A DNA stretch of 64,000 bases. Source: Chitinophaga pinensis. GTDB lineage: Bacteria; Bacteroidota; Bacteroidia; NS11-12g; UBA955. The notes below the pieces were generated by a model. That model searched no databases. It saw nothing but the letters and a program-made list of their open reading frames with translations, and was not told the DNA's origin. Positions within the stretch are counted from its first letter, which is position 1; each line of letters starts with the position of its first letter. A program made the position numbers and the translations under genes. The DNA lies in assembly GCA_945890895.1 (NCBI GenBank), contig CAMDDG010000001.1, forward strand, positions 37,705 through 101,704, in the 5' to 3' direction. Below are positions 1 through 64,000 of this stretch, piece by piece.

Positions 1-1131
1 ATTACCATATTTAGTTAAAATGTAGTCTGTTACCGTGTCGCGATCTTGCCAAGAAAAATCAATATCAAAATCCGGAGGACTGCTTCGAAAAGGATTAATA
101 AACCGTTCAAAATACAAATCCAAATCGATGGGATCCACATCCGTAATACGCAAGCAATACGCAACCATGCTATTGGCTCCACTTCCCCGTCCTACATAAA
201 AAAATCCACGCTCGCGAGCAAATCGACAGATATCCCAATTGATGAGAAAATACGCGGTAAATCCCAATTCGTAGATCAACTTCATTTCCTTTTCCAGCCG
301 CTCCGTGGTTTTAAACGTGTATTTTGGATAGCGGTATTTCAATCCTTCAAAAGCCAAATCCCGCATCATGCGATAGTCTTCATCGGGGTCTCCCGTGTAT
401 GTTTTTTTGTTTTGGGGGACGTCAAACTCGAACGTCCATTGAAAGGAGTGCATTTGGGAAGACTGATTCCAAAGCGAAGAATAGAGAGCGAATTTCTTCT
501 TCAACTCGTGCATGAACATGAGAATTTCGTGCTGAGAACAAGTGGCTAAGGGGTTGAGTTTGGTCAACAAGCAATTGTGGTCTATGCAACGAAGCAAGGT
601 GTGCGTTAGAAAGTCGTCTGGGGTTCTCAACACCGCTCGGTGATAGGCAATTAATCGTTGTGGATGTTGCCTCCACTGCGATAATGGTAGCTGACGAATA
701 TCGCGGTGCGTAACCCCCAATACGGCATTCAATGGAACATCCTTCGGACGGAAGGCAGATGCTTTTTTGAAGGTATATAAAACGCACACATCCGATAGGG
801 TGGGAGCCCACAGAGGAAAAGGTTGATTTTGGTGAATATACTGCGTAAGGAACTGATTGATTTGAGCAAATCCACGTTGATTTTGGGCAATTAACGTGTA
901 CAGCGATTCGTCGCCATTGCGTACATCCACACCCGTTAAAGCAATAACCCCCGGATGTTTTTTCGCCTCACGCTGAAAATTGCTGACCCCACTTACGTTG
1001 TTTATGTCGGCGAGCAATACACAAAGGGGTTCTCCCAAAATATCTGCTTGACTTTGAGCCCAGCGAATGATATCTTCGGGGCTCATTAATCCGTATCGAA
1101 GGCTGAAGTAAGAATAACAATGAAGTAGCAT
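1..1131 (-). CDS. DNA polymerase III alpha subunit, DnaE2-like (first 377 codons; gene continues past the left edge)
   Basis: Hand translation of the reverse strand from ATG at 1131 stays open to position 1. It begins MLLHCYSYFSLRYGLMSPEDIIRW (PHP-domain start) and contains GRGSGANSMVAYCLRITDVDPIDLDLYFERFINPFR (DnaE signature). It is missing from the ORF track only because it has no stop codon inside the window. Confidence 0.85.
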   Translation of the reverse strand, partial: MLLHCYSYFSLRYGLMSPEDIIRWAQSQADILGEPLCVLLADINNVSGVSNFQREAKKHPGVIALTGVDVRNGDESLYTLIAQNQRGFAQINQFLTQYIHQNQPFPLWAPTLSDVCVLYTFKKASAFRPKDVPLNAVLGVTHRDIRQLPLSQWRQHPQRLIAYHRAVLRTPDDFLTHTLLRCIDHNCLLTKLNPLATCSQHEILMFMHELKKKFALYSSLWNQSSQMHSFQWTFEFDVPQNKKTYTGDPDEDYRMMRDLAFEGLKYRYPKYTFKTTERLEKEMKLIYELGFTAYFLINWDICRFARERGFFYVGRGSGANSMVAYCLRITDVDPIDLDLYFERFINPFRSSPPDFDIDFSWQDRDTVTDYILTKYGN

Positions 1132-1245
1132 TTTGTTAAAAATATTGACAAAAATATGTCTGTAAATTAATCAAAATAATTTATAACTGCCGCAAATGTT
1201 GAAAAATAAGCAGGAGTATTTTTTGTAAAAATCGCAAAACTGATT

Positions 1246-1432
1246 CATCCCAAAAAACGTAAGTACGATCCCACGGAACCCTAATGATGTTCCAAAGTGC
1301 CAGCCGGATTAAATTCTAAACAGCTATAACATCCCAAAAAACGTAAGTACGATCCCTCGAAACCGTATTGATGTTCCAAAGTGCCAGCGGGATAACGTTC
1401 TAAACAGCTCTAACATCCCCAGAAACCCTAAG
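1246..1432. repeat. 84-bp tandem repeat, two full units plus a ~19-bp partial third
   Basis: Units start at 1246, 1330 and 1414. Units 1 and 2 differ at 9 of 84 positions by hand alignment. Stops occur in the frames I checked. The repeat is intergenic. Confidence 0.85.
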
Positions 1433-1701
1433 AGAAAGGCCATACATTCCATACCGAAGCATATCAATGGGGTGGAACTGGGTGAAATTGCCATCAAACC
1501 GAACCCGGTTTATTGCAATAATTACACTACTGTGACAATTTAGTTATTGTATTAAATATCATGAAACTATTAAATAATAGTGAATAGTTAAACTAGGGTT
1601 ATTGTAAAATTCTGTGGTGTTTAAGTAGGTAGGAAATCCATTGTATAACCTTATTAGTCAAAATCTTATTGTTTAATTTACAATAATTGATTTTATCTGT
1701 T

Positions 1702-1709
1702 TAAGTTTG
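1702..1709 (+). promoter_or_regulatory. Candidate Bacteroidota -7 promoter box (TAnnTTTG)
   Basis: TAAGTTTG lies 17 nt upstream of the ATG at 1726 and matches the TAnnTTTG consensus. Confidence 0.35.
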
Positions 1710-1725
1710 AAAAAAGCTTTAAAAA

Positions 1726-3387
1726 ATGAAGAAACTTTACACTTTATTGGTTTTTGGATTGGCTTCCGTTGCGGCGTTCGCTCAATCCAAGCAAAATGTC
1801 ACCTTTAAGGTAGACATGAACAATTATTCCGCAACTTCGTACTCTGCGGTATATGTTAACGGCACATACAACAGCTGGTGTGGAACGTGCAACCCCTTAA
1901 CGGATTCAGACCAAGATGGAGTTTGGGAAGGTACATTTGAAATTACCGCCGATTCTATTGAGTACAAATTCACATTAGACGGTTGGAATGGTCAAGAGAA
2001 CTTGTCAGCCGGAACCAGTTGCACAAAAACCACTTCTGGATTTACCAATCGCTTTGTAAAGTTGAACGGTGATGTAACCTTAGATAAAGTTTGCTGGAAC
2101 AGTTGCGATGCATGTGCTCAAGTTACTAAAAAGACCGTAGTGTTTAACGTAAACATGAAGCAATATGGTAAGTCCTATTCGAAAGTTTATGTTTCTGGTT
2201 CATTCAATGGATGGAGTGGAAATGCTAACGAAATGACGGATGCCGACGGTGATAAAATTTATTCCGACACCGTAGAATTAACCGAAGATTCGATAGAATA
2301 CAAATTTCAAGTAGATGGTTGGGCAGATGATGAAAAATTAACCGACGGTTCATCTTGCACAAAAACCACTTCCGGTTTTACCAATCGTTTTGCTAAGTTA
2401 ACAGGGAATAAAGTATTTGGTAATGTATGTTGGGCAAGCTGCTCTGAATGTACCAACGACGTTACATTTAAAGTAGATATGAACAAATATGCGGGTGCAT
2501 CATTTACAGGAGTTTATGTTAATGGTTCATTCAATGGATGGTGCGGATCGTGCAATCCTATGACCGACGATGATAAAGACGGTGTTTGGGAAGTGAAATT
2601 GCCTTTGCCTCAAGATTCGATTGAGTTTAAATACACCTTAGATGGTTGGAATGGACAAGAAAGTTTGCAAGAAGGATCTTCTTGTACAAAAACCACTTCT
2701 GGATTCACCAATCGCTTCTTGAAAATCACAGGAGCTACTGTATTGGATGTAGTTTGTTGGGAATCGTGCGTTACTTGCGCTAACACTAAAGAAAAAGCAA
2801 ACGTTACGTTCCAAGTAGACATTCGTGGTTTTGCAGGAACATTTGCAACCGTGAACCTGAACGGTACTTTCAATGGATGGTGCGGATCTTGTATTGGAAT
2901 GACTGACGATAATAAAGACAGCATTTACACCGTTACAGTGCCATTGTTTGTGGGAGATACTATCGAATACAAATACACAGCAGATGGATGGGCTAACGAT
3001 GAGAAATTTGTAGGCGGTGAGCCTTGTACAAAAACAACCGGTGGATTTACCAATCGTTACAACGTTGTAACGGGCGATACCACTTACCCCGTAGTTTGTT
3101 GGGCAAAGTGTACTACTTGTCAAACGAACGATGCTACCGCTTTTGAAACGTCATCATTGAATGTATATCCCAACCCAACAGAAGGAGTTTTGTACTTCAA
3201 CAGCAATACCAATATTACTGAAGCACAGGTGTTTGATTTGAGTGGTAAGTTATTGTTGTCTGAGCGTTTCAGCAATAATACCTCCAATAATCAATTGAAT
3301 TTAACGGGTTTCCAAAACGGCTTGTATATTTTATCCGTACAAACTGCAAATGGTACTTTGAACAAGCAGTTCTCCGTTAACAAGTAA
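1726..3387 (+). CDS. Secreted protein with five CBM20/48-like beta-sandwich repeats and a T9SS type-A C-terminal sorting domain
   Basis: A signal peptide is present (LASVAAFAQ). There are five ~110-aa repeats of the form VTFKVDM..YVNG(S/T)FNGWCG.CNPMTD.D.DGVW..DSIEYK(F/Y)..DGW, then SCTKTTSGFTNRF and VCW.SC..C. The C-terminus LNVYPNPTEGVLYF...GLYILSVQT is a T9SS tail. Confidence 0.75.
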   Translation: MKKLYTLLVFGLASVAAFAQSKQNVTFKVDMNNYSATSYSAVYVNGTYNSWCGTCNPLTDSDQDGVWEGTFEITADSIEYKFTLDGWNGQENLSAGTSCTKTTSGFTNRFVKLNGDVTLDKVCWNSCDACAQVTKKTVVFNVNMKQYGKSYSKVYVSGSFNGWSGNANEMTDADGDKIYSDTVELTEDSIEYKFQVDGWADDEKLTDGSSCTKTTSGFTNRFAKLTGNKVFGNVCWASCSECTNDVTFKVDMNKYAGASFTGVYVNGSFNGWCGSCNPMTDDDKDGVWEVKLPLPQDSIEFKYTLDGWNGQESLQEGSSCTKTTSGFTNRFLKITGATVLDVVCWESCVTCANTKEKANVTFQVDIRGFAGTFATVNLNGTFNGWCGSCIGMTDDNKDSIYTVTVPLFVGDTIEYKYTADGWANDEKFVGGEPCTKTTGGFTNRYNVVTGDTTYPVVCWAKCTTCQTNDATAFETSSLNVYPNPTEGVLYFNSNTNITEAQVFDLSGKLLLSERFSNNTSNNQLNLTGFQNGLYILSVQTANGTLNKQFSVNK

Positions 3388-3422
3388 TTTCGAACTTCGA
3401 TTAAGTTAATTCATATTATTTC

Positions 3423-3460
3423 AAAAAGAAGGGCTGCCTGAAAAGGCAGCCCTTCTTTTT
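3423..3460. terminator. Bidirectional rho-independent terminator
   Basis: A perfect 16-bp stem (aaaaagaagggctgcc / ggcagcccttcttttt) with a 6-nt loop sits between convergent genes. A-runs and T-runs flank it on both sides. Confidence 0.85.
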
Positions 3461-3564
3461 GATTGGATTTTCGTTTTTCTATTTCGAAAAATGAGTTAAT
3501 ACTGCGAACTGTAAATTCTACGAAATGCAGTTAGAGCATTAAAATCATGATCAAATTAATTCAA

Positions 3565-3734
3565 TTACGTTAAACCTATTTTACAGCATAATGCATATTC
3601 ACAGCGTTGCAGATACTGTAGTAAGAAGGTATAATCCTTACGTTAAACCCATTTTACAGCTTAATACATATTCACAACGTTGCAGATACTGTAGTAAGAA
3701 GGTATAATCCTTACGTTTAACCCGTTTTACAGGG
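3565..3734. repeat. 73-bp tandem repeat, two full units plus a partial third
   Basis: Units start at 3565, 3638 and 3711 (TTACGTTAAACC...GGTATAATCC). Units 1 and 2 differ at 4 of 73 positions. The repeat is intergenic. Confidence 0.85.
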
Positions 3735-3742
3735 AATTGTAC

Positions 3743-4621
3743 TTATTGAGGAATGTATTGGAATGAACGAATAATTAATTCTACTGGCTTTCCATCGCTC
3801 GGGCCTTGTCCGCCCAACAACCATAAATTAATCCGTGGATTCGTGGTAATTCCCGGTTCGGGAATAACGATAGGATCCGACGAAATACCTCCCTCCGTTT
3901 TTACTCGTGCTTGATTGGTATTATCAAATTGCCAAGAAGCAAGTTGTTGAGTTCCCGGATAAGTATCCCCCGAAAAAGATTTCCATGAAATTAACTCCGG
4001 ACGCCAAGTAAATGCATGTGTGGTAACTCCTTTTAATGCCGAAACAGCCATTTTGGGCTTATGAGAACGCTCGGAATACGGTTGAGGATTGTCGAAAATT
4101 ACCGGCTGAACCGAATAGGTAAGTGTCAATGAATCATTTGCGTTGAACCATTTAGAAAATTCAATATCCACCTCGCTGTTTGCAGCAGGAAAAAAGGAAT
4201 TATTATCCCAAGTAAACAATCCAACTACTACGCGCTCATTCAATGCAGCAACATCGCTGCCTACGGTAAAAATATAAGTTCCATAACCCGTATTCTCGGT
4301 ACAAACCACCTCGGATGTTTGCCATCTGCCGTTGATGTAGTCAATACGTAAATGCAAATAACCTTTCGAATCTACCCATACCAAACTGTCTTTATTAAAC
4401 ACATTGGGTCCTGGACCAACGGGCCAAGTACTTTCTTTTATTTTCCAACCGTAGCCGGAAAAAATAATATCTCCAGAATCTCGGATTACGGTGGGTTTAT
4501 TCGGAGGATCGGATTGTTCACAGGAAGTAGAAAATAGAGAGAAACCTAATGTTAAACTCGCTGCTACACCTATACGCTGCATCCAATTCTTTAACGATTG
4601 TTTTTTTAATGATGGGTTCAT
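3743..4621 (-). CDS. GH16-like beta-glucanase lipoprotein
   Basis: A lipoprotein signal is present (LFSTSC). SEVDIEFSKW matches the GH16 catalytic ExDxE motif in its lichenase-like EIDIEF form. The layout fits a concanavalin-like fold. Confidence 0.65.
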   Translation of the reverse strand: MNPSLKKQSLKNWMQRIGVAASLTLGFSLFSTSCEQSDPPNKPTVIRDSGDIIFSGYGWKIKESTWPVGPGPNVFNKDSLVWVDSKGYLHLRIDYINGRWQTSEVVCTENTGYGTYIFTVGSDVAALNERVVVGLFTWDNNSFFPAANSEVDIEFSKWFNANDSLTLTYSVQPVIFDNPQPYSERSHKPKMAVSALKGVTTHAFTWRPELISWKSFSGDTYPGTQQLASWQFDNTNQARVKTEGGISSDPIVIPEPGITTNPRINLWLLGGQGPSDGKPVELIIRSFQYIPQ

Positions 4622-4771
4622 ATTTTTTATTTAAATCCGTTCTGAAAAACTGTATTATTCTTTAAATTAACGCATTATAAATTATTGAATTCAGGTGTTA
4701 TTAACCGGTTGTTTCTTATTTGTAAATCTTCATGATAAAATATCAATAAATTAATTATGAAATAATTTAAA

Positions 4772-7522
4772 TCATTGAATTTCAATATTTTCTGGGAAAT
4801 AAATCTTTTGATTCAACTGGTTAACAGAAATGGTAAATTCGCCTTTTTCTACCACTCTTTTTAAATCTTTATTGATGAAACTTAACTGCTCCAAGTCAAA
4901 GAATAATCTGTAGTATTGGGTCTCTCCAGGTTGGATAACGGATGTTTTTTCAAAAGCTATCAATCGCTTCACCGAAGGTGTAATACTTGCAAATTCATCG
5001 CTTAAATAAACTTGGATTACATCCCTTCCTGCCACTTTACCGGTGTTGGTGATGTCGATATCAACCGTATAACCGTAAATTTCCCAATTGCGAGTTAATT
5101 GACCATTTTCCACATCATCCAAAGGAACGGATTTCTCGGAAGAGGAAGATTTTAGCTCAACAACCGCAGTGTCGCGAATGGAGCGAGGGAGTTTCTGAGC
5201 TATCACGGATAACTTTTCATACTTGAATTCGGAATAGCTCAAACCGTAGCCAAAATCAAACAAGGGATTATAGGCGGTTTTTCCAAATTTAGTATCGTTT
5301 TTCTCCGTATGTTTATGGTCGTAATGAACTATATCGCCGGCAGTACGGGGATAAGTGTACGGTAATTTACCACTGGGATTATTCTTGCCCAAGAGGGTAT
5401 TAGCAATAGCTTTACCACCAAAATCACCCGATAAATAGGCTTGTATCACGGCATCGGATTGTTCAACTAACGAGGTAACAATTCGAGGTCTTCCTGTATT
5501 TAAAATCAGAACAATGGGTATATTTTTACGCTTGAAATAATCCCATAACTGTTTGTTAGATTCGGTAAGTTCAAGATTCAAGTCGTTAATGTTTCCGGGG
5601 ATTTCTGTGCCTGGTTTTTCTCCCAAGCTCAACACCGCAACTGTATTTGATTTTGTTATTTTGTCCAGATTTTTCCAATATTTTTTACTTCCGAATCGTT
5701 GATTTTTAAATGCAACAGAATCGGATTTTCCACTAATTGAATCGCATAAGCAAATTACTTCTGAATGTTGTTGAGAAAGTGCTTGAAATAGAGTAGGGGT
5801 TTCAGGATTTTTCGAAATGCGGTATTTTTCATCATCGCCTTGCCAAGTATGAGTCCACGCACCATTGAGCAAATTCATGTTATGTGCGGCATCGCCGAAT
5901 AAAATAATTTGCTGATCTTTTTTTAAGGGAAGAACCTGTTGTTCATTTTTTAAAAGTGTAATCGCATCTTCCGCAATCGATAAAGCTAATTTTTTATGTT
6001 CTTCCGATCCAATTACTCGAAGCGATATAGGTTCTCTTGAAGGGTTTTCATTGTTTTTTTGAGGGATATTTTTGTCGGTAGAAGTCGCACCCAATTTACT
6101 GCTTTGTGTTGTTGAATTAACACTGTTTGAATGGTTAAAATCTAAGTAATCAAACACGTTATACACCACTTGATATTCAGGGTCAAGGTATATACCCGCC
6201 TTGTGTTTCACTCGTAAAATACGTTTAACCGATTCGTTTATGCGCGACATAGGAACTTCACCATTTTTAACCAGTTCAATGAGGATTTCAGTAAATTGAT
6301 AATCGTTTGGAGTCATACTCATGTCAACACCGGCATTTATGGCCAATTTAACGGCTTCAGATAAACTTGAAGCCACTTTATGAGTATGGTGAAGTTTATA
6401 AATATCTTCCCAGTCTGTAACAGCAATTCCTTGGAAATTCAGTTCTTTTCTCAGGAGTTGGGTGAGAATATCGTAGTTGATGTGAACCGGTGTTCCATTG
6501 ATTTCTCCGGAATTAATCATCAATGTCATAGCTCCTTGTTCGATGGCTTTTTGGAAACCCGGTAAATAATACTCTCTCAATTCACGTTCGGGAATCCACG
6601 CTGGGGTACGATCTTTTCCACTGAGTGGCATCCCATATCCCAAAAAATGTTTTAAACATGCGGCAACTGCATCGCTGTCAATTTGTTTGGAAGTATTCAT
6701 GAAATTTAATCCATTGGCACCTTGATAACCCGAAATCATGGATTTGACTAAAATTTGATTTAAATACACATCTTCCCCAAACGTTTCGAAATATCTCGAC
6801 CATAAAGGTTGTCGGGCTAAATCAACAACGGGCGAAAAATTCCAATCCAAACCAGAAGCACGTACTTCTTTTGCGGTTGCTGCCGCTGCCATTTTAACCA
6901 TATCTGGATCCCAAGTTGCAGCTTGTGCAATTTGCTGGGGAAACAAGGTAGCTCCTGTTGTATAATTAGCTCCGTGAATGGCATCAATACCGTAAAAAAT
7001 GGGAATGTGGGTATAAGGGTTTGAAGAACCACTTTTAGACCCATTATTGTTATTCGAATTTTTTAATTTGCTCGCTGCAATTTCAGCTTTTTTGATTTGT
7101 GAAATAATTCGTTTCCATTCTTCCACACTCAACTCTCCTGAACCACACCCTACATTTAATATTGAACCCACATGGTATTTTTCAATCGCTGTTCTAAGCT
7201 TATCAGCGTCAATCTGCACGGGTTGCTTTAGAGCACAAGGTTCGCCTGCGGCAATAACACCTAAATCTATTTGGGTCATTTGACCAATCTTTTCTTCCAG
7301 CGACATTCCTGCAACTGCTTGATCCAGGGCACGATCAAAGAGAGTGTCCTCATGAGTGTGCTTATTTAAAATTCCCCAACGATCGGATTTTACCTTTCGG
7401 AAAACTACATTGGAATTGGGTGATGATTGGTATAAACCAACCGATTCGGCGAAAAGACTTCCCCCGAAAACCAAAACACAAACAAGAATGGAACGGTATA
7501 TTTGGCTGTGGTTTCTTGACAT
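4772..7522 (-). CDS. Glycoside hydrolase family 3 beta-glucosidase
   Basis: GH3 hallmarks are present: SLEEKIGQMTQ, GIDAIHGAN, KHFLGYG, and GIAVTDWEDI (nucleophile Asp region). A signal peptide is also present. Confidence 0.9.
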   Translation of the reverse strand: MSRNHSQIYRSILVCVLVFGGSLFAESVGLYQSSPNSNVVFRKVKSDRWGILNKHTHEDTLFDRALDQAVAGMSLEEKIGQMTQIDLGVIAAGEPCALKQPVQIDADKLRTAIEKYHVGSILNVGCGSGELSVEEWKRIISQIKKAEIAASKLKNSNNNNGSKSGSSNPYTHIPIFYGIDAIHGANYTTGATLFPQQIAQAATWDPDMVKMAAAATAKEVRASGLDWNFSPVVDLARQPLWSRYFETFGEDVYLNQILVKSMISGYQGANGLNFMNTSKQIDSDAVAACLKHFLGYGMPLSGKDRTPAWIPERELREYYLPGFQKAIEQGAMTLMINSGEINGTPVHINYDILTQLLRKELNFQGIAVTDWEDIYKLHHTHKVASSLSEAVKLAINAGVDMSMTPNDYQFTEILIELVKNGEVPMSRINESVKRILRVKHKAGIYLDPEYQVVYNVFDYLDFNHSNSVNSTTQSSKLGATSTDKNIPQKNNENPSREPISLRVIGSEEHKKLALSIAEDAITLLKNEQQVLPLKKDQQIILFGDAAHNMNLLNGAWTHTWQGDDEKYRISKNPETPTLFQALSQQHSEVICLCDSISGKSDSVAFKNQRFGSKKYWKNLDKITKSNTVAVLSLGEKPGTEIPGNINDLNLELTESNKQLWDYFKRKNIPIVLILNTGRPRIVTSLVEQSDAVIQAYLSGDFGGKAIANTLLGKNNPSGKLPYTYPRTAGDIVHYDHKHTEKNDTKFGKTAYNPLFDFGYGLSYSEFKYEKLSVIAQKLPRSIRDTAVVELKSSSSEKSVPLDDVENGQLTRNWEIYGYTVDIDITNTGKVAGRDVIQVYLSDEFASITPSVKRLIAFEKTSVIQPGETQYYRLFFDLEQLSFINKDLKRVVEKGEFTISVNQLNQKIYFPENIEIQ

Positions 7523-7584
7523 ATTATGAACGTTTTTTTAATTGAATGGGTATGATTTTTAATTAGATAGAAATAAGGTGTAAT

Positions 7585-8373
7585 CTATAAGCTGATGCGA
7601 AAATTGTCGATTAATATATCACCGTCTGCTTCTAATTGAATGATAAACTGTTTAATGGAGGTTGGATCCGTTTCGAAATCGTCAAAAGGAAACAGGTTCA
7701 AAGGAATCCTCACCGTATTCCAACGTTGAGCAACAATGGGCTCGATCAGCCATTTTGAATCAAAACCTAACCAGCATTGGGCGCCAGAATAATCCTCCAA
7801 AGCCAATGCTAAGGGTAAATTGGTCATCGTGTCTGAAAGCGATTTAAAATGAAGTTCTAAGTATGCGGTATCCAGTACAGTTGAAAGATCTTTGGGTTGC
7901 CAGTTATCCCAGCCCATTCCCATGCCTAACCAGGTGCAACCACCCGTAATTTTATCCCAAGTGAGTCTAAAACTATGATTGCCTCGATGTGCAGATTCGT
8001 CGGATATTTTCTCCAATTTGACGCATTTTGGCTCTAAACTGATCCAAATGTCTTTTCCTAAGTCCTCATCCAGAATTTGCAGTGCATAAAACCCATTGAT
8101 ATTTTCGGGATCCGCTTTCAAGCTTTCGTCGTACAAACCTTTTTTCTTGAATTTCCAAGTTTTAGATTGCACCAATACCGTGTCCATTCGTTCAATATTT
8201 TTCGGGGATGTTGTATCACTATCAACATTGGTGTTCAACATCGTTTTCGATGGCGTAGGTTTTGGCCCATTTTGAATGGGCGGTAGAGTGGTTGTTTGCG
8301 CTGATATCGAACCAAACATCCCCCAAAACAAGACGATACACAAACCTTGTTTCCAATGCGTTTGTGAAATCAT
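7585..8373 (-). CDS. Secreted CBM-like beta-sandwich protein, function unknown
   Basis: It has a signal peptide (SISAQ). The aromatic-rich C-terminal domain ends ...FIIQLEADGDILIDNFRISL. It overlaps the upstream gene by 4 nt within the glucan cluster. Confidence 0.55.
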   Translation of the reverse strand: MISQTHWKQGLCIVLFWGMFGSISAQTTTLPPIQNGPKPTPSKTMLNTNVDSDTTSPKNIERMDTVLVQSKTWKFKKKGLYDESLKADPENINGFYALQILDEDLGKDIWISLEPKCVKLEKISDESAHRGNHSFRLTWDKITGGCTWLGMGMGWDNWQPKDLSTVLDTAYLELHFKSLSDTMTNLPLALALEDYSGAQCWLGFDSKWLIEPIVAQRWNTVRIPLNLFPFDDFETDPTSIKQFIIQLEADGDILIDNFRISL

Positions 8374-9380
8374 AGCTCCAAGGGTTTTTTATCGGTAAAC
8401 ATCAAACAATCTACTTTAGTTGCCGCAGCTCCCATCGATGGATTAGCCAGATGTAACATAGAAACCATTACCAAATTATTGGGATTATGTCGATTATTAC
8501 CCTTGTTGGTAGCGGGTGCACCATTAACTAAATGGGTTAATTCTGAATATTTGATACTAACAAGTTTCCAGCCTTCCCAAGTAACCCGCATTTCATAATC
8601 GTATTGGTCATCCGCAGATGCATCAAATTTGGAGTTGTTGTTATCATCTTCTCGAAATTGAAATAAAATGCGACTTTCATTTACGTTGGGAACTCCGTAA
8701 ATCAAGCAGTTGAAATAGGCATCCTCACCAACATTAGTTAAAGGGAAATGAGTAAAACCATAGGCAGAAGCAGGAAAATCAATCATACCAATTAGCCAGT
8801 CCCAATTCACAGTGCCGGCCATATTTAAATAGGAATTTCCCTCAACAACAAATGCATCATTTTTTATCTTAAAATCCATATTTGCACCGGATTGAATGAA
8901 AGTAGACCATTTAGTTGAAATTCCGGTTTCAAAATCCGAAATTTTAAAGCCTTCCGGTTTGCGAAGTCCGTTTATTCCGATAGCCAAATTAAAGCTATCA
9001 GCAACCCCTTCAATTTTCAAAGTAGCTAAACACGGTTCTGTTCTAAATAGGGGAAATAGGGTAGTGGTGCCATCCCAAATAGCTTGAGAGGATTCTATTA
9101 CACGACTTTTACCGGTAATCAGTTTCTGAGCGCCTGAAAAGTTTCCTTTGATACGAATACTCCAATTGCAAAGTTTAGAAAAGGATGCGGTAAACTCTGC
9201 AGTTTCACCTTTTGAAAAGTCTACAGATGTTTTAGAACATTTAAATGGTACCAACATACTGAATGTACCATTTAAATCCTGTAAACTGGGTCCGTCCATG
9301 GGTTTATCTTCGCGTTTGCATCCCCCAAAAATGAAAGGAATGATTAACGAAATTGCCACTAATTGAATTCGATTTTTCAT
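8370..9380 (-). CDS. Surface lipoprotein with CBM-like domain, candidate glycan-binding protein
   Basis: A lipobox is present (IFGGCKRE). The C-terminal domain has beta-sandwich character (DWLIGMIDFP, VTWEGWKLVSIKYSEL). Confidence 0.5.
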   Translation of the reverse strand: MKNRIQLVAISLIIPFIFGGCKREDKPMDGPSLQDLNGTFSMLVPFKCSKTSVDFSKGETAEFTASFSKLCNWSIRIKGNFSGAQKLITGKSRVIESSQAIWDGTTTLFPLFRTEPCLATLKIEGVADSFNLAIGINGLRKPEGFKISDFETGISTKWSTFIQSGANMDFKIKNDAFVVEGNSYLNMAGTVNWDWLIGMIDFPASAYGFTHFPLTNVGEDAYFNCLIYGVPNVNESRILFQFREDDNNNSKFDASADDQYDYEMRVTWEGWKLVSIKYSELTHLVNGAPATNKGNNRHNPNNLVMVSMLHLANPSMGAAATKVDCLMFTDKKPLEL

Positions 9381-9400
9381 GTTTTTGTTTTTTTGGGATG

Positions 9401-11131
9401 TTAGAACGTTAAATTATAAATAATAAGCCATTGATTGATCGCATATTTGTCAAAAGTTTTCAAGAAATCTTGATATTGTTGAGATTGATAAATTACCGCT
9501 AAATACGCATTTTCGCCAAAATTGCAACGCATTCCCGTTGAAAAGACGCTGTGTCTTTGATCGATATTAACTGGTTTAAAATCAATTATTTCTGCATAAA
9601 TATTGCGCTCTGCACGGGTTTCATTCCCTTTTCCATAACTCAGGGTGTATCCAATTAACCATTCTAATTTCGGACTAAATTCCCATTCTAAGCCCGTTGA
9701 ACCTTGAATAAGCTGGTAATCAGTTCGTTCAAATTCAAAATTAGAATTTCTTCTAGAAGACTGGTAACTAATGGAGTGAGTCAAATTTAATGTGCGATTC
9801 CAATGAAAATAATTACCGAGTTTATTCGATAACTCCAATTTCGACATCCGGAATTTACGCAATTCCTCGGTACCTTGACCTCGGATTTCAGATAGTTCGT
9901 AGTGACTAACATTCAACGTGTTGTGGACACTTCCTAAGTTAACCGATCCGTCTACATATATTCCTTGTCGGTTAAATGTAGCAATTCCATAAGGCAAAAC
10001 AGGATTAACCAAATAGTTGAAATCCATCATTTTGGTGCTAATGCCAATTCGATACAAGGGTATTTGCCATTGTGCATCTCCCCAGCTTATTGGCCTATCC
10101 ATTTGGGATTGTTTATATCGATTAAATAACCCAGGTTGTGTACTGTAATCAATACGTTTGGATTGAGCGCCGGGACTTCTGAAATCAGGACCTACATTTA
10201 AATAACCCAGTTTTAAATTCCATTTGTATTTGGATTCTTTGTTTTTGGATTGAGTAGAAATCGCTGAATGTACAAAGTAGTCGTTTAGTTCTGGAGCCAA
10301 TGTATCTTGTTCGATCCCAAATGCAGAAGTTCCGAATTCACCTTCCAACTTAACGGGAATTTTCCAGGGATTCAGGGAATATTTAAACGAACCCGTTTGA
10401 ACGGTATTGTGATACAATTGATTGTTCATTGCTGTTCCAGAAACATCAAAAATGGATGCCAAATTGTACGCAACGACTACATGTTCTCCGAATTTACCTT
10501 CAACGGTTCCGCCTCCCATCAATCGCTCTGATGTTTGAGCAAAATTGGTAGCATTCAATCGAAGTAAATAACCAATAAAGTTAATCTCTTTAACGGGTGA
10601 ATTAAATTCCAATCCCCAATCCAATGAAAGTCCTTGCTGACGCCATGTGTTATCTTTATAGAAAGACTCGTAGTTTACAATTTGTCGTTGTAAATCAAAT
10701 ACTTTTGGCATGGAAATGGTTTGATCTTCATTGTGATTGTACAACGTAAATGGAGTTTGTTTCACATTGATATCACCTAATTGGTATCTAACCACATCAG
10801 CAATAATCCCTTTGATCCACAATTGACGAATATCAAACGTTACACCGGCACCATAAAAACCGCCGTACTGATTATTGATTCGAAACATTCCTAAAATTTC
10901 CGTGTTTTTGTTGGGAGTGATGTCGAATCCCAGATCGAAAAGGGCATAACCTCCGTTATTCGCTTTTGCCGTGGTATTGTCGGGGATACTATCAAAAACT
11001 TCAATTCGGTTGTTGCTCACGATGCTTCTCGCACCGCCGATTACACGAAATTTACTTCCTGCTTGTCCCCAAACGGTGGTAAAATAACCAATGCTTAAAA
11101 GGAAACTTGCTATATGTTTAACTGATTTCAT
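9401..11131 (-). CDS. Predicted outer-membrane beta-barrel, no TonB plug, unknown family
   Basis: I prefer the start at the internal Met (MKSVKHIASFLLSIGYFTTVWGQ signal), although the ORF track begins at 11179. The sequence shows an alternating beta-strand pattern and ends in a C-terminal Phe (...IIYNLTF). Confidence 0.55.
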   Translation of the reverse strand: MKSVKHIASFLLSIGYFTTVWGQAGSKFRVIGGARSIVSNNRIEVFDSIPDNTTAKANNGGYALFDLGFDITPNKNTEILGMFRINNQYGGFYGAGVTFDIRQLWIKGIIADVVRYQLGDINVKQTPFTLYNHNEDQTISMPKVFDLQRQIVNYESFYKDNTWRQQGLSLDWGLEFNSPVKEINFIGYLLRLNATNFAQTSERLMGGGTVEGKFGEHVVVAYNLASIFDVSGTAMNNQLYHNTVQTGSFKYSLNPWKIPVKLEGEFGTSAFGIEQDTLAPELNDYFVHSAISTQSKNKESKYKWNLKLGYLNVGPDFRSPGAQSKRIDYSTQPGLFNRYKQSQMDRPISWGDAQWQIPLYRIGISTKMMDFNYLVNPVLPYGIATFNRQGIYVDGSVNLGSVHNTLNVSHYELSEIRGQGTEELRKFRMSKLELSNKLGNYFHWNRTLNLTHSISYQSSRRNSNFEFERTDYQLIQGSTGLEWEFSPKLEWLIGYTLSYGKGNETRAERNIYAEIIDFKPVNIDQRHSVFSTGMRCNFGENAYLAVIYQSQQYQDFLKTFDKYAINQWLIIYNLTF

Positions 11132-11142
11132 TGTCAAATAAA

Positions 11143-13134
11143 TTAAAAGAAAATTTTGATTTCTAAGGTGGATTCCCATCCTCGATATTGGTCTTTTACA
11201 AAACTGCGATCGCGGTAATTCATCCAGCGTTGTCGTAAATACAAGCCGGCATTTTTCGACATTTCAATGTCAAAACCCGTTGCAATGCCCCAACCTTCTT
11301 GATTTTTGGGTCTACGAGATAACGCATCCACCTGTGTTTCGTAGTTGGCAATAATTCGTTCCCAGCCTACATAATTTGCCCAAACAACGGATTTTGATAA
11401 TGAAAGATATCCTTCCAATTGGTGGTAATAAGTTCTTAAATAGGCATCCTCGGTAAATACCGTTACCCAAGAGGGTTGCGATTGAACAGAAGCGTACGTG
11501 CCTAAATAATACAAATACAATGTATGTCCAGCAAGCGATGTCTTATATTTGGAATGAAGTTCTAATGTATTGAAATGTTTGGTATTTCGGGGGATGCCTT
11601 TGCTGTCAACGTCCACTTGATTCACCGTTTCAAACACACCTCGATATACTTTCGTGAGATTCGCATACGGACCTACACCCGCAGGAAATCCCCAGCGCCA
11701 AAATCGAGAAAGAGCCAAATTGTTTACCGGATGGGAATAGGTAATTTGCGACGAAATTCGTTCCAATTCCTGTGAACGAGTATAACCTATGGAAGTTTTA
11801 AGTTTTCCAATGGAGAATTCCCAATTGAATTCCAACCCAGTTCGGTTATTGGTGGTTTGGCCAACCGGAACCATTGCACTGGCAAAAGGGGCTAATACCA
11901 ACTGATCGCTACTGCCCACAGAGGTATTATTGCCTTCTCGGATGGATGAATTCCAAAATACCGAAGAATTGTTGAATACTTTCGGGCTGATGCGATAGTA
12001 GCGTACCAAGAAATCCGATTTTAACCATTTTTTAGGTAAGTTTAATTTCAAATCCAGTGCTTCGCCCCATCCTCGGGAATAGGAAGGACTAAAATATCGA
12101 CCTGCACCCACTTCCCCTGAGAATAAAAAGCCCTTCCAATTTAAATTATATTCCATGGTATGAATGTTGTAACCCATGCCTCGTGTGAGTAAACTGTCGG
12201 TATAAGTCTGGTTGTTAAATGAATTTAAACTTATGAAATCTTTGTTCCATGATTTTTTGATTTTTCCACCGTATGATTGATTGGGAAGGGGCGCCATTCC
12301 ACCGTTCAATTGCGTTTTTCCAAACATTCCAACTACCTGAAATCCATGAGGTAAATCGTTGGCTTCAACAATGAAGCCCTGAAAGGCCTGTCTACCCCAT
12401 CGCGTATCTTGGTTCAATGCACCTTGAGTATAAAATGTATTGTATCGATCTAAGGCATGTTTGGTTTGAGGATCCCAAGGATTTCGCTCAAAAACACTGT
12501 ATCTGTGAAACCCAGGATTGGTATGAAATGTAAATGGAGACAGTGCATACCAGTTAATTCCCCCCGCAATAATATTCAATGATCCTTGTTTAAAATCATG
12601 GGTTCCGGTTAAACTAACACCTAAATTTAAACCTTTTACATTTTCTGTTTGTCCAGCACCGGTCATCGGCGACCAAATGTAGAAATCCGTTGAAAAACGC
12701 GTGTTTGATGCCAAACTCCCGCTCAAATTCATGGATAATTGAGGAATTTGAGAATCATCACCAACAAAAATATGCGTGGGTGTTTGGGCTTGTTCTACAT
12801 AACCACCTCGCTGAATCATGGCTGTAGCATCCTGTAAAATTCGATAATTAGTGATAAATCGATAGTATCCAGAAACGCTGAATCGTTCCAAATTGTCCAA
12901 AGGTTTCTTTGGAAAAACTCCAAAATCAAATCCTTTAATTCTGCTGGAATCTGAATATTTAACAGGAGAAATGCTTGAATTCTGAGATGCGGAGGTAATA
13001 TCGTTGGCGTTTAACCCAGAAATGGAGTTTGAAATCGTGGTGAAATCCAGAATGGATTTTGCTTCCACAGCGCTAGTCAATGATGTTTGAATCGCCAAGA
13101 AAATCAACAGTGTTTTATGGTTTTTTATTGACAT
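11143..13134 (-). CDS. Predicted outer-membrane beta-barrel, no TonB plug, unknown family
   Basis: It has a signal peptide (LTSAVEA) and many aromatic-ended strands. The C-terminus is ...STLEIKIFF. Confidence 0.55.
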   Translation of the reverse strand: MSIKNHKTLLIFLAIQTSLTSAVEAKSILDFTTISNSISGLNANDITSASQNSSISPVKYSDSSRIKGFDFGVFPKKPLDNLERFSVSGYYRFITNYRILQDATAMIQRGGYVEQAQTPTHIFVGDDSQIPQLSMNLSGSLASNTRFSTDFYIWSPMTGAGQTENVKGLNLGVSLTGTHDFKQGSLNIIAGGINWYALSPFTFHTNPGFHRYSVFERNPWDPQTKHALDRYNTFYTQGALNQDTRWGRQAFQGFIVEANDLPHGFQVVGMFGKTQLNGGMAPLPNQSYGGKIKKSWNKDFISLNSFNNQTYTDSLLTRGMGYNIHTMEYNLNWKGFLFSGEVGAGRYFSPSYSRGWGEALDLKLNLPKKWLKSDFLVRYYRISPKVFNNSSVFWNSSIREGNNTSVGSSDQLVLAPFASAMVPVGQTTNNRTGLEFNWEFSIGKLKTSIGYTRSQELERISSQITYSHPVNNLALSRFWRWGFPAGVGPYANLTKVYRGVFETVNQVDVDSKGIPRNTKHFNTLELHSKYKTSLAGHTLYLYYLGTYASVQSQPSWVTVFTEDAYLRTYYHQLEGYLSLSKSVVWANYVGWERIIANYETQVDALSRRPKNQEGWGIATGFDIEMSKNAGLYLRQRWMNYRDRSFVKDQYRGWESTLEIKIFF

Positions 13135-13139
13135 AGCGA

Positions 13140-14669
13140 TTATTTAGTGTTTGAATTAAAGCTTTCCATGGTGAATTTTTTCATGCGCACAGCGGATTTT
13201 TGGGATGCTTTGTCGGATTCTGTAACTTGGAAAGGAAAATTTGCATAAGCCACTTTGTTCTCAAATTCCATCGTTACAAACAATCGATACGCGCCTGGTT
13301 TTGAAGGTGCTTTGAATGAAATGTGATTGGATCGGCCGTTTTTAATCGAAACGGGAACTTCTGCCGCCTCGTTTTCAACATCACCGCCTGCTTTTTTATC
13401 GGTGCTTTCAAGTAAACATTTCCAATGGTATTTTACTTTTTTGGGGATGTTTTTATCCGTCAAAAGTGTTGATGGAACCGTGATTTGTTTTGGGAAATTA
13501 CTTGATTCCGAGCGGCTTGAAAACAATTGAAAAGCTTCATTGGGAGTCAATAAATAACTTTTAACCGATGCGTTATGTTTACTACCCGGTGTCAAAACTA
13601 TATTTTCATCGGATGGTTTAAACTCAATTAATACCGTTTCAATGTGGGGAGTACTCGATTTCGCAGGAGCACTGGCCCAAGCCACATTCAAAGCGTCAAT
13701 TGATTCCGTTTGCTTCCCTTCTTTTGAAAATAAACCATACCACGTTTCGGTGTATTCTTGTTTTTGTCCCCAAAGAAATACATAAGATCCAACACAATCA
13801 CCTTGGTTCGCTTGAATGAATTTTTGATAGCGCCAGGAGTAAATCCGTGCTTTTTCACCACTACTTTGTTCAATAGCTGCTTTCCATTGGGTATTTGGGG
13901 ATTCCCAATGTCCATTGGGCCCCCACTCCGTAATCATATAGGGACCATTCCAACCGAACTTGCGAATATTGGAAGGTACATTATCAATATCCCCATAAGT
14001 ATTTACACAGTACACATCTATGTCTGGTGCTTTTTCGAGAATCAATGCTACTTCCAAGCTGTCTAAACCAGCAGTAACCGTGGAAGTAGGATGATTGGGA
14101 TCAACTTGATGTGCGTATTTGGCTATATCTTGAATAGCATCCCATACTCGAGTGTTTTTATAAAATAAATCTACCTCATTTCCAATTCCCCAAAGAAGCA
14201 ATGCCGGATGATTCTTAAATTCATCAATAATGCGTTTAAAGTGCTCAAATTGTTTTTGAACCTTGGTTTTGTTGCTGTAATCAAAACCGTGGCGTTCGTG
14301 TTGAAGCCACATTCCGAGCATGACCGTCAGTCCTCGTGAATGTGCTTCATCCAATATTTCTTTTGCGTTTTCAATTCCCCAAGTTCTCACCGAGTTGGCA
14401 CCCACTTCAACCGCAAGATCCATTCGAACGGTTCCTCCAGCACCCTTCACATAATACGGTTTTCCATTGCGGTAAAACTGCCACCCATTTTCATCTTTTT
14501 TTATAGTAACAGGTATAGGAGTGTTTAAATCTGCTTGAGCATTTTTTTCTTTTGGAGAATTCGTTAAATGCAAAAGTTGGGTATGAGTTGAAAACGCATT
14601 CCCTGCTATAACGGAAGCTATTGCAGTTAAAATGATTCGAAAATCGAGTAATAATTGGGAGTTCTTCAT
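13140..14669 (-). CDS. Clan GH-A (beta/alpha)8 glycoside hydrolase with C-terminal Ig-like domain (GH2-TIM / GH158-like)
   Basis: LLLWGIGNEV fits an acid/base NE motif and PYMITEWGP fits a nucleophile TE motif. GANSVRTWG is also present. A ~150-aa beta-rich tail follows the barrel. Confidence 0.65.
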   Translation of the reverse strand: MKNSQLLLDFRIILTAIASVIAGNAFSTHTQLLHLTNSPKEKNAQADLNTPIPVTIKKDENGWQFYRNGKPYYVKGAGGTVRMDLAVEVGANSVRTWGIENAKEILDEAHSRGLTVMLGMWLQHERHGFDYSNKTKVQKQFEHFKRIIDEFKNHPALLLWGIGNEVDLFYKNTRVWDAIQDIAKYAHQVDPNHPTSTVTAGLDSLEVALILEKAPDIDVYCVNTYGDIDNVPSNIRKFGWNGPYMITEWGPNGHWESPNTQWKAAIEQSSGEKARIYSWRYQKFIQANQGDCVGSYVFLWGQKQEYTETWYGLFSKEGKQTESIDALNVAWASAPAKSSTPHIETVLIEFKPSDENIVLTPGSKHNASVKSYLLTPNEAFQLFSSRSESSNFPKQITVPSTLLTDKNIPKKVKYHWKCLLESTDKKAGGDVENEAAEVPVSIKNGRSNHISFKAPSKPGAYRLFVTMEFENKVAYANFPFQVTESDKASQKSAVRMKKFTMESFNSNTK

Positions 14670-15412
14670 ACCGTTAAATTTTCAGTGGGGAACAACGGGA
14701 AATTCAGCTCAACACTGAAACCAGAATGCACTAAATTGTTGTATTTCTTGGTGTTAAATTTATATAATTTGGCTGGTCTATGAGTAACACTGGACTGTTT
14801 CATTCCCGTATCTGTAAGATAATCTAAACTGAGAATTTTCTTGCGAAAATTGCGAACATCAAACTGAGTTTCAAGAATGGATTCATATAAATTTTGAAGT
14901 TCTGTTAGTGTAAAGTATTTTGGAAGCAATTCAAAACCAATGGGTTGTCGGCGAATTTTTGACTTTAGCATGTTTTTTGCATATTCCAGAATCTCGTTGT
15001 GGTCAAAAGGCAAATCAGGAATATCAGAAATAGGAAACCAAGCAGCTTCTTCTGCCCACGATGAAGCGTGTACATGGTAATCTTCTGTTTTTATAAGTGC
15101 AAAATAAGCTACCGTAAATACGCGTCCGTAGGGATGTCGATTCACTTTACCAAAAGTGTGAATTTGTTCCATGTAGACTTTTTCCAATCCCGTTAAGTCT
15201 TGCAATACTTTTTCTGCGGAAGAAGTTAGATCGGTATCCAAGGCAATCAAATCGCCCGGTAAAGCCCAGCAATTGCGGTAGGGGTCGGCGCCTCTATAAA
15301 TGAGCAAAACTTTAAGTCCCGAATTATCGAATCCAAATACCACATTATCTACCGAAACGGCAGCTTTAAAATACGATTCTAATTTTTGATCCATATTGCC
15401 CAGATTATTCAA
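14666..15412 (-). CDS. NrtR-family (Nudix-related) transcriptional regulator
   Basis: The N-terminal Nudix fold has a degenerate Nudix box. The C-terminal winged helix reads FTLTELQNLYESILETQFDVRNFRKKIL...RPAKLYKF, which is typical of NrtR-type regulators. Confidence 0.75.
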   Translation of the reverse strand: MNNLGNMDQKLESYFKAAVSVDNVVFGFDNSGLKVLLIYRGADPYRNCWALPGDLIALDTDLTSSAEKVLQDLTGLEKVYMEQIHTFGKVNRHPYGRVFTVAYFALIKTEDYHVHASSWAEEAAWFPISDIPDLPFDHNEILEYAKNMLKSKIRRQPIGFELLPKYFTLTELQNLYESILETQFDVRNFRKKILSLDYLTDTGMKQSSVTHRPAKLYKFNTKKYNNLVHSGFSVELNFPLFPTENLTV

Positions 15413-15425
15413 CCCTTGGCGAATA

Positions 15426-15442
15426 TATTGTAAAATTTACAA
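15426..15442. promoter_or_regulatory. Perfect 8-1-8 palindrome, candidate NrtR-like operator
   Basis: ATTGTAAA-A-TTTACAAT lies 14 nt upstream of the regulator start codon at 15412. Confidence 0.4.
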
Positions 15443-15541
15443 TAATTAAAATATGCAATGAAAATTTGACGTATCCTTATACAAAGTGTGGGTAAATAGG
15501 AATGAAATAGGGTGCAAACAAAAATGGAACGAATCCGATAA

Positions 15542-15579
15542 AACAATCAACCCAATAAACAATGATTGAGTTGATTGTT
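15542..15579 (-). terminator. Possible terminator hairpin after the adaptor gene
   Basis: A perfect 10-bp inverted repeat (aacaatcaac / gttgattgtt) has an 18-nt loop. The downstream T-run on the minus strand is weak. Confidence 0.35.
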
Positions 15580-15594
15580 ATTTAAAAGGTAGAA

Positions 15595-16926
15595 TTACTT
15601 TCCCTTTACTTTAACCATTTCACCTTCAATCAAGGTTTTGGCTATAGCCATTGCGGGTTCGGAAATAACTTTATCACCGGCTTTTAAACCTTTGGTGATT
15701 TCAAAATAGTCGATATCTTGGATTCCGGTAGTAACTTCAACAGCCTTGGCTTTGTTATTCTCTAATACAAAAACATAGGTTTTACCGGGAACAAATACCT
15801 TGTCAGTATTTCCTGATTTAGCAGGAACGGGTGTTGATGAAGTCTCTTCTCCTTCGTTGATTAATGCATATGGGTTGCGGTTGGTTAATGCCGCAATCGG
15901 TAAAGCTACCACTTGTTTCTTGCTCAAAGTACGGATATCGGCAGAAGCAGTCATGCCGGGTAGAAAGGGGTTTTTACGTTGGGATGTAATTAAATCCGCA
16001 TAACTTTCGCGATCTAATCGGATTTTTACTACGTAATTCGTTACTTGTTCGGTCATGTTTTGGGCGGCATTGAATTTTGCAGAATTCGCAATTTCCGTAA
16101 CCACACCTTTAAAAGTTCGATCGGGATAAGCATCCACTCGAACATCAGCGATATCTCCTTTGTGAACACGAACAACATCATTTTCATTGATATTCACTTC
16201 TACTTCCATAGAATTGAGATTGCTAATTCTCATCATCTCGGTTCCCGCCATTTGAGCAGTTCCCACCACACGTTCTCCTTTTTCGCTGTTTAATTGTGTC
16301 ACAATTCCAGATTCGGGAGCATAAATACTGGTTCTACCCAAGGTTTTGCGAACTTCATCCAATCGCGCATCCAAACTTCTAACATTGTACACCGCGGCCA
16401 ATTTGTTTTTAGCTGCTACTACGGCTTCGGTTTTTTGCTGTTCGTATTGCAAACGCGCATTTTCCCATTCTTGTTCACTGATCACTTTCTGATCGTACAA
16501 CTTTTGCTGACGTTTGAAATTACTTTCTGCCAAGTTCAATGCGGTTTTTGCTCTCAATTCTTGAGCTTCAGATCCTGCTAATGCGGCTTTGGCATTATCC
16601 AAATTCGCCAACATCTGATTCAAATTGGATTCGTATAACTCGGGATTAATTCTCAATAATAATTGTCCTTTTACTACACTGTCGCCCTCTTTGATGAACA
16701 TTTCAGTGATTTCACCCGAAACATCCGGCGAAATTTTCACTTCTTTTTCCGGTTGAATTTTACCTGTTACACTGACAATCTCAGTAATATCTCTTAACTG
16801 AATTTCTTGTACCGTAACTTCTGTAATTTCTTTACCTCCTCCAAATACTTTGGAAAGCACGATTAACACAACCACCAATCCAACACTTCCCCAAATAATC
16901 TGCTTTTTATTTAATTTTATTTTCAT
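15595..16926 (-). CDS. Efflux periplasmic adaptor (HlyD/MacA family)
   Basis: It has an N-terminal membrane anchor, a long coiled-coil hairpin region, and a barrel-sandwich motif (VSPDVSGEITEMFIKEGDSV). Confidence 0.8.
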   Translation of the reverse strand: MKIKLNKKQIIWGSVGLVVVLIVLSKVFGGGKEITEVTVQEIQLRDITEIVSVTGKIQPEKEVKISPDVSGEITEMFIKEGDSVVKGQLLLRINPELYESNLNQMLANLDNAKAALAGSEAQELRAKTALNLAESNFKRQQKLYDQKVISEQEWENARLQYEQQKTEAVVAAKNKLAAVYNVRSLDARLDEVRKTLGRTSIYAPESGIVTQLNSEKGERVVGTAQMAGTEMMRISNLNSMEVEVNINENDVVRVHKGDIADVRVDAYPDRTFKGVVTEIANSAKFNAAQNMTEQVTNYVVKIRLDRESYADLITSQRKNPFLPGMTASADIRTLSKKQVVALPIAALTNRNPYALINEGEETSSTPVPAKSGNTDKVFVPGKTYVFVLENNKAKAVEVTTGIQDIDYFEITKGLKAGDKVISEPAMAIAKTLIEGEMVKVKGK

Positions 16927-16992
16927 TTTGTAGTTTTCTAAAAATCTGAATTTGCTTGATATAATTATGTATTCCCTTGATGTATGAAATTT

Positions 16993-18570
16993 TTATTTAC
17001 TTCCCATTAACGTTCCTAACGATAATTCAATGTTGTTAGTCATCATTACATCCAAAATAAGCTGACGTAAAATAAATTCATATTTTGCAGCCAAAAAGTT
17101 CTGATATGCGGATACTTCCGAGTTTAAAGCAAGCTGTAACTCAAAAGGAGTGGATTGGCCTGCTTGATATCGGATTTGCACAAATTCTAAATTTTGTTTT
17201 TGGGCTTCGTAGTTTTCTTTTTGTCCTAAATATTGCGCTCTGGCATTTTCAAAACCAAAATATGCTGTACTTACATCATTGTAAACAGATTGCTTGATTC
17301 TCAATGAATTTAATTCCGCTTGTGTAATGGCTAGCTCCGATTTAGAAATCTGTGTATTGGTAGCTAATTTATTGTAAATGGGTACCGAAAGGGTGGCTCC
17401 AAAACTTTGACCAAAATTATCTCGAATCTGATTGCCGAAAGCTATGGTTTGTGTTTGATAATCAAATCGAGGAGCTTCAACTATGGCTCCAGAACCTTGT
17501 ACCACTCCAATAGGAGTAGTACCTGCTAATGTTACGTTTGTAATGGTTTTTGCATTGTCGGAATACACACTGCTCAAATTTCCTCCGATAAACAAACTCG
17601 GAAGCAGTGAACCTTTCGCTACTTTCAAGCCCAATTGTGAACTTCGTATTTTTAAAAGGCTGCTTTGATAATCTGCACGGCGCGACAAAGCGGAATCCAT
17701 TAATTCATTCAGTCCATATTCCAATTTGTCGTTTTCCGCAATTCCCACTTCGAATGGTTGTACTTCCAAGCTTTCAGTTGGATCCATCATCAACATATTT
17801 TTTAATGCTAACACTCTGGATTTGTACAAATTTTCTGCTTGAACCACATTGGATTTCGCATTAGAATATTGAGCTTGAGCATTCAATACCAAACCTTTAT
17901 TACCCGCACCTTCTTGATTAATTAAGGTTACACGCTTAAGCTCTTTGTTGAAATATTCAACTTGCGAAATTGCCGCTTTTACTTGTTCTTGACTTTGCAA
18001 GCACAATAAATATTGTAATGAAATATTTAAGGCAATATTCTGACGTGTTTGAATAATATCTAAATCCGAAGATTGAACATTCAATCGATTCTGTTTAATG
18101 GTATTGCGCAATTGTCCACCCGAAAACACGGTCCATCCCAATTGAGCTTGCAACGAAGTGTTCCCTACGGTGGTTTGCACGAATTGGTTGGTGAATCGGT
18201 CTATACTTCGACCGCTTTGATAAAATTGTCCAACAGATCCGTTCAAATCCGGTCCTAGATTGAACAGGCTTTGTCGATAATCCAATTGAGCCGATTGATT
18301 TTGGATCTGACTCATTTTAACATCAAGATTTCGGTTAATTCCCATCTGAATACACTCCATTAAACTCATGGTTTTTTTGTTGGGGGATGTTGAACTTTTG
18401 GGGGATGTTAGGTTGTTGCTGGATATTTCGAAACTGCCGTTGGTAGTAACATCGTTATGAGAATGGGTATTGTGGCTATTTTGGGAGAATGTATGATTCA
18501 TTCCAGTGAATAGCAAGATGGAAAATAGTATGGATCGAATTTTGGGGGTGTTAACAATCATAAGCGACAC
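16993..18570 (-). CDS. TolC-family outer membrane efflux protein
   Basis: It shows the two-repeat TolC architecture, with LSLMECIQMGINRNLDV at the start of the mature domain. Confidence 0.8.
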   Translation of the reverse strand: MSLMIVNTPKIRSILFSILLFTGMNHTFSQNSHNTHSHNDVTTNGSFEISSNNLTSPKSSTSPNKKTMSLMECIQMGINRNLDVKMSQIQNQSAQLDYRQSLFNLGPDLNGSVGQFYQSGRSIDRFTNQFVQTTVGNTSLQAQLGWTVFSGGQLRNTIKQNRLNVQSSDLDIIQTRQNIALNISLQYLLCLQSQEQVKAAISQVEYFNKELKRVTLINQEGAGNKGLVLNAQAQYSNAKSNVVQAENLYKSRVLALKNMLMMDPTESLEVQPFEVGIAENDKLEYGLNELMDSALSRRADYQSSLLKIRSSQLGLKVAKGSLLPSLFIGGNLSSVYSDNAKTITNVTLAGTTPIGVVQGSGAIVEAPRFDYQTQTIAFGNQIRDNFGQSFGATLSVPIYNKLATNTQISKSELAITQAELNSLRIKQSVYNDVSTAYFGFENARAQYLGQKENYEAQKQNLEFVQIRYQAGQSTPFELQLALNSEVSAYQNFLAAKYEFILRQLILDVMMTNNIELSLGTLMGSK

Positions 18571-18789
18571 AAATCTAAGAGTAAGTTAATGATATAAGTG
18601 GAGAAATTTCGATAGGATTCGAATTAAAACGATAAAATATAAGTTCAATCCTCTTAGATCTTGAGATTCATAAAACACGGTATTGATTTTTTTGAGTAAG
18701 GTGATAGAAATCTCGCATGTTGGTGGAAATGTGGAAAAGATGACATATCGATGTTAAACAAAAGTTGTAATATTGCAATCGAGTTTTGG

Positions 18790-18975
18790 TTTTCATTGGT
18801 CCAAGGCATGGGCCCATGAAATGAAAAGGGAACTTCGGTGTAAGACCGAGACTGTACCCGCAGCTGTAACCTCAGCGTGTAAAACGCAAATATTTAGGCC
18901 TTTAGCCACTGTGTAAACGGGAAGGCGCCTAAATGAGGAAGTCAGAAGACCTGCCACTCTCGCAAACAATCCGCT
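18790..18975 (+). promoter_or_regulatory. Cobalamin (B12) riboswitch
   Basis: The conserved core is present: AAAAGGGAACTTCGGTGTAAGACCGAGACTGTACCCGCAGCTGTAAC, then GCCACTGTGTAAACGGGAAGGCG, then a B12 box GAAGTCAGAAGACCTGCC. It sits directly upstream of a TonB-dependent receptor. The boundaries are approximate. Confidence 0.85.
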
Positions 18976-19055
18976 TTCGGGAATAAAAGCGCGGTGGTCT
19001 AGGTTTCTTTTCGGAGGAATTCCATCCACTTTATATTTTCCGCGGGCGTAAAACT

Positions 19056-21263
19056 ATGATTAAAAAGGTTTTACATATCGCAATTGGGTGTTTGTTGCTG
19101 AGGGCATTTCCCTTGGAAGCACATGTTGGTTTTCAGCATTTTGTAACAATTAATACAGAAATCAATAATTTTAATGCCGAGAACAACATACTTTTTGTAG
19201 ATAAGTCGGAAACTGCTGTTGTTTCGAATGTTGAATTTTGGAATAATAACAAAATCAATAACAATTCCAGTATCAAGGATCCGGTATGTTCATCCATCAA
19301 GGATCCGGTATGTTCATTCATCAAAGAACCGGTATTTTCCACTTTTAAATTGAATTTAAGCGATACTTCCAGCAGTGTTCCCCCCATCGATACGGTTTTT
19401 ATCAAAGTTCAACGTTCTGATTTTGCTGCTGTTGGAAGATTTAAATCCGTGATGAGCAATGAACTTCAAACCGGTTTACTGCATGAAAGATTAACAGAAA
19501 ATGCTACGTTTTTCAAACAGTACGGTGTTTCTGGTTCCTCAACGGTAAGTAAACGAGGAGCAGATGCTACTCAAACACAAGTAGTATGGAATGGTTTGCC
19601 TATCAATCATCCCATGTTGGGTATGACTGATTTTAATGGGATCTCATCGTTTGCCTTCAGTGAAATATTCCTCATCGAAGGTGGAAATTCAGCACTTTTT
19701 GGCAGTGGAAGTGTGGGTGGCACTATTTTTCTGAACAACCAATCCCAATTTGAATCGCCTTTCAAGGTTTCTTTACTGCTTCAATCCAATAGTCTAAATA
19801 ATCATCGAGTGGGATTGGATATCAAGAATTCATGGAATTTGAAAGAAAATAAACGCTTGTTTGTTCAAGCAACATTATCATCTGTCTACGACCAAAATCA
19901 ATTTCAATTTGACGATCGATTATCCGGACAATCCGAATTGCAGTTGAGAAATAATATTAATTCTGATCTGAACAACCGAAGTGGGAGAGTGGTGTTCGCG
20001 TTTAAGTCATCAAAATCGATGCAATGGAAATGGGTCACCGAACAAACGAATGTTTTCAGAGAATTAGGTACACTTTACGGTTCAACTAAATTTATCGGGG
20101 CGCAGTGGGATCAAAACACCCGGAGTATTTTGGAAATAAAAAAGGGCTTTGATCGCTGTGGAATCACCCAGAAATTGGGTTACACCAGAGATCATATTGT
20201 TTTTCAAGACGAAATGAACATCCCCCAAAACAGTGAAAATCGGGATACGAGTGTCGCAACTATGCAATTTGCACAAACGGAACTGTATTACAATCAGTCG
20301 ATTTTAGGTGATTTTATTGTTGGATTTGATGTTCAAAATCAAGTTGGGAAATCCCCTTATTTTGGTGGAAAAGAATTAATTAACACAAAACAGAGTCGAT
20401 TATTACCTGCTCAGTTTTTGGGATGGAAGAAAAAATGGTCAAAAATGGAATGGCTTTCCAACTTCCGTTTTGAGTGGCTCGAAAAAGTGGCAACTTATGG
20501 AGTAAGTGCTGAATATCAAATATTTAAACAGCAAAAATTGCGATTTGATGCGCATTCCCATTTTCGCAGACCTACCTTGAATGATCTATTTTGGTATTCT
20601 CCCGATGCATTAGCCGATGGCGTGAAGTCGGAAACCGGTTGGGCTACCGAAATAGGATGGAATGTGGAAAGTCTGAAAAACAATCAAAATAATCAAGCAT
20701 TGAAGTACCGATTTCAGTCGGCTTTGTATTACAGAGAGTTAAATAACCCCATCATTTGGACGCCGACAGGCGCGTTTTGGAGCGCTCGTAATTTTCATTT
20801 CGGAAAATACTACGGTATTCAGTCAGAAGGTAGATTATCAAAATCATGGAAATTGAAATCAGATCGACCATTTAGCGGTTGGCTGACATGTCAATTTGAC
20901 GTTGTGAATGCCCAAGTAAAACGGTCGGTTGAGTCGGAGTATTTTTTTCAAATTTTCATCCCCGACGTAATGGGAAATATCGAATTGGGAATTGCGACGG
21001 GTGCACATCGATTTTCGATAAAAGGATCTCATACGGGAAATAGGTACATACAGACAGACAATCAAAATTGGTTGCCTGGTTATCGATTGATCTCCGTGGA
21101 TTATCAATGGCGTACGGAGTTTTTTAAACAACCTGTTTTAGTGGGATTCGCCTTGCAAAATGCTACCAACACCGTGTATCAAAATATGCCCGGACGACCC
21201 ATGCCACCACGTTTTGTTGGTGCAAGTTTTCATTACCAATTCGCAAAACACAATTCCAAATAA
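19056..21263 (+). CDS. TonB-dependent receptor, BtuB-like, with an N-terminal extension
   Basis: The plug region contains RGADATQTQVVWNGLPINHPMLGMTDFN, followed by a beta-barrel ending ...ASFHYQF. It lies downstream of the B12 riboswitch. Confidence 0.8.
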   Translation: MIKKVLHIAIGCLLLRAFPLEAHVGFQHFVTINTEINNFNAENNILFVDKSETAVVSNVEFWNNNKINNNSSIKDPVCSSIKDPVCSFIKEPVFSTFKLNLSDTSSSVPPIDTVFIKVQRSDFAAVGRFKSVMSNELQTGLLHERLTENATFFKQYGVSGSSTVSKRGADATQTQVVWNGLPINHPMLGMTDFNGISSFAFSEIFLIEGGNSALFGSGSVGGTIFLNNQSQFESPFKVSLLLQSNSLNNHRVGLDIKNSWNLKENKRLFVQATLSSVYDQNQFQFDDRLSGQSELQLRNNINSDLNNRSGRVVFAFKSSKSMQWKWVTEQTNVFRELGTLYGSTKFIGAQWDQNTRSILEIKKGFDRCGITQKLGYTRDHIVFQDEMNIPQNSENRDTSVATMQFAQTELYYNQSILGDFIVGFDVQNQVGKSPYFGGKELINTKQSRLLPAQFLGWKKKWSKMEWLSNFRFEWLEKVATYGVSAEYQIFKQQKLRFDAHSHFRRPTLNDLFWYSPDALADGVKSETGWATEIGWNVESLKNNQNNQALKYRFQSALYYRELNNPIIWTPTGAFWSARNFHFGKYYGIQSEGRLSKSWKLKSDRPFSGWLTCQFDVVNAQVKRSVESEYFFQIFIPDVMGNIELGIATGAHRFSIKGSHTGNRYIQTDNQNWLPGYRLISVDYQWRTEFFKQPVLVGFALQNATNTVYQNMPGRPMPPRFVGASFHYQFAKHNSK
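19269..19340 (+). repeat. In-frame 3 x 24-bp tandem repeat inside the receptor N-terminus
   Basis: Units occupy 19269-19292, 19293-19316 and 19317-19340. They encode SIKDPVCS / SIKDPVCS / FIKEPVFS. Confidence 0.85.
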
Positions 21264-21264
21264 T

Positions 21265-22281
21265 ATGAAAAAAAATTTAAAAAAATTAGTACAAACATCA
21301 ATGGCTTTATTCGGGTTAAATGCTATCGGTTTAAATCAAGGACAAGCTCAAACACTTCCCATGAAAATTGCTACGTTCGAAGAATTTACATCAACACTGG
21401 CCCATGATGATGTTGAAGATGGCTCAAAAGGAAATACTAAATACAATTTTAGTGAGGGATTGGTTATAATGAGTACCAGCTGGGACACTAGTTTTGGCGG
21501 GTATTTTCAAAATGGTGGTTGGGCATTTTCACGAAAAAATTTCAATACTATTGAACCTAGTGATTTTTCAAAACACCTGTATGCTGCTGCTTCCGGCAAA
21601 GGGTATGATATGTCAGATGTTTATGCTATCGGTTCTAATTCTGCACATATAAAGTTAAATCGTGGAATGGATACAGGTTGGAATTTATATGAATTTCAAC
21701 TAAACAACACCACATTTGCCCGAAACTCAATGCTTTTAGGGGATGCTTTTGCGAAGAAATTTAATGCTTCGGATAAGGATTCCTTGGTTTTGATTGTAAC
21801 AGGTTTTTACAAAGGGGAGCTGAAAAAAAACAAACGAGTTATGCTCGCAGATTTCCGAGATTCAGACCCAGGTAAACACTTCATTTTAAGCAATTGGGAA
21901 CGGGTAGAATTTAATGCCATTGTTGATAGTGTGCGTTTTGATATGGAAAGTTCAGATAACAGTTCTTGGGGTATGAATACACCGGCTTATTTCGCCATCG
22001 ATCATATTGTTCTCTCCGGACCAGCTTCCTTAAACAAATTCAGTAATTTACCTTTGAAATTATATCCCAATCCTTCTAATGGTTTGGTTACATTTGAATT
22101 GCCTGCGAATGAACATCCCCAGAAAATAAAAATCAGCAGTTTGTGGGGTGCGTTTGTGTTGTGTGAAGAGGTAAATTCTACTCAGTTGGATTTGAATGAA
22201 CTTCCCTCAGGAATCTATTTGATTGAGGTAGAAAGCCAAGCTAATAAGCACTACGTTTCAAAATTGCAAGTGGTTAAATAA
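21265..22281 (+). CDS. DUF4465-like B12-locus accessory protein with T9SS C-terminal sorting domain
   Basis: I prefer the ATG at 21265 (MKKNLKKLVQTSMALFGL signal), which lies directly after the receptor stop codon. The ORF track start at 21160 overlaps the receptor gene. The C-terminus LKLYPNPSNGLVTFEL...GIYLIEVES is a T9SS tail. The DUF4465 assignment is from memory of the family. Confidence 0.6.
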   Translation: MKKNLKKLVQTSMALFGLNAIGLNQGQAQTLPMKIATFEEFTSTLAHDDVEDGSKGNTKYNFSEGLVIMSTSWDTSFGGYFQNGGWAFSRKNFNTIEPSDFSKHLYAAASGKGYDMSDVYAIGSNSAHIKLNRGMDTGWNLYEFQLNNTTFARNSMLLGDAFAKKFNASDKDSLVLIVTGFYKGELKKNKRVMLADFRDSDPGKHFILSNWERVEFNAIVDSVRFDMESSDNSSWGMNTPAYFAIDHIVLSGPASLNKFSNLPLKLYPNPSNGLVTFELPANEHPQKIKISSLWGAFVLCEEVNSTQLDLNELPSGIYLIEVESQANKHYVSKLQVVK

Positions 22282-22294
22282 AACGCTGTTTTAG

Positions 22295-23374
22295 ATGTTA
22301 AATAAAATAAGTGTTAGAATTTTGGGGATGCTTTTTACAAGCATCCTTTTCAGTCTGAATTCCTGTATTAAAGAACCTCCCAAATCATCAGGAAAAGACA
22401 ATCCTAATGAGTTTAATGGTACACGCGTTGTAGTGCTTTGTGAAGGAAATTACTTGTGGAATAATGCATCGATGGATGTTTATTTACCCGACTCACAGAA
22501 AGTGTACAATAATGTTTTTGAAGGGGCAAATCAAACGGATTTAGGTGATGTATTGCAATCTGCATTGGTGCTAAATGGGAAATTAAATTTGGTGGTGAAT
22601 AACAGCGGTAAAATCGTTCAAGTGGATTCTCGAACCTTTAAATTAACTCAATCGAGCGCTGGATTTACTTCTCCTCGCTATTTAGCATCTGCAATGGGAC
22701 AGCTGTTTGTATCCGATATTAAGTCGCCATTTATTGTAATTGTTGACTCCCAATCTTTGCAAAAAGTGGGTTCAATTCAAATCCCCGACCAAATTGTAAA
22801 CGGAGAATCTTACTGGTCCGAGCAAATGGTTGCTTCGGATTCATTGGTTTATGTTGCATTAGAATCGGGTAAATTGATGGTAATTCATGCACAAAAACAC
22901 ACACGGGAATTGATATCTGCAGAACCAGGTTCTACGCAAATTTGCATGGATTCCCAAAAACGAATTTGGTTACTTTGCTCTCATAACGGACAATCTGCTT
23001 TGTTACAATACCATTCCCAGTCCAAAAAATTAGAACAAAGAATTCCCATTTTACCCCATTTGAGCAACGTAAGCGCCACGAAAATGGTATTATCCAAGTC
23101 GGAAAATAAATTGTATTTACTTGTGAATGGAAAACTATATGCATTGCCGGTTTCCTCCAACATTCAAGCTCAAAGTATTTATAATATTGGAGTTGATGGT
23201 TTGAAAAATGCGTATGGATTAAACGTAAATCCATTCTCCGGTGATATTTATATTGCAGATGCTGTTGATTATGTTTCGAATGGGAAAGCCTGGGTATTGG
23301 ACTCTGATGAAAAAATGAAACAACAATTCAACACGGGCGTGATCCCAACAGATTTCGTTTTCTTAAGAGAATGA
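22295..23374 (+). CDS. YncE/DUF5074-like beta-propeller lipoprotein, possible BtuG-type B12-capture protein
   Basis: A lipobox is present (LFSLNSC). RVVVLCEGNYLWNNASMDVYLPD resembles the propeller family found in Bacteroidota B12 loci. Confidence 0.5.
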   Translation: MLNKISVRILGMLFTSILFSLNSCIKEPPKSSGKDNPNEFNGTRVVVLCEGNYLWNNASMDVYLPDSQKVYNNVFEGANQTDLGDVLQSALVLNGKLNLVVNNSGKIVQVDSRTFKLTQSSAGFTSPRYLASAMGQLFVSDIKSPFIVIVDSQSLQKVGSIQIPDQIVNGESYWSEQMVASDSLVYVALESGKLMVIHAQKHTRELISAEPGSTQICMDSQKRIWLLCSHNGQSALLQYHSQSKKLEQRIPILPHLSNVSATKMVLSKSENKLYLLVNGKLYALPVSSNIQAQSIYNIGVDGLKNAYGLNVNPFSGDIYIADAVDYVSNGKAWVLDSDEKMKQQFNTGVIPTDFVFLRE

Positions 23375-23413
23375 CATTTTTGTTGAGTATCTTTGTGGCA
23401 GATTTAGTTACCC

Positions 23414-24868
23414 GTGCCTTCCTTCTTGAAATTTAGAAACATCGACAAATTAATCCTACGGTCTTATATAGGTCCGTTCTTGGTTACATTTGTTTTGAGC
23501 TTGTTTCTTTTTTTAATGCAATTCCTGTGGAAGTACATAGATGAATTGGTGGGAAAAGGTATTCCAACAGGCGTTTTAATCAAATTGATAGGTCTATCAT
23601 TAGCTGATTTGGTGCCTATGGCTTTGCCTCTAACCGTAATGGTTGCTGCATTGATGACCTTCGGAAATCTTTCCGAAAGTTTTGAATTGGTGGCCATGAA
23701 AGCCAATGGCGTTTCCTTATTGAGAATTCTAAGGCCAGTTTTTTTATTCATGTCCGCCTTGGTCTTTGCCAACTTCTTATTCTTGAATTTTGTTATACCC
23801 AAGGCCAATCTTGAGTTTAAAGCCATGTTGCTGGACCTGAGGTCCAAAAAACCTGCATTCAATATCGATGCTGGACAATTTTATCAACAAATCGACGGGG
23901 TAGCCATACGAATCGGTGAAAAAGCAGAAGACAATGAAACAGTAAAAGATGTTCTCATCTATGAATACAAGAACGACGATTCCAAGCGATTGAATGTTAT
24001 ACGCGCAGAACACGGTAAAATGGTTATGTCTGCCGATCAGCGAATTTTGAATTTTACGCTGTACAACGGCGTGCGATACGAAGAAATGACCTCGGCTGAG
24101 TCGTACAAACGCACATTACCATTCAACCAAATGTATTTTAAAAAACAGCAAATGGTGGTCGATTTATCGAGTTTGGACTTTACATTTTCAGATCGAGAAC
24201 GAATGTCGACCGACTACCGCTTGCTCAATGTTAATCAGTTGTTTTTGGAAATAGATTCATTCAATATGCGTATGAAGAAGCATTATTTGGATAACCAAAA
24301 TTATTTAAATCGCTTGATTCATTACACGCCTAGTTTCCCCAATCCGGTTCCCGGGAAAAGTGCTAAAATTGATGATTTTCAATTGTTAAAAGATACTGTA
24401 ATTTATAATAACTTTTCAAAATCGAAGCATATGGCCATGAAATCATTGGCCGTATCATTGGCACGGGGAATTAAGGGCACACTGGATGGTTATGCATCAA
24501 CCGTAGAATTCGAGAAAAAGGATGTTGCCTTGTATCAAAGTGAGCTTCATAAAAAATTCTCTTATTCCTTTTTGCTCATGATGCTGTTCTTAATTGCAGC
24601 TCCCCTGGGTGCCATTATAAAGAAGGGTGGAATAGGATTGCCTTTGGTAATCAGTGTGTTACTATTTGTATTGTTTTATGCCATCAACATTACCGGCGAA
24701 AAAATGGGTAAAGAGTTGGTGGTGCCTGTGTGGTTTGGGATGTGGATGAGTACTTTAGTGTTACTCCCCATTGCACTTATAATTACTTTTCAAGCTTTGA
24801 GAGATCGTTCATTCTTTTCTGGGGGATTCAAACTCAGCTTGAAACCATTTAGAAAAAGTAAAAAATGA
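23414..24868 (+). CDS. LptF/LptG-family LPS export permease
   Basis: It has the YjgP/YjgQ layout: N-terminal TM helices, a periplasmic beta-jellyroll insert, and C-terminal TM helices. The ORF uses a GTG start; a TTG at 23426 is an alternative. Confidence 0.75.
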   Translation: MPSFLKFRNIDKLILRSYIGPFLVTFVLSLFLFLMQFLWKYIDELVGKGIPTGVLIKLIGLSLADLVPMALPLTVMVAALMTFGNLSESFELVAMKANGVSLLRILRPVFLFMSALVFANFLFLNFVIPKANLEFKAMLLDLRSKKPAFNIDAGQFYQQIDGVAIRIGEKAEDNETVKDVLIYEYKNDDSKRLNVIRAEHGKMVMSADQRILNFTLYNGVRYEEMTSAESYKRTLPFNQMYFKKQQMVVDLSSLDFTFSDRERMSTDYRLLNVNQLFLEIDSFNMRMKKHYLDNQNYLNRLIHYTPSFPNPVPGKSAKIDDFQLLKDTVIYNNFSKSKHMAMKSLAVSLARGIKGTLDGYASTVEFEKKDVALYQSELHKKFSYSFLLMMLFLIAAPLGAIIKKGGIGLPLVISVLLFVLFYAINITGEKMGKELVVPVWFGMWMSTLVLLPIALIITFQALRDRSFFSGGFKLSLKPFRKSKK

Positions 24869-26127
24869 ATATTCTGATTGTAGGCAATCGGGTACCATGG
24901 CCGGTTAGAGACGGTGGAGCTATGGCTACCTATCAATTGTTGAAATCGCTCAACTTTGAAGGTTGCAACGTTACTTATTTTACCTTGAACACCAAAAAAC
25001 ACTGGGTTTCTCAAAAAGAAATTCAAGAGAACTTACCCTTTGTAAATGTGGTTGCTGTACCACATCTTGTAACTATTTCAGCAATCGATGCTTTTAAGAA
25101 TTTGCTTACTTCACAAAGTTATTTCCTGTCTCGGTATCACAATCAAAAAGCCAAAGAACAATTAGAAATACTTTTAAAGAACAATGAATTTGACACCGTA
25201 ATCATCGAAGGACTCTACTCTTCGGTATTTTTGAGTACGATTCGTCAATATTTCAATAAATCGGTGGTATATAGGGCACACAATTTGGAGCATCAAATTT
25301 GGTCAAGATTGATAAAAACAGAATCCAATGTTTTAAAAAAATGGTACTTAAGTTTTCAGGTGAATCGACTCAAAAACGAAGAAGTGCAATTTATTCAAAA
25401 TGTGGACAAGTGCGTCAGCATATCCCCCGAAGACCAAAAAGCATTTATATATATCCAATCTCAGACTAATAGCAACATCTCACAGACAAACAACAACATC
25501 TCACAGACAAACAACAGCAAACTTGATGCACTTACGGTCAAAAGAAATTTTTTATATCTGCCGGGGATGGATCCTGGATTGATGGAAAAATCAAAATTGC
25601 AACCGGATTCATTGTTCCATTTGGCTTCTATGGAATGGGATGCCAATGTTGCTGGATTGGAATGGTTTTTATCAAAAGTATGGCCATTGGTGCTATCCAA
25701 ACAACCTGAAATGTCCATACATATTGGTGGTAAATCCTTAAAAAAATCAGATAAAAGGTATTTTCATAGTAGATTGATCAATCACGGTGAAGTGGATGAT
25801 GCAGCAGAATTTATGAAGCATCATGGAATTGGAATTGTGCCTCTTTGGGCAGGCAGTGGGATGAGAATGAAGTTGCTGCAAGCCATGAGTTTGGGTGTTC
25901 CCTGTGTGAGTACGTCGATAGGCGCCCAAGGATTGAATGTTGAAAACGGTAGGGAACTGTTAATTGCCGATAATCCTGCAGAGTTCGCAGAGGCACTGTT
26001 AAAACTGAATACAGATCGAAAATTTGCGATTGAAATAGGAAAAAATGCGTTGAATTACGTTATTCAGCATCATAATTCGGTGCAAAATACACGGGCATTG
26101 ATTCAATTTTTAAAGACAAACGATTAA
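24865..26127 (+). CDS. Glycosyltransferase family 4 (GT-B)
   Basis: The N-terminus MNILIVGNRVPWPVRDGG and the C-terminal region EFMKHHGIGIVPLWAGSGMRMKLLQAMSLGVPCVST fit the EX7E region. Confidence 0.8.
   Translation: MNILIVGNRVPWPVRDGGAMATYQLLKSLNFEGCNVTYFTLNTKKHWVSQKEIQENLPFVNVVAVPHLVTISAIDAFKNLLTSQSYFLSRYHNQKAKEQLEILLKNNEFDTVIIEGLYSSVFLSTIRQYFNKSVVYRAHNLEHQIWSRLIKTESNVLKKWYLSFQVNRLKNEEVQFIQNVDKCVSISPEDQKAFIYIQSQTNSNISQTNNNISQTNNSKLDALTVKRNFLYLPGMDPGLMEKSKLQPDSLFHLASMEWDANVAGLEWFLSKVWPLVLSKQPEMSIHIGGKSLKKSDKRYFHSRLINHGEVDDAAEFMKHHGIGIVPLWAGSGMRMKLLQAMSLGVPCVSTSIGAQGLNVENGRELLIADNPAEFAEALLKLNTDRKFAIEIGKNALNYVIQHHNSVQNTRALIQFLKTND
25474..25515 (+). repeat. Perfect in-frame 2 x 21-bp tandem duplication
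   Basis: aacatctcacagacaaacaac occurs at 25474-25494 and again at 25495-25515. It encodes the repeated NISQTNN. Confidence 0.9.
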
Positions 26128-26258
26128 ATCGATTTCACTTGATTTTCAAAACTTTAACAGATTTGTTTTTAAAGTTATGAACTTACCAGTTTGAGTTGAT
26201 TTAACCATTAAGCGATAAATTAAAATTAATTAAAAATCTAAAATATATATATAAACTA

Positions 26259-28034
26259 ATGAGCAACTCTAATAATAATAATACCAGCAATATTAAAATA
26301 CTATGGAGGTATTTGAAACCTCAGAATAACTTGGTTTTTTGGGCGTTGCTGTTAGCAACCGTGGCTCAAGTTTTTAGTTTAATTGATCCTTGGGTAGGTA
26401 GAAATATCATTGACCGTTATCTTACTAAGAAAGAATTGTTTAATGAACACGATTTCTTATTCGGTGTTTTGAAATGGTTGGGTATCGGTGTCAGTGTGGC
26501 TATGATTAGTAGAATTGCCAAGAATTTGCAGGATTATTTCGTAAATGTGGCCATACAAAAAGCCGGTGCAAAGATTTTTACAGATGGAATTAAACATACA
26601 CTTTCTTTGCCGTATTTTACTTTCGAAGATCATCGCAGTGGCGAAACCCTAAATGTACTTCAAAAAGTACGAACCGATTCTGAAAAGTTAATTACACTCG
26701 CTATCAATCTGGTTTATATTTCATTGGTGGGGATTGTGTTTGTCTTCGTTACTTCATTCACCGTACACTGGTTAATCGCACCTGTTTTTTTGGTGGCAAT
26801 GTCTGTAGTTGGGGTAAGTAGTTCAATGCTGAGCAAACAAATTAAAGTGGTTCAGAAATCCATCATGAAGGAAACCTCGGCCTTAGCTGGTACTACAACG
26901 GAGAGTTTACGCAATATAGAATTAGTTAAAAGTTTGGGCTTGGTGGCTCAAGAAATGGGACGTATTTCTTCCAATACGCTGAAAATATTGGGATTGGAAT
27001 TGCAGAAAGTTAAAAAAGTGCGAACATTGGGTTTTGTACAAGGCACAACGGTGAATTTAATGCGTAATCTGTTGTTGCTGTTCTTGTCGTGGATGGTATT
27101 TACCGGTAGAATTTCACCGGGGATGTACATACAATTCCTGTTTTACACATTTTTTATATTCAACCCCTTGCAAGAACTGGGAAGTTTTATTCAAACCTAT
27201 CGTGAGGCAGATGTATCTTTGGGTAAGTTCAAGGAATTATTGGAAATGCCGTCAGAACGAATTCCTGAGAATGCTGAGGTTTTGGGGGATGTTAATTCGA
27301 TTGAATTTGATAACGTTACATTCCAACACAAATCGGCAACCAAGCCAGCATTGAATCAAATTAGTTTCAAATTGAATTATGGTCAAACCATCGCATTTGT
27401 TGGTCCATCTGGTTCGGGAAAAAGTACTCTGGTTAAACTTTTGGTGGGGTTGTATTTGCCCGTAGAAGGCGATGTGAAATTTAATTCCATCTCCGTTCGG
27501 AATATCAACCGAAATGATATTCGTGTTCAGTTGGGATTGGTTTCTCAAGAATCTCAATTGTTTTCCGGAACCATTCGAGAGAATTTGCAATTTGTTAAAC
27601 CCGAAGCCACGGAAGCAGATTTGATTAAAGTACTAAAACAAGCCGCCACGGATTCACTAATGAGTCGTGCTGAAAAAGGATTAGATACTTCCATCGGAGA
27701 AGGGGGTATTAAAGTTTCTGGAGGTGAGAAGCAACGACTTTCCATCGCACGAGCTTTGCTTCGCAACCCAAATTTATTGATTTTCGATGAAGCAACCAGT
27801 GCATTAGACTCAATTACAGAGAAAGAAATAACCTCTACATTGAAGGAAATATCCCAAGAAAAAAATAGAATAAACGTCATGATAGCTCACCGTTTGAGTA
27901 CCATTATGCACGCTGATCGTATTTATGTTTTGGAAAAGGGTAGAATAGTAGAATCCGGCACGCACGAACAACTTTGTGAGAGTAAAGGACTTTACTACGC
28001 CATGTGGCGCCAACAAATAGGTGAGAACGACTAA
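26259..28034 (+). CDS. ABC transporter, fused permease/ATPase (MsbA-like exporter)
   Basis: Six TM helices precede a nucleotide-binding domain with Walker A GPSGSGKST, signature VSGGEKQR and Walker B LLIFDEATS. Confidence 0.85.
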   Translation: MSNSNNNNTSNIKILWRYLKPQNNLVFWALLLATVAQVFSLIDPWVGRNIIDRYLTKKELFNEHDFLFGVLKWLGIGVSVAMISRIAKNLQDYFVNVAIQKAGAKIFTDGIKHTLSLPYFTFEDHRSGETLNVLQKVRTDSEKLITLAINLVYISLVGIVFVFVTSFTVHWLIAPVFLVAMSVVGVSSSMLSKQIKVVQKSIMKETSALAGTTTESLRNIELVKSLGLVAQEMGRISSNTLKILGLELQKVKKVRTLGFVQGTTVNLMRNLLLLFLSWMVFTGRISPGMYIQFLFYTFFIFNPLQELGSFIQTYREADVSLGKFKELLEMPSERIPENAEVLGDVNSIEFDNVTFQHKSATKPALNQISFKLNYGQTIAFVGPSGSGKSTLVKLLVGLYLPVEGDVKFNSISVRNINRNDIRVQLGLVSQESQLFSGTIRENLQFVKPEATEADLIKVLKQAATDSLMSRAEKGLDTSIGEGGIKVSGGEKQRLSIARALLRNPNLLIFDEATSALDSITEKEITSTLKEISQEKNRINVMIAHRLSTIMHADRIYVLEKGRIVESGTHEQLCESKGLYYAMWRQQIGEND

Positions 28035-28108
28035 CTCAAAAGGGGCACGATTTAAATTAAAGGCGTAAACATAATCTTCATTGGTTTGGGTTGTTCCCGA
28101 GAATACAA

Positions 28109-28528
28109 CTAACTCAAGCTCATTTTGTAATGCGGAATTCCAGCCTCATAGAATAGTTCACCTTCGGCAATGAAACCGTGTTTTGCATAAAAAGGCTCCG
28201 CGTGCGTTTGTGCATGTAGGTAAACTTTTTGGTTGGTTTCACCAATTGAACTCAATGCAGTTTGTAGCAATGCAGATCCCACATCCTTTCCACGATATTC
28301 TTTTAATACAGCAAAACGTTCCATTTTAATACCATTTGGAGTATTTCTGTAACGGCATGTTCCACAGGGAATTCCTTGAAATTTTGCCAGAAAATGTATG
28401 CTGGAATCTTCGTGCTCGTCGTACTCCTCATTGGGATCGACTGCTTGTTCTAATACAAATACCAAACGTCGGATTTCAAAAATATCGATCATTTGTTGTC
28501 GGCTGCTTGCTTTAATAATCTCAATCAT
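28109..28528 (-). CDS. GNAT-family N-acetyltransferase
   Basis: The acetyl-CoA-binding motif region is present ([16 protein letters not shown]). Confidence 0.8.
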
Positions 28529-28580
28529 CAGGAAAAATGGTTATTTTTGTCCAAAATTAACACCTTTTAAGAGTAAAAAA

Positions 28581-29639
28581 ATGGCTCAGACAAACATTGA
28601 ACAACTATTAGGAAAAGATGCAGAGTATCTTTTGAATCACAACTGTAACACTATCAGCAAAGAAAACATTCATTTGCCTGGTAGCGATTTTGTGGATCGT
28701 ATTTTCGCTCAAACCAATCGCAGTCCTCAAGTATTGCGCAGTTTACAAACACTTTACGGAAACGGTCGTTTGGCAAACACGGGTTATTTGAGTATCCTAC
28801 CAGTTGATCAGGGAATTGAACATAGTGCCGGAGCTTCTTTTGCTCCAAATCCAGCGTATTTTGATCCTGAAAATATCATCGAATTAGGTATTGAAGGTGG
28901 ATGCAACGCCGTGGCTTCAACCTACGGTGTTTTGGCGATGAATTCTCGTAAATACGCACACAAAATTCCTTTTATTGTTAAAATTAATCACAATGAATTC
29001 TTAACATATCCAAATAAATTCGATCAAATTATGTTTGGATCCGTTCGTGATGCTTGGAACTTAGGCGCCGCTGCGGTAGGTGCAACTATTTATTTTGGTT
29101 CTCCTGAAAGTTCACGTCAAATTATTGAAGTAGCTCAAGCTTTTGAAGAAGCTCATTCTTTAGGTATGGCAACCATTTTGTGGTGCTACACGCGTAATAA
29201 TGGTTTCAAAGTAGATGGAGTGGATTATCACGCTTCTGCCGACTTAACCAGTCAAGCGAATCATTTAGGTGTTACCATTCAAGCAGATATCATCAAGCAA
29301 AAATTACCAACCAATAACGGTGGTTACAATGCAACTAAACACGGTAAAACGTCTTCAAAAGTGTATACTGATTTGACCACAGATCATCCAATCGATTTAA
29401 CTCGTTATCAAGTGGCTAACTGCTACATGGGTCGCGCAGGTTTAATCAACTCAGGTGGAGAATCAAAGGGTCAAGGAGATATCGAAGAAGCAGTTTATAC
29501 AGCAGTAGTTAATAAACGTGCCGGTGGTTCAGGTTTGATTTTGGGAAGAAAAGCATTCCAAAAACCATTGAATGAAGGAATTGAATTGTTGAATTCAGTT
29601 CAAGATGTTTATTTGGATTCCAAAGTAACCATAGCTTAA
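28581..29639 (+). CDS. fbaB: Class I fructose-bisphosphate aldolase (FbaB/DhnA type)
   Basis: From the ATG at 28581 the product reads [20 protein letters not shown]...[24 protein letters not shown]...[10 protein letters not shown]...[17 protein letters not shown]...[13 protein letters not shown]. This is nearly colinear with E. coli FbaB as I recall it. The ORF-track start at 28398 is a spurious upstream extension. Confidence 0.9.
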
Positions 29640-29653
29640 TATTTCGTACATTT

Positions 29654-29694
29654 GCGATTCTGGTGGAAGTATTTCGCCAGAATCGCTTTGTTTT
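29654..29694 (+). terminator. Rho-independent terminator after fbaB
   Basis: A 10-bp stem (gcgattctgg / ccagaatcgc) is followed by TTTGTTTT. Confidence 0.75.
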
Positions 29695-29731
29695 ATACTA
29701 ATCCAAAAATTACAAAAGATCTTACCTTAAC

Positions 29732-30634
29732 ATGGCTGAATCTGAATCTGAATTTGATGAGTTTGATCTCGAATCCTCTGAGTCCAAATGGTACATGCGT
29801 ACCCTCTCCGGAATCTTGACCAAAACCAAGGACAAAAAACCAACTCCTGATGGATTGTGGGAAAAATGCAAACGTTGCAAAGAAGCGCATCCAACTAAAG
29901 ATTGGATTTCCCATCTTTATGTTTGTCCGTCTTGCAATTATCACGATCGAATAGGTTCCACGGAATATTTCGAAATTCTGTTCGATGAGAATAAATTTAC
30001 TGAAATTAATGCCAATTTAACTTCGGGTGATCCCTTGGAATTTGTGGATTCTGCGCCTTATGTAGATCGCATTCAAGTAGCACGCAAGAAAACCGGATTG
30101 AATGATGCTGTTCGAACTGCTCATGGTAAAATCAATGGACAACCTTTAATTGTGGCTTGCATGGATTTTAATTTTATTGGGGGATCAATGGGATCGGTAG
30201 TTGGTGAAAAAATTGCCCGTAGTATAGACTACAGTATACAACATAAAGTGCCATTTTTGATGATTTCCAAGTCCGGCGGTGCTCGTATGATGGAAGCTGC
30301 ATTTTCGTTGATGCAAATGGCTAAAACAAGTGCTAAATTGGCGTTGCTTCACAAAGCAGGTGTGCCATACATTTCATTAATGACCAACCCAACTACTGGG
30401 GGAGTTACCGCGTCTTTTGCCATGTTAGGCGATTTCAATATTGCAGAACCTGAAGCGTTGATCGGATTTGCCGGTCCTCGAGTAATTCGTGAAACCATCG
30501 GAAAAGATCTTCCAAAAGGATTTCAATCATCTGAGTTTTTGGTTGAACATGGATTCCTAGATTTTATTGTAGATAGAAAAGAATTGAAATCCAAATTATC
30601 CAACTTGTTGAGCATAATTTGGGCAAAAAAATAA
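29732..30634 (+). CDS. accD: Acetyl-CoA carboxylase carboxyltransferase beta subunit
   Basis: It has a zinc ribbon ([13 protein letters not shown]...CPSCNYH) and the motifs [15 protein letters not shown] and SGGARMMEA. The acidic N-terminal leader may not be translated; Met 22 is an alternative start. Confidence 0.9.
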
Positions 30635-30652
30635 TAAAAACACCAACAAAAT

Positions 30653-31033
30653 ATGAACTTTCCAGAAAATCTGAAGTACACCAAAGACCACGAGTGGATT
30701 TTGGTTGAAGGCGACACAGCTATCATTGGTATCACTGAATTTGCTCAAGGTGAATTGGGCGACATCGTTTTCGTTGACATCTCAACTGAAGGTGAAACCC
30801 TAAATTCAGAAGATGTTTTCGGTTCTGTTGAAGCCGTTAAAACGGTAAGTGAATTGTACATGCCTGTTTCTGGCGAAGTGATCGAGGTTAACAGCGCTTT
30901 GGATTCTGCTCCCGAGTCTGTAAATAGCGATCCTTACGGAGAAGGTTGGATGATCAAAGTTAAAATGAGCGACGCTTCTCAAGTGGATGGCTTGTTAAGC
31001 GCTGATCAGTACAAAGAACTTATCGGTGCCTAA
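30653..31033 (+). CDS. gcvH: Glycine cleavage system H protein
   Basis: [25 protein letters not shown] and the lipoyl-lysine motif [18 protein letters not shown] are present. Confidence 0.9.
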
Positions 31034-31454
31034 TTGCAGCATGCAAAAAGGAATTTTTAAGAAATTAAATAAACGTCAAATCCCCGCAATCTTGTGGGGA
31101 TTTTTGATTTTTTACCTTACCATCAAACCTAAAAATACGTCCAATCATGAATTCCCATTGTGGCTAATATCCCTCAACCCAGATAAAATTGCCCATTTTG
31201 TTTTTTGGGGGATATGGTACTGGATTTATGACTTTTCATTAAGATTTCGAAATCCTCAATATCAAATTCAATTTGACTTGCCATTCTACAAGCGTTCTGA
31301 ATTTTATACCGCAGCCATGATGATTCTTTGCGGTGCATTGGTCGAATTTTTACAGTGGTATACCGATTGGGGCAGAAGTGTGGAGGCAATGGATTTTATT
31401 GCCGATACTTTAGGTGTATTATTGGCTTTTTGGTTGTTGAATCGAAAAAATTAA
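31026..31454 (+). CDS. VanZ-like small membrane protein
   Basis: It has four predicted TM segments, with [10 protein letters not shown] and the C-terminal [13 protein letters not shown]. Confidence 0.6.
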
Positions 31455-31502
31455 GCATGAAGTTGTTTATACTAATTGGTTATTAAATCGTACATATTGA
31501 TC

Positions 31503-32585
31503 ATGAAATTATCAAAACTAATTGTTGTAGTTATATTAACCGTCGCAATACAAGACGTATGCGCAAAAAACCTCGACGACGCATACCGTAATTCGATTAG
31601 AAGTAGTGAACTAAGCAGAGAAACTGGCAATAATTTTACCCATATCTTTCATGACAATCCTGTTCGTTTAATCAATGCGTTTGGTCTCACCAATAAGTTA
31701 ATAACGCCACCAGATTCTTTGTTGAGTTTCAATCCGGCTTGGGATACATTATACAAAAAGTATGGTGTTAAAGGTTGTTTTATTTTGCAGGATAAATATC
31801 GCGGTTCCATGATGACCAACGATTGGTTTATGGCTCAAACTCAAAAAACGCCCGCATCAACGTTCAAGATTCTGAATTCGTTAATTTCTTTAGAAACAGC
31901 CGCTATTCCCGATCAAGATTTTACATTAAAATGGGATAGTGTAATTCGACAATTCCCCAATTGGAATCGAGACCATGATCTACGTTCTGCGTATAAATAT
32001 TCGGTGGTATGGTATTATCAAGAATTGGCCAGAAGAGTGGGTGCTGATACGATGAAATTTTGGTTAGACAAAGTATCGTATGGAAATGCAGATACATCGG
32101 GTGGCATAGATCAGTTTTGGTTAACAGGCAATTTGAGAATAAGTCCCATCGAGCAAATTCTATTTTTACAAAAATTAGAGTCAGAGCAGCTGCCATTTTC
32201 AAAAAATACTATAACCATTGTTAAGGATATTATGATTCAGGAGCGCTCGGATGTGAAATCAATAAATTCATCCAACCAAAACAATCGCTCAAATCTAAAT
32301 TATCGCTTAAATCTCAATGAGCACTCCAAAAATAATCCACTCGCCAACCAATTTGATCACACCAACCAACGCAGTAATTATATTGTGCGTTGGAAAACCG
32401 GATGGGGCAATCAAGACGGTAAGGATATCGGTTGGATTGTTGGTTACTTGGAAAAAGGAGCGAACGTATATTATTTCGTGAATTGCATCGAAGCTGAAGT
32501 TGGTAAAACCATTTCGCAAGAGAATTTCTTGAGCGCGCGTATCGAAATTCTACAAACCATTTTGGAAGAGTACAAGACGAATTAA
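31503..32585 (+). CDS. Class D (OXA-like) beta-lactamase homologue with N-terminal extension and Asn-rich insertion
   Basis: The class D motifs appear in order: PASTFK, SVV, YGN, FWLTGNLRISPIEQILFLQKL, KTGWG. The ATG at 31503 gives the signal peptide MKLSKLIVVVILTVAIQDVCA. The ORF track begins at a TTG at 31476. Confidence 0.75.
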   Translation: MKLSKLIVVVILTVAIQDVCAKNLDDAYRNSIRSSELSRETGNNFTHIFHDNPVRLINAFGLTNKLITPPDSLLSFNPAWDTLYKKYGVKGCFILQDKYRGSMMTNDWFMAQTQKTPASTFKILNSLISLETAAIPDQDFTLKWDSVIRQFPNWNRDHDLRSAYKYSVVWYYQELARRVGADTMKFWLDKVSYGNADTSGGIDQFWLTGNLRISPIEQILFLQKLESEQLPFSKNTITIVKDIMIQERSDVKSINSSNQNNRSNLNYRLNLNEHSKNNPLANQFDHTNQRSNYIVRWKTGWGNQDGKDIGWIVGYLEKGANVYYFVNCIEAEVGKTISQENFLSARIEILQTILEEYKTN

Positions 32586-32758
32586 GATTGGTTTAATTCT
32601 CGATTTGTAGTTTATGCAAATCTTTTCAGGTCAGAATTAGGGTTCAATATTTCTTGAATTATTTGTGTATAGTTTATTTGTACACTGTACGCTCAAGCCT
32701 ATAATTTAACCTAAAAAATCTCAAATCAATCGAAATAGTATAGCTTTAACTAAACTTT

Positions 32759-33151
32759 ATGCCTAAGTTTGTAATTAAGCAGATAGAAGAAATTGTTGGA
32801 AGGGTAGCTTTCTATAAACTTGAAGTGGACGGGAAATGTCCATTTGATGAATTTTGGAAGGAAATTGAAAACGATGGAAATATGTCTAAAGAGCTAAATA
32901 CAATTCAAGCTAGGATGGGGCAAATTGCTAATATGGTTCATATACCGGGTGATAAATACCATAAACTAGAAGGCAATAATGATGAAAGGACTGAGTTTGA
33001 AATTAAAACTAAGAATCTTCGTGTATATTTATTTCATGAAACAGGAACAGGGAAAATTGTTGTGATTGGAGGAAAGAAAAAAGATCAAATGAGGGATATC
33101 GAGCAATTCAGAAATCTGAAGTCAGCGTATAAAAATTATAAGAATAGTTAA
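32759..33151 (+). CDS. RelE-superfamily toxin, HigB/Gp49-like (putative)
   Basis: The 130-aa product has the layout ...CPFDEFWKEI...KYHKLEGNNDERTEFEIKTKNLRVYLFHETGTGKIVVIGGKKKDQMRDIEQ, as in Gp49/HigB toxins. An HTH gene follows 1 nt downstream. Confidence 0.6.
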   Translation: MPKFVIKQIEEIVGRVAFYKLEVDGKCPFDEFWKEIENDGNMSKELNTIQARMGQIANMVHIPGDKYHKLEGNNDERTEFEIKTKNLRVYLFHETGTGKIVVIGGKKKDQMRDIEQFRNLKSAYKNYKNS

Positions 33152-33152
33152 A

Positions 33153-33548
33153 ATGAAAAAGTTTGAAGAATTGATAGAAACACCGGAATACTGGTTAGAA
33201 ACAATTCAAAATGAATTGTATCAGCATGTGTTTAATTATATGGAAAAAGAGAAAATCAATCAGACACAACTCGCTGAAAAACTAGGTGTGACTAAAGGAT
33301 ATCTTTCTCAAGTATTGAATGGCCATTTTAATCATAGACTTGAAAAATTAATAGAATTATCTCTAGCAATTGGCATAGCACCGGATATGGAATTTAAAAC
33401 GTTGCAACAATATCTTAAAGAACAGCAAATTATTAGAAGCGCATACGTAACAGTGAATGTACAAAATCTAATAGAAGATCAAAAAACAAATTTTATCGTA
33501 GTTCGAAATATTGAATCCAGCACCATAGTTTCTGCAATTCCCGCATAA
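33153..33548 (+). CDS. XRE-family HTH antitoxin (HigA-like) with ~50-aa C-terminal tail
   Basis: The HTH is INQTQLAEKLGVTKGYLSQVLNG. The tail contains AYVTVNV and NFIVVRNI. Its stop overlaps the next gene's start (TAATG). Confidence 0.65.
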   Translation: MKKFEELIETPEYWLETIQNELYQHVFNYMEKEKINQTQLAEKLGVTKGYLSQVLNGHFNHRLEKLIELSLAIGIAPDMEFKTLQQYLKEQQIIRSAYVTVNVQNLIEDQKTNFIVVRNIESSTIVSAIPA

Positions 33549-34000
33549 TGACGTATAATGTATTAAATAACGATCAGAATATTGAATTAGCCATTCTAAG
33601 AGTGGCTACTTTATCATTTCGTTGTAATGAATTTGTACAACTTTCAGCGGGTCCGAATAACGCTAATATCAATATAGGTGTACAAACTATGGTTGATTTG
33701 GAAAAGAATTTCGTTGCGCTAAATGTAAAGGTTACATTCACCCCCATTGAAGATCAAAATATTATTTTAATGGAAGGAGATTTTCAAACTATTTTTGGAA
33801 TCAATGATTTGGCAAGTTGGAAAAATCAACATAATGAAATTGCATTACCCGATGATGTAAACTATACCATGACGACCATTGCGCTGAGTCATGCCAGAGC
33901 ATTATTTGCTAACTTCTCAGCAAATGGACCATTTAAACATTTAATTATTCCTATTCTATCTAAAGAATGGATTGAAAGAGAATTGTTAAAAAAATTATAA
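33548..34000 (+). CDS. SecB-like chaperone candidate, third component of the cassette
   Basis: The 150-aa product was threaded by eye on E. coli SecB. LAILRVATLSFRCNE aligns with FQIQRIYTKDISFEAPN, VALNVKVTFTP..MEGDFQTIFGIN with VVLRVTVTAS..EVQQGGIFSIAG, and IALSHARALF..GPFKHLIIPILS with ILFPYARECI..GTFPQLNLAPVNF. Confidence 0.45.
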   Translation: MTYNVLNNDQNIELAILRVATLSFRCNEFVQLSAGPNNANINIGVQTMVDLEKNFVALNVKVTFTPIEDQNIILMEGDFQTIFGINDLASWKNQHNEIALPDDVNYTMTTIALSHARALFANFSANGPFKHLIIPILSKEWIERELLKKL

Positions 34001-34051
34001 GTCTAAAATATGAACTTATCAGGTCTTGAAAAACCACAGTGTAATTCAAAC

Positions 34052-34090
34052 AAAAATGCCTCTGAATTTTCAGAGGCATTTTTGTTTTTA
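34052..34090. terminator. Bidirectional terminator hairpin between the cassette and tRNA-Cys
   Basis: Perfect 15-nt arms (aaaaatgcctctgaa / ttcagaggcattttt) are followed by GTTTTT. Confidence 0.8.
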
Positions 34091-34091
34091 G

Positions 34092-34162
34092 AGGTCGGAA
34101 CCGGATTCGAACCGGTGTAGAGGGTTTTGCAGACCCGTGCCTAGCCTCTCGGCCATCCGACC
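34092..34162 (-). tRNA. tRNA-Cys (GCA)
   Basis: The reverse complement reads GGTCGGA TG GCCGAGAGGCTAGGCA C GGGT CTGCAAA ACCC ... ACCGG TTCGAAT CCGGT TCCGACC T. It has a 7-bp acceptor stem, a canonical T-loop, and an anticodon loop with GCA. It was folded by hand. Confidence 0.85.
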
Positions 34163-34243
34163 TTATTTTTAAGGAATGCAAAAATAGCTATTTTGTTCGA
34201 TTATGCAAAATCAATTTTTGAAGTTTATGGCAAAATATACCCT

Positions 34244-34924
34244 TTACATCGAAACTATCTCGCCATCTGCCATGTGAATTACCCGATCCGTTCGATCCGC
34301 GAAATCCTGATCGTGAGTCACAATCAATAAACTCGTTCCGAAACTCTGAGATAGCTCTTTGAAAATGCCAAAAACCATATCTGCGTTTTTGCTGTCCAAA
34401 TTTCCAGTGGGTTCATCACCCATAATAATGTCAGGATTGTTGATCAACGCTCGTGCAATAGCAACGCGCTGTTTTTGTCCTCCAGAAACTTGAGTCGCCA
34501 TTTTTTTTGCCTGCTCGGCAATATCCAACATACGCAGTTTTTCCATCGCATCGTGTTCAATTTCCTCCTTGGATTTACGACCCAATTTAAGTGCCGGCAT
34601 CATTACATTGTCCAACACCGAAAACTCGGGCAACAAATAGTGAAATTGGAATACAAATCCAATGTGTTCGTTGCGAACCACCGCCAATTCATTTGCAGAT
34701 AACCCATTGATTTTACTTCCTTTTAGGAAAATTTCTCCCTCATAGTCCGTATCCATCGTACTTAATATATACAATAATGTACTTTTTCCGCAACCTGATT
34801 TACCCATAATAGATACGAATTCACCGGCATTCATGTCGAAACTTACGCCTTTTAAAATCTGGATGGTTTCCGGATCATGAAAGTATTTAGTGACGTTTTT
34901 TATACTTAAAATAGGAGGGTTCAT
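34244..34924 (-). CDS. ABC transporter ATP-binding protein (MacB/LolD type)
   Basis: Walker [10 protein letters not shown], signature VSGGQKQR and Walker [13 protein letters not shown] are present. Confidence 0.9.
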
Positions 34925-35086
34925 GATAATAAGGATTTATTTTTTTGTGGTAAATTGTTTTTCTGGGGATGATAATTCAAAGTCCAAAATTATTGCTTGC
35001 TAAAAAAGGTCAACTCCAGTTTGTTATTTAATAGTTTCTATTTTGTTCTAAACGATCTTCCATCCCCCGAAAACACAAACAATCAA

Positions 35087-36340
35087 TTATTGTCCTCGGA
35101 TGATGTCTACGGGATCTATTTTACTTGCTTTTCGCGCCGGAAGGAATCCTGCAAAAAAGGTAGTAACCAATGCGAATACAGTTCCAATTATATAGTATCT
35201 GCCATCAAAATTTACCGGAAAGGTCTTGATGGTTGGCAGAGCTTGAGTTTCAAACGGCGCATGGCTGATGGCCAATGATACCAAATAACCCATGGCCAAT
35301 CCTATGATTCCACCCATAATTCCGATCAAAAGTGCTTGATAAATAAAAACGCGCATCACATCTCCACCCGAAAAACCAGTTGCTTTTAAAATGGCAATAT
35401 CATTCATCTTTTCATAGATTAACATATTGAGAATGTTGTAAATACCGAATCCAGCAACAATCAATAGAGTAATGGAAACCGCATACGTGATTAAATTTCG
35501 AATACTCGTGCCCGTTTCAAACTGAGCATTAGCCCTTTTTATGTCGATGGCATTTACCTGAAAATTGCGTTCCATTTCATACGACATTCCTTCTGCCAGT
35601 TCCATATTATGTAATTTAACATGGATATCCGTTACGTAGGAGGGACCTTCTTTGGCAGCTCTTTGAGCGGATTTTATATTCGCATAGCTTTGCAAATTGT
35701 CTATATCGGCCAATCCGCTTTGAAAAAAAGCTACAATTTTCAATCGGATAATTTCACCGTCAGGTGTCACCATTGAAACATAATCACCGACGTTCAATCG
35801 TAATTTTTTACCCACACCAGCTCCTAAAATGATTCCGTTATCGGTATTAGCCAAATCGGCAGGTTTTCCTTGAATAACATAATCGTGGAAATTGTACAAT
35901 CGTTCTTCCTCAAGTGGATTTATTCCGATGAGATTTCCGTTTAATAACAAAGTGCCCGATTGATAAAATACCCGAGCGGAAACTTGAGGGGTTACGCCTT
36001 TTACCCGAGGATCATTGAGCAATGCATTGATGATGGACCGATTATTACGAATATTGGATTGACTTTTTTTAGGTTTTATAGAATGAACTACATTGAATTT
36101 TTTTGAGTAACTATCGTCTAATTCTACCGGTTGTTTTTCGCTGGCTTCAACTTCATTATAAATGCGAATGTGAGGCGTTCGATTTAAAATTAATCCATCA
36201 AGCAATCCATTCAAACCGGTCATAAAACTAACCAAAATGATGAAAGTTCCTATACCAAAAGTAACGCCCAATGCGGCAATCGCCGTTTGTTTTTTCCTCG
36301 CGAGCAAATGGGTGCTAGCGATTTTCAACAGTACGTTCAT
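35087..36340 (-). CDS. ABC transporter permease, FtsX/MacB-type
   Basis: The layout is TM1, a large periplasmic domain, then three C-terminal TM helices, ending ...PARKASKIDPVDIIRGQ. Confidence 0.85.
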   Translation of the reverse strand: MNVLLKIASTHLLARKKQTAIAALGVTFGIGTFIILVSFMTGLNGLLDGLILNRTPHIRIYNEVEASEKQPVELDDSYSKKFNVVHSIKPKKSQSNIRNNRSIINALLNDPRVKGVTPQVSARVFYQSGTLLLNGNLIGINPLEEERLYNFHDYVIQGKPADLANTDNGIILGAGVGKKLRLNVGDYVSMVTPDGEIIRLKIVAFFQSGLADIDNLQSYANIKSAQRAAKEGPSYVTDIHVKLHNMELAEGMSYEMERNFQVNAIDIKRANAQFETGTSIRNLITYAVSITLLIVAGFGIYNILNMLIYEKMNDIAILKATGFSGGDVMRVFIYQALLIGIMGGIIGLAMGYLVSLAISHAPFETQALPTIKTFPVNFDGRYYIIGTVFALVTTFFAGFLPARKASKIDPVDIIRGQ

Positions 36341-36342
36341 GG

Positions 36343-37425
36343 TTATTTCTTTTTGGTATCGGGACGTTTAAGCGCGGTTTTCTCGGATATTCCATCCAAT
36401 ATTTCTACTTCTTGCAAATTTCGCAACCCTGTTTTTACTTTTACATCACCTTCGGATGTACTAACCGTATTTTCACTAGTGAAGTAAGATAATGGAACGG
36501 TTAAAACATCTTGTTTCTTGGAAATAATAATGTTGGCTTCTGCCGTTAATCCTGGATAAAATTGAGGGAGTTGTTTATCGGTAAATAATGCTTCCGCTTT
36601 AAACGTTTGACTTTTTACATCCAAGGCATTCCCGAGGAATGAAACTTGAGCTTTATACGTTTGATCAAACGCATCCATTTTTATGATAACTTCCTGATTT
36701 AATTGGATTTTCGTAATATCCTTTTCATCAATTTGCATGTGAATTACAAATGTATTTGGGTCACCTATAACTGCAAATACTTGTTGTGGATTTATAGCTT
36801 CACCAATTTTAAAGGGAAGTAAATACACCTTTCCATCTATGGGACTCACTACATCAAATTTTTGGGCATTTTCTTTTGCAATTTGAATGTTGTTTTGAGA
36901 TTGTATAAATCCATTTTCAATTTGTGGTTTCATGGAAGCATAGCGTTTTTTTGCCCCAATTAGTGCGTTTTTAGAAGCTTTAAATTTGAGTTCCGCACTT
37001 TCAAATTGAACTTTGGTACCTACATTCTGACTGAATAATTCACGTTGTCGCAGATAATTCACTGAATCCAATAAATACTGTTGTTTTAAAGTCTCAATTT
37101 GAGTTTTTAATTCTTCCAATTGATTTTCAGCAGCTTTGGCAGTTGATGCTTGAAACTCTGCATTTTTTAAGTTTAGGTTGGAAATGTTGCCGTTGAGAGA
37201 CGCAATCAATTGTCCCTTTTTAACCGTTTGGCCTTCTGTAACATGATATTGAGTCAATATTCCCGAGACTTCCGTTCTCAAATCAATTTGATTGAGCGCC
37301 TTTAGTTGGGAACTTGCGTAAATGGATTCAACCAATTCTTTTTTTTGGGGATATTCAGAAGTTTCCTTTTTACCGCAAGATGCCAATAATAGGGTTAAGC
37401 TGAGAACGGGGATGAGAAATTTCAT
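36343..37425 (-). CDS. Efflux periplasmic adaptor lipoprotein (HlyD family)
   Basis: It has a lipobox (LLLASCGK), a coiled-coil segment, and TEVSGILTQYHVTEGQTVKKGQLI. Confidence 0.8.
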   Translation of the reverse strand: MKFLIPVLSLTLLLASCGKKETSEYPQKKELVESIYASSQLKALNQIDLRTEVSGILTQYHVTEGQTVKKGQLIASLNGNISNLNLKNAEFQASTAKAAENQLEELKTQIETLKQQYLLDSVNYLRQRELFSQNVGTKVQFESAELKFKASKNALIGAKKRYASMKPQIENGFIQSQNNIQIAKENAQKFDVVSPIDGKVYLLPFKIGEAINPQQVFAVIGDPNTFVIHMQIDEKDITKIQLNQEVIIKMDAFDQTYKAQVSFLGNALDVKSQTFKAEALFTDKQLPQFYPGLTAEANIIISKKQDVLTVPLSYFTSENTVSTSEGDVKVKTGLRNLQEVEILDGISEKTALKRPDTKKK

Positions 37426-37512
37426 AGTTTAATGGGTTTTTGGTAAATAGTATTAACGAGGAAATAAATAGGATTTAATTTTAATTGGAAAAAGTATGAA
37501 TATAAGTATGTG

Positions 37513-39246
37513 TTAATAAACTCGACGTCCTCCAATAAAGGTTTTCTTTACTTTGGTTTTTTTGAGTTTATCTGTTTCTACACTAAGTATATCGTGATTC
37601 AGAATTATGAAATCGGCATATTTCCCTTCTTCCAATGAACCTTTCACTTGATCCTCTCTATTGGCATAGGCCGCCCAAAGCGTCATTCCCAAAAATGCTT
37701 GTTTTCGAGTTAATGCTTGCTCGGGTTTAAACGGTGAAGCTAATGTTCCTGAAAGATCTTTACGTTCAGTGGCACTGTAAAATGTGGCAAACGGGTTAAT
37801 CGCTTCTACCGGGAAATCGGTTCCTAAAGCTAGAATTCCACTACTTTTTAACAAACTTTGATACGCATAAGCACCCGTTTTTGGGTCGTACAATTTACCA
37901 CCGTAAACACGTTGTTTTCCATCTGCACAAAGTCGATCATTTGCCCAAGACGCATCTGAAGTTGCGTGAGTAGGTTGTACACTGGGAATGATGCTGCGTT
38001 GGGAGAATATTTGTTGATCACGAGGATCCACAATTTGTGCGTGCTCAATTCTCCATCGAGCATCATAACCTTCCGGTATTAATTGTTTGAACGATTTTAG
38101 AACCAAGGCATTGGCGCTGTCGCCAATTGCATGAACGCAGACTTGGAAATTTTGTTGCAATAAGATGGAACTATATAAATTAAACTCTTCGGGCTTAATC
38201 AGGCGTAAACCGAAATGATCATGTCGATCGCAATACTGATTTTTCAAAAGAGCACCTCTGGATCCTAAAGCTCCATCAAAATAAATTTTCATGCTGTGAC
38301 AAGTTAGTCGTTCTGAGCGAGGCAGGTTATGGGTTACGATTGCTTTTAAGCTATTTTCATTTGCTGATAGCATAGTATAGAACCGCATGGGCAGTTTGTT
38401 TTCTTTCTGCAATCGGTCAATAAATTGAATTTCATTCAGTTCTAATCCTGCTTCATCCAGCGTTGTCAAACCGTATTTATAGCAATCTTTAGCGTGTTTT
38501 ACAACCGACTTTTCCAAAGTTTTTTCATCCACTGGAGGGATAAAACTCTTTATCCAATCGGCAGCATTATCGATGAAAATACCGGTAGGTTTGCCTTGTG
38601 AATCTTTAATAATTTCTCCGCCATAAATTAGGGTATCCCAATTTAGATTTAACTGTTGAAGTGCAATATCATTTACCCAAACGGCATGACCATCTACACG
38701 GCTCAAACAAACGGGTTTATTTCCAGCATTCTTTAGTTGAGCCGAATTGGGGAAATCTTTGCCCCACAAATTTTGATCCCAGCCTCTTCCAACTACCCAA
38801 GTTCGTTTGGTTTTTTTAGAGAATTTCTTGGCTAATTTTGCTATTTTTTCGGGTGAATTTGCACCGTAAACATTCAATTCGGTGCTTCCTTTGCAGTATG
38901 CCAAAAAATGACAATGCGCGTCTATCAGACCCGGATACATTACCCCTTTATGTTTTATTATTTTCGATTGGGGGTACCATTTCTGTAATTCAGATAGATT
39001 TCCCGTTTTAATGATATATCCGTTTTGAATGGCAATGGCTTCAATTTCAGAAAATCCAGTATCCCCAACAATAATTTTAATTGCTGTGTGAATTTCTATC
39101 TGATTGTTTGATAGGTTGTTGGATTGAGAAAAGCTCGAAGTTGTTGCAATAATTGCGAATAAAAATGAAAAAAACTTACTATTCTTTTGGGGGATAGGCA
39201 TAGATGATGTGTTTAAACAAACGTCTTTTGAAAAATTGTACATCAA
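37513..39246 (-). CDS. Amidohydrolase-family metallohydrolase (YtcJ-like)
   Basis: PGLIDAHCHF (the HxH metal motif), HAIGD and EHAQIV are present. The true start may be Met16 at 39201, which gives a signal peptide. Confidence 0.75.
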   Translation of the reverse strand: MMYNFSKDVCLNTSSMPIPQKNSKFFSFLFAIIATTSSFSQSNNLSNNQIEIHTAIKIIVGDTGFSEIEAIAIQNGYIIKTGNLSELQKWYPQSKIIKHKGVMYPGLIDAHCHFLAYCKGSTELNVYGANSPEKIAKLAKKFSKKTKRTWVVGRGWDQNLWGKDFPNSAQLKNAGNKPVCLSRVDGHAVWVNDIALQQLNLNWDTLIYGGEIIKDSQGKPTGIFIDNAADWIKSFIPPVDEKTLEKSVVKHAKDCYKYGLTTLDEAGLELNEIQFIDRLQKENKLPMRFYTMLSANENSLKAIVTHNLPRSERLTCHSMKIYFDGALGSRGALLKNQYCDRHDHFGLRLIKPEEFNLYSSILLQQNFQVCVHAIGDSANALVLKSFKQLIPEGYDARWRIEHAQIVDPRDQQIFSQRSIIPSVQPTHATSDASWANDRLCADGKQRVYGGKLYDPKTGAYAYQSLLKSSGILALGTDFPVEAINPFATFYSATERKDLSGTLASPFKPEQALTRKQAFLGMTLWAAYANREDQVKGSLEEGKYADFIILNHDILSVETDKLKKTKVKKTFIGGRRVY

Positions 39247-39452
39247 ATTTAACGAAAACTACATTGATTTTCTGTTGAATTTCGTTAAATTTATCAAACC
39301 AACAGAGTAAAGTTTTGTTTTAATACGATTCAATAGTAAAAATCATAAAAATTGTGTTAAACCATTTAAAGAAACAGAACCTAAATTAAATACTAAAAAC
39401 GCCCGAATAATCTATCTTAACCCGTAAACTACCTTAAATTAAAAATTGTAAA

Positions 39453-39962
39453 ATGAATACCAATCAACATAAATCAAACACAAGAAAGTACCTAGTTTTA
39501 GGAGTTGGAATTTTGATTCTAAGCGCAGCTTTCGTTGGCTATAAAATGTATTCTCAACCCAATGAATTTGTTTCAACTGGCACACCCGATTTTACCTTAA
39601 GCTCTGAAGAAATTATTAAAGAAGGTTTGGAATCGGTGGATTCCGTTTTTAACCAAAAATACGTTGGTAAAGCCATTCGATTTTCAGGAAAAATCCAGTC
39701 GGTTTCCCCAATCACCTTTTCAGGCGATACCAAAGTAAAACCAACGGGATCTGTATCTTTAAACTCTGGACAAGATGAAGTATTAGTCAATTTAGGATTT
39801 CACGAGTCTCAAAATGCAGATTTAGAAGGTCTTAAAAACGAGGTGGGTAAAACTGTTGAATTTCAGTGTGAATGCAATGGAGTTTCAAAACCATCTGATG
39901 AAGACGATTTACTTTCGGAGGTTATTTTTAGCTTTTCGAGATGTACGGTTATCAAAAAATAA
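39453..39962 (+). CDS. tRNA_anti-like OB-fold protein, membrane anchored, function unknown
   Basis: An N-terminal TM helix is present. FNQKYVGKAIRFSGKIQSV is typical of that family. Confidence 0.5.
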   Translation: MNTNQHKSNTRKYLVLGVGILILSAAFVGYKMYSQPNEFVSTGTPDFTLSSEEIIKEGLESVDSVFNQKYVGKAIRFSGKIQSVSPITFSGDTKVKPTGSVSLNSGQDEVLVNLGFHESQNADLEGLKNEVGKTVEFQCECNGVSKPSDEDDLLSEVIFSFSRCTVIKK

Positions 39963-40085
39963 ATAAGAAGTTCAAGTTCAGTTTCAATAGTACAGAAAAA
40001 ATAATAAACCTGCTTTTAGTCAAAGGTTTACAAGAATGCAAACAACATAAAGAATCAAACTTAAATACAATACAATAAAATAATT

Positions 40086-40646
40086 ATGAAAAAATACATT
40101 TCAATTTTAGTTATGGCTATGGTTTTTACTATAGGTTCAACCTTCGCTCAAACCTACAAAACCAGCACCGGACAAATCAAATTTGTTAGTGAAACAGATT
40201 TCGAAAAGTTTGAAGCAATTAACAATCAAGTATCTGCCGCTATTACCGCTCAGGGAAAATTACAATTTAAAGTACCGGTAAATTCATTTGAATTCGAAAA
40301 GAAATTGATGCAAACACATTTTCAAGAGAATTATATGGAATCGGCGACATTTCCTAATGGAACTTTTAAAGGAGATTTTAAAGATTTTCAAAATGTAAAT
40401 TTGAAGAAAGCGGGAACTTACGATGTTGTAGCTAAGGGTGCATTAGAAATTCATGGTGTATCAAAAGAAGTTGAAATTCCTGGTAAATTAATTTCAGATG
40501 GTAAAGGTGGAATCACTTTAAAAGCCAATTTCAATATTTCCTGTAAAGAATACGGAGTGAATATTCCCAAAAATGTAGTGAGCAAAGTATCGGATGTCAT
40601 TAAAATTTCAGTTAACTGCCCAGTTGCTGAGGTTCAAAAGAAATAA
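40086..40646 (+). CDS. YceI-family (polyisoprenoid-binding) protein
   Basis: It has a signal peptide. The YceI lipocalin-like pattern reads ...GQIKFVSET...F.G.F...GALEIHGVSKEVEIPG. Confidence 0.75.
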   Translation: MKKYISILVMAMVFTIGSTFAQTYKTSTGQIKFVSETDFEKFEAINNQVSAAITAQGKLQFKVPVNSFEFEKKLMQTHFQENYMESATFPNGTFKGDFKDFQNVNLKKAGTYDVVAKGALEIHGVSKEVEIPGKLISDGKGGITLKANFNISCKEYGVNIPKNVVSKVSDVIKISVNCPVAEVQKK

Positions 40647-40677
40647 TTTCTTTAGAAATCGGATAAATTTATATTAA

Positions 40678-41331
40678 ATGAAAAAATTCTTTCATGGTGC
40701 AATTTCGGCAATGCTTTTGTGGAGCATTGCCGTGATTCCCTCCTCTTGCAAACACGAGGTTCTTCCTACCATTAACGCCACCGATATTTGTTTTGAGCGC
40801 GATGTGCTTCCGATTTTTGTGAGTAATTGCGCAATGAGTGGTTGTCATGATTCCAAAACCAGAGAAGATGGATACGAACTGACTAATTATGCAACCATCA
40901 CGGCAAAAGGAATTAAACCCGGAAACCCCAATGGTTCAAAAATTTGGGAATCCATAGATGACGGAGAAATGCCTCCCAAAAATGATTTATCCCCCGAACA
41001 AAAAGCCATTATTAAAACGTGGATTGCCGATGGGGCAAAAAATGGTGTTGGTTGTAGCTCGAATTGTGATTCAACTCAGTTCACGTATTCAAATGCCATT
41101 TCCGGTATCATTACCACACATTGTAAAGGATGTCATACCAATCCGGGCGCTTCCGGAAATTTGGATTTAAATAGCTATTCCAATGTTAAAAATGCTGCAC
41201 AATCTGGAAAATTATTGAATAGCGTGAATGGTACCAATGGATATACCATAATGCCTCCATCTGGCAATAAACTCAGCGATTGTCAGATAACGCAAATTAA
41301 AAAATGGATTCAGAATGGTTATCCTAATTAG
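40678..41331 (+). CDS. Lipoprotein with two cytochrome-c-like (PSCyt1-type) domains
   Basis: A lipobox is present (IPSSCK). Domain 1 is VLPIFVSNCAMSGCHD...MPP...IKTWIADGAKN, with a CX4CH motif. Domain 2 is IITTHCKGCHT...MPP...IKKWIQNGYPN, with a CXXCH motif. Confidence 0.55.
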   Translation: MKKFFHGAISAMLLWSIAVIPSSCKHEVLPTINATDICFERDVLPIFVSNCAMSGCHDSKTREDGYELTNYATITAKGIKPGNPNGSKIWESIDDGEMPPKNDLSPEQKAIIKTWIADGAKNGVGCSSNCDSTQFTYSNAISGIITTHCKGCHTNPGASGNLDLNSYSNVKNAAQSGKLLNSVNGTNGYTIMPPSGNKLSDCQITQIKKWIQNGYPN

Positions 41332-41401
41332 ATTTATGAACCATTTCATTCTGAATTTTTACAACTGACTCAATCAGATTATAATTATAATTAGTTATTT
41401 A

Positions 41402-41800
41402 ATGAATTATTTATTTAAGCGTTCTAAATTAAAGCGTTACAACTTTTTAATTACTGGAATAGCTGCTATCATTTCTTTTAGCTCTTGCTATTACGACAAA
41501 TCCGAAGAATTGTACGGCAAAGGAAGTTGTGACACTACTTCAGTAACCTATTCAACCAGTATTTCTCCCATAATTAATCGAGATTGTTCGAGCTGTCACT
41601 CAGGTGGAAGTCCATCTGCGGGTATAAGTTTATACGACTACACTTCGGTGAAGAATTACATGACCAGCAGTCGTTTAGTTTTGATGGGTTCTGTTAAGCA
41701 AGATGGCACTGCATCCAATATGCCTAAAGGTGGAAGCAAAATCAGTACATGTGAAATCAATAAATTGGAGGCTTGGGTAAACCAAGGAATGAAGCCATGA
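41402..41800 (+). CDS. Single-domain cytochrome-c-like protein, paralogous to the preceding gene's domains
   Basis: ISPIINRDCSSCHSG...NMPKGG...INKLEAWVNQGMKP is present. The stop overlaps the next start (ATGA). Confidence 0.55.
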   Translation: MNYLFKRSKLKRYNFLITGIAAIISFSSCYYDKSEELYGKGSCDTTSVTYSTSISPIINRDCSSCHSGGSPSAGISLYDYTSVKNYMTSSRLVLMGSVKQDGTASNMPKGGSKISTCEINKLEAWVNQGMKP

Positions 41801-42894
41801 CGCCAATAAATCCTTTGCTCCGATTATTTATGGGTTTAATGAATTTGATTTATCCCAACCATTCGACATCGAATCCAGCAAATCAATCAACGAATACATC
41901 AGATTCAATAGTATTGGTGGAATCACCTATTTTAAGTAATTACAATTCCAAGGATTCTATTGCGAATGCCCATGAATATTCTGATTCTTCGTTGAAAACG
42001 GTGTCAAATTCAATTGAAAGTTCAAATTCGGATGGGAACTCAAGTTCAAACACATCGCACAAGATGGATTCCAAAATTCATTTAACAGAGCAAGTTTCCA
42101 ATCCCCCGAAAAAGAAAAATTACGATATCCCTTTAACAGATGCTTCTGCTCAAGCTAAATCAATGAGATTAATCACCGGCCACACCACCGAAACATTGCC
42201 ACGAGGTACATTTGAATTAACCATTCAACATCGCTTTGGTGAAATAGGATCGGGTGCAGAAAATTTATATGGAATCGATAATTTAAACTCCATGAGAATC
42301 GGATTTGATTTTGCACTGGGAAATCGAGTGACATTGGGGCTTGGAAGAAGTTCTATGAAGGCAACCTACAACTCCTATTTCAAATGGCGGGTCATTGGAA
42401 ATCCTGAAAGTAAGTTTAACCTCACGTATTTAGCGGATGCTAGTTTGGATGGAAGACCATCAACGTCATGGGGCGTTTCACCCTTCTTTTATTCCCACCG
42501 ATTGGCATATACTCACCAGTTAATAGCATCCATGCAGTTGGGGGGGAAGCTTGTAATTGGTGTTGCACCCAGTATAGTGCATTTTAATCTGGTGGATCTA
42601 ACAAATTATTCAAATGATATACCCGTAATTCATGGCTATCTCAGAAGATCCGTAGGTAAAAAAATGGCATTTACTGCAGAAGGGAGTTTTATACCTAATG
42701 GAATAATTTCGAATCCTACCAAAACACAGCCCACCGCCGGCTTTGGATTTGAATATTATACACCTCGACATGCATTTCAAATCAGTTTAACCAATTCTCG
42801 TTCACTCAACGAACCTTATTTCCTGGTAACCGATGAAACCAAAAGCTCAATTTCTAATTTTTGTTTGGGATTTAATTTAGTACGAAGATGGTAA
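41797..42894 (+). CDS. DUF5777-like beta-barrel protein with Ser/Asn-rich N-terminal region
   Basis: The ATG at 41797 overlaps the upstream stop. The motif is TIQHRFGEIGSGAENLYGIDNLNSMRIGFDFALGNRVTLGLGRS. It is paralogous to the next gene. Confidence 0.55.
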   Translation: MTPINPLLRLFMGLMNLIYPNHSTSNPANQSTNTSDSIVLVESPILSNYNSKDSIANAHEYSDSSLKTVSNSIESSNSDGNSSSNTSHKMDSKIHLTEQVSNPPKKKNYDIPLTDASAQAKSMRLITGHTTETLPRGTFELTIQHRFGEIGSGAENLYGIDNLNSMRIGFDFALGNRVTLGLGRSSMKATYNSYFKWRVIGNPESKFNLTYLADASLDGRPSTSWGVSPFFYSHRLAYTHQLIASMQLGGKLVIGVAPSIVHFNLVDLTNYSNDIPVIHGYLRRSVGKKMAFTAEGSFIPNGIISNPTKTQPTAGFGFEYYTPRHAFQISLTNSRSLNEPYFLVTDETKSSISNFCLGFNLVRRW

Positions 42895-43844
42895 AGAATA
42901 ATTTTCAAAAAAGTCCCAAAATAATTGATATAAAATCCATTTTAAACGTGTTTGAATTAAAATATTTTTGGCGATCATTGATTCTATTTTGTGGATTATT
43001 TCTGCAATTTAGCTGGGTTTCAGCTCAAGAGGATGATTTATTGTTGGATGATGCAACCACTCAAAATACAACGGCTCCAAAAGTAGATTTTGCTTTTAAA
43101 ACGACGAAAGTAGTCAACCTACAAAGTTTAGAAATAACCGATCCTGGGGTACTCGATTTCAAAATGATGCATCGTTTTGGCCCATTAAATTCAGGACCTT
43201 ACAAGGCATTTGGTTTGGATTTAGCTACAGTGAGATTTGGTTTTGAGTACGGAATTGTACCTGATTTAATGATTGCGGCTGGACGGTCTAATGTGAATGG
43301 GAATAAAAACATGGATGCACTGTTAAAATATCGACTGTTGCATCAAAATACGACCAATACTATTCCAATTTCGTTGGAATTGGTTGCTGGAACTCAATAT
43401 TTGTTGGGTAGTCAGTATTCCAATTCAACAAACCAACAACGTAGTTCTTATTTTGGACAGATGATTCTGGGTAGGAAAATGGATGAAGATTTGAGCATCA
43501 TTCTATCGCCAACGTTTTTAATGAATGCTACATCTGCCATGGATAATACTCAGCAATGGGCGTTGGGTGTGGGACTTCGTCACAAAATATCAGTTAGAAG
43601 CTCCATCAATTTGGAATATATTCCGGTTTTGACCCAAAAAGGTACAATGATTAATAGCTTTTCAGTTGGAATGGATGTAGAAACAGGAGGACATGTATTT
43701 CAGTTTCATATAACCAATAGCATGGGGCTGAATGAAGCGCAATTTATTAGCAATACCAGCGAAAGTTGGAAAGATAGAGGAATTCGATTCGGGTTTAACT
43801 TGTCGCGCGTATTTACCGTTGTAAAACCCAAAACCTTTAAATAG
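42888..43844 (+). CDS. DUF5777-like beta-barrel protein
   Basis: A signal peptide ends at VSAQ. The motif is KMMHRFGPLNSGPYKAFGLDLATVRFGFEYGIVPDLMIAAGRS. It overlaps the upstream gene by 7 nt. Confidence 0.55.
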   Translation: MVKNNFQKSPKIIDIKSILNVFELKYFWRSLILFCGLFLQFSWVSAQEDDLLLDDATTQNTTAPKVDFAFKTTKVVNLQSLEITDPGVLDFKMMHRFGPLNSGPYKAFGLDLATVRFGFEYGIVPDLMIAAGRSNVNGNKNMDALLKYRLLHQNTTNTIPISLELVAGTQYLLGSQYSNSTNQQRSSYFGQMILGRKMDEDLSIILSPTFLMNATSAMDNTQQWALGVGLRHKISVRSSINLEYIPVLTQKGTMINSFSVGMDVETGGHVFQFHITNSMGLNEAQFISNTSESWKDRGIRFGFNLSRVFTVVKPKTFK

Positions 43845-43942
43845 AGTACTTGAATCGATGGGCTGGTGATCTGCATTTTTAAAACCCGGAACCTATAAAA
43901 AGGGTGCATAAATGTAAGCTTTACAATTCAATGTGTAAAAGC

Positions 43943-45943
43943 TCAAATGCCATAAGCAAACGGATTGCCAGGAATAATTTCAATTTCAATTCTAGAGTCT
44001 GTGAATTCCTTAAGTTGTGGATTCGCAGATTCTAGATTTAACCTCAATATGGATTGATGGTCCCAATCTGGAATATCAATTAGTTTCAGTGTTAGGTAAA
44101 TGCATGAGTCTGTAGAACCTTGTTCCCAGCGATAATCATACTGAATCCTGGCTTTGTTAAAACCCTCTTTAAACAGTGCACTTACTAGTTTTATAGAATC
44201 CAATTTTAATTCATTTGAAATGAATCGAATTCCGATTAAATCGTACGAATTGATTTTAAACGTATTTAAATTTACAAATACGGATGCAGTTGAATCCAAG
44301 GATAACACCCTGTATTGTGCCATTTTTTTGTTGCCTAAGATTGAATTGGAATTCTCTCCATTCGCTTTTTTACGCACAAAGCATTGAATTTCACCTCCAA
44401 CGGTTCGGTGCACCCATTTTTTATGATTCCAAGTAAGTGAAATGCGTTTTGAACAGTGATTCAGGATATTCAAAATATTTACGTCGGAACCCGAATTCAG
44501 TGCTAATACGAGTGTATCTTTTCCCCAAACTCCGTTTGACCAATCGAACCATAGTTGATTTGATTTTTTTTGAGGGATAGTATTTAATTTTTGAATGAAC
44601 AGAAGGTTATCCGTTTTTATTGAGGTCCCCAAAAAGTCCTGCTGATGATATTCCAATAAATCAACGGGACCATCAATTAAAAGCATAGAATTTTGGGAAT
44701 AATTTAATTGCTCATTTTTGTATACCCGAAATGGTTCTGCATATCGGTCATGTACCCGAATTTCACTAAAGTGGAGTTTCTCGAATAGGGTATTATTTAA
44801 TGAAAGTAGAATAATACACAGAAAAAAAACCGATTTTAGGTATGATTCTTTGGGTAATTTAGTGAAAATGTTAATCGCAGAATGCGACGGAATCGCTTTA
44901 TTATTCGATTGGTTGAAAGTGAGATACCGGCTAATCCAATTGAATATAGAAAAGATACTTTCGACCGCTTTTGAAATGAACAAAGGGAATGCGAAATACA
45001 GAGCATTGTGCTGTAAAACCGGTTTGCGGAAAACTGAGTAACTGTATAATATGATTAAAACAAGGACCCAAATTAATCCATTGCGATTAAAACCGTTTTT
45101 CCAATTTCGATTTTGAAAGATAATATTAACCAAAATTGATGCAATGAATATCCATAAAATCCAGTTATTGTTGCCACAAATGTATTTGAAATGATGAATT
45201 ACAAAATGAGGCGTAGGTGCACCCAGCCAATTCAGTCCTGCCAGCTCAAACTGATTGACAATTACGGAAATCTGAGGAAGATTAATTATCAATGCCACTA
45301 GACCTATTTTGAAGAATAGTTTTGATGAATTAAATCTATAATCCCATCCCCAAGAAAAAACAAAAAATACCAATCCGGTTAAGAGCGCGAAATAATGGAT
45401 ATATCCCAATAATCCTAAAAATACAGCCGACCAAATCCAATTGCGATGATTCAACTGAAGGCGCTCAAAATGATAAAAGAATAGCATCAGTATAGAAAAT
45501 CCAGGTGCATAAGGCCGAAGCCAAGAACCTAAACTCAACGGCCACCACATCAATGAAATGAACGCATATCCCAATAGTGAAATCCATGCAGCAGATAGAT
45601 TACTTTCACCATTTTTTAGTGCTAATTGGTACATCCATTTTTTAAAATATACATTTCCAATTAATGTAAGTGCAACCCAAATGAATCGAAAAATATCGGG
45701 ATTCCATCCGCCAAAATGTGTGCCTAACCAAATAACGGTTTGAATTCCTGCAGGATGCCCATCCGGAAGAATTCCAATTTGTATGTGTTCAGCAAAATGG
45801 GAGCATTTTGTAGCTCTGATTATTGCAGATAGTTCGTCGGAATCAAAATCTGAAATCCAAGCCGAAGTATTGAGTAAAATGAAGCTCAATAAAAAAACAA
45901 TACCGAAAATTAATCGATGAATCATGGGTTCAAATCGTTTCAC
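43943..45943 (-). CDS. Polytopic membrane protein with GT-C/ArnT-like N-terminal half and soluble C-terminal domain
   Basis: About ten hydrophobic helices span the first ~390 aa. A ~270-aa non-membrane domain follows. No catalytic motif could be confirmed. Confidence 0.4.
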   Translation of the reverse strand: MKRFEPMIHRLIFGIVFLLSFILLNTSAWISDFDSDELSAIIRATKCSHFAEHIQIGILPDGHPAGIQTVIWLGTHFGGWNPDIFRFIWVALTLIGNVYFKKWMYQLALKNGESNLSAAWISLLGYAFISLMWWPLSLGSWLRPYAPGFSILMLFFYHFERLQLNHRNWIWSAVFLGLLGYIHYFALLTGLVFFVFSWGWDYRFNSSKLFFKIGLVALIINLPQISVIVNQFELAGLNWLGAPTPHFVIHHFKYICGNNNWILWIFIASILVNIIFQNRNWKNGFNRNGLIWVLVLIILYSYSVFRKPVLQHNALYFAFPLFISKAVESIFSIFNWISRYLTFNQSNNKAIPSHSAINIFTKLPKESYLKSVFFLCIILLSLNNTLFEKLHFSEIRVHDRYAEPFRVYKNEQLNYSQNSMLLIDGPVDLLEYHQQDFLGTSIKTDNLLFIQKLNTIPQKKSNQLWFDWSNGVWGKDTLVLALNSGSDVNILNILNHCSKRISLTWNHKKWVHRTVGGEIQCFVRKKANGENSNSILGNKKMAQYRVLSLDSTASVFVNLNTFKINSYDLIGIRFISNELKLDSIKLVSALFKEGFNKARIQYDYRWEQGSTDSCIYLTLKLIDIPDWDHQSILRLNLESANPQLKEFTDSRIEIEIIPGNPFAYGI

Positions 45944-45948
45944 CGGTT

Positions 45949-47217
45949 TTAAGTTTTCTGTTTAGATTTTTGAGCTGAAGGGAAAAGAATGTTGTTTAAA
46001 ATTAACCGATAACCCGGACTGTTAGGATGCAAATTTAAGTCAGTAGGAGGTTCGCCAACATGGTGTTGATAATCCTCTGGATCATGTCCTCCAAAAAAAG
46101 TCCAGGTTCCTTTGCCCATTTCTCCGTGAATATAGCGGGCTTCACCCAAAAGAGCATTTTCACCCATTACCAGTACATCACTTTTAATTAAATCCTTATT
46201 GTATGCAGTAGTTTGACCCATAAATCCTCGAATTGTACGGGTGTGATTTTGACAAAGAATGCTGGGAATTAAATCCCATTTGGCGGAATAATCGAACAAA
46301 GTGAATAAATCGGTTTCTTCGGTAACACCCCTTTTTGCTGGATCAACGTCGATGTTGGAAAACTCATAAACATACGGACTGGTTTCTAATTTGAAGTTTT
46401 TAAAGGCAAAACAGGGATCAAAATTGAGTTTTTGTTGGGCCATTGGATCCGCTGGATCCCCATCGAATACAGATTCACAAATATCGGTGCCTTGTGCACT
46501 CAATGTAATGTCGTAAGTATCTGTTGCAGAACACATGGCAAAAAGAAACCCTCCGCCCAAACAAAAATCACGAATTTTTAATGTTACCGCGGTTTTTAAC
46601 TCTCTAACGCTTTGAAAGCCGTGTTTCATGGCCATGCTTTCGGCTTCCTTAACTTCAGAAATGTACCAAGGGGCATTGGCATAAGAAGCCCAGAATTTTC
46701 CAAATTGGCCGGTGAAATCTTCATGATGCAAATGTAACCAATCGTATTCAGATAACTTTCCCTCGAGAACTTCATCATCGAAAACAACCGAATAGGGGAT
46801 TTCAGCGTACGTCAATACCATTGTAACAGCGTCGTCCCACGGTTGCTTGGTTTTGGGGGAATACACAGCAATTTTCGGCGCATTGAGCAATTTAACCATA
46901 TTCATGTTGACAGACGGGTTGGAAATTTCTGATTCAATTCGTTCTGCCTCTATTTCGGAAATAACAGAATAGGTTACACCACGGGTTTTGCATTCGGTTT
47001 CTAAGCTAGATTGGTATCGGGTCATAAAGCTTCCTCCCTGATAATTAAGCAACCATAATACTTCCGCTTTTTGTTTGTCGAGAAGCCAAAATGCAATTCC
47101 ATATGATTTTAAATGGTTTTTTTGGGTTTCATCCATAGGGATGAGGATGCGATTTGCAAACAAATTACTCGATGCATATACCAATAAAAAAGCTAAAAAT
47201 GGGAACCTATATTTCAT
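45949..47217 (-). CDS. Conserved secreted protein, possible class-I glutamine-amidotransferase-like fold
   Basis: I prefer the start at MKYRFPFLAFLLVYASSNLFA (signal peptide). GGGFLFAMCSA resembles a nucleophile elbow. The functional call is weak. Confidence 0.35.
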   Translation of the reverse strand: MKYRFPFLAFLLVYASSNLFANRILIPMDETQKNHLKSYGIAFWLLDKQKAEVLWLLNYQGGSFMTRYQSSLETECKTRGVTYSVISEIEAERIESEISNPSVNMNMVKLLNAPKIAVYSPKTKQPWDDAVTMVLTYAEIPYSVVFDDEVLEGKLSEYDWLHLHHEDFTGQFGKFWASYANAPWYISEVKEAESMAMKHGFQSVRELKTAVTLKIRDFCLGGGFLFAMCSATDTYDITLSAQGTDICESVFDGDPADPMAQQKLNFDPCFAFKNFKLETSPYVYEFSNIDVDPAKRGVTEETDLFTLFDYSAKWDLIPSILCQNHTRTIRGFMGQTTAYNKDLIKSDVLVMGENALLGEARYIHGEMGKGTWTFFGGHDPEDYQHHVGEPPTDLNLHPNSPGYRLILNNILFPSAQKSKQKT

Positions 47218-47576
47218 ATTATCTCTGCGGATTTTTGACCTAACCAAACCAGGAATATACCTAAAGTAAGTGATAATAAACCATACAAAACGCCCAATGT
47301 TATTTGTTTTTCGTTGAAGTACCGCATAAGTTCTAGCCCTAAGCCAGAAAAAGTGGTCAATCCCCCTAGAAACCCAGTAATTGTTAGAGCTTTTATTTGG
47401 TCGGAGTCAATTTTCATCCAAAGAAAACCAATGAAAAAGCATCCCAACATATTCACTGAAAATGTGGCATAAGCAAATTGACCGGTTTGGAAGGGAAGAA
47501 ATTTACCCATTATACCGCGAACAATGCTTCCCAACGCACCTCCAATAGCCGTCAGTAAATAAAATTGGAAACTCAT
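47214..47576 (-). CDS. crcB: Fluoride channel CrcB/FluC
   Basis: I prefer the internal Met (MSFQFYLLTAIGGALGSIVRG), which gives a 120-aa product. GFLGGLTTFSG is present, with four TM helices. Confidence 0.85.
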   Translation of the reverse strand: MSFQFYLLTAIGGALGSIVRGIMGKFLPFQTGQFAYATFSVNMLGCFFIGFLWMKIDSDQIKALTITGFLGGLTTFSGLGLELMRYFNEKQITLGVLYGLLSLTLGIFLVWLGQKSAEII

Positions 47577-47635
47577 GTCTGCGAAAATAGGACATTTTGT
47601 TAATTTTGTTGAATCACGTAAATCCAAGCAGAAAT

Positions 47636-48340
47636 ATGCAAAACGCTTTTCCTCACATCATAACTCAAATTGTATCTGAATCACCTCGAGTAAAACGGTT
47701 TTTTCTAAAGCGAAAAGATGAAAAACCCATCACTTTTTTGAGTGGACAATTTGTAATGGTGTACAACGAGTTTTTTAATTTGGATCAACAAAGTAGGTCG
47801 TATTCCATTGCATCGGTATCCAATACTCCAGAAGAAATTGAGTTGTGCATTGTTTTAAATGAAACGGGCAAATTTACTCCTTGGTTATTTTCGTTAGAAA
47901 TAGGGCACGAACTCATGGTGTCGGAACCACAAGGTGGTTTTGTTTTTCGGGGGATAGAAGAGCCGATTAAGCATGTTTTTGTATGCACCGGAACCGGAAT
48001 TGCTCCCTTTCGTAGTATGATTCACGATTCATTGATGCAGGGTTGCGAAACCGTTTTGGTTTTTGGAAATCGTTGGAAAGAAGATGTTCTGTACTGGGAT
48101 CATTGGAATACGCTTCAAGAAAACAATCTATTATTTCGATTTATACCAGTTTTAAGCAGGGAAGAGGTACCTCAATTTAAAACAGGGTATGTTCATCCTT
48201 ATTACACCAGAGAATTGAAAGATTTGAATGATGCTCGAATCTATGTATGTGGTTGGAAAGAGATGTGCAACCAAACGCGCGATCGATTAAAAGAGTTGGG
48301 ATTCAATCGAAGACAGTATTTTTTTGAACAATACGATTGA
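47636..48340 (+). CDS. Ferredoxin-NADP reductase-like FAD/NAD(P)-binding oxidoreductase
   Basis: RSYSIAS (FAD-binding RxYS), GTGIAPFRSM (NAD-binding), and YVCGWKEM are present. The ATG at 47636 is preferred. Confidence 0.75.
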   Translation: MQNAFPHIITQIVSESPRVKRFFLKRKDEKPITFLSGQFVMVYNEFFNLDQQSRSYSIASVSNTPEEIELCIVLNETGKFTPWLFSLEIGHELMVSEPQGGFVFRGIEEPIKHVFVCTGTGIAPFRSMIHDSLMQGCETVLVFGNRWKEDVLYWDHWNTLQENNLLFRFIPVLSREEVPQFKTGYVHPYYTRELKDLNDARIYVCGWKEMCNQTRDRLKELGFNRRQYFFEQYD

Positions 48341-48477
48341 TTTATTTTGGTATTCTTGATTTTAGGTGTATAATTGCATTGTTTTTATCATGGATTTCGT
48401 TCGAAATCCAATAAATCCCCAAAACGTTTATCGACTTTATTTGAATTACCCAATACTTATTATTGAATTTGTGATAT

Positions 48478-50442
48478 ATGACAAAATCGCCTGATTTTGC
48501 TAAAATGAGTGTTGCTGAACTTCGCACTCTGGCAGCTGCTTTGGAAATTTCTGGAGCAGAAAAAATGAAAAAAACCGAACTGATTTCCGCAATGAATGGC
48601 GTAGCCAATTCAGAAGCTTCTGAAAACAAGTCCATCAGCGTTGAGAAATCAATGGAACCGGAAATTCAAAGCAATTCCGAACCAACTGTTGAGAAAACGC
48701 GAAATTTGGTAGAAGAACCTAAATCTCAGTCCACAGAAGACGCGGATGTTAAACAAAAAAGGAGAAGAATGTCGGTTCCTGTAAAGGAAAAAGACTCAAG
48801 TTCGGATATCAAGAATTCGAATGATTCAAAATTCAACGATTTAGCTTCTCGAATTCAACAGCGCACTGGTACTGTAGTTCGAGAATCATCGAATGAAATA
48901 CGTACTGAAAGTACATCCCCCGAAGAACAAGAAAATCCAGTAAACAACGGGGTTGTTGGTTCGATTGAAAACTCCGACTCAAAAGAAAGTACTAACTCGA
49001 GAGAAATTATCGGGAATAACCCAGTTCAACGCAACGATCAACGCAACGATCCTAGAAATAATCGTAGAAAAGGGAAGAAAGAATTTAAACCCAATGATCG
49101 CAACATGAGCGGGGAGGTTAATTCTACTGAGCTGAATTCATTGGATGGCGATATCAATCTTAATGCAGATAATGCTTCAGACGGAACTTCAGATACTGAA
49201 AATAAATCCGTAGATCCGAGACACCCTCGCGATCATAAACGAGAACCAAAACACCAAAAACTGGAAAAACCAGCTGAAACCGAAGAGGAAAAACGCAAAC
49301 GCGAATTGATGGCGATTTTGATGGAAATGGAAGGAGTAGTAACCACTCAAGGAGTGTTAGAAACGGTTCCTGATGGTTATGGTTTCTTGCGCTCACCTGA
49401 TTACCATTATATGGCATCACCAGACGATGTTTATGTTCCTGGATTCATGATTAAACAAAATGGCTTGAAAACCGGCGATACCATAAAAGGAACAATTCGT
49501 CCTCCAAAAGACAATGAAAAATACTTTTGTTTGGTGAAAATAGAATCTGTAAATGGAAAAACTCCAGAAGAAGTCCGAGATCGTGTGGCATTTGAGCATT
49601 TAACTCCCTTGTTTCCGAATGAAAAACTGAACCTTTGTGATAACCCAAAGCATTTTTCAAACCGAATCATAGATTTGATTTCTCCCATTGGTAAAGGACA
49701 ACGCGGATTGATTGTAGCACAACCTAAAACAGGTAAAACATGGTTATTACAAGGAATTGCTAATGCCATTGCCAAGAATCATCCTGAAGTTTATATGATC
49801 ATATTGTTGATTGATGAACGCCCAGAGGAAGTAACCGATATGGCCCGAAATGTAAGAGCGGAGGTAGTGGCTAGTACGTTTGATGAACCGGCAGAAAAAC
49901 ATGTTAAATTAACCAACATCGTTTTGGAAAAAGCCAAACGTTTGGTTGAATGTGGACATGACGTGGTTATATTATTGGATTCTATTACTCGTTTAGCTCG
50001 CGCTTTCAATACGGTGCAACCCGCATCGGGTAAAATATTATCGGGCGGTGTGGATGCTAATGCGTTACACAAACCTAAGCGTTTCTTTGGAGCAGCGAGA
50101 AACATTGAAAACGGTGGATCTTTAACCATTATTGCTACGGCATTAACGGATACCGGTTCGAAAATGGACGAAGTGATTTTCGAGGAATTTAAAGGTACAG
50201 GTAATATGGAATTACAATTGGATAGACGTTTGGCCAACAAAAGAATTTTTCCTTCAATTGATATATTGTCTTCCAGTACTCGAAGAGAAGATCTGTTAGT
50301 TGATAAAACAACTTTGCAAAGAATGTGGGTATTGAGAAATCATTTGGCAGACATGAACCCAGAGGAAGCGATGAATACATTCCTCAAATACATGAATAAT
50401 ACCCAAGATAATTTGGAGTTTTTGGTGAGTATGAATGGCTAA
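48478..50442 (+). CDS. rho: Transcription termination factor Rho with ~235-aa low-complexity N-terminal insertion
   Basis: The Rho_N region is [27 protein letters not shown]. The CSD-like region is [15 protein letters not shown]. Walker A is [17 protein letters not shown], and [14 protein letters not shown] is also present. Confidence 0.92.
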
Positions 50443-50503
50443 AATTTGGGAAATTGTATAGTTTGTTTAATTTTACATACAATAAAATTTACGTTGTTAA
50501 AAT

Positions 50504-50902
50504 GTGAATAAACTGGAACAAGTGAAATGTTTTGTTGAAGTAATTTTACCACCGAATAGACGCATGGACAAACCGAAAGTTGTAATCGATTATGCAAAGC
50601 TCACTCCTGAGTTGAATGAGCTTTTTAATGAAACGTATCCTAATGGTATTGTGGGACATACAATTCGTTATCCCAATTCCAAAGGTGAAATCGTTACTTC
50701 AGTGAGATTAGAAACCGAAGACAAAATCTATTTGGTAAAGTTGAGTACCAGAGCCAAAGAGGTGTTGTCGGATGAAGATTTGGATGAATTGATTCGTCCT
50801 TTATCAAAAGGAGTCGGCGAGGAAGAGCCCGAAGCAGAGGAAGACGAAGATTCATCTAGTTCTCTTACTGCCGATCCTGATACGGATGAGGATGACGATT
50901 AA
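50504..50902 (+). CDS. Small conserved protein with acidic C-terminal tail
   Basis: The ORF has a GTG start. An alternative ATG at 50564 gives MDKPKVVIDYAKLTPELNELF. The C-terminus is EEEPEAEEDEDSS...DTDEDDD. Confidence 0.5.
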   Translation: MNKLEQVKCFVEVILPPNRRMDKPKVVIDYAKLTPELNELFNETYPNGIVGHTIRYPNSKGEIVTSVRLETEDKIYLVKLSTRAKEVLSDEDLDELIRPLSKGVGEEEPEAEEDEDSSSSLTADPDTDEDDD

Positions 50903-51605
50903 AAAGGTAGCTTTAATTACGGGTGCAAGCAAAGGGATAGGAAAGTCTATCGCCTTAGAGTTTGCAAACAATGGATTTAATTTGGTTCTGTGCTCCAGGA
51001 ATTTTGCAAATTTGCAAGAGGTACAATTTTTAATTCAATCTAAATATCCTGAGTTGAAAATCGATATTCACGCGGCTGATCTATCTACCAATTCTGGTTG
51101 TAATTCTTTGGTAGAGTTTTATCGAAATTTGTATCAAGAACTAACGGTTTTAGTAAATAATGCAGGGGTATTTTTACCCGGTACACTTATGGATGAAGAG
51201 TCAAGTCAAATGCGCTTTCAAATGGACTTGAATTTTTTCTCCGCATATACCATAACTAAAGGACTTTGGGAATTATTGAAAAGAACTCCAAGGGCTCATG
51301 TTTTTAATATGTGTTCTATAGCCAGCATAACCGCTTATGCTGCAGGAGGTGGTTATTCGGTATCAAAATTTGCTCTGTTGGGATTTTCTAAATCACTTAG
51401 ATTGGAGGGAATTCCCCATCAAATTGCAGTTAGCGCTGTTCTACCTGGAGCTACATTGACCGACTCGTGGGCAGGTGTGGATTTGCCAGAATCCCGGTTT
51501 ATGCGACCCGAAGATGTGGCTTGTGTTATAAGCAATGCATTTGACATCAATGAGCGAACCGTAATGGAGGAGATTGTTATTCGTCCTGTTTTAGGAGATA
51601 TTTAA
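50892..51605 (+). CDS. Short-chain dehydrogenase/reductase (SDR)
   Basis: TGASKGIG (cofactor-binding), NNAG, and YSVSK (the catalytic YxxxK) are present. Confidence 0.85.
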   Translation: MTIKKVALITGASKGIGKSIALEFANNGFNLVLCSRNFANLQEVQFLIQSKYPELKIDIHAADLSTNSGCNSLVEFYRNLYQELTVLVNNAGVFLPGTLMDEESSQMRFQMDLNFFSAYTITKGLWELLKRTPRAHVFNMCSIASITAYAAGGGYSVSKFALLGFSKSLRLEGIPHQIAVSAVLPGATLTDSWAGVDLPESRFMRPEDVACVISNAFDINERTVMEEIVIRPVLGDI

Positions 51606-51703
51606 TACTTTTTTGGTTTCGGGGGATGTGTTTTCTGTAAGTATTTAGCCATAATTCACTAATTCCACCCCCTTTAGCAATCCAAATTTTAGATAGAATT
51701 GTT

Positions 51704-51711
51704 TATATTTG
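51704..51711 (+). promoter_or_regulatory. Candidate Bacteroidota -7 promoter box
   Basis: TATATTTG matches TAnnTTTG and lies 33 nt upstream of the ATG at 51744. Confidence 0.35.
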
Positions 51712-51743
51712 AAAACTAATCAAGATTTAAAACACAATTTATA

Positions 51744-53093
51744 ATGAAAAAACTACTTTTATTAGGGGTAGTTGCTGTGAGTGCAACTTTAGCAAATGCA
51801 CAAACATTGACTACAAAAATTTTCCCTCAAGATCAAAAAGTTCAATTAAGAGCGGAAGATGCAGTTAAGGTGAAGAGCATGATGAGTAAGCGTGCAACTT
51901 CATTGTCAGAACAATATAACTTCGTTGCTGCTTACGGCGAGGAATGGATGTTGGGAGAAGCAAAGTCCTACATTCGTTGGATATCTGAAGATTCCAATGC
52001 ATATGTGGTTTACAAAAACGATGATGGTACAACTACCTTAAACAATAACGATATTCACGTAATTGGTACTTCTTTTGACCCAAAAGATTCTTCGTATTTA
52101 GCTTCAGGAAATACCGTGTTGAGCCGTTGGAATGACTACACCATCGATACCATTCGTTGGCAGCAGTTTTACGTAAGAAACTCTGATTCTGCAATGATCG
52201 GTGGAAATATGGTAGAAGTAATCGACACCGTATTTGTTCAATACTTTGACTTTACCGGTTTGTCTTTCCGTGCGTTTACTCGTAATGGTACAAACCGTAA
52301 CGCTGCTCCGAATGTAGACGCATTCAAAGCGCGCACGTTGTTTAACACTGCTGCGTTGAAAACCGATACTATTTTGTTGGATAAATCATTTAAGGATTCA
52401 GTTGATTGGGAAGCTGGAACTTTGTTTTCTCGTGTAGCTGGTGTACTTCCTGGTATCAAATCAAAAAGTTCAGTTGCATCTACCGGTACAACCGATATCC
52501 CAGCTAACGTAACTGCTTTTACTGTTATGTTTAAACCTATGTTGAAACCAAAATTGGGCGATACATTGATTAACTGGGCTGATCCTTCTTGGAAACGTAA
52601 ATACAACGCGTTTGGAATTCGTGCAAACTACTGGGATGCACAATCTCAAGACATCTTGACCTTGAACAAAATCAACAACACATTTTGGACTCCAAATTTC
52701 TTAGCTTACGGTGCAACCATGAACGGCTGGAAATCGTATTTGCCAACAACTGCTTACACCACCACTACATTCTTCAATTGCTGGATTGATATCACTACCG
52801 AGAACTTATCTAATGAGAAATTGGTAAACGGTATCCAGAATACTCGCGTATTCCCTAATCCTTCTGCTGGTCAGAATACTGTGAAAGCAATGTTCCATTT
52901 GAATAATCCTAGTGCTGTTTCTGCAATAGTTATGGATATCAATGGTCGTGTTGTTAAGAACATCGAAGCGTCTCAATTCGTTGCTGGTAAAAACCAATTG
53001 AATATTGACGTAAGCGATTTGAAAGCAGGAATCTACACTGTTTCATTGCAAAGCTCAATTGGTACTGAAACAGCTAAATTTATTGTTCAGTAA
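51744..53093 (+). CDS. Secreted protein of unknown function with T9SS type-A C-terminal sorting domain
   Basis: A signal peptide is present (ATLANAQ). The C-terminus is RVFPNPSAGQNTVKAMF...AGIYTVSLQS...AKFIVQ. Confidence 0.7.
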   Translation: MKKLLLLGVVAVSATLANAQTLTTKIFPQDQKVQLRAEDAVKVKSMMSKRATSLSEQYNFVAAYGEEWMLGEAKSYIRWISEDSNAYVVYKNDDGTTTLNNNDIHVIGTSFDPKDSSYLASGNTVLSRWNDYTIDTIRWQQFYVRNSDSAMIGGNMVEVIDTVFVQYFDFTGLSFRAFTRNGTNRNAAPNVDAFKARTLFNTAALKTDTILLDKSFKDSVDWEAGTLFSRVAGVLPGIKSKSSVASTGTTDIPANVTAFTVMFKPMLKPKLGDTLINWADPSWKRKYNAFGIRANYWDAQSQDILTLNKINNTFWTPNFLAYGATMNGWKSYLPTTAYTTTTFFNCWIDITTENLSNEKLVNGIQNTRVFPNPSAGQNTVKAMFHLNNPSAVSAIVMDINGRVVKNIEASQFVAGKNQLNIDVSDLKAGIYTVSLQSSIGTETAKFIVQ

Positions 53094-53116
53094 GATTTTA
53101 ATATAACTAATTGTAT

Positions 53117-53146
53117 AAAAGAGGGACGTTCGTCCCTCTTTTTTTG
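53117..53146 (+). terminator. Rho-independent terminator
   Basis: The stem agagggacg / cgtccctct is followed by a T7 run. Confidence 0.85.
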
Positions 53147-53358
53147 TTTAATAAAAACAAAACAACTCTTTAATAAGGTATTTACTAAATTTGCAGAGTG
53201 TAAAATTAATTGGATTCCAAATTTCGATTGAGTGAATTCTAAGCCTTTGAATTTTTAATCCTCTTTTAATTTTGGTTTTATTACCCTACTCAAATTGGCC
53301 TGAATCATTCTTTCCAGAAAATAGAATTGGTTGATTTTATTTAAAAAGAATTCCAAAA

Positions 53359-54837
53359 ATGAAAAAACCTATGAAAATTAAACAGATCCAGAGAATTCAA
53401 ATAGTAGCAGTACTTCTTTTTATTAATTCGTTTTCGATTGTTAGAGCACAGACTTTTTTTGGATTACAAAATTCAAATTATGCTGGTGTAAATGCCATTT
53501 ACAGCAATCCAGCTTTAGTAACCAACATGAATCATCAAAGATCTGCCAATATAGGTGGCTTGGGTGTTAATATTGATAATAACTACGTTGGATTAGAAAC
53601 TCCGTTTTCATTTTGGGCATTAGTGAATAATGATGTGGATGACAAATACAAAGATGATAATGGTCGTATAAAATGGGATAAAAATTGGATCAAAGAAGAT
53701 CCATCGGTTAGTAATATCCGGTTGAATATTGGAACAGAGTACCGTGGTCCATCCTACGTAAATACCTACGGTCGAATTATTTGGGGAACAGCATCTCGCA
53801 CAAGATCCAGTTTGAGAATTGATAATTTAAGTACATCGGTGGTAGATTGGGCAAAGCAATTTATGGATTCAACCACACCCCCCTCGGTAATCGCTATTAC
53901 TTCTCCAGAATTGAATATTACAGCAAATTCATATCAGGAAGTTTCAGGAATATTTGGAATTAAGCTTATTGAAAGTTCCACCATGCGATTGGGAGTGGGA
54001 ACATCGATTAAAGGAATATTGGCTACTGGAAGTTTTAATATTCAAAATACAGGGGCAACATTTAGAACCATTGGTGTTGATACCTTAGAATTGACAGGGG
54101 GCATGATGAAATTTTCCTACACAGATAATAATCTATTGCGCCAAATATTTCAAGGGGTTATCGCTGGAAGTATGCCCAGTTTATTGAATATAAATGGCTT
54201 AGGTCTAGGTTTTGATTTGGGATTTGTACTGGAACTCGGAGAGAACATGAGTACAGAAGAACGGAAAGGAAATTATAAGGATTACAAATTGAAAATAGCA
54301 GCATCGATTTTAGATTTAGGTAAAATGACCTACAGGAATCAAAGCAAAGGGTTTATATTGGACGGAACAACTCCCGTGAAAATGGCATTGAACTCGCCGG
54401 AGTTTTTAACAGCTTCTGCTGAAGGGTCGGAAGAAGTATTTGATTACACAGTAGATTATTTAAGAAATCAAGGTGCATTGAAAGATATTTCAGAAAAAAC
54501 ACAAATTGAATTGCCAACCACCTTACAATTACAAGTGGATTATCAAATAATGCCCTATTTTAATGTTGCTGCTCATCTTCAACAAGCCATTAACATCAAC
54601 GATATCGCTAATTTACATTTTAATAGTGCAGCAGTAATTGTACCAAGGGTTGAGCACAATTGGTTTGAGTTTTCCATGCCTATTTCGGTTTACAATAATT
54701 ATCGTCAATTTGGATTAGGAGCATATTTCAGAGCCGGTCCAGTATATTTCGGTACAGATAATTTCCTATATTCTCTGTCAGCTACTAAGTATTCTGGAAT
54801 GAACGTTTATTTCGGTATCAGTACATTAATTCGTTAA
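53359..54837 (+). CDS. Outer-membrane beta-barrel candidate, PorP/SprF-like or DUF5723-like
   Basis: A signal peptide ends at VRAQ. The N-terminal FFGLQNSNYAGVNAIYSNPALV resembles the PorP/SprF opening motif. The family assignment is tentative. Confidence 0.4.
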   Translation: MKKPMKIKQIQRIQIVAVLLFINSFSIVRAQTFFGLQNSNYAGVNAIYSNPALVTNMNHQRSANIGGLGVNIDNNYVGLETPFSFWALVNNDVDDKYKDDNGRIKWDKNWIKEDPSVSNIRLNIGTEYRGPSYVNTYGRIIWGTASRTRSSLRIDNLSTSVVDWAKQFMDSTTPPSVIAITSPELNITANSYQEVSGIFGIKLIESSTMRLGVGTSIKGILATGSFNIQNTGATFRTIGVDTLELTGGMMKFSYTDNNLLRQIFQGVIAGSMPSLLNINGLGLGFDLGFVLELGENMSTEERKGNYKDYKLKIAASILDLGKMTYRNQSKGFILDGTTPVKMALNSPEFLTASAEGSEEVFDYTVDYLRNQGALKDISEKTQIELPTTLQLQVDYQIMPYFNVAAHLQQAININDIANLHFNSAAVIVPRVEHNWFEFSMPISVYNNYRQFGLGAYFRAGPVYFGTDNFLYSLSATKYSGMNVYFGISTLIR

Positions 54838-55026
54838 ATTAAAGTTTTATATTCTGGTTTTGTATTGGTGAGAAACCAATACTTAGCTTTGGTCCAATAA
54901 AGTAACTGATATTTTCTATTGGTTTCTATTTAAGAAGCCAATAATTGTCTTATTGCATTAAAATAACAATGTTTTTGAGTTAAACTTAAATGGTTATTTC
55001 AATAAGAACTTTATGGGGAAATTAAA

Positions 55027-56334
55027 TTACTCGTAACGCGTAATTTTTGCTCCCAACGGATTTAAACGATCTTCAATTCGCTCATAACCACGATCAATTT
55101 GTTCAATGTTCTTAATAATACTCTTGCCTTTTGCGCTCATCGCTGCAATTAACAGAGCCACACCTGCTCTAATATCGGGTGAAGACATAGTAATACCCTT
55201 TAACTGGGTGCGTCGATCTAATCCAATTACAGTGGCACGGTGTGGATCACAAAGTATAATTTGTGCTCCCATGTCGATTAAATTATCTACAAAAAACAAT
55301 CGGCTCTCAAACATTTTCTGATGAATCAACACGGTTCCTCTGGCTTGAGTTGCAGTTACCAATGCAATAGAAATTAAATCTGGAGTAAATCCAGGCCAAA
55401 TTTGATCAGAAACCGTTAGAATGGAACCATCAATGAAGCTGTCAATTTCATAATGATCTTGTATGGGTATGTAAATGTCATCTCCTTGGATTTCCAATTT
55501 GATTCCTAATCGCTGGAACGTTCGAGGAATGATACCGAGTTGATCTACTCTGCAATTTTTTAGCGTAATTTCACTCTGAGTAATGGCTGCCATGCCAATA
55601 AAACTGCCTATTTCAATCATGTCGGGCAAACATCGGTGATGACATCCCTTTAATGTTTTTACACCTTGAATAGTTAATTTATTTGAACCAGAACCTTCAA
55701 TGTGAGCTCCCATTTTCTGTAACATTTCACACAATTGTTGGAGATAGGGTTCACAAGCAGCGTTGTAAATTGTAGTTTCTCCTTCGGCAAACACAGCTGC
55801 CATTAAAATATTCGCTGTTCCTGTAACCGAAGCTTCATCCAGGTGCATATACGTACCTTTTAGTTTTTCGGAATGAACTTTATAAAAACTTTGTTCAGCG
55901 AGGAATTCAAATTGCGCACCCAATTGAATAAAACCTTCAAAATGAGTGTCGAGTCTGCGTCGACCAATCTTATCTCCGCCGGGACTTGGTATATATCCTT
56001 TTCCAAATCGCGCAAGTAACGGTCCCACAATCATTATTGACCCTCTCAAGGCGGCACCTTGTGCTTTGAATTCAGAACTATCTAAAAAATGAATGTCTAT
56101 AGCATCTGCTTTGAATGAATATTTGCCTTTTTCAATACGGCTGACTTTTACTCCTAAATTCTTTAAGAGTTCAATCAGTTTTAATACATCTCTAATTTCT
56201 GGAATGTTCTCAATGATTATTTCTTCGGGTGTTAACAAAACCGCACAAATAACTTGTAATGCTTCATTTTTTGCACCCTGAGGTACGATTTCGCCTTTTA
56301 ATGAGTGTCCGCCTTCAATTTCGAAATATGCCAT
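55027..56334 (-). CDS. murA: UDP-N-acetylglucosamine 1-carboxyvinyltransferase
   Basis: MAYFEIEGGHSLKGEIVPQGAKNEALQ and PGGDKIGRRRLDTH are present. In the latter, Asp occupies the usual active-site Cys position. The length is as expected. Confidence 0.92.
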   Translation of the reverse strand: MAYFEIEGGHSLKGEIVPQGAKNEALQVICAVLLTPEEIIIENIPEIRDVLKLIELLKNLGVKVSRIEKGKYSFKADAIDIHFLDSSEFKAQGAALRGSIMIVGPLLARFGKGYIPSPGGDKIGRRRLDTHFEGFIQLGAQFEFLAEQSFYKVHSEKLKGTYMHLDEASVTGTANILMAAVFAEGETTIYNAACEPYLQQLCEMLQKMGAHIEGSGSNKLTIQGVKTLKGCHHRCLPDMIEIGSFIGMAAITQSEITLKNCRVDQLGIIPRTFQRLGIKLEIQGDDIYIPIQDHYEIDSFIDGSILTVSDQIWPGFTPDLISIALVTATQARGTVLIHQKMFESRLFFVDNLIDMGAQIILCDPHRATVIGLDRRTQLKGITMSSPDIRAGVALLIAAMSAKGKSIIKNIEQIDRGYERIEDRLNPLGAKITRYE

Positions 56335-56336
56335 AA

Positions 56337-57020
56337 TTAGAAACGTCTTTTATTTTTATTACGATTGTTGTTGTTATTGCTGTGATTCTTCTTGTTATTA
56401 TTGTTTTTGCGGAAGTTATTTTTGTTTTGATGGTTGTTGTGTCTACGTGGTGTAAATGCACTTACATCGGCTGTAACGGTAATTTCAGAACCGGCAAGCG
56501 CTAGTTTTCCTTTAGACAATGTATTTAAATGTTCTGCAATTACTTCGTTACTTAGATTTTCGTTATTCCACAATTTACAGCTGTTGTACATGAATGATGC
56601 AATTAAATTTACCAATTCTTGTTTCAGTTCACCATCTTCCATTTGAGTAGCTTTTTCAATCATGTTTTGCAGATTGCGACCGTAAAAACGGAATCGAATC
56701 GTACTTGTGTGATAGGGAATGGGCTCTGGTTTTTTATTGTGATTCTCTTTCTGGGGAAGGGGATACGGTGAATCTACATCTAATGAAAAATCAGAAATTT
56801 GATGTATGTGCCCCCATAAAATTTCTTGATAGTTGGATTGCAGTTTGATTTCGGGATTTAAAATAGCCATAATATTTACCAAATTGTGCACCCAAAGTGT
56901 ACGCTGATTCTTATCCGCAATGGAATTTATATGACTTACATAGTCCTGTATTAAACGTCCGTATTCTGAAATATTTAGTGCAGAACGCTGGGTGTTGTAA
57001 TCGTTTTGTAAAGTATTCAT
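56337..57020 (-). CDS. DUF4290-family protein with basic Asn/Lys-rich tail
   Basis: LNISEYGRLIQDYV is the N-terminal motif. The gene sits immediately upstream of murA, as is common in Bacteroidota. The assignment is from memory. Confidence 0.6.
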   Translation of the reverse strand: MNTLQNDYNTQRSALNISEYGRLIQDYVSHINSIADKNQRTLWVHNLVNIMAILNPEIKLQSNYQEILWGHIHQISDFSLDVDSPYPLPQKENHNKKPEPIPYHTSTIRFRFYGRNLQNMIEKATQMEDGELKQELVNLIASFMYNSCKLWNNENLSNEVIAEHLNTLSKGKLALAGSEITVTADVSAFTPRRHNNHQNKNNFRKNNNNKKNHSNNNNNRNKNKRRF

Positions 57021-57113
57021 TTAATTAGTTACAAATTAACATCAGAATCTCTAAATACCTAAACATTTCACCTCAATAAATGTTAATTTCTTAGACTTCC
57101 AAATCGAATCAAA

Positions 57114-57773
57114 ATGGTAAAAAAATCAGAACAACTGCTTTCCGACAAAATTGTTGAAGGGTTTATTGATCACGTGAATGAAAATGGGGAGAACCCTAAA
57201 TCTGTAGCTCATCTTTGTAAAAGTTTGAAGATACAAGAATCTGATTTCTATGAACATTTCTCGGATATTGATCAAATTGAATCCCATATACCTAAGAAAA
57301 TATGGGAAAACGCACTTTATTCTTTAAGCGAACAAGAATTTTATTTAAATTCTTCGGAACAAGAAAAAGTGTTGTCTGTGATGTATGGATTTTTTGAAAA
57401 CGCAAAATCCTACCGCAGTTACTTACTACTGAAATACAAAAATCAGAATAATCCAATAGACAAAATCAAAAACATGGATAGGTTTAGGAAATCAGTGATG
57501 GATTATTTTCAATCATTAAACTTGGAATCGGCGCTCCCTAATTTGGGAATGCCCATGATGGACAAAATGGGCGATAAAGCCGTTGCAATTACATTGTATT
57601 CCAATTTTGTTTTCATATTTAATTTCTGGTTGAATGACAAAAGCAGTCAATTTGAAAAAACAGACGCCCTAATTGAAAAAGTTTTTACCTTATCCTTCGA
57701 TTTAATGGATCCTACAGTACTTAACAAAGTATTGGATTTAGGTAAGTTTCTTTTGGGTGAAATTAGAAAATAA
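57114..57773 (+). CDS. TetR/AcrR-like regulator (tentative)
   Basis: An N-terminal HTH-like segment (PKSVAHLCKSLKIQESDFYEHFSDIDQI) is followed by a helical C-terminal domain. Confidence 0.45.
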   Translation: MVKKSEQLLSDKIVEGFIDHVNENGENPKSVAHLCKSLKIQESDFYEHFSDIDQIESHIPKKIWENALYSLSEQEFYLNSSEQEKVLSVMYGFFENAKSYRSYLLLKYKNQNNPIDKIKNMDRFRKSVMDYFQSLNLESALPNLGMPMMDKMGDKAVAITLYSNFVFIFNFWLNDKSSQFEKTDALIEKVFTLSFDLMDPTVLNKVLDLGKFLLGEIRK

Positions 57774-57883
57774 TCGTCCGAACTTACATCCCCCGAAATT
57801 AGAAAATTAGTTTCAGCACTTTGTCTAGTTGGATAACTCTAGACAGATTGAGACGGAATGAGGCAAAAGAAAAAAAATATAAA

Positions 57884-59221
57884 ATGAAACAACCAGAAGT
57901 TCAAGAGAGTATTGTAAGCTCCAAGCTCGGAAGAGCGGCAAAATTGGTAGGAACAGGCGCTAAAATTGGTACCAACTACCTGAAATATTATGCCAAAAAG
58001 AGTATCACAGGAAAAGAAGACAAGGAAGAACTTCATACATCCAATGCAGCAGATATTTATGATTCTCTGAGTAACCTAAAGGGTAGTGCTTTAAAAGTGG
58101 CTCAAATGCTCAGTATGGATAAGAATCTGTTGCCCAGAGCGTATACTCAGAAATTTGCAATGTCGCAATATTCTGCTCCACCGATGTCGGGTCCACTGGT
58201 TATGAAGGCATTTAAAAATGCAACCGGGAAATACCCCAATGAATTGTTCGATACATTTGAAACCAAAAGTCTAGCCGCTGCTAGCATCGGTCAGGTACAT
58301 CTAGCCACTAAAGAAAGGAAAAAATTGGCAGTAAAAATTCAGTATCCCGGTGTATCAGATTCAATACAAAGTGATCTCAAATTGGTAAAACCAGTGGCAA
58401 ATGCTATGTTCGGTTTATCGGAGAAGGAAATGAAAAAGTACTTTGAAGAGGTAGAGGAGAAACTTATGGAAGAAACGCGTTATGAATTGGAGTTGAAACG
58501 CGGACAAGAAATTGCAGAAGCCTGTGCTCACATAGAAGGGGTTCATTTTCCTCAATACTATCCGGAATGGAGTTCAAACAAAGTGCTGGTTATGGATTAT
58601 TTAGAAGGAGATCACTTAAAGGAATTTTTAGAGAAACAACCCAGCCAAGAAGTCAAAAATAAAATTGCACAAGCCTTATGGGATTTTTATGAGTTTCAGT
58701 TACATGAAAAGAAAGCCATACATGCCGATCCACATCCGGGTAATTTTTTATTTAACGATTTAGCATCTGTTGGGGTAATTGATTTTGGTTGTATTAAAGA
58801 AGTTCCAATGGATTTTTATTATCAGTATTTTCCTCTATTGATTCCTGAGGTTCAGGAAAATCTAGATTTAGTTGATCGATTACTAACTGAAATAGAAATT
58901 ATATTCCCTCAAGATGACGATAAGGTTAAAGAAGAATTAACTTCGGCGTTTATTAAAATGACTGCGCTGTTGAGTCGTCCATTTAATCATAAAGATTTTC
59001 ATTTTACACAAGAATTCATCGATGAAATTTATGCAACTGGAGAAGAAATCTATAAAATTCCTGAAGTAAAAAAGCCTACTCAACCTAGAGGCAGCAAGCA
59101 TGCACTATACATTAATCGCACCTATTTTGGGATATATAGCATGTTAGCTGATTTGAATGCTACCATAAAAACGGAAGCGGGAGACTGGAAAAACCGATTA
59201 ATGGAAAAGTGTGGAATATAA
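57884..59221 (+). CDS. ABC1/UbiB-family atypical kinase
   Basis: AAASIGQVH, LAVKIQYPG and IHADPHPGNFLF are present. The ATG at 57884 is preferred over the TTG at 57821. Confidence 0.8.
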   Translation: MKQPEVQESIVSSKLGRAAKLVGTGAKIGTNYLKYYAKKSITGKEDKEELHTSNAADIYDSLSNLKGSALKVAQMLSMDKNLLPRAYTQKFAMSQYSAPPMSGPLVMKAFKNATGKYPNELFDTFETKSLAAASIGQVHLATKERKKLAVKIQYPGVSDSIQSDLKLVKPVANAMFGLSEKEMKKYFEEVEEKLMEETRYELELKRGQEIAEACAHIEGVHFPQYYPEWSSNKVLVMDYLEGDHLKEFLEKQPSQEVKNKIAQALWDFYEFQLHEKKAIHADPHPGNFLFNDLASVGVIDFGCIKEVPMDFYYQYFPLLIPEVQENLDLVDRLLTEIEIIFPQDDDKVKEELTSAFIKMTALLSRPFNHKDFHFTQEFIDEIYATGEEIYKIPEVKKPTQPRGSKHALYINRTYFGIYSMLADLNATIKTEAGDWKNRLMEKCGI

Positions 59222-59274
59222 TTTCAATTGCATTCCACACTTACTCTTACGAATTCGCTTAAATGGATTGGTAA

Positions 59275-61797
59275 TTATGGATTTAATTTAATTTCTAGTG
59301 AAATTAGAATACTTCTTCCGTCAGCAGGCATAGCACCTGGTCCGGGATATCCGCCAGCTCTGCGGGTAAAGTAATACGTATTCATTGCATTATTCACAGC
59401 TACTTTCAAGTTTACATTGTTCATAATATGGAATTTGGAATTCATATCCCAGATTCCATAACTTGGAATCACACCATTTTGAGCATTTGCTGTGGAAGTT
59501 GTGGTGTTTTGCGCATCTGTGAAAACCGATGATACGTACGAATACTGAAATCCTAGTGTAAGTAAAGATTTCCCAGATTTATTACCATATATATTGCCTT
59601 CTAAACCTGCTCTCAATATGTGCACAGGGGCGTTTTCTACAAAATTACCGCGTAATGTTTGTTTTATTGTTTCACCTGCGTTGTTTTTTGTTGAGTAGAA
59701 ATAATCACCATATTTAGCCATGTTGTAGGAGTATGATATAAAAATGGGTAATTCAAAACGCTTGTTTTTTACCAATTCTGCTTGTATTAGTCCTTCAAAA
59801 CCATAAGCGGTACTGGATCCAACATTGGTCCGTAATGTGTATGATTTGCCTGTTGAATCGAACTCGGTTAAACTACCAATTCGATTGTTATATTGCATGT
59901 AGAAAACACTTGCATCTGCTTTAATTCGTTTGTGAATATAACCACGGAATCCCAAATCAGCATTGATTCCAGAAGCGTCCTTTAAATCGGGAGAAACAAC
60001 AAAACTGCCCGGTGAAGCCAACATATCGGAAAACAAAATAGGTCGATATGCTTGATTCAAATTAAAATACAATTCCGACTGGTTTTTCAAATGGTATTCT
60101 GCACCAATGCCTCCAATAACCACGCTGCGGGTTTGCACTTGAGGAGCCAAGGGTGTTTCAATTCCTTGGTTATTGGTGTTTAAAATACCATTGGCAGTTG
60201 AGTGAATACTTTCCCAACGAACACCTGGTATGAAAATTAAATTTCTATTCAATCGAATGATTTGCTCCGCGTAAACAGAAATGTTGTCGGTTTCAAAAGT
60301 GAGTCGTTGTGGGAATTTTCCGATTATGGTATAATCTGATGTTATACCCGTACTGCCTTTTCCATTTTTATCCCGATTTGTAATGCTCTTAAAATAACGA
60401 GTACCGGCAGTAAACGTCTGTTTTTGATTACCGACTTTAAAATTATTTATATAACTAACTTCCGTTCCAAAATTATCGTAGCGATCAATGTCTACAACCC
60501 GATTTTCATAATTCCCGGTTGCAGTAATGATGGTGTCTTTTAAATTTATTGCTTTTAAAAATCCAACGCTGCTGCGAGTAGCTTTCATCCCAAAAGCTTG
60601 AATCTGTAAGCGACTGCTATTATTAATTTCCCAATTGAATTTGACATTACCTGTTAGCCAGGGCGTTGAAAACCAGTTTCGATTTCTATTGCTCCATGTA
60701 GGGTCAACCGAAATTTGTTGATCCAGAAGCCCACCCGGTTGTTGACTTAACATTTCGAACTGGGTAACATTCGCACTGATTTCCATGCGGTCATTGATTA
60801 TGTATCCCAAAGAACCGTAAAGCGTTTTTGTTTCATATTGGCTGTTCTGTCTGAAGCCATCAGCACGTCTGTTATCGTAAAAAGCGTAATAGTAAATTTT
60901 ATTTTTGCGGCCACTTACTGCCAAGAAGTTGTTGTATAACCCAAAACTTCCAACGGTTTGTGAAGTATGCAAATAAAACGGCTTGGTTTCATTTTTTCCA
61001 TCGCGCATAACGTAATTAATTAATCCACCGAATTGAGGTCCATATTGCAATGCACCTGCTCCTTTGATGACTTGAATGCGTTGAATGGCTTGCATAGGAG
61101 GATTATAATAAGCCTCGGGGTAACCGAAAGGATCTGCAGAAATGTCGGCACCGTTTTGACGAATATTGAATTCCCATGAACGATTCGGAGATAAACCACG
61201 GTGAGCAATGCCTATTTGAATTCCCGAACCATCACTTTCCCAAATATGAATACCTGGAACCTTTGCCATAATTTGACGCATGGAATTATTCACAACAACC
61301 GTGTTTAAATTCTCCAAAATAATTACGGAGTTCTTTTTTCCGGCATTGATTTTAGTTCCTACTACTTCAGGTAAATTCAATATATCGTTTTTACCTCTGG
61401 CCCCAACCAATGATATTTCACTGAGGTATTCAATATGTCGCAATGTATCTTCGAAACCGGAATCTGTATTTACTGAGACCGAGGTTATTTGGGTTGAAAT
61501 TGTAGCATTATTTTGAAGCTTTCCTGCTCTATTTGATTTTTGCGCAGGTACGGTATCTATTGGTGAAACGCAAATTGAGGCGATTAAAGTTGGACAGTTA
61601 TTGGCTTGGATAGGTGAGTAGCTCGAATTTGCAAGGATCGTTGTAAAATTCAATGTCAAAAGGACTAAAGTACCAAAAAATAAGAAGTTTAGAATACTTC
61701 TTGGTTGTTGATTTTTTAGGATGTTATTGCTTTTGATGTCTCCTTTTACTTCGTCTACTAAGCTTATTTTTGTCATGGGAAATGAATTCGGGTGCAA
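59275..61797 (-). CDS. TonB-dependent receptor (siderophore-type)
   Basis: The plug motifs are IQVIKGAGALQYGPQFGGLINYV and NGADISADPFGYPE. A long barrel follows. The N-terminal start is uncertain. Confidence 0.85.
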   Translation of the reverse strand: MHPNSFPMTKISLVDEVKGDIKSNNILKNQQPRSILNFLFFGTLVLLTLNFTTILANSSYSPIQANNCPTLIASICVSPIDTVPAQKSNRAGKLQNNATISTQITSVSVNTDSGFEDTLRHIEYLSEISLVGARGKNDILNLPEVVGTKINAGKKNSVIILENLNTVVVNNSMRQIMAKVPGIHIWESDGSGIQIGIAHRGLSPNRSWEFNIRQNGADISADPFGYPEAYYNPPMQAIQRIQVIKGAGALQYGPQFGGLINYVMRDGKNETKPFYLHTSQTVGSFGLYNNFLAVSGRKNKIYYYAFYDNRRADGFRQNSQYETKTLYGSLGYIINDRMEISANVTQFEMLSQQPGGLLDQQISVDPTWSNRNRNWFSTPWLTGNVKFNWEINNSSRLQIQAFGMKATRSSVGFLKAINLKDTIITATGNYENRVVDIDRYDNFGTEVSYINNFKVGNQKQTFTAGTRYFKSITNRDKNGKGSTGITSDYTIIGKFPQRLTFETDNISVYAEQIIRLNRNLIFIPGVRWESIHSTANGILNTNNQGIETPLAPQVQTRSVVIGGIGAEYHLKNQSELYFNLNQAYRPILFSDMLASPGSFVVSPDLKDASGINADLGFRGYIHKRIKADASVFYMQYNNRIGSLTEFDSTGKSYTLRTNVGSSTAYGFEGLIQAELVKNKRFELPIFISYSYNMAKYGDYFYSTKNNAGETIKQTLRGNFVENAPVHILRAGLEGNIYGNKSGKSLLTLGFQYSYVSSVFTDAQNTTTSTANAQNGVIPSYGIWDMNSKFHIMNNVNLKVAVNNAMNTYYFTRRAGGYPGPGAMPADGRSILISLEIKLNP

Positions 61798-61893
61798 AAA
61801 TAAATTTATTTAGACTAATTACAAATAGATTTAATAAATTATTTAATATTATTCTAAATAGTTGTCCAGATTCCTTTTAAATTACTGAAAATC

Positions 61894-63045
61894 TTATACT
61901 TTGTACCATCTGCCTTTCCAGTTGGTTTTTATGGGTAAAAGGAAGAAAATTCCAGTTCCGATAGTAACAGCGAATAAGTAGAACTCGTAAGTAATTAATT
62001 TATATATCGAAGGACTTTTTTGCTTGATTTTATTATAAATCAATTGAATTTGCAAGCTTTGCAAGCCGAATTTGCATCCCCAAAGAACAAGTACTGCAAG
62101 TAAGTAAGTAGGATGAAAAAAGGAAATTAAAAGCATGATTGGAATCCAGAAGTAAAACGTACCATAAACGGCAAAAAGTATCCACCAATAAAAGGGAAGT
62201 TCCTTTCCTCCGGATAGCCAACGTTTTCTTTGATGCAACAAATTCAACCAACCATCCGTTTTTTCTGAATAAGCCAACACGCCTGGATGCATTACATTGT
62301 TCCACATCCAACCCTTAGCACAAATTTCAGAATATAGCTTGTAGTCTTCAGTAATTGAAAAACGAATACTGGCATAGCCTCCTGTTTCCCAATAGGCAGA
62401 TTTTCGAACTACCATATTGTTGCCCACAGCGGTAGCCGGAATGCCAGAATAGGAAATGGTATTGAGTAAACCCATAAAATAAGCCCAATCAATTTCTTGC
62501 AACCAACCATCCCATCCAGAACTTTTCACCATAGTAGTTCCGGAGCTAACTCCTGTACTCGAATTGAGTGTTAATAGCATGGTTTTTGCCCAATTGGGAT
62601 TAACACAAACATCGGCATCAGTAATCAAGTAGAAATCGCCTGTGGCAAACCGATCCATTTGAGCCATAACTCGGGCTTTTGCTTTCAAGCCCGAATCGTC
62701 ATCAAGAATATCTATGCGTTTTATGTAGGAATACTGTTGGCAAAATTGATCAATAATTTGAGGCGTTTTATCAGTGCTTTGATCGTTTCCAACCAAAATT
62801 TGAAGTCTGTTTTTCGGATAATCCAAGTGAATCAATGAATTTAAACATGCTTCTAAATTATTTTCTTCGTTTCTCGCTGCCACCCAAATACTTATGGAAG
62901 GCCATTGTGAAGGTGCAGGTTCAAGTTCGCATTTATATTGAAATAAAAAGTAGCACTGCACACACTGAATAATGATGTAAAAAAGGATACTACACATACC
63001 AATCCCCAACCAAAATTCTCCGTGAAATATCATTAAATCCAGCAT
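61894..63045 (-). CDS. Processive family-2 glycosyltransferase (NodC / PgaC / cellulose-synthase-like)
   Basis: Motifs appear in order: VAARNEE, LITDADV, SITEDY, and HQRKRW (QxxRW). TM helices flank the catalytic domain. Confidence 0.75.
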   Translation of the reverse strand: MLDLMIFHGEFWLGIGMCSILFYIIIQCVQCYFLFQYKCELEPAPSQWPSISIWVAARNEENNLEACLNSLIHLDYPKNRLQILVGNDQSTDKTPQIIDQFCQQYSYIKRIDILDDDSGLKAKARVMAQMDRFATGDFYLITDADVCVNPNWAKTMLLTLNSSTGVSSGTTMVKSSGWDGWLQEIDWAYFMGLLNTISYSGIPATAVGNNMVVRKSAYWETGGYASIRFSITEDYKLYSEICAKGWMWNNVMHPGVLAYSEKTDGWLNLLHQRKRWLSGGKELPFYWWILFAVYGTFYFWIPIMLLISFFHPTYLLAVLVLWGCKFGLQSLQIQLIYNKIKQKSPSIYKLITYEFYLFAVTIGTGIFFLLPIKTNWKGRWYKV

Positions 63046-63095
63046 GACTGCAAAGGTGCGAAAAAAATACGAATGGCTCCCTTCAATCTACTAAA

Positions 63096-63788
63096 TCAAT
63101 CAATAGAATTGGTGAAAGTAAATCCTTTTTGTTTCATCGATACAATATAAGTTTCAAGCATGTGAAACAATTGCTTTTCTGCTTTAATAGAATCGTGAAA
63201 AACCACTATACTTCCATTTCGAGTTTTTTTGATCAAATAATACAAAGCGGTTTTCCAATTTAATCGTCGATCGTAGTCAAAAGTGAGTAGATCCCACATT
63301 ATTATTCGTTTCGGGGGATGATAACTCGTTGTTAGTTCACGAATTTGTGAAGGAGTTATTCGACCGTAAGGCGGTCTAAACAAATTGCTGGTTTCTGCAG
63401 GTTTTGATTTTGGATTCAGAAGCATTTGTTCCTTGTTAAATTCTTCTATAATGTGTTCAATTTCCTCATCACAAACATCGATATTCTGAAAATACAATTC
63501 ATCTGATGTACTCCAACCTTTTAAATGATTAAAGGTATGATTGCCTATCTTGTGGCCCTCATACAGAATCATTTTAGCTACTTCGGGGTATTTTCGTATA
63601 TTCTCCCCAACACAAAAGAATACGGCTTTAACCTGATGTCTTTGTAATATTTCAATCACACGAGGTGTCACAGTAGGGTGAGGCCCATCGTCAAATGTTA
63701 AATGAATTTCTTTTTGTTCAATGTTTACCCTCCATATTAATGAAGAACTCATCCAAGACAGGATTTTTGGAGGTCTGTAAAAGCGCAT
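63096..63788 (-). CDS. Polysaccharide deacetylase (NodB homology domain)
   Basis: LTFDDGP, FFCVG, and HKIGNHTFNH (metal-binding His residues) are present. Confidence 0.85.
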   Translation of the reverse strand: MRFYRPPKILSWMSSSLIWRVNIEQKEIHLTFDDGPHPTVTPRVIEILQRHQVKAVFFCVGENIRKYPEVAKMILYEGHKIGNHTFNHLKGWSTSDELYFQNIDVCDEEIEHIIEEFNKEQMLLNPKSKPAETSNLFRPPYGRITPSQIRELTTSYHPPKRIIMWDLLTFDYDRRLNWKTALYYLIKKTRNGSIVVFHDSIKAEKQLFHMLETYIVSMKQKGFTFTNSID

Positions 63789-63878
63789 AACGATTCGTGT
63801 GATTATTCTAGATTAATTTTGGACAAATATGCAATAATTTGTAATCAATACATCGTTTTGAATCATTAAATTTGTAAA

Positions 63879-64000
63879 ATGGGAGAAAAAATAATACTAG
63901 TTGGTGGTGGTTTAGCGGGTAGTCTGATGTCTATTTACTTAGCAAAACGTGGTCATGAAGTTCATTTATATGAGCGTAGATCGGATATGCGTAAGGGTAA
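63879..64000 (+). CDS. FAD-dependent monooxygenase, kynurenine 3-monooxygenase-like (first ~40 codons; runs off the right edge)
   Basis: Hand translation gives MGEKIILVGGGLAGSLMSIYLAKRGHEVHLYERRSDMRKG. This carries a GxGxxG dinucleotide fold and the ExRxD pattern seen at KMO N-termini. Confidence 0.6.
   Translation, partial: MGEKIILVGGGLAGSLMSIYLAKRGHEVHLYERRSDMRKG

Follow-up and report, generated by a model that had tools for sequence, protein, structure and literature searches.

Organization of the locus

The cassette lies in a 64,000-nucleotide stretch of DNA from Chitinophaga pinensis, referred to here as the window. Three tightly coupled ORFs are located on the plus strand at positions 32759-33151 (ORF1, 130 aa), 33153-33548 (ORF2, 131 aa) and 33548-34000 (ORF3, 150 aa). 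ORF1 and ORF2 are separated by 1 nt (TAA-A-ATG, 33149-33155), and the stop codon of ORF2 overlaps the start codon of ORF3 (TAATG, 33546-33550). An earlier sequence-only reading of the same DNA had described three packed ORFs on one strand, and the ORF coordinates and junctions that it gave were correct. ORF1 encodes a putative mRNA-interferase toxin of the HigB/Gp49 type (RelE/ParE superfamily), as suggested by weak profile matches and a predicted fold. ORF2 encodes a putative XRE-type helix-turn-helix (HTH) antitoxin (HigA-like, PF01381) with a C-terminal extension. The predicted fold and the family profile of ORF3 point to a divergent SecB-like chaperone of the SecB-TA type.

The gene upstream of the cassette belongs to the class D beta-lactamase family (NF012161, 239 bits), and a convergent tRNA-Cys(GCA) gene lies downstream on the minus strand (34091-34162, ARAGORN). 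The tRNA gene is a neighbour and is not counted among the functional components of the cassette. Because it is on the minus strand, its 3' end is at 34091, one position from the 34092 given previously. The surroundings in the window consist of housekeeping genes, with no defence island. The AT-rich islet noticed earlier between the beta-lactamase-like gene and tRNA-Cys was borne out: the GC content of positions 32586-34000 is 0.312 compared with 0.374 for the whole window, and only 0.24% of segments of the same size are equally low, the sole other such place being located around 39150. GC3 values were 0.24-0.28 in the cassette ORFs versus 0.34-0.41 in the flanking genes.

The upstream intergenic region (32586-32758, plus strand) is presumed to contain a promoter and an operator. 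Its only part conserved with the orthologous locus L001 comprises about 35 nt directly 5' of the ORF1 start codon (AAATAGTATAGCTTnAnCTAAACTTTATG). Sites detected in this region by a sigma-70-type promoter scan, whose model does not describe Bacteroidota promoters, were no more common than in shuffled sequences.

A perfect 19-bp hairpin was found at 34048-34087. Its arms (34048-34066 and 34069-34087) are 100% complementary and separated by 2 nt, and with an A-run on its left and a T-run on its right the hairpin looks like a bidirectional terminator. It is likely to be an intrinsic terminator common to the cassette and the convergent tRNA-Cys gene. The terminator scan missed it because of the loop rule of that scan. 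The hairpin had been reported as perfect at 34052-34083, which is correct except that it is longer. Both stems are kept in L001, where the tRNA-Cys gene is approximately 100% identical.

The proximity of the tRNA gene had led to the suggestion of a tRNA hotspot, which as an integration event was unsupported. The cassette boundary opposite the tRNA gene has no partial copy of that gene, and no att-like direct repeats of it were found. Integrase genes were absent from the syntenic neighbours, in agreement with the earlier statement on this point, and a relative with flanking genes of 95-96% identity holds a cassette at the same site. These three results speak against a tRNA-targeted genomic island. 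Exchange of the beta-lactamase gene and the three ORFs as one unit was considered and rejected. The identity of only 69% for the beta-lactamase gene results largely from a 41-aa insertion, and the evidence for joint exchange is weak since identity over aligned residues is 80%.

Identification of ORF1 as a putative toxin

ORF1 had been assigned a Gp49/HigB-like layout, and the matches obtained here were weak yet consistent with it. ORF1 itself had no match in Pfam. In the HMM comparison proposed earlier, 11 of 36 members of the ORF1 family weakly matched PF05973 (Gp49; best E value, 2.3e-3). Weak matches of ORF1 were obtained with the RelE/ParE model TIGR02683 (8e-4; 19.7 bits, cutoff 62.85) and with PHROG 3445, "toxin" (1e-3, residues 23-125). 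Searches of PDB sequences with ORF1 returned nothing except spurious matches to tau protein, and the family profiles gave chance matches only (Cu-ATPase and ribosomal protein S2). One unnamed and uninformative match was found in the viral fold library BFVD.

The AF2 model of ORF1 (pLDDT 91.7) has the arrangement of a RelE-type fold (beta-alpha-alpha-beta3). Its top PDB matches were to HigB of S. pneumoniae (6af3/6af4), with TM scores of 0.57-0.67 and probabilities of 0.93-1.0, at poor Foldseek E values of 0.08-0.4; HigB2, RelE2 and BrnT followed. The best match includes the long C-terminal helix of S. pneumoniae HigB, which its authors called unusual among HigB toxins. Identity between the two proteins is 14-16%, and the S. 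pneumoniae HigBA system differs in having two components and no chaperone. In the cassette the putative toxin gene comes first and the antitoxin gene second, as in HigBA.

The ORF and its start codon are conserved in the homologues of ORF1, and residues E79, E81, K83, T84, R88, Y90, G98 and K107 are invariant in the family. The basic and aromatic residues among them (K83, R88, Y90 and K107) are compatible with ribosome-dependent mRNA cleavage but do not prove it. Taken together, weak but consistent sequence matches and the modelled fold suggest that ORF1 is a divergent HigB/Gp49-type toxin of the RelE superfamily.

The putative antitoxin ORF2 and its C-terminal tail

The XRE HTH domain of ORF2 was detected with PF01381 (HTH_3; residues 29-78) at 1.2e-8 and 35.3 bits, above the cutoff of 23. 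Matches to the HigA equivalog TIGR02607 (19.9 bits, cutoff 47.7) and to the Y4mF antitoxin were weak. The earlier description of ORF2 as an XRE HTH protein with a tail of about 50 aa thus holds. Tails were measured from the point where the HTH profile match stops, and that of ORF2 comprises 50 residues (82-131; 33396-33545, plus strand; KTLQQYLKEQQIIRSAYVTVNVQNLIEDQKTNFIVVRNIESSTIVSAIPA). It contains two beta-prone hydrophobic and aromatic segments, AYVTVNV and NFIVVRNI, with one Tyr and one Phe as the aromatic residues, and ends with Pro-Ala. The tail is a putative chaperone-addiction (ChAD-like) sequence; the ChAD and degron concepts behind this reading are taken from the published literature.

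Relationship of ORF3 to SecB

ORF3 belongs to a family of 219 representatives of about 150 aa. Alone, it gave no match in Pfam (E <= 1), NCBIfam or PDB sequences, and a match at chance level in the PHROGs (E 0.036). The gathering threshold of PF02556 (SecB) was not reached. A comparison with PF02556 had been recommended, and it revealed a weak signal at the level of the family only: 2 of 100 members matched, with a best E value of 2.8e-4. When the profile of 100 family sequences was compared with the whole PDB, E. coli SecB was the sole match (E 0.023). hhalign aligned the ORF3 family with SecB at E values of 3e-4 to 5e-4 and probabilities of 18-32%, placing SHxRAL opposite PYARE. In a global profile alignment the family-invariant R117 and the near-invariant H115 fell on the SecB PYAR motif, aGTxfQ on RGTFPQ and LPIvNP on LAPVNF. 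In ORF3 itself, SHAR was opposite PYAR and G-x-F...L..P opposite RGTFPQLNLAP, the same correspondence that had been proposed by threading ORF3 on SecB.

The AF2 model of ORF3 (pLDDT 85.5, pTM 0.80) is built of strands beta1-4, one long helix and a further helix at the C terminus. The underlying alignment of 14 sequences remained shallow because the word-indexed homologue search found 3 close relatives and, with the 100-sequence profile, 13. The best 18 Foldseek matches in the PDB, which had been suggested as a check, were all to SecB (1ozb, 1fx3 and 1qyn) or to Rv1957 (5mtw), with E values of 3e-5 to 5e-4, probability 1.0, TM scores of 0.52-0.63 and an rmsd of about 5 A, which is a moderate fit. 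A hotdog-thioesterase fold was rejected for ORF3, as such matches started only at E > 0.02 with TM scores of about 0.3. The predicted structure thus has the SecB fold, the sequence link is weak, and ORF3 is best described as a member of a very divergent SecB-like family below the Pfam threshold.

Given the predicted SecB-like fold, and a cassette that is situated among housekeeping genes and that a related genome keeps in the same place, ORF3 could be a housekeeping SecB export chaperone that lies beside a toxin-antitoxin (TA) pair by chance. This is very improbable. Residues D20, E24 and E77 of E. coli SecB have roles in SecA binding (PMC6377645), and in an alignment-dependent comparison two of these three acidic residues are replaced in ORF3 (D20 by T21 and E24 by R25), E77 corresponding to E76. 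ORF3 shares with canonical SecB (PF02556; E. coli and H. influenzae) the predicted fold, the Arg of PYAR, the G-T/x-F loop and the P-V/I-N segment. Its gene, however, is sporadic and bound to cassettes: wherever genes of the ORF3 family were found, they came third in a TA-like cassette, with surroundings that varied and often included defence genes, and they are present or absent among close toxin relatives. Between close genomes ORF3 is 66% identical, compared with 95-96% for the flanking housekeeping genes. Moreover, Bacteroidetes account for 9 of 3813 catalogued SecBs.

Co-variation of the chaperone gene and the antitoxin tail

A genome scan seeded by the ORF1 alignment yielded 46 distinct loci with toxins of the ORF1 family. 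A SecB-like gene was present in 28 of these and absent from 18, and all 28 had the same order of toxin, HTH antitoxin and SecB-like gene. The antitoxins of loci with and without the SecB-like gene differed in median tail length (60.5 versus 36.5 aa; Mann-Whitney p = 6e-7), in peak tail hydropathy (1.54 versus 0.03; p = 4e-6), in the median number of aromatic residues per tail (4.5 versus 1; p = 1.5e-6) and in the frequency of a C-terminal Ala (23/28 versus 2/18; Fisher p = 2e-6), p values that overstate independence because the loci are phylogenetically related. Another C-terminal residue was present in 5 of the 28 antitoxins from three-gene loci. On the toxin tree the two-gene and three-gene forms interleave at at least six places. 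In these loci a tail of the ORF2 type is present where the SecB-like gene is and absent elsewhere, as would be expected of a chaperone-addiction extension.

Independent sampling through distant ORF3 homologues again revealed the order of small protein, HTH protein and SecB-like protein. In one locus (L057) the first gene is toxin-like and lies outside the ORF1 family, and is followed by HTH and SecB-like genes. The gene neighbourhood, whose conservation the sequence-only reading had proposed to examine, recurs: in numerous further genomes and settings, homologues of ORF3 lie together with toxin/HTH-antitoxin pairs.

These data also bear on the possibility that ORF1 and ORF2 are an ordinary two-component HigBA-like pair, to which the ORF2 tail contributes nothing related to ORF3, and that ORF3 is a passenger with another job, perhaps a transcriptional co-factor, an additional antitoxin or some small beta-sheet protein unrelated to them. 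In favour of such an arrangement, ORF3 matches no curated family and has a weak sequence link to SecB, and two-gene versions of the pair do exist and presumably work without it. It is nevertheless unlikely, as the presence of the gene tracks tail length, hydrophobicity, aromatic residues and C-terminal Ala over at least six independent switches. The top of the fold search contained only SecB and Rv1957, the start codon of ORF3 overlaps the antitoxin stop codon, and the family also follows HTH antitoxins that are paired with a different toxin-like gene.

Broken toxin genes occur in three related loci (L040, L043 and L054) and a truncated antitoxin in a fourth (L013). Together with the low GC content and the fast divergence relative to the flanks, they could indicate a cassette in decay or already inactive, its genes drifting in AT-rich surroundings, with its toxin activity lost and no current function. 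The window, however, contains three intact ORFs with conserved starts, overlaps and family-invariant residues, and alleles of 100%, 92% and 66% identity at this locus all have full-length ORFs. A remnant is accordingly an improbable explanation.

Relationship to the defence candidate PDC-M64

All three components matched, in order, the PADLOC HMMs of PDC-M64, which have no curated score thresholds: ORF1 matched PDC-M64B (PDLC04756) at 2.9e-6, ORF2 the model PDLC04757 at 3.3e-4, and ORF3 PDC-M64C (PDLC04763; residues 12-139) at 9.1e-10. PDC-M64 is an untested phage defence candidate (Payne et al., bioRxiv 10.1101/2024.01.29.577857). The cassettes on which its definition is based lie within BREX, DISARM or type I restriction-modification (RM) systems, and it comprises two-gene and three-gene forms with a common first family (10.1101/2024.01.29.577857), the same dichotomy as that among the ORF1-family loci. 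The words "SecB" and "chaperone" are both absent from the main text of that report (10.1101/2024.01.29.577857); the SecB-like and TAC (toxin-antitoxin-chaperone) reading of PDC-M64-type cassettes and the co-variation of the tail were worked out here. In the sense of a new fold, ORF3 is not the new third-component family suggested earlier, as its predicted fold is SecB-like. The trio had already been catalogued, with no function assigned, as PDC-M64.

Several relatives of the cassette are associated with defence genes. In L026 it lies between HsdM and HsdS, in L060 it adjoins HsdR, in L024 it adjoins an Eco57I/MmeI-type enzyme, and in L006 it has a ResIII helicase on one side and an N6_Mtase/Methylase_S gene on the other. 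From this context we infer that the cassette is probably antiphage.

Interpretation as a probable toxin-antitoxin-chaperone module

The cassette most probably represents a tripartite TAC module of the HigBAC type, to which we assign a probability of roughly three in four. It has three genes in tricistronic order on one strand, a third product with a predicted SecB fold and an antitoxin with a C-terminal extension. The TAC-type module that had been proposed from sequence is thus largely supported by the architecture, the modelled SecB-like fold, the co-variation of the tail and the co-location of the genes described here. Among the observations named earlier as evidence against it, those accessible to computation (an ORF3 without SecB-like fold or profile, and homologues that are not co-located with TA pairs) did not occur.

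ORF1 would be a toxin of the RelE superfamily (HigB/Gp49-like) and most likely a ribosome-dependent mRNA endonuclease. ORF2 would be its antitoxin, which probably also represses its own operon. The two beta-prone segments and the ssrA-like C-terminal Ala of the ORF2 tail may render the antitoxin prone to aggregation, to proteolysis or to both. ORF3, as a dedicated SecB-like chaperone, would bind this tail and thereby maintain ORF2 in a soluble and stable form that can neutralise ORF1. Titration of ORF3 by a phage structural protein, as published for HigC of E. coli, or by further unfolded clients would lead to loss of the antitoxin and free ORF1. Translation would then be shut down, which could provide phage defence of the abortive-infection type or a growth arrest induced by stress. 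Toxicity, RNase activity, binding of the tail by the chaperone, involvement of a protease and the trigger are proposed by analogy, and each step of the mechanism has a precedent in the published literature.

The founding TAC system, Rv1955-Rv1956-Rv1957 of M. tuberculosis (HigB1-HigA1-SecB-TA), has the same order of toxin, XRE-HTH antitoxin and SecB-like gene, and its toxin is of the HigB/Gp49 type, as predicted for ORF1. The antitoxins of both systems have C-terminal extensions of 45-50 aa with two hydrophobic or aromatic stretches and end with an aliphatic residue and Ala (Val-Ala in M. tuberculosis and Pro-Ala in ORF2). Rv1957 (5mtw) and the ORF3 model superimposed with TM scores of 0.56-0.63, although identity in the fold alignment was only about 10%, and each protein lacks part of the acidic SecA-binding cluster. 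In contrast to the M. tuberculosis system, ORF3 (150 aa) has no Pfam SecB match, and the cassette originates from a different phylum and is known from sequence and models.

The antiphage TACs of E. coli, HigBAC (strain NT1F31), CmdTAC/PD-T4-9 and MqsRAC, likewise consist of a tricistronic TA pair plus SecB-TA. In these systems the tail is recognised via aromatic residues, and CmdA has a ClpXP degron of the Ala-Ala type. Their link to phage defence is paralleled by the position of relatives of the window cassette inside RM loci. The E. coli systems are carried by prophages, and homology to SecB is recognisable in their chaperones, whereas ORF3 is too diverged for standard annotation. The ChAD of E. 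coli HigA comprises 96 aa with four aromatic motifs, compared with 50 aa and a single Tyr and Phe in the ORF2 tail.

Significance

TAC systems, chaperone-gated TA modules that can sense phage proteins, are already known and under active study. The cassette most probably belongs to this known kind and reveals no new principle. Through a SecB-like family that standard annotation labels "hypothetical protein", it brings the kind into Bacteroidota and Ignavibacteriota. Clustering at 50% identity divides this family into 219 or more clusters, most of them from these two phyla, which are otherwise largely without SecB.

A wider reading is more tentative, and we consider its chances to be a little below even. 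The ORF3 family would then be phage-sensing chaperones in a large unannotated SecB-like clade, and PDC-M64 a TAC abortive-infection system. The chaperone and tail would form a module that has been gained and lost repeatedly, with the nearly universal C-terminal Ala pointing to a conserved timer of the ClpXP type on the antitoxin.

The candidate PDC-M64 gains a mechanistic reading from the cassette. Furthermore, the related loci constitute a natural comparative experiment, in which the chaperone gene and an aggregation-prone, Ala-terminated tail were gained or lost together among close toxins. This co-variation supports the chaperone-addiction model beyond the few systems tested in the laboratory.

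Organization of the cassette

The three genes at 32759-34000 probably form a toxin-antitoxin-chaperone (TAC) system, a reading to which we give a probability of about three in four. ORF1 (32759-33151, 130 aa), ORF2 (33153-33548, 131 aa) and ORF3 (33548-34000, 150 aa) lie on the forward strand, exactly where the sequence-only reading had placed them, and the sequence bears out the tight packing it described: ORF1 and ORF2 are 1 nt apart (TAA-A-ATG), and ORF2 overlaps ORF3 at TAATG. The stretch between the class D beta-lactamase gene and tRNA-Cys is indeed AT-rich: the GC content of 32586-34000 was 31.2%, compared with 37.4% for the whole window, and just 0.24% of same-size windows were equally low. 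GC3 was 0.24-0.28 in ORF1-ORF3 and 0.34-0.41 in the adjoining genes. No other part of the window except about 39150-40600 is equally AT-rich; this stretch contains an intergenic region, a 169-aa ORF and a YceI-like gene, and is syntenic in L001, the orthologous locus of a related genome; the 169-aa ORF, searched in the syntenic locus, had no Pfam match.

The tRNA-Cys(GCA) gene (34091-34162, reverse strand) is convergent to the cassette. The hairpin reported near the end of the cassette is real and larger than described, with perfect arms of 19 nt each (34048-34066 and 34069-34087), an A-run before and a T-run after. As the perfect arms lie between these runs, a bidirectional terminator serving the cassette and the convergent tRNA gene is plausible; both stems are kept in L001. 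The only part of the upstream intergenic region conserved between the window and L001 is the stretch of about 35 nt ahead of the ORF1 start (32724-32758, AAATAGTATAGCTTTAACTAAACTTT), a possible operator or 5'-UTR element.

ORF3 as a probable divergent SecB-like protein

ORF3 alone gave no match to Pfam, NCBIfam or PDB sequences. A profile built from ORF3 and three close relatives, used in an exhaustive HMMER search, yielded a family of 219 cluster representatives, nearly all of about 150 aa; proteins of the ORF3 type are at present annotated as hypothetical. In the PDB, a 100-sequence family profile matched E. coli SecB alone (E 0.023), collinearly over residues 1 to about 90, and PF02556 weakly matched 2 of 100 members. 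An AlphaFold model of ORF3 from a 14-sequence alignment (pLDDT 85.5, pTM 0.80) combined four antiparallel strands with a long helix and, at the C terminus, a short one. A Foldseek comparison of this model with the PDB gave as its top 18 matches nothing but SecB (from H. influenzae and E. coli) and Rv1957, the TAC chaperone of M. tuberculosis (E 3e-5 to 5e-4, prob 1.0, TM 0.52-0.63). The hotdog thioesterase fold, the next class, appeared from E > 0.02 at a TM of about 0.3 and was rejected.

The segment-by-segment threading of ORF3 on SecB proposed earlier was reproduced by a global profile alignment with E. coli SecB (identical to 5jtl_A) and H. influenzae SecB. The invariant R117 and near-invariant H115 of the family fell on the SecB PYAR motif, while the consensus aGTxfQ paired with RGTFPQ and LPIvNP with LAPVNF. 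Against templates of one or two sequences, hhalign matched the family to SecB weakly (probability 18-32%, E 3e-4 to 5e-4). Because these sequence-level statistics are weak, the assignment to SecB rests mainly on the predicted fold and on the agreement of motifs and context. Two of the three SecA-binding acidic residues of SecB are replaced in the global alignment (D20 by T21, E24 by R25), and Rv1957 likewise shows loss among these residues (PMC6377645), which argues against an export role for ORF3. Formally, ORF3 lies outside the Pfam SecB family (PF02556), as its score is below threshold and the SecA-binding cluster is not kept in full. The suggestion of a new third-component family needs correcting: ORF3 belongs to a divergent SecB-like family and does not represent a new fold. 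In a 2015 survey, only 9 of 3813 SecBs were from Bacteroidetes.

Putative toxin and antitoxin

Residues 29-78 of ORF2 matched PF01381 (35.3 bits against a cutoff of 23), which recovers its central XRE helix-turn-helix (HTH) domain; matches to the HigA and Y4mF antitoxin models were weak. ORF1 had no Pfam match. It matched the RelE/ParE model TIGR02683 (8e-4) and, over nearly its full length, a PHROG 'toxin' family (1e-3), both weakly; 11 of 36 ORF1 relatives weakly matched PF05973 (Gp49/HigB-like), of which ORF1 is a sub-threshold relative. The confident AlphaFold model of ORF1 (pLDDT 91.7) best matched S. pneumoniae HigB among solved structures (TM 0.57-0.67, prob 0.93-1.0, E only 0.08-0.4); V. 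cholerae HigB2, RelE2 and BrnT came next. A long C-terminal helix, called unusual by the authors of the S. pneumoniae HigB structure, is present in the model too. K83, R88, Y90 and K107 are invariant across the ORF1 family and would be compatible with a RelE-type active site. The weak profile signals and the predicted fold are consistent with the Gp49/HigB-like layout first noticed in ORF1.

The chromosomal site

L001 carries its triad (ORF3 66% identical) at the same chromosomal site, in the order accD, gcvH, vanZ, class D beta-lactamase, triad, tRNA-Cys and ABC transporter. Flanking proteins of the two genomes are 95-96% identical, the triad proteins just 66-75%. Between window 31026-34000 and L001 3703-6468, identity was 82% for VanZ, about 80% for the beta-lactamase and 66-75% for the triad, and it returned to 96% directly after tRNA-Cys; the segment 31026-34000 is either locally hypervariable or recombined, at a fixed site. 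The class D beta-lactamase family gene upstream of the triad (31476-32585) encodes STFK, SVV and KTG motifs and scored 239 bits with NF012161, just under the cutoff of 250. Directly ahead of KTG, its product has a low-complexity insertion of 41 residues rich in Asn, Ser and Gln (about nt 32247-32369), which is absent from the L001 orthologue (287 aa, 256 bits); the two are about 80% identical over aligned residues.

The sequence-only reading had placed the cassette at a tRNA hotspot. Neither a tRNA-derived direct repeat nor an integrase was found at the cassette or among its syntenic neighbours, as the same reading had noted for the integrase, and the triad occupies the same site in L001. Integration targeted to the tRNA gene is not supported; the cassette diverges fast at a fixed site and is not a recognizable tRNA-integrated island.

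Antitoxin tails and the chaperone gene

A genome scan with the ORF1 profile gave 47 loci, nearly all of them in MAGs of Bacteroidota and Ignavibacteriota. These were combined with loci fetched earlier, and every ORF was scored with profiles of the three families, giving 28 distinct loci with the SecB-like gene (three-gene) and 18 without it (two-gene); most two-gene loci lack a tightly coupled third ORF of any kind. Antitoxin tails, measured from the end of the HTH domain, had a median length of 60.5 aa (38-84) with the SecB-like gene and 36.5 aa (22-41) without (Mann-Whitney p = 6e-7), apart from the two-gene outlier L042, where a distinct domain seems to form the 153-aa tail. Peak 7-residue hydropathy was 1.54 versus 0.03 (p = 4e-6), the median number of aromatic residues 4.5 versus 1 (p = 1.5e-6), and Ala was the last residue in 23/28 versus 2/18 antitoxins (Fisher p = 2e-6); since the loci are related, these p-values overstate independence. 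On a neighbour-joining tree of the toxins the two forms interleave in at least six places, so the association of tail and chaperone has arisen repeatedly.

In the TACs of M. tuberculosis and E. coli, the antitoxin depends on its SecB-like chaperone because of a disordered, aggregation-prone chaperone-addiction extension (ChAD) in which aromatic residues are key, and a C-terminal Val-Ala or Ala-Ala can mark the antitoxin for ClpXP. The co-variation seen here is what a chaperone-addiction model would predict. The ORF2 tail (KTLQQYLKEQQIIRSAYVTVNVQNLIEDQKTNFIVVRNIESSTIVSAIPA), in which aggregation-prone runs had been noted earlier, is beta-prone in two segments, around Y98 and F114, ends in Pro-Ala and fits the description of a ChAD.

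At L042 (3992-5538) the toxin, of the ORF1 family, precedes an HTH antitoxin of 234 aa and then an unrelated 136-aa ORF without a match to the SecB-like profile, which may be a different third component. A conserved Pro-rich tail, PLNKVAEPxENYK, occurs in the two-gene antitoxins of a Prolixibacteraceae/Draconibacterium clade (L018, L020, L022, L023, L027-L029, L033, L036-L038). The toxin of L036, a locus with this tail, nevertheless groups with three-gene forms, a hint that antitoxin modules recombine. Some relatives look decayed: the antitoxin of L013 (4387-4623) is cut to 78 aa with no chaperone gene, its toxin being sister to that of the three-gene locus L016, and the toxin gene of L040, L043 and L054 is split into two ORFs.

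Genomic contexts and possible role in phage defence

The gene order is conserved in the 28 related loci and in varied contexts. Among more distant relatives, triads lie between a ResIII/SWI2_SNF2 helicase and an N6_Mtase/Methylase_S gene (L006), between HsdM and HsdS (L026), directly after HsdR (L060) and next to an Eco57I/MmeI-type enzyme (L024); those of L034, L015 and L016 adjoin ordinary metabolic genes. Distant homologues of ORF3, sampled independently, likewise took third place behind genes for a small protein and an HTH protein. In L006 a 161-aa ORF (6241-6726) overlaps the end of the SecB-like gene inside the helicase/methyltransferase locus and has, by eye, a GIY-YIG-like motif (KGVYIIL...LYIGKA). 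At L057 (2151-3516) and L058, adjoined by an IS1-like transposase, the ORF3-family gene and an HTH antitoxin ending in KIGA follow a small toxin-like gene outside the ORF1 family, a pairing which points to exchange of the chaperone and tail module among toxin families.

ORF1, ORF2 and ORF3 all matched models of the PADLOC phage defence candidate PDC-M64, which is listed in 2-gene and 3-gene form and whose definition drew on cassettes lying within BREX, DISARM or type I RM systems (10.1101/2024.01.29.577857). E. coli TACs defend against phages through chaperone sensing of phage proteins. These matches, the relatives in RM loci and the E. coli precedent make a defence role plausible; the position of the window cassette among housekeeping genes counts against it, and we regard the question as evenly balanced.

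Relation to known TAC systems

The cassette would work like Rv1955-1957 and E. coli HigBAC. ORF1 would be a HigB-type translation-dependent RNase; ORF2 would neutralize it and probably repress the operon. Through its tail, ORF2 would be unstable or insoluble unless held by ORF3 as a dedicated SecB-like chaperone, and loss or titration of ORF3 would free the toxin. The toxicity and RNase activity of ORF1, binding by the chaperone, the involvement of a protease and the trigger are all inferred. The tripartite reading made from the sequence is supported by gene order, the predicted SecB-like fold and tail co-variation; the features shared with TACs are the architecture, a third gene with a predicted SecB fold and a tail specific to three-gene forms. 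A full-text literature search found no description of a TAC in Bacteroidota, in line with the earlier remark that no characterized example was known. The trio is already catalogued, without a mechanism, as PDC-M64. As a TAC, the cassette would be a divergent addition to these systems, useful and not surprising in principle.
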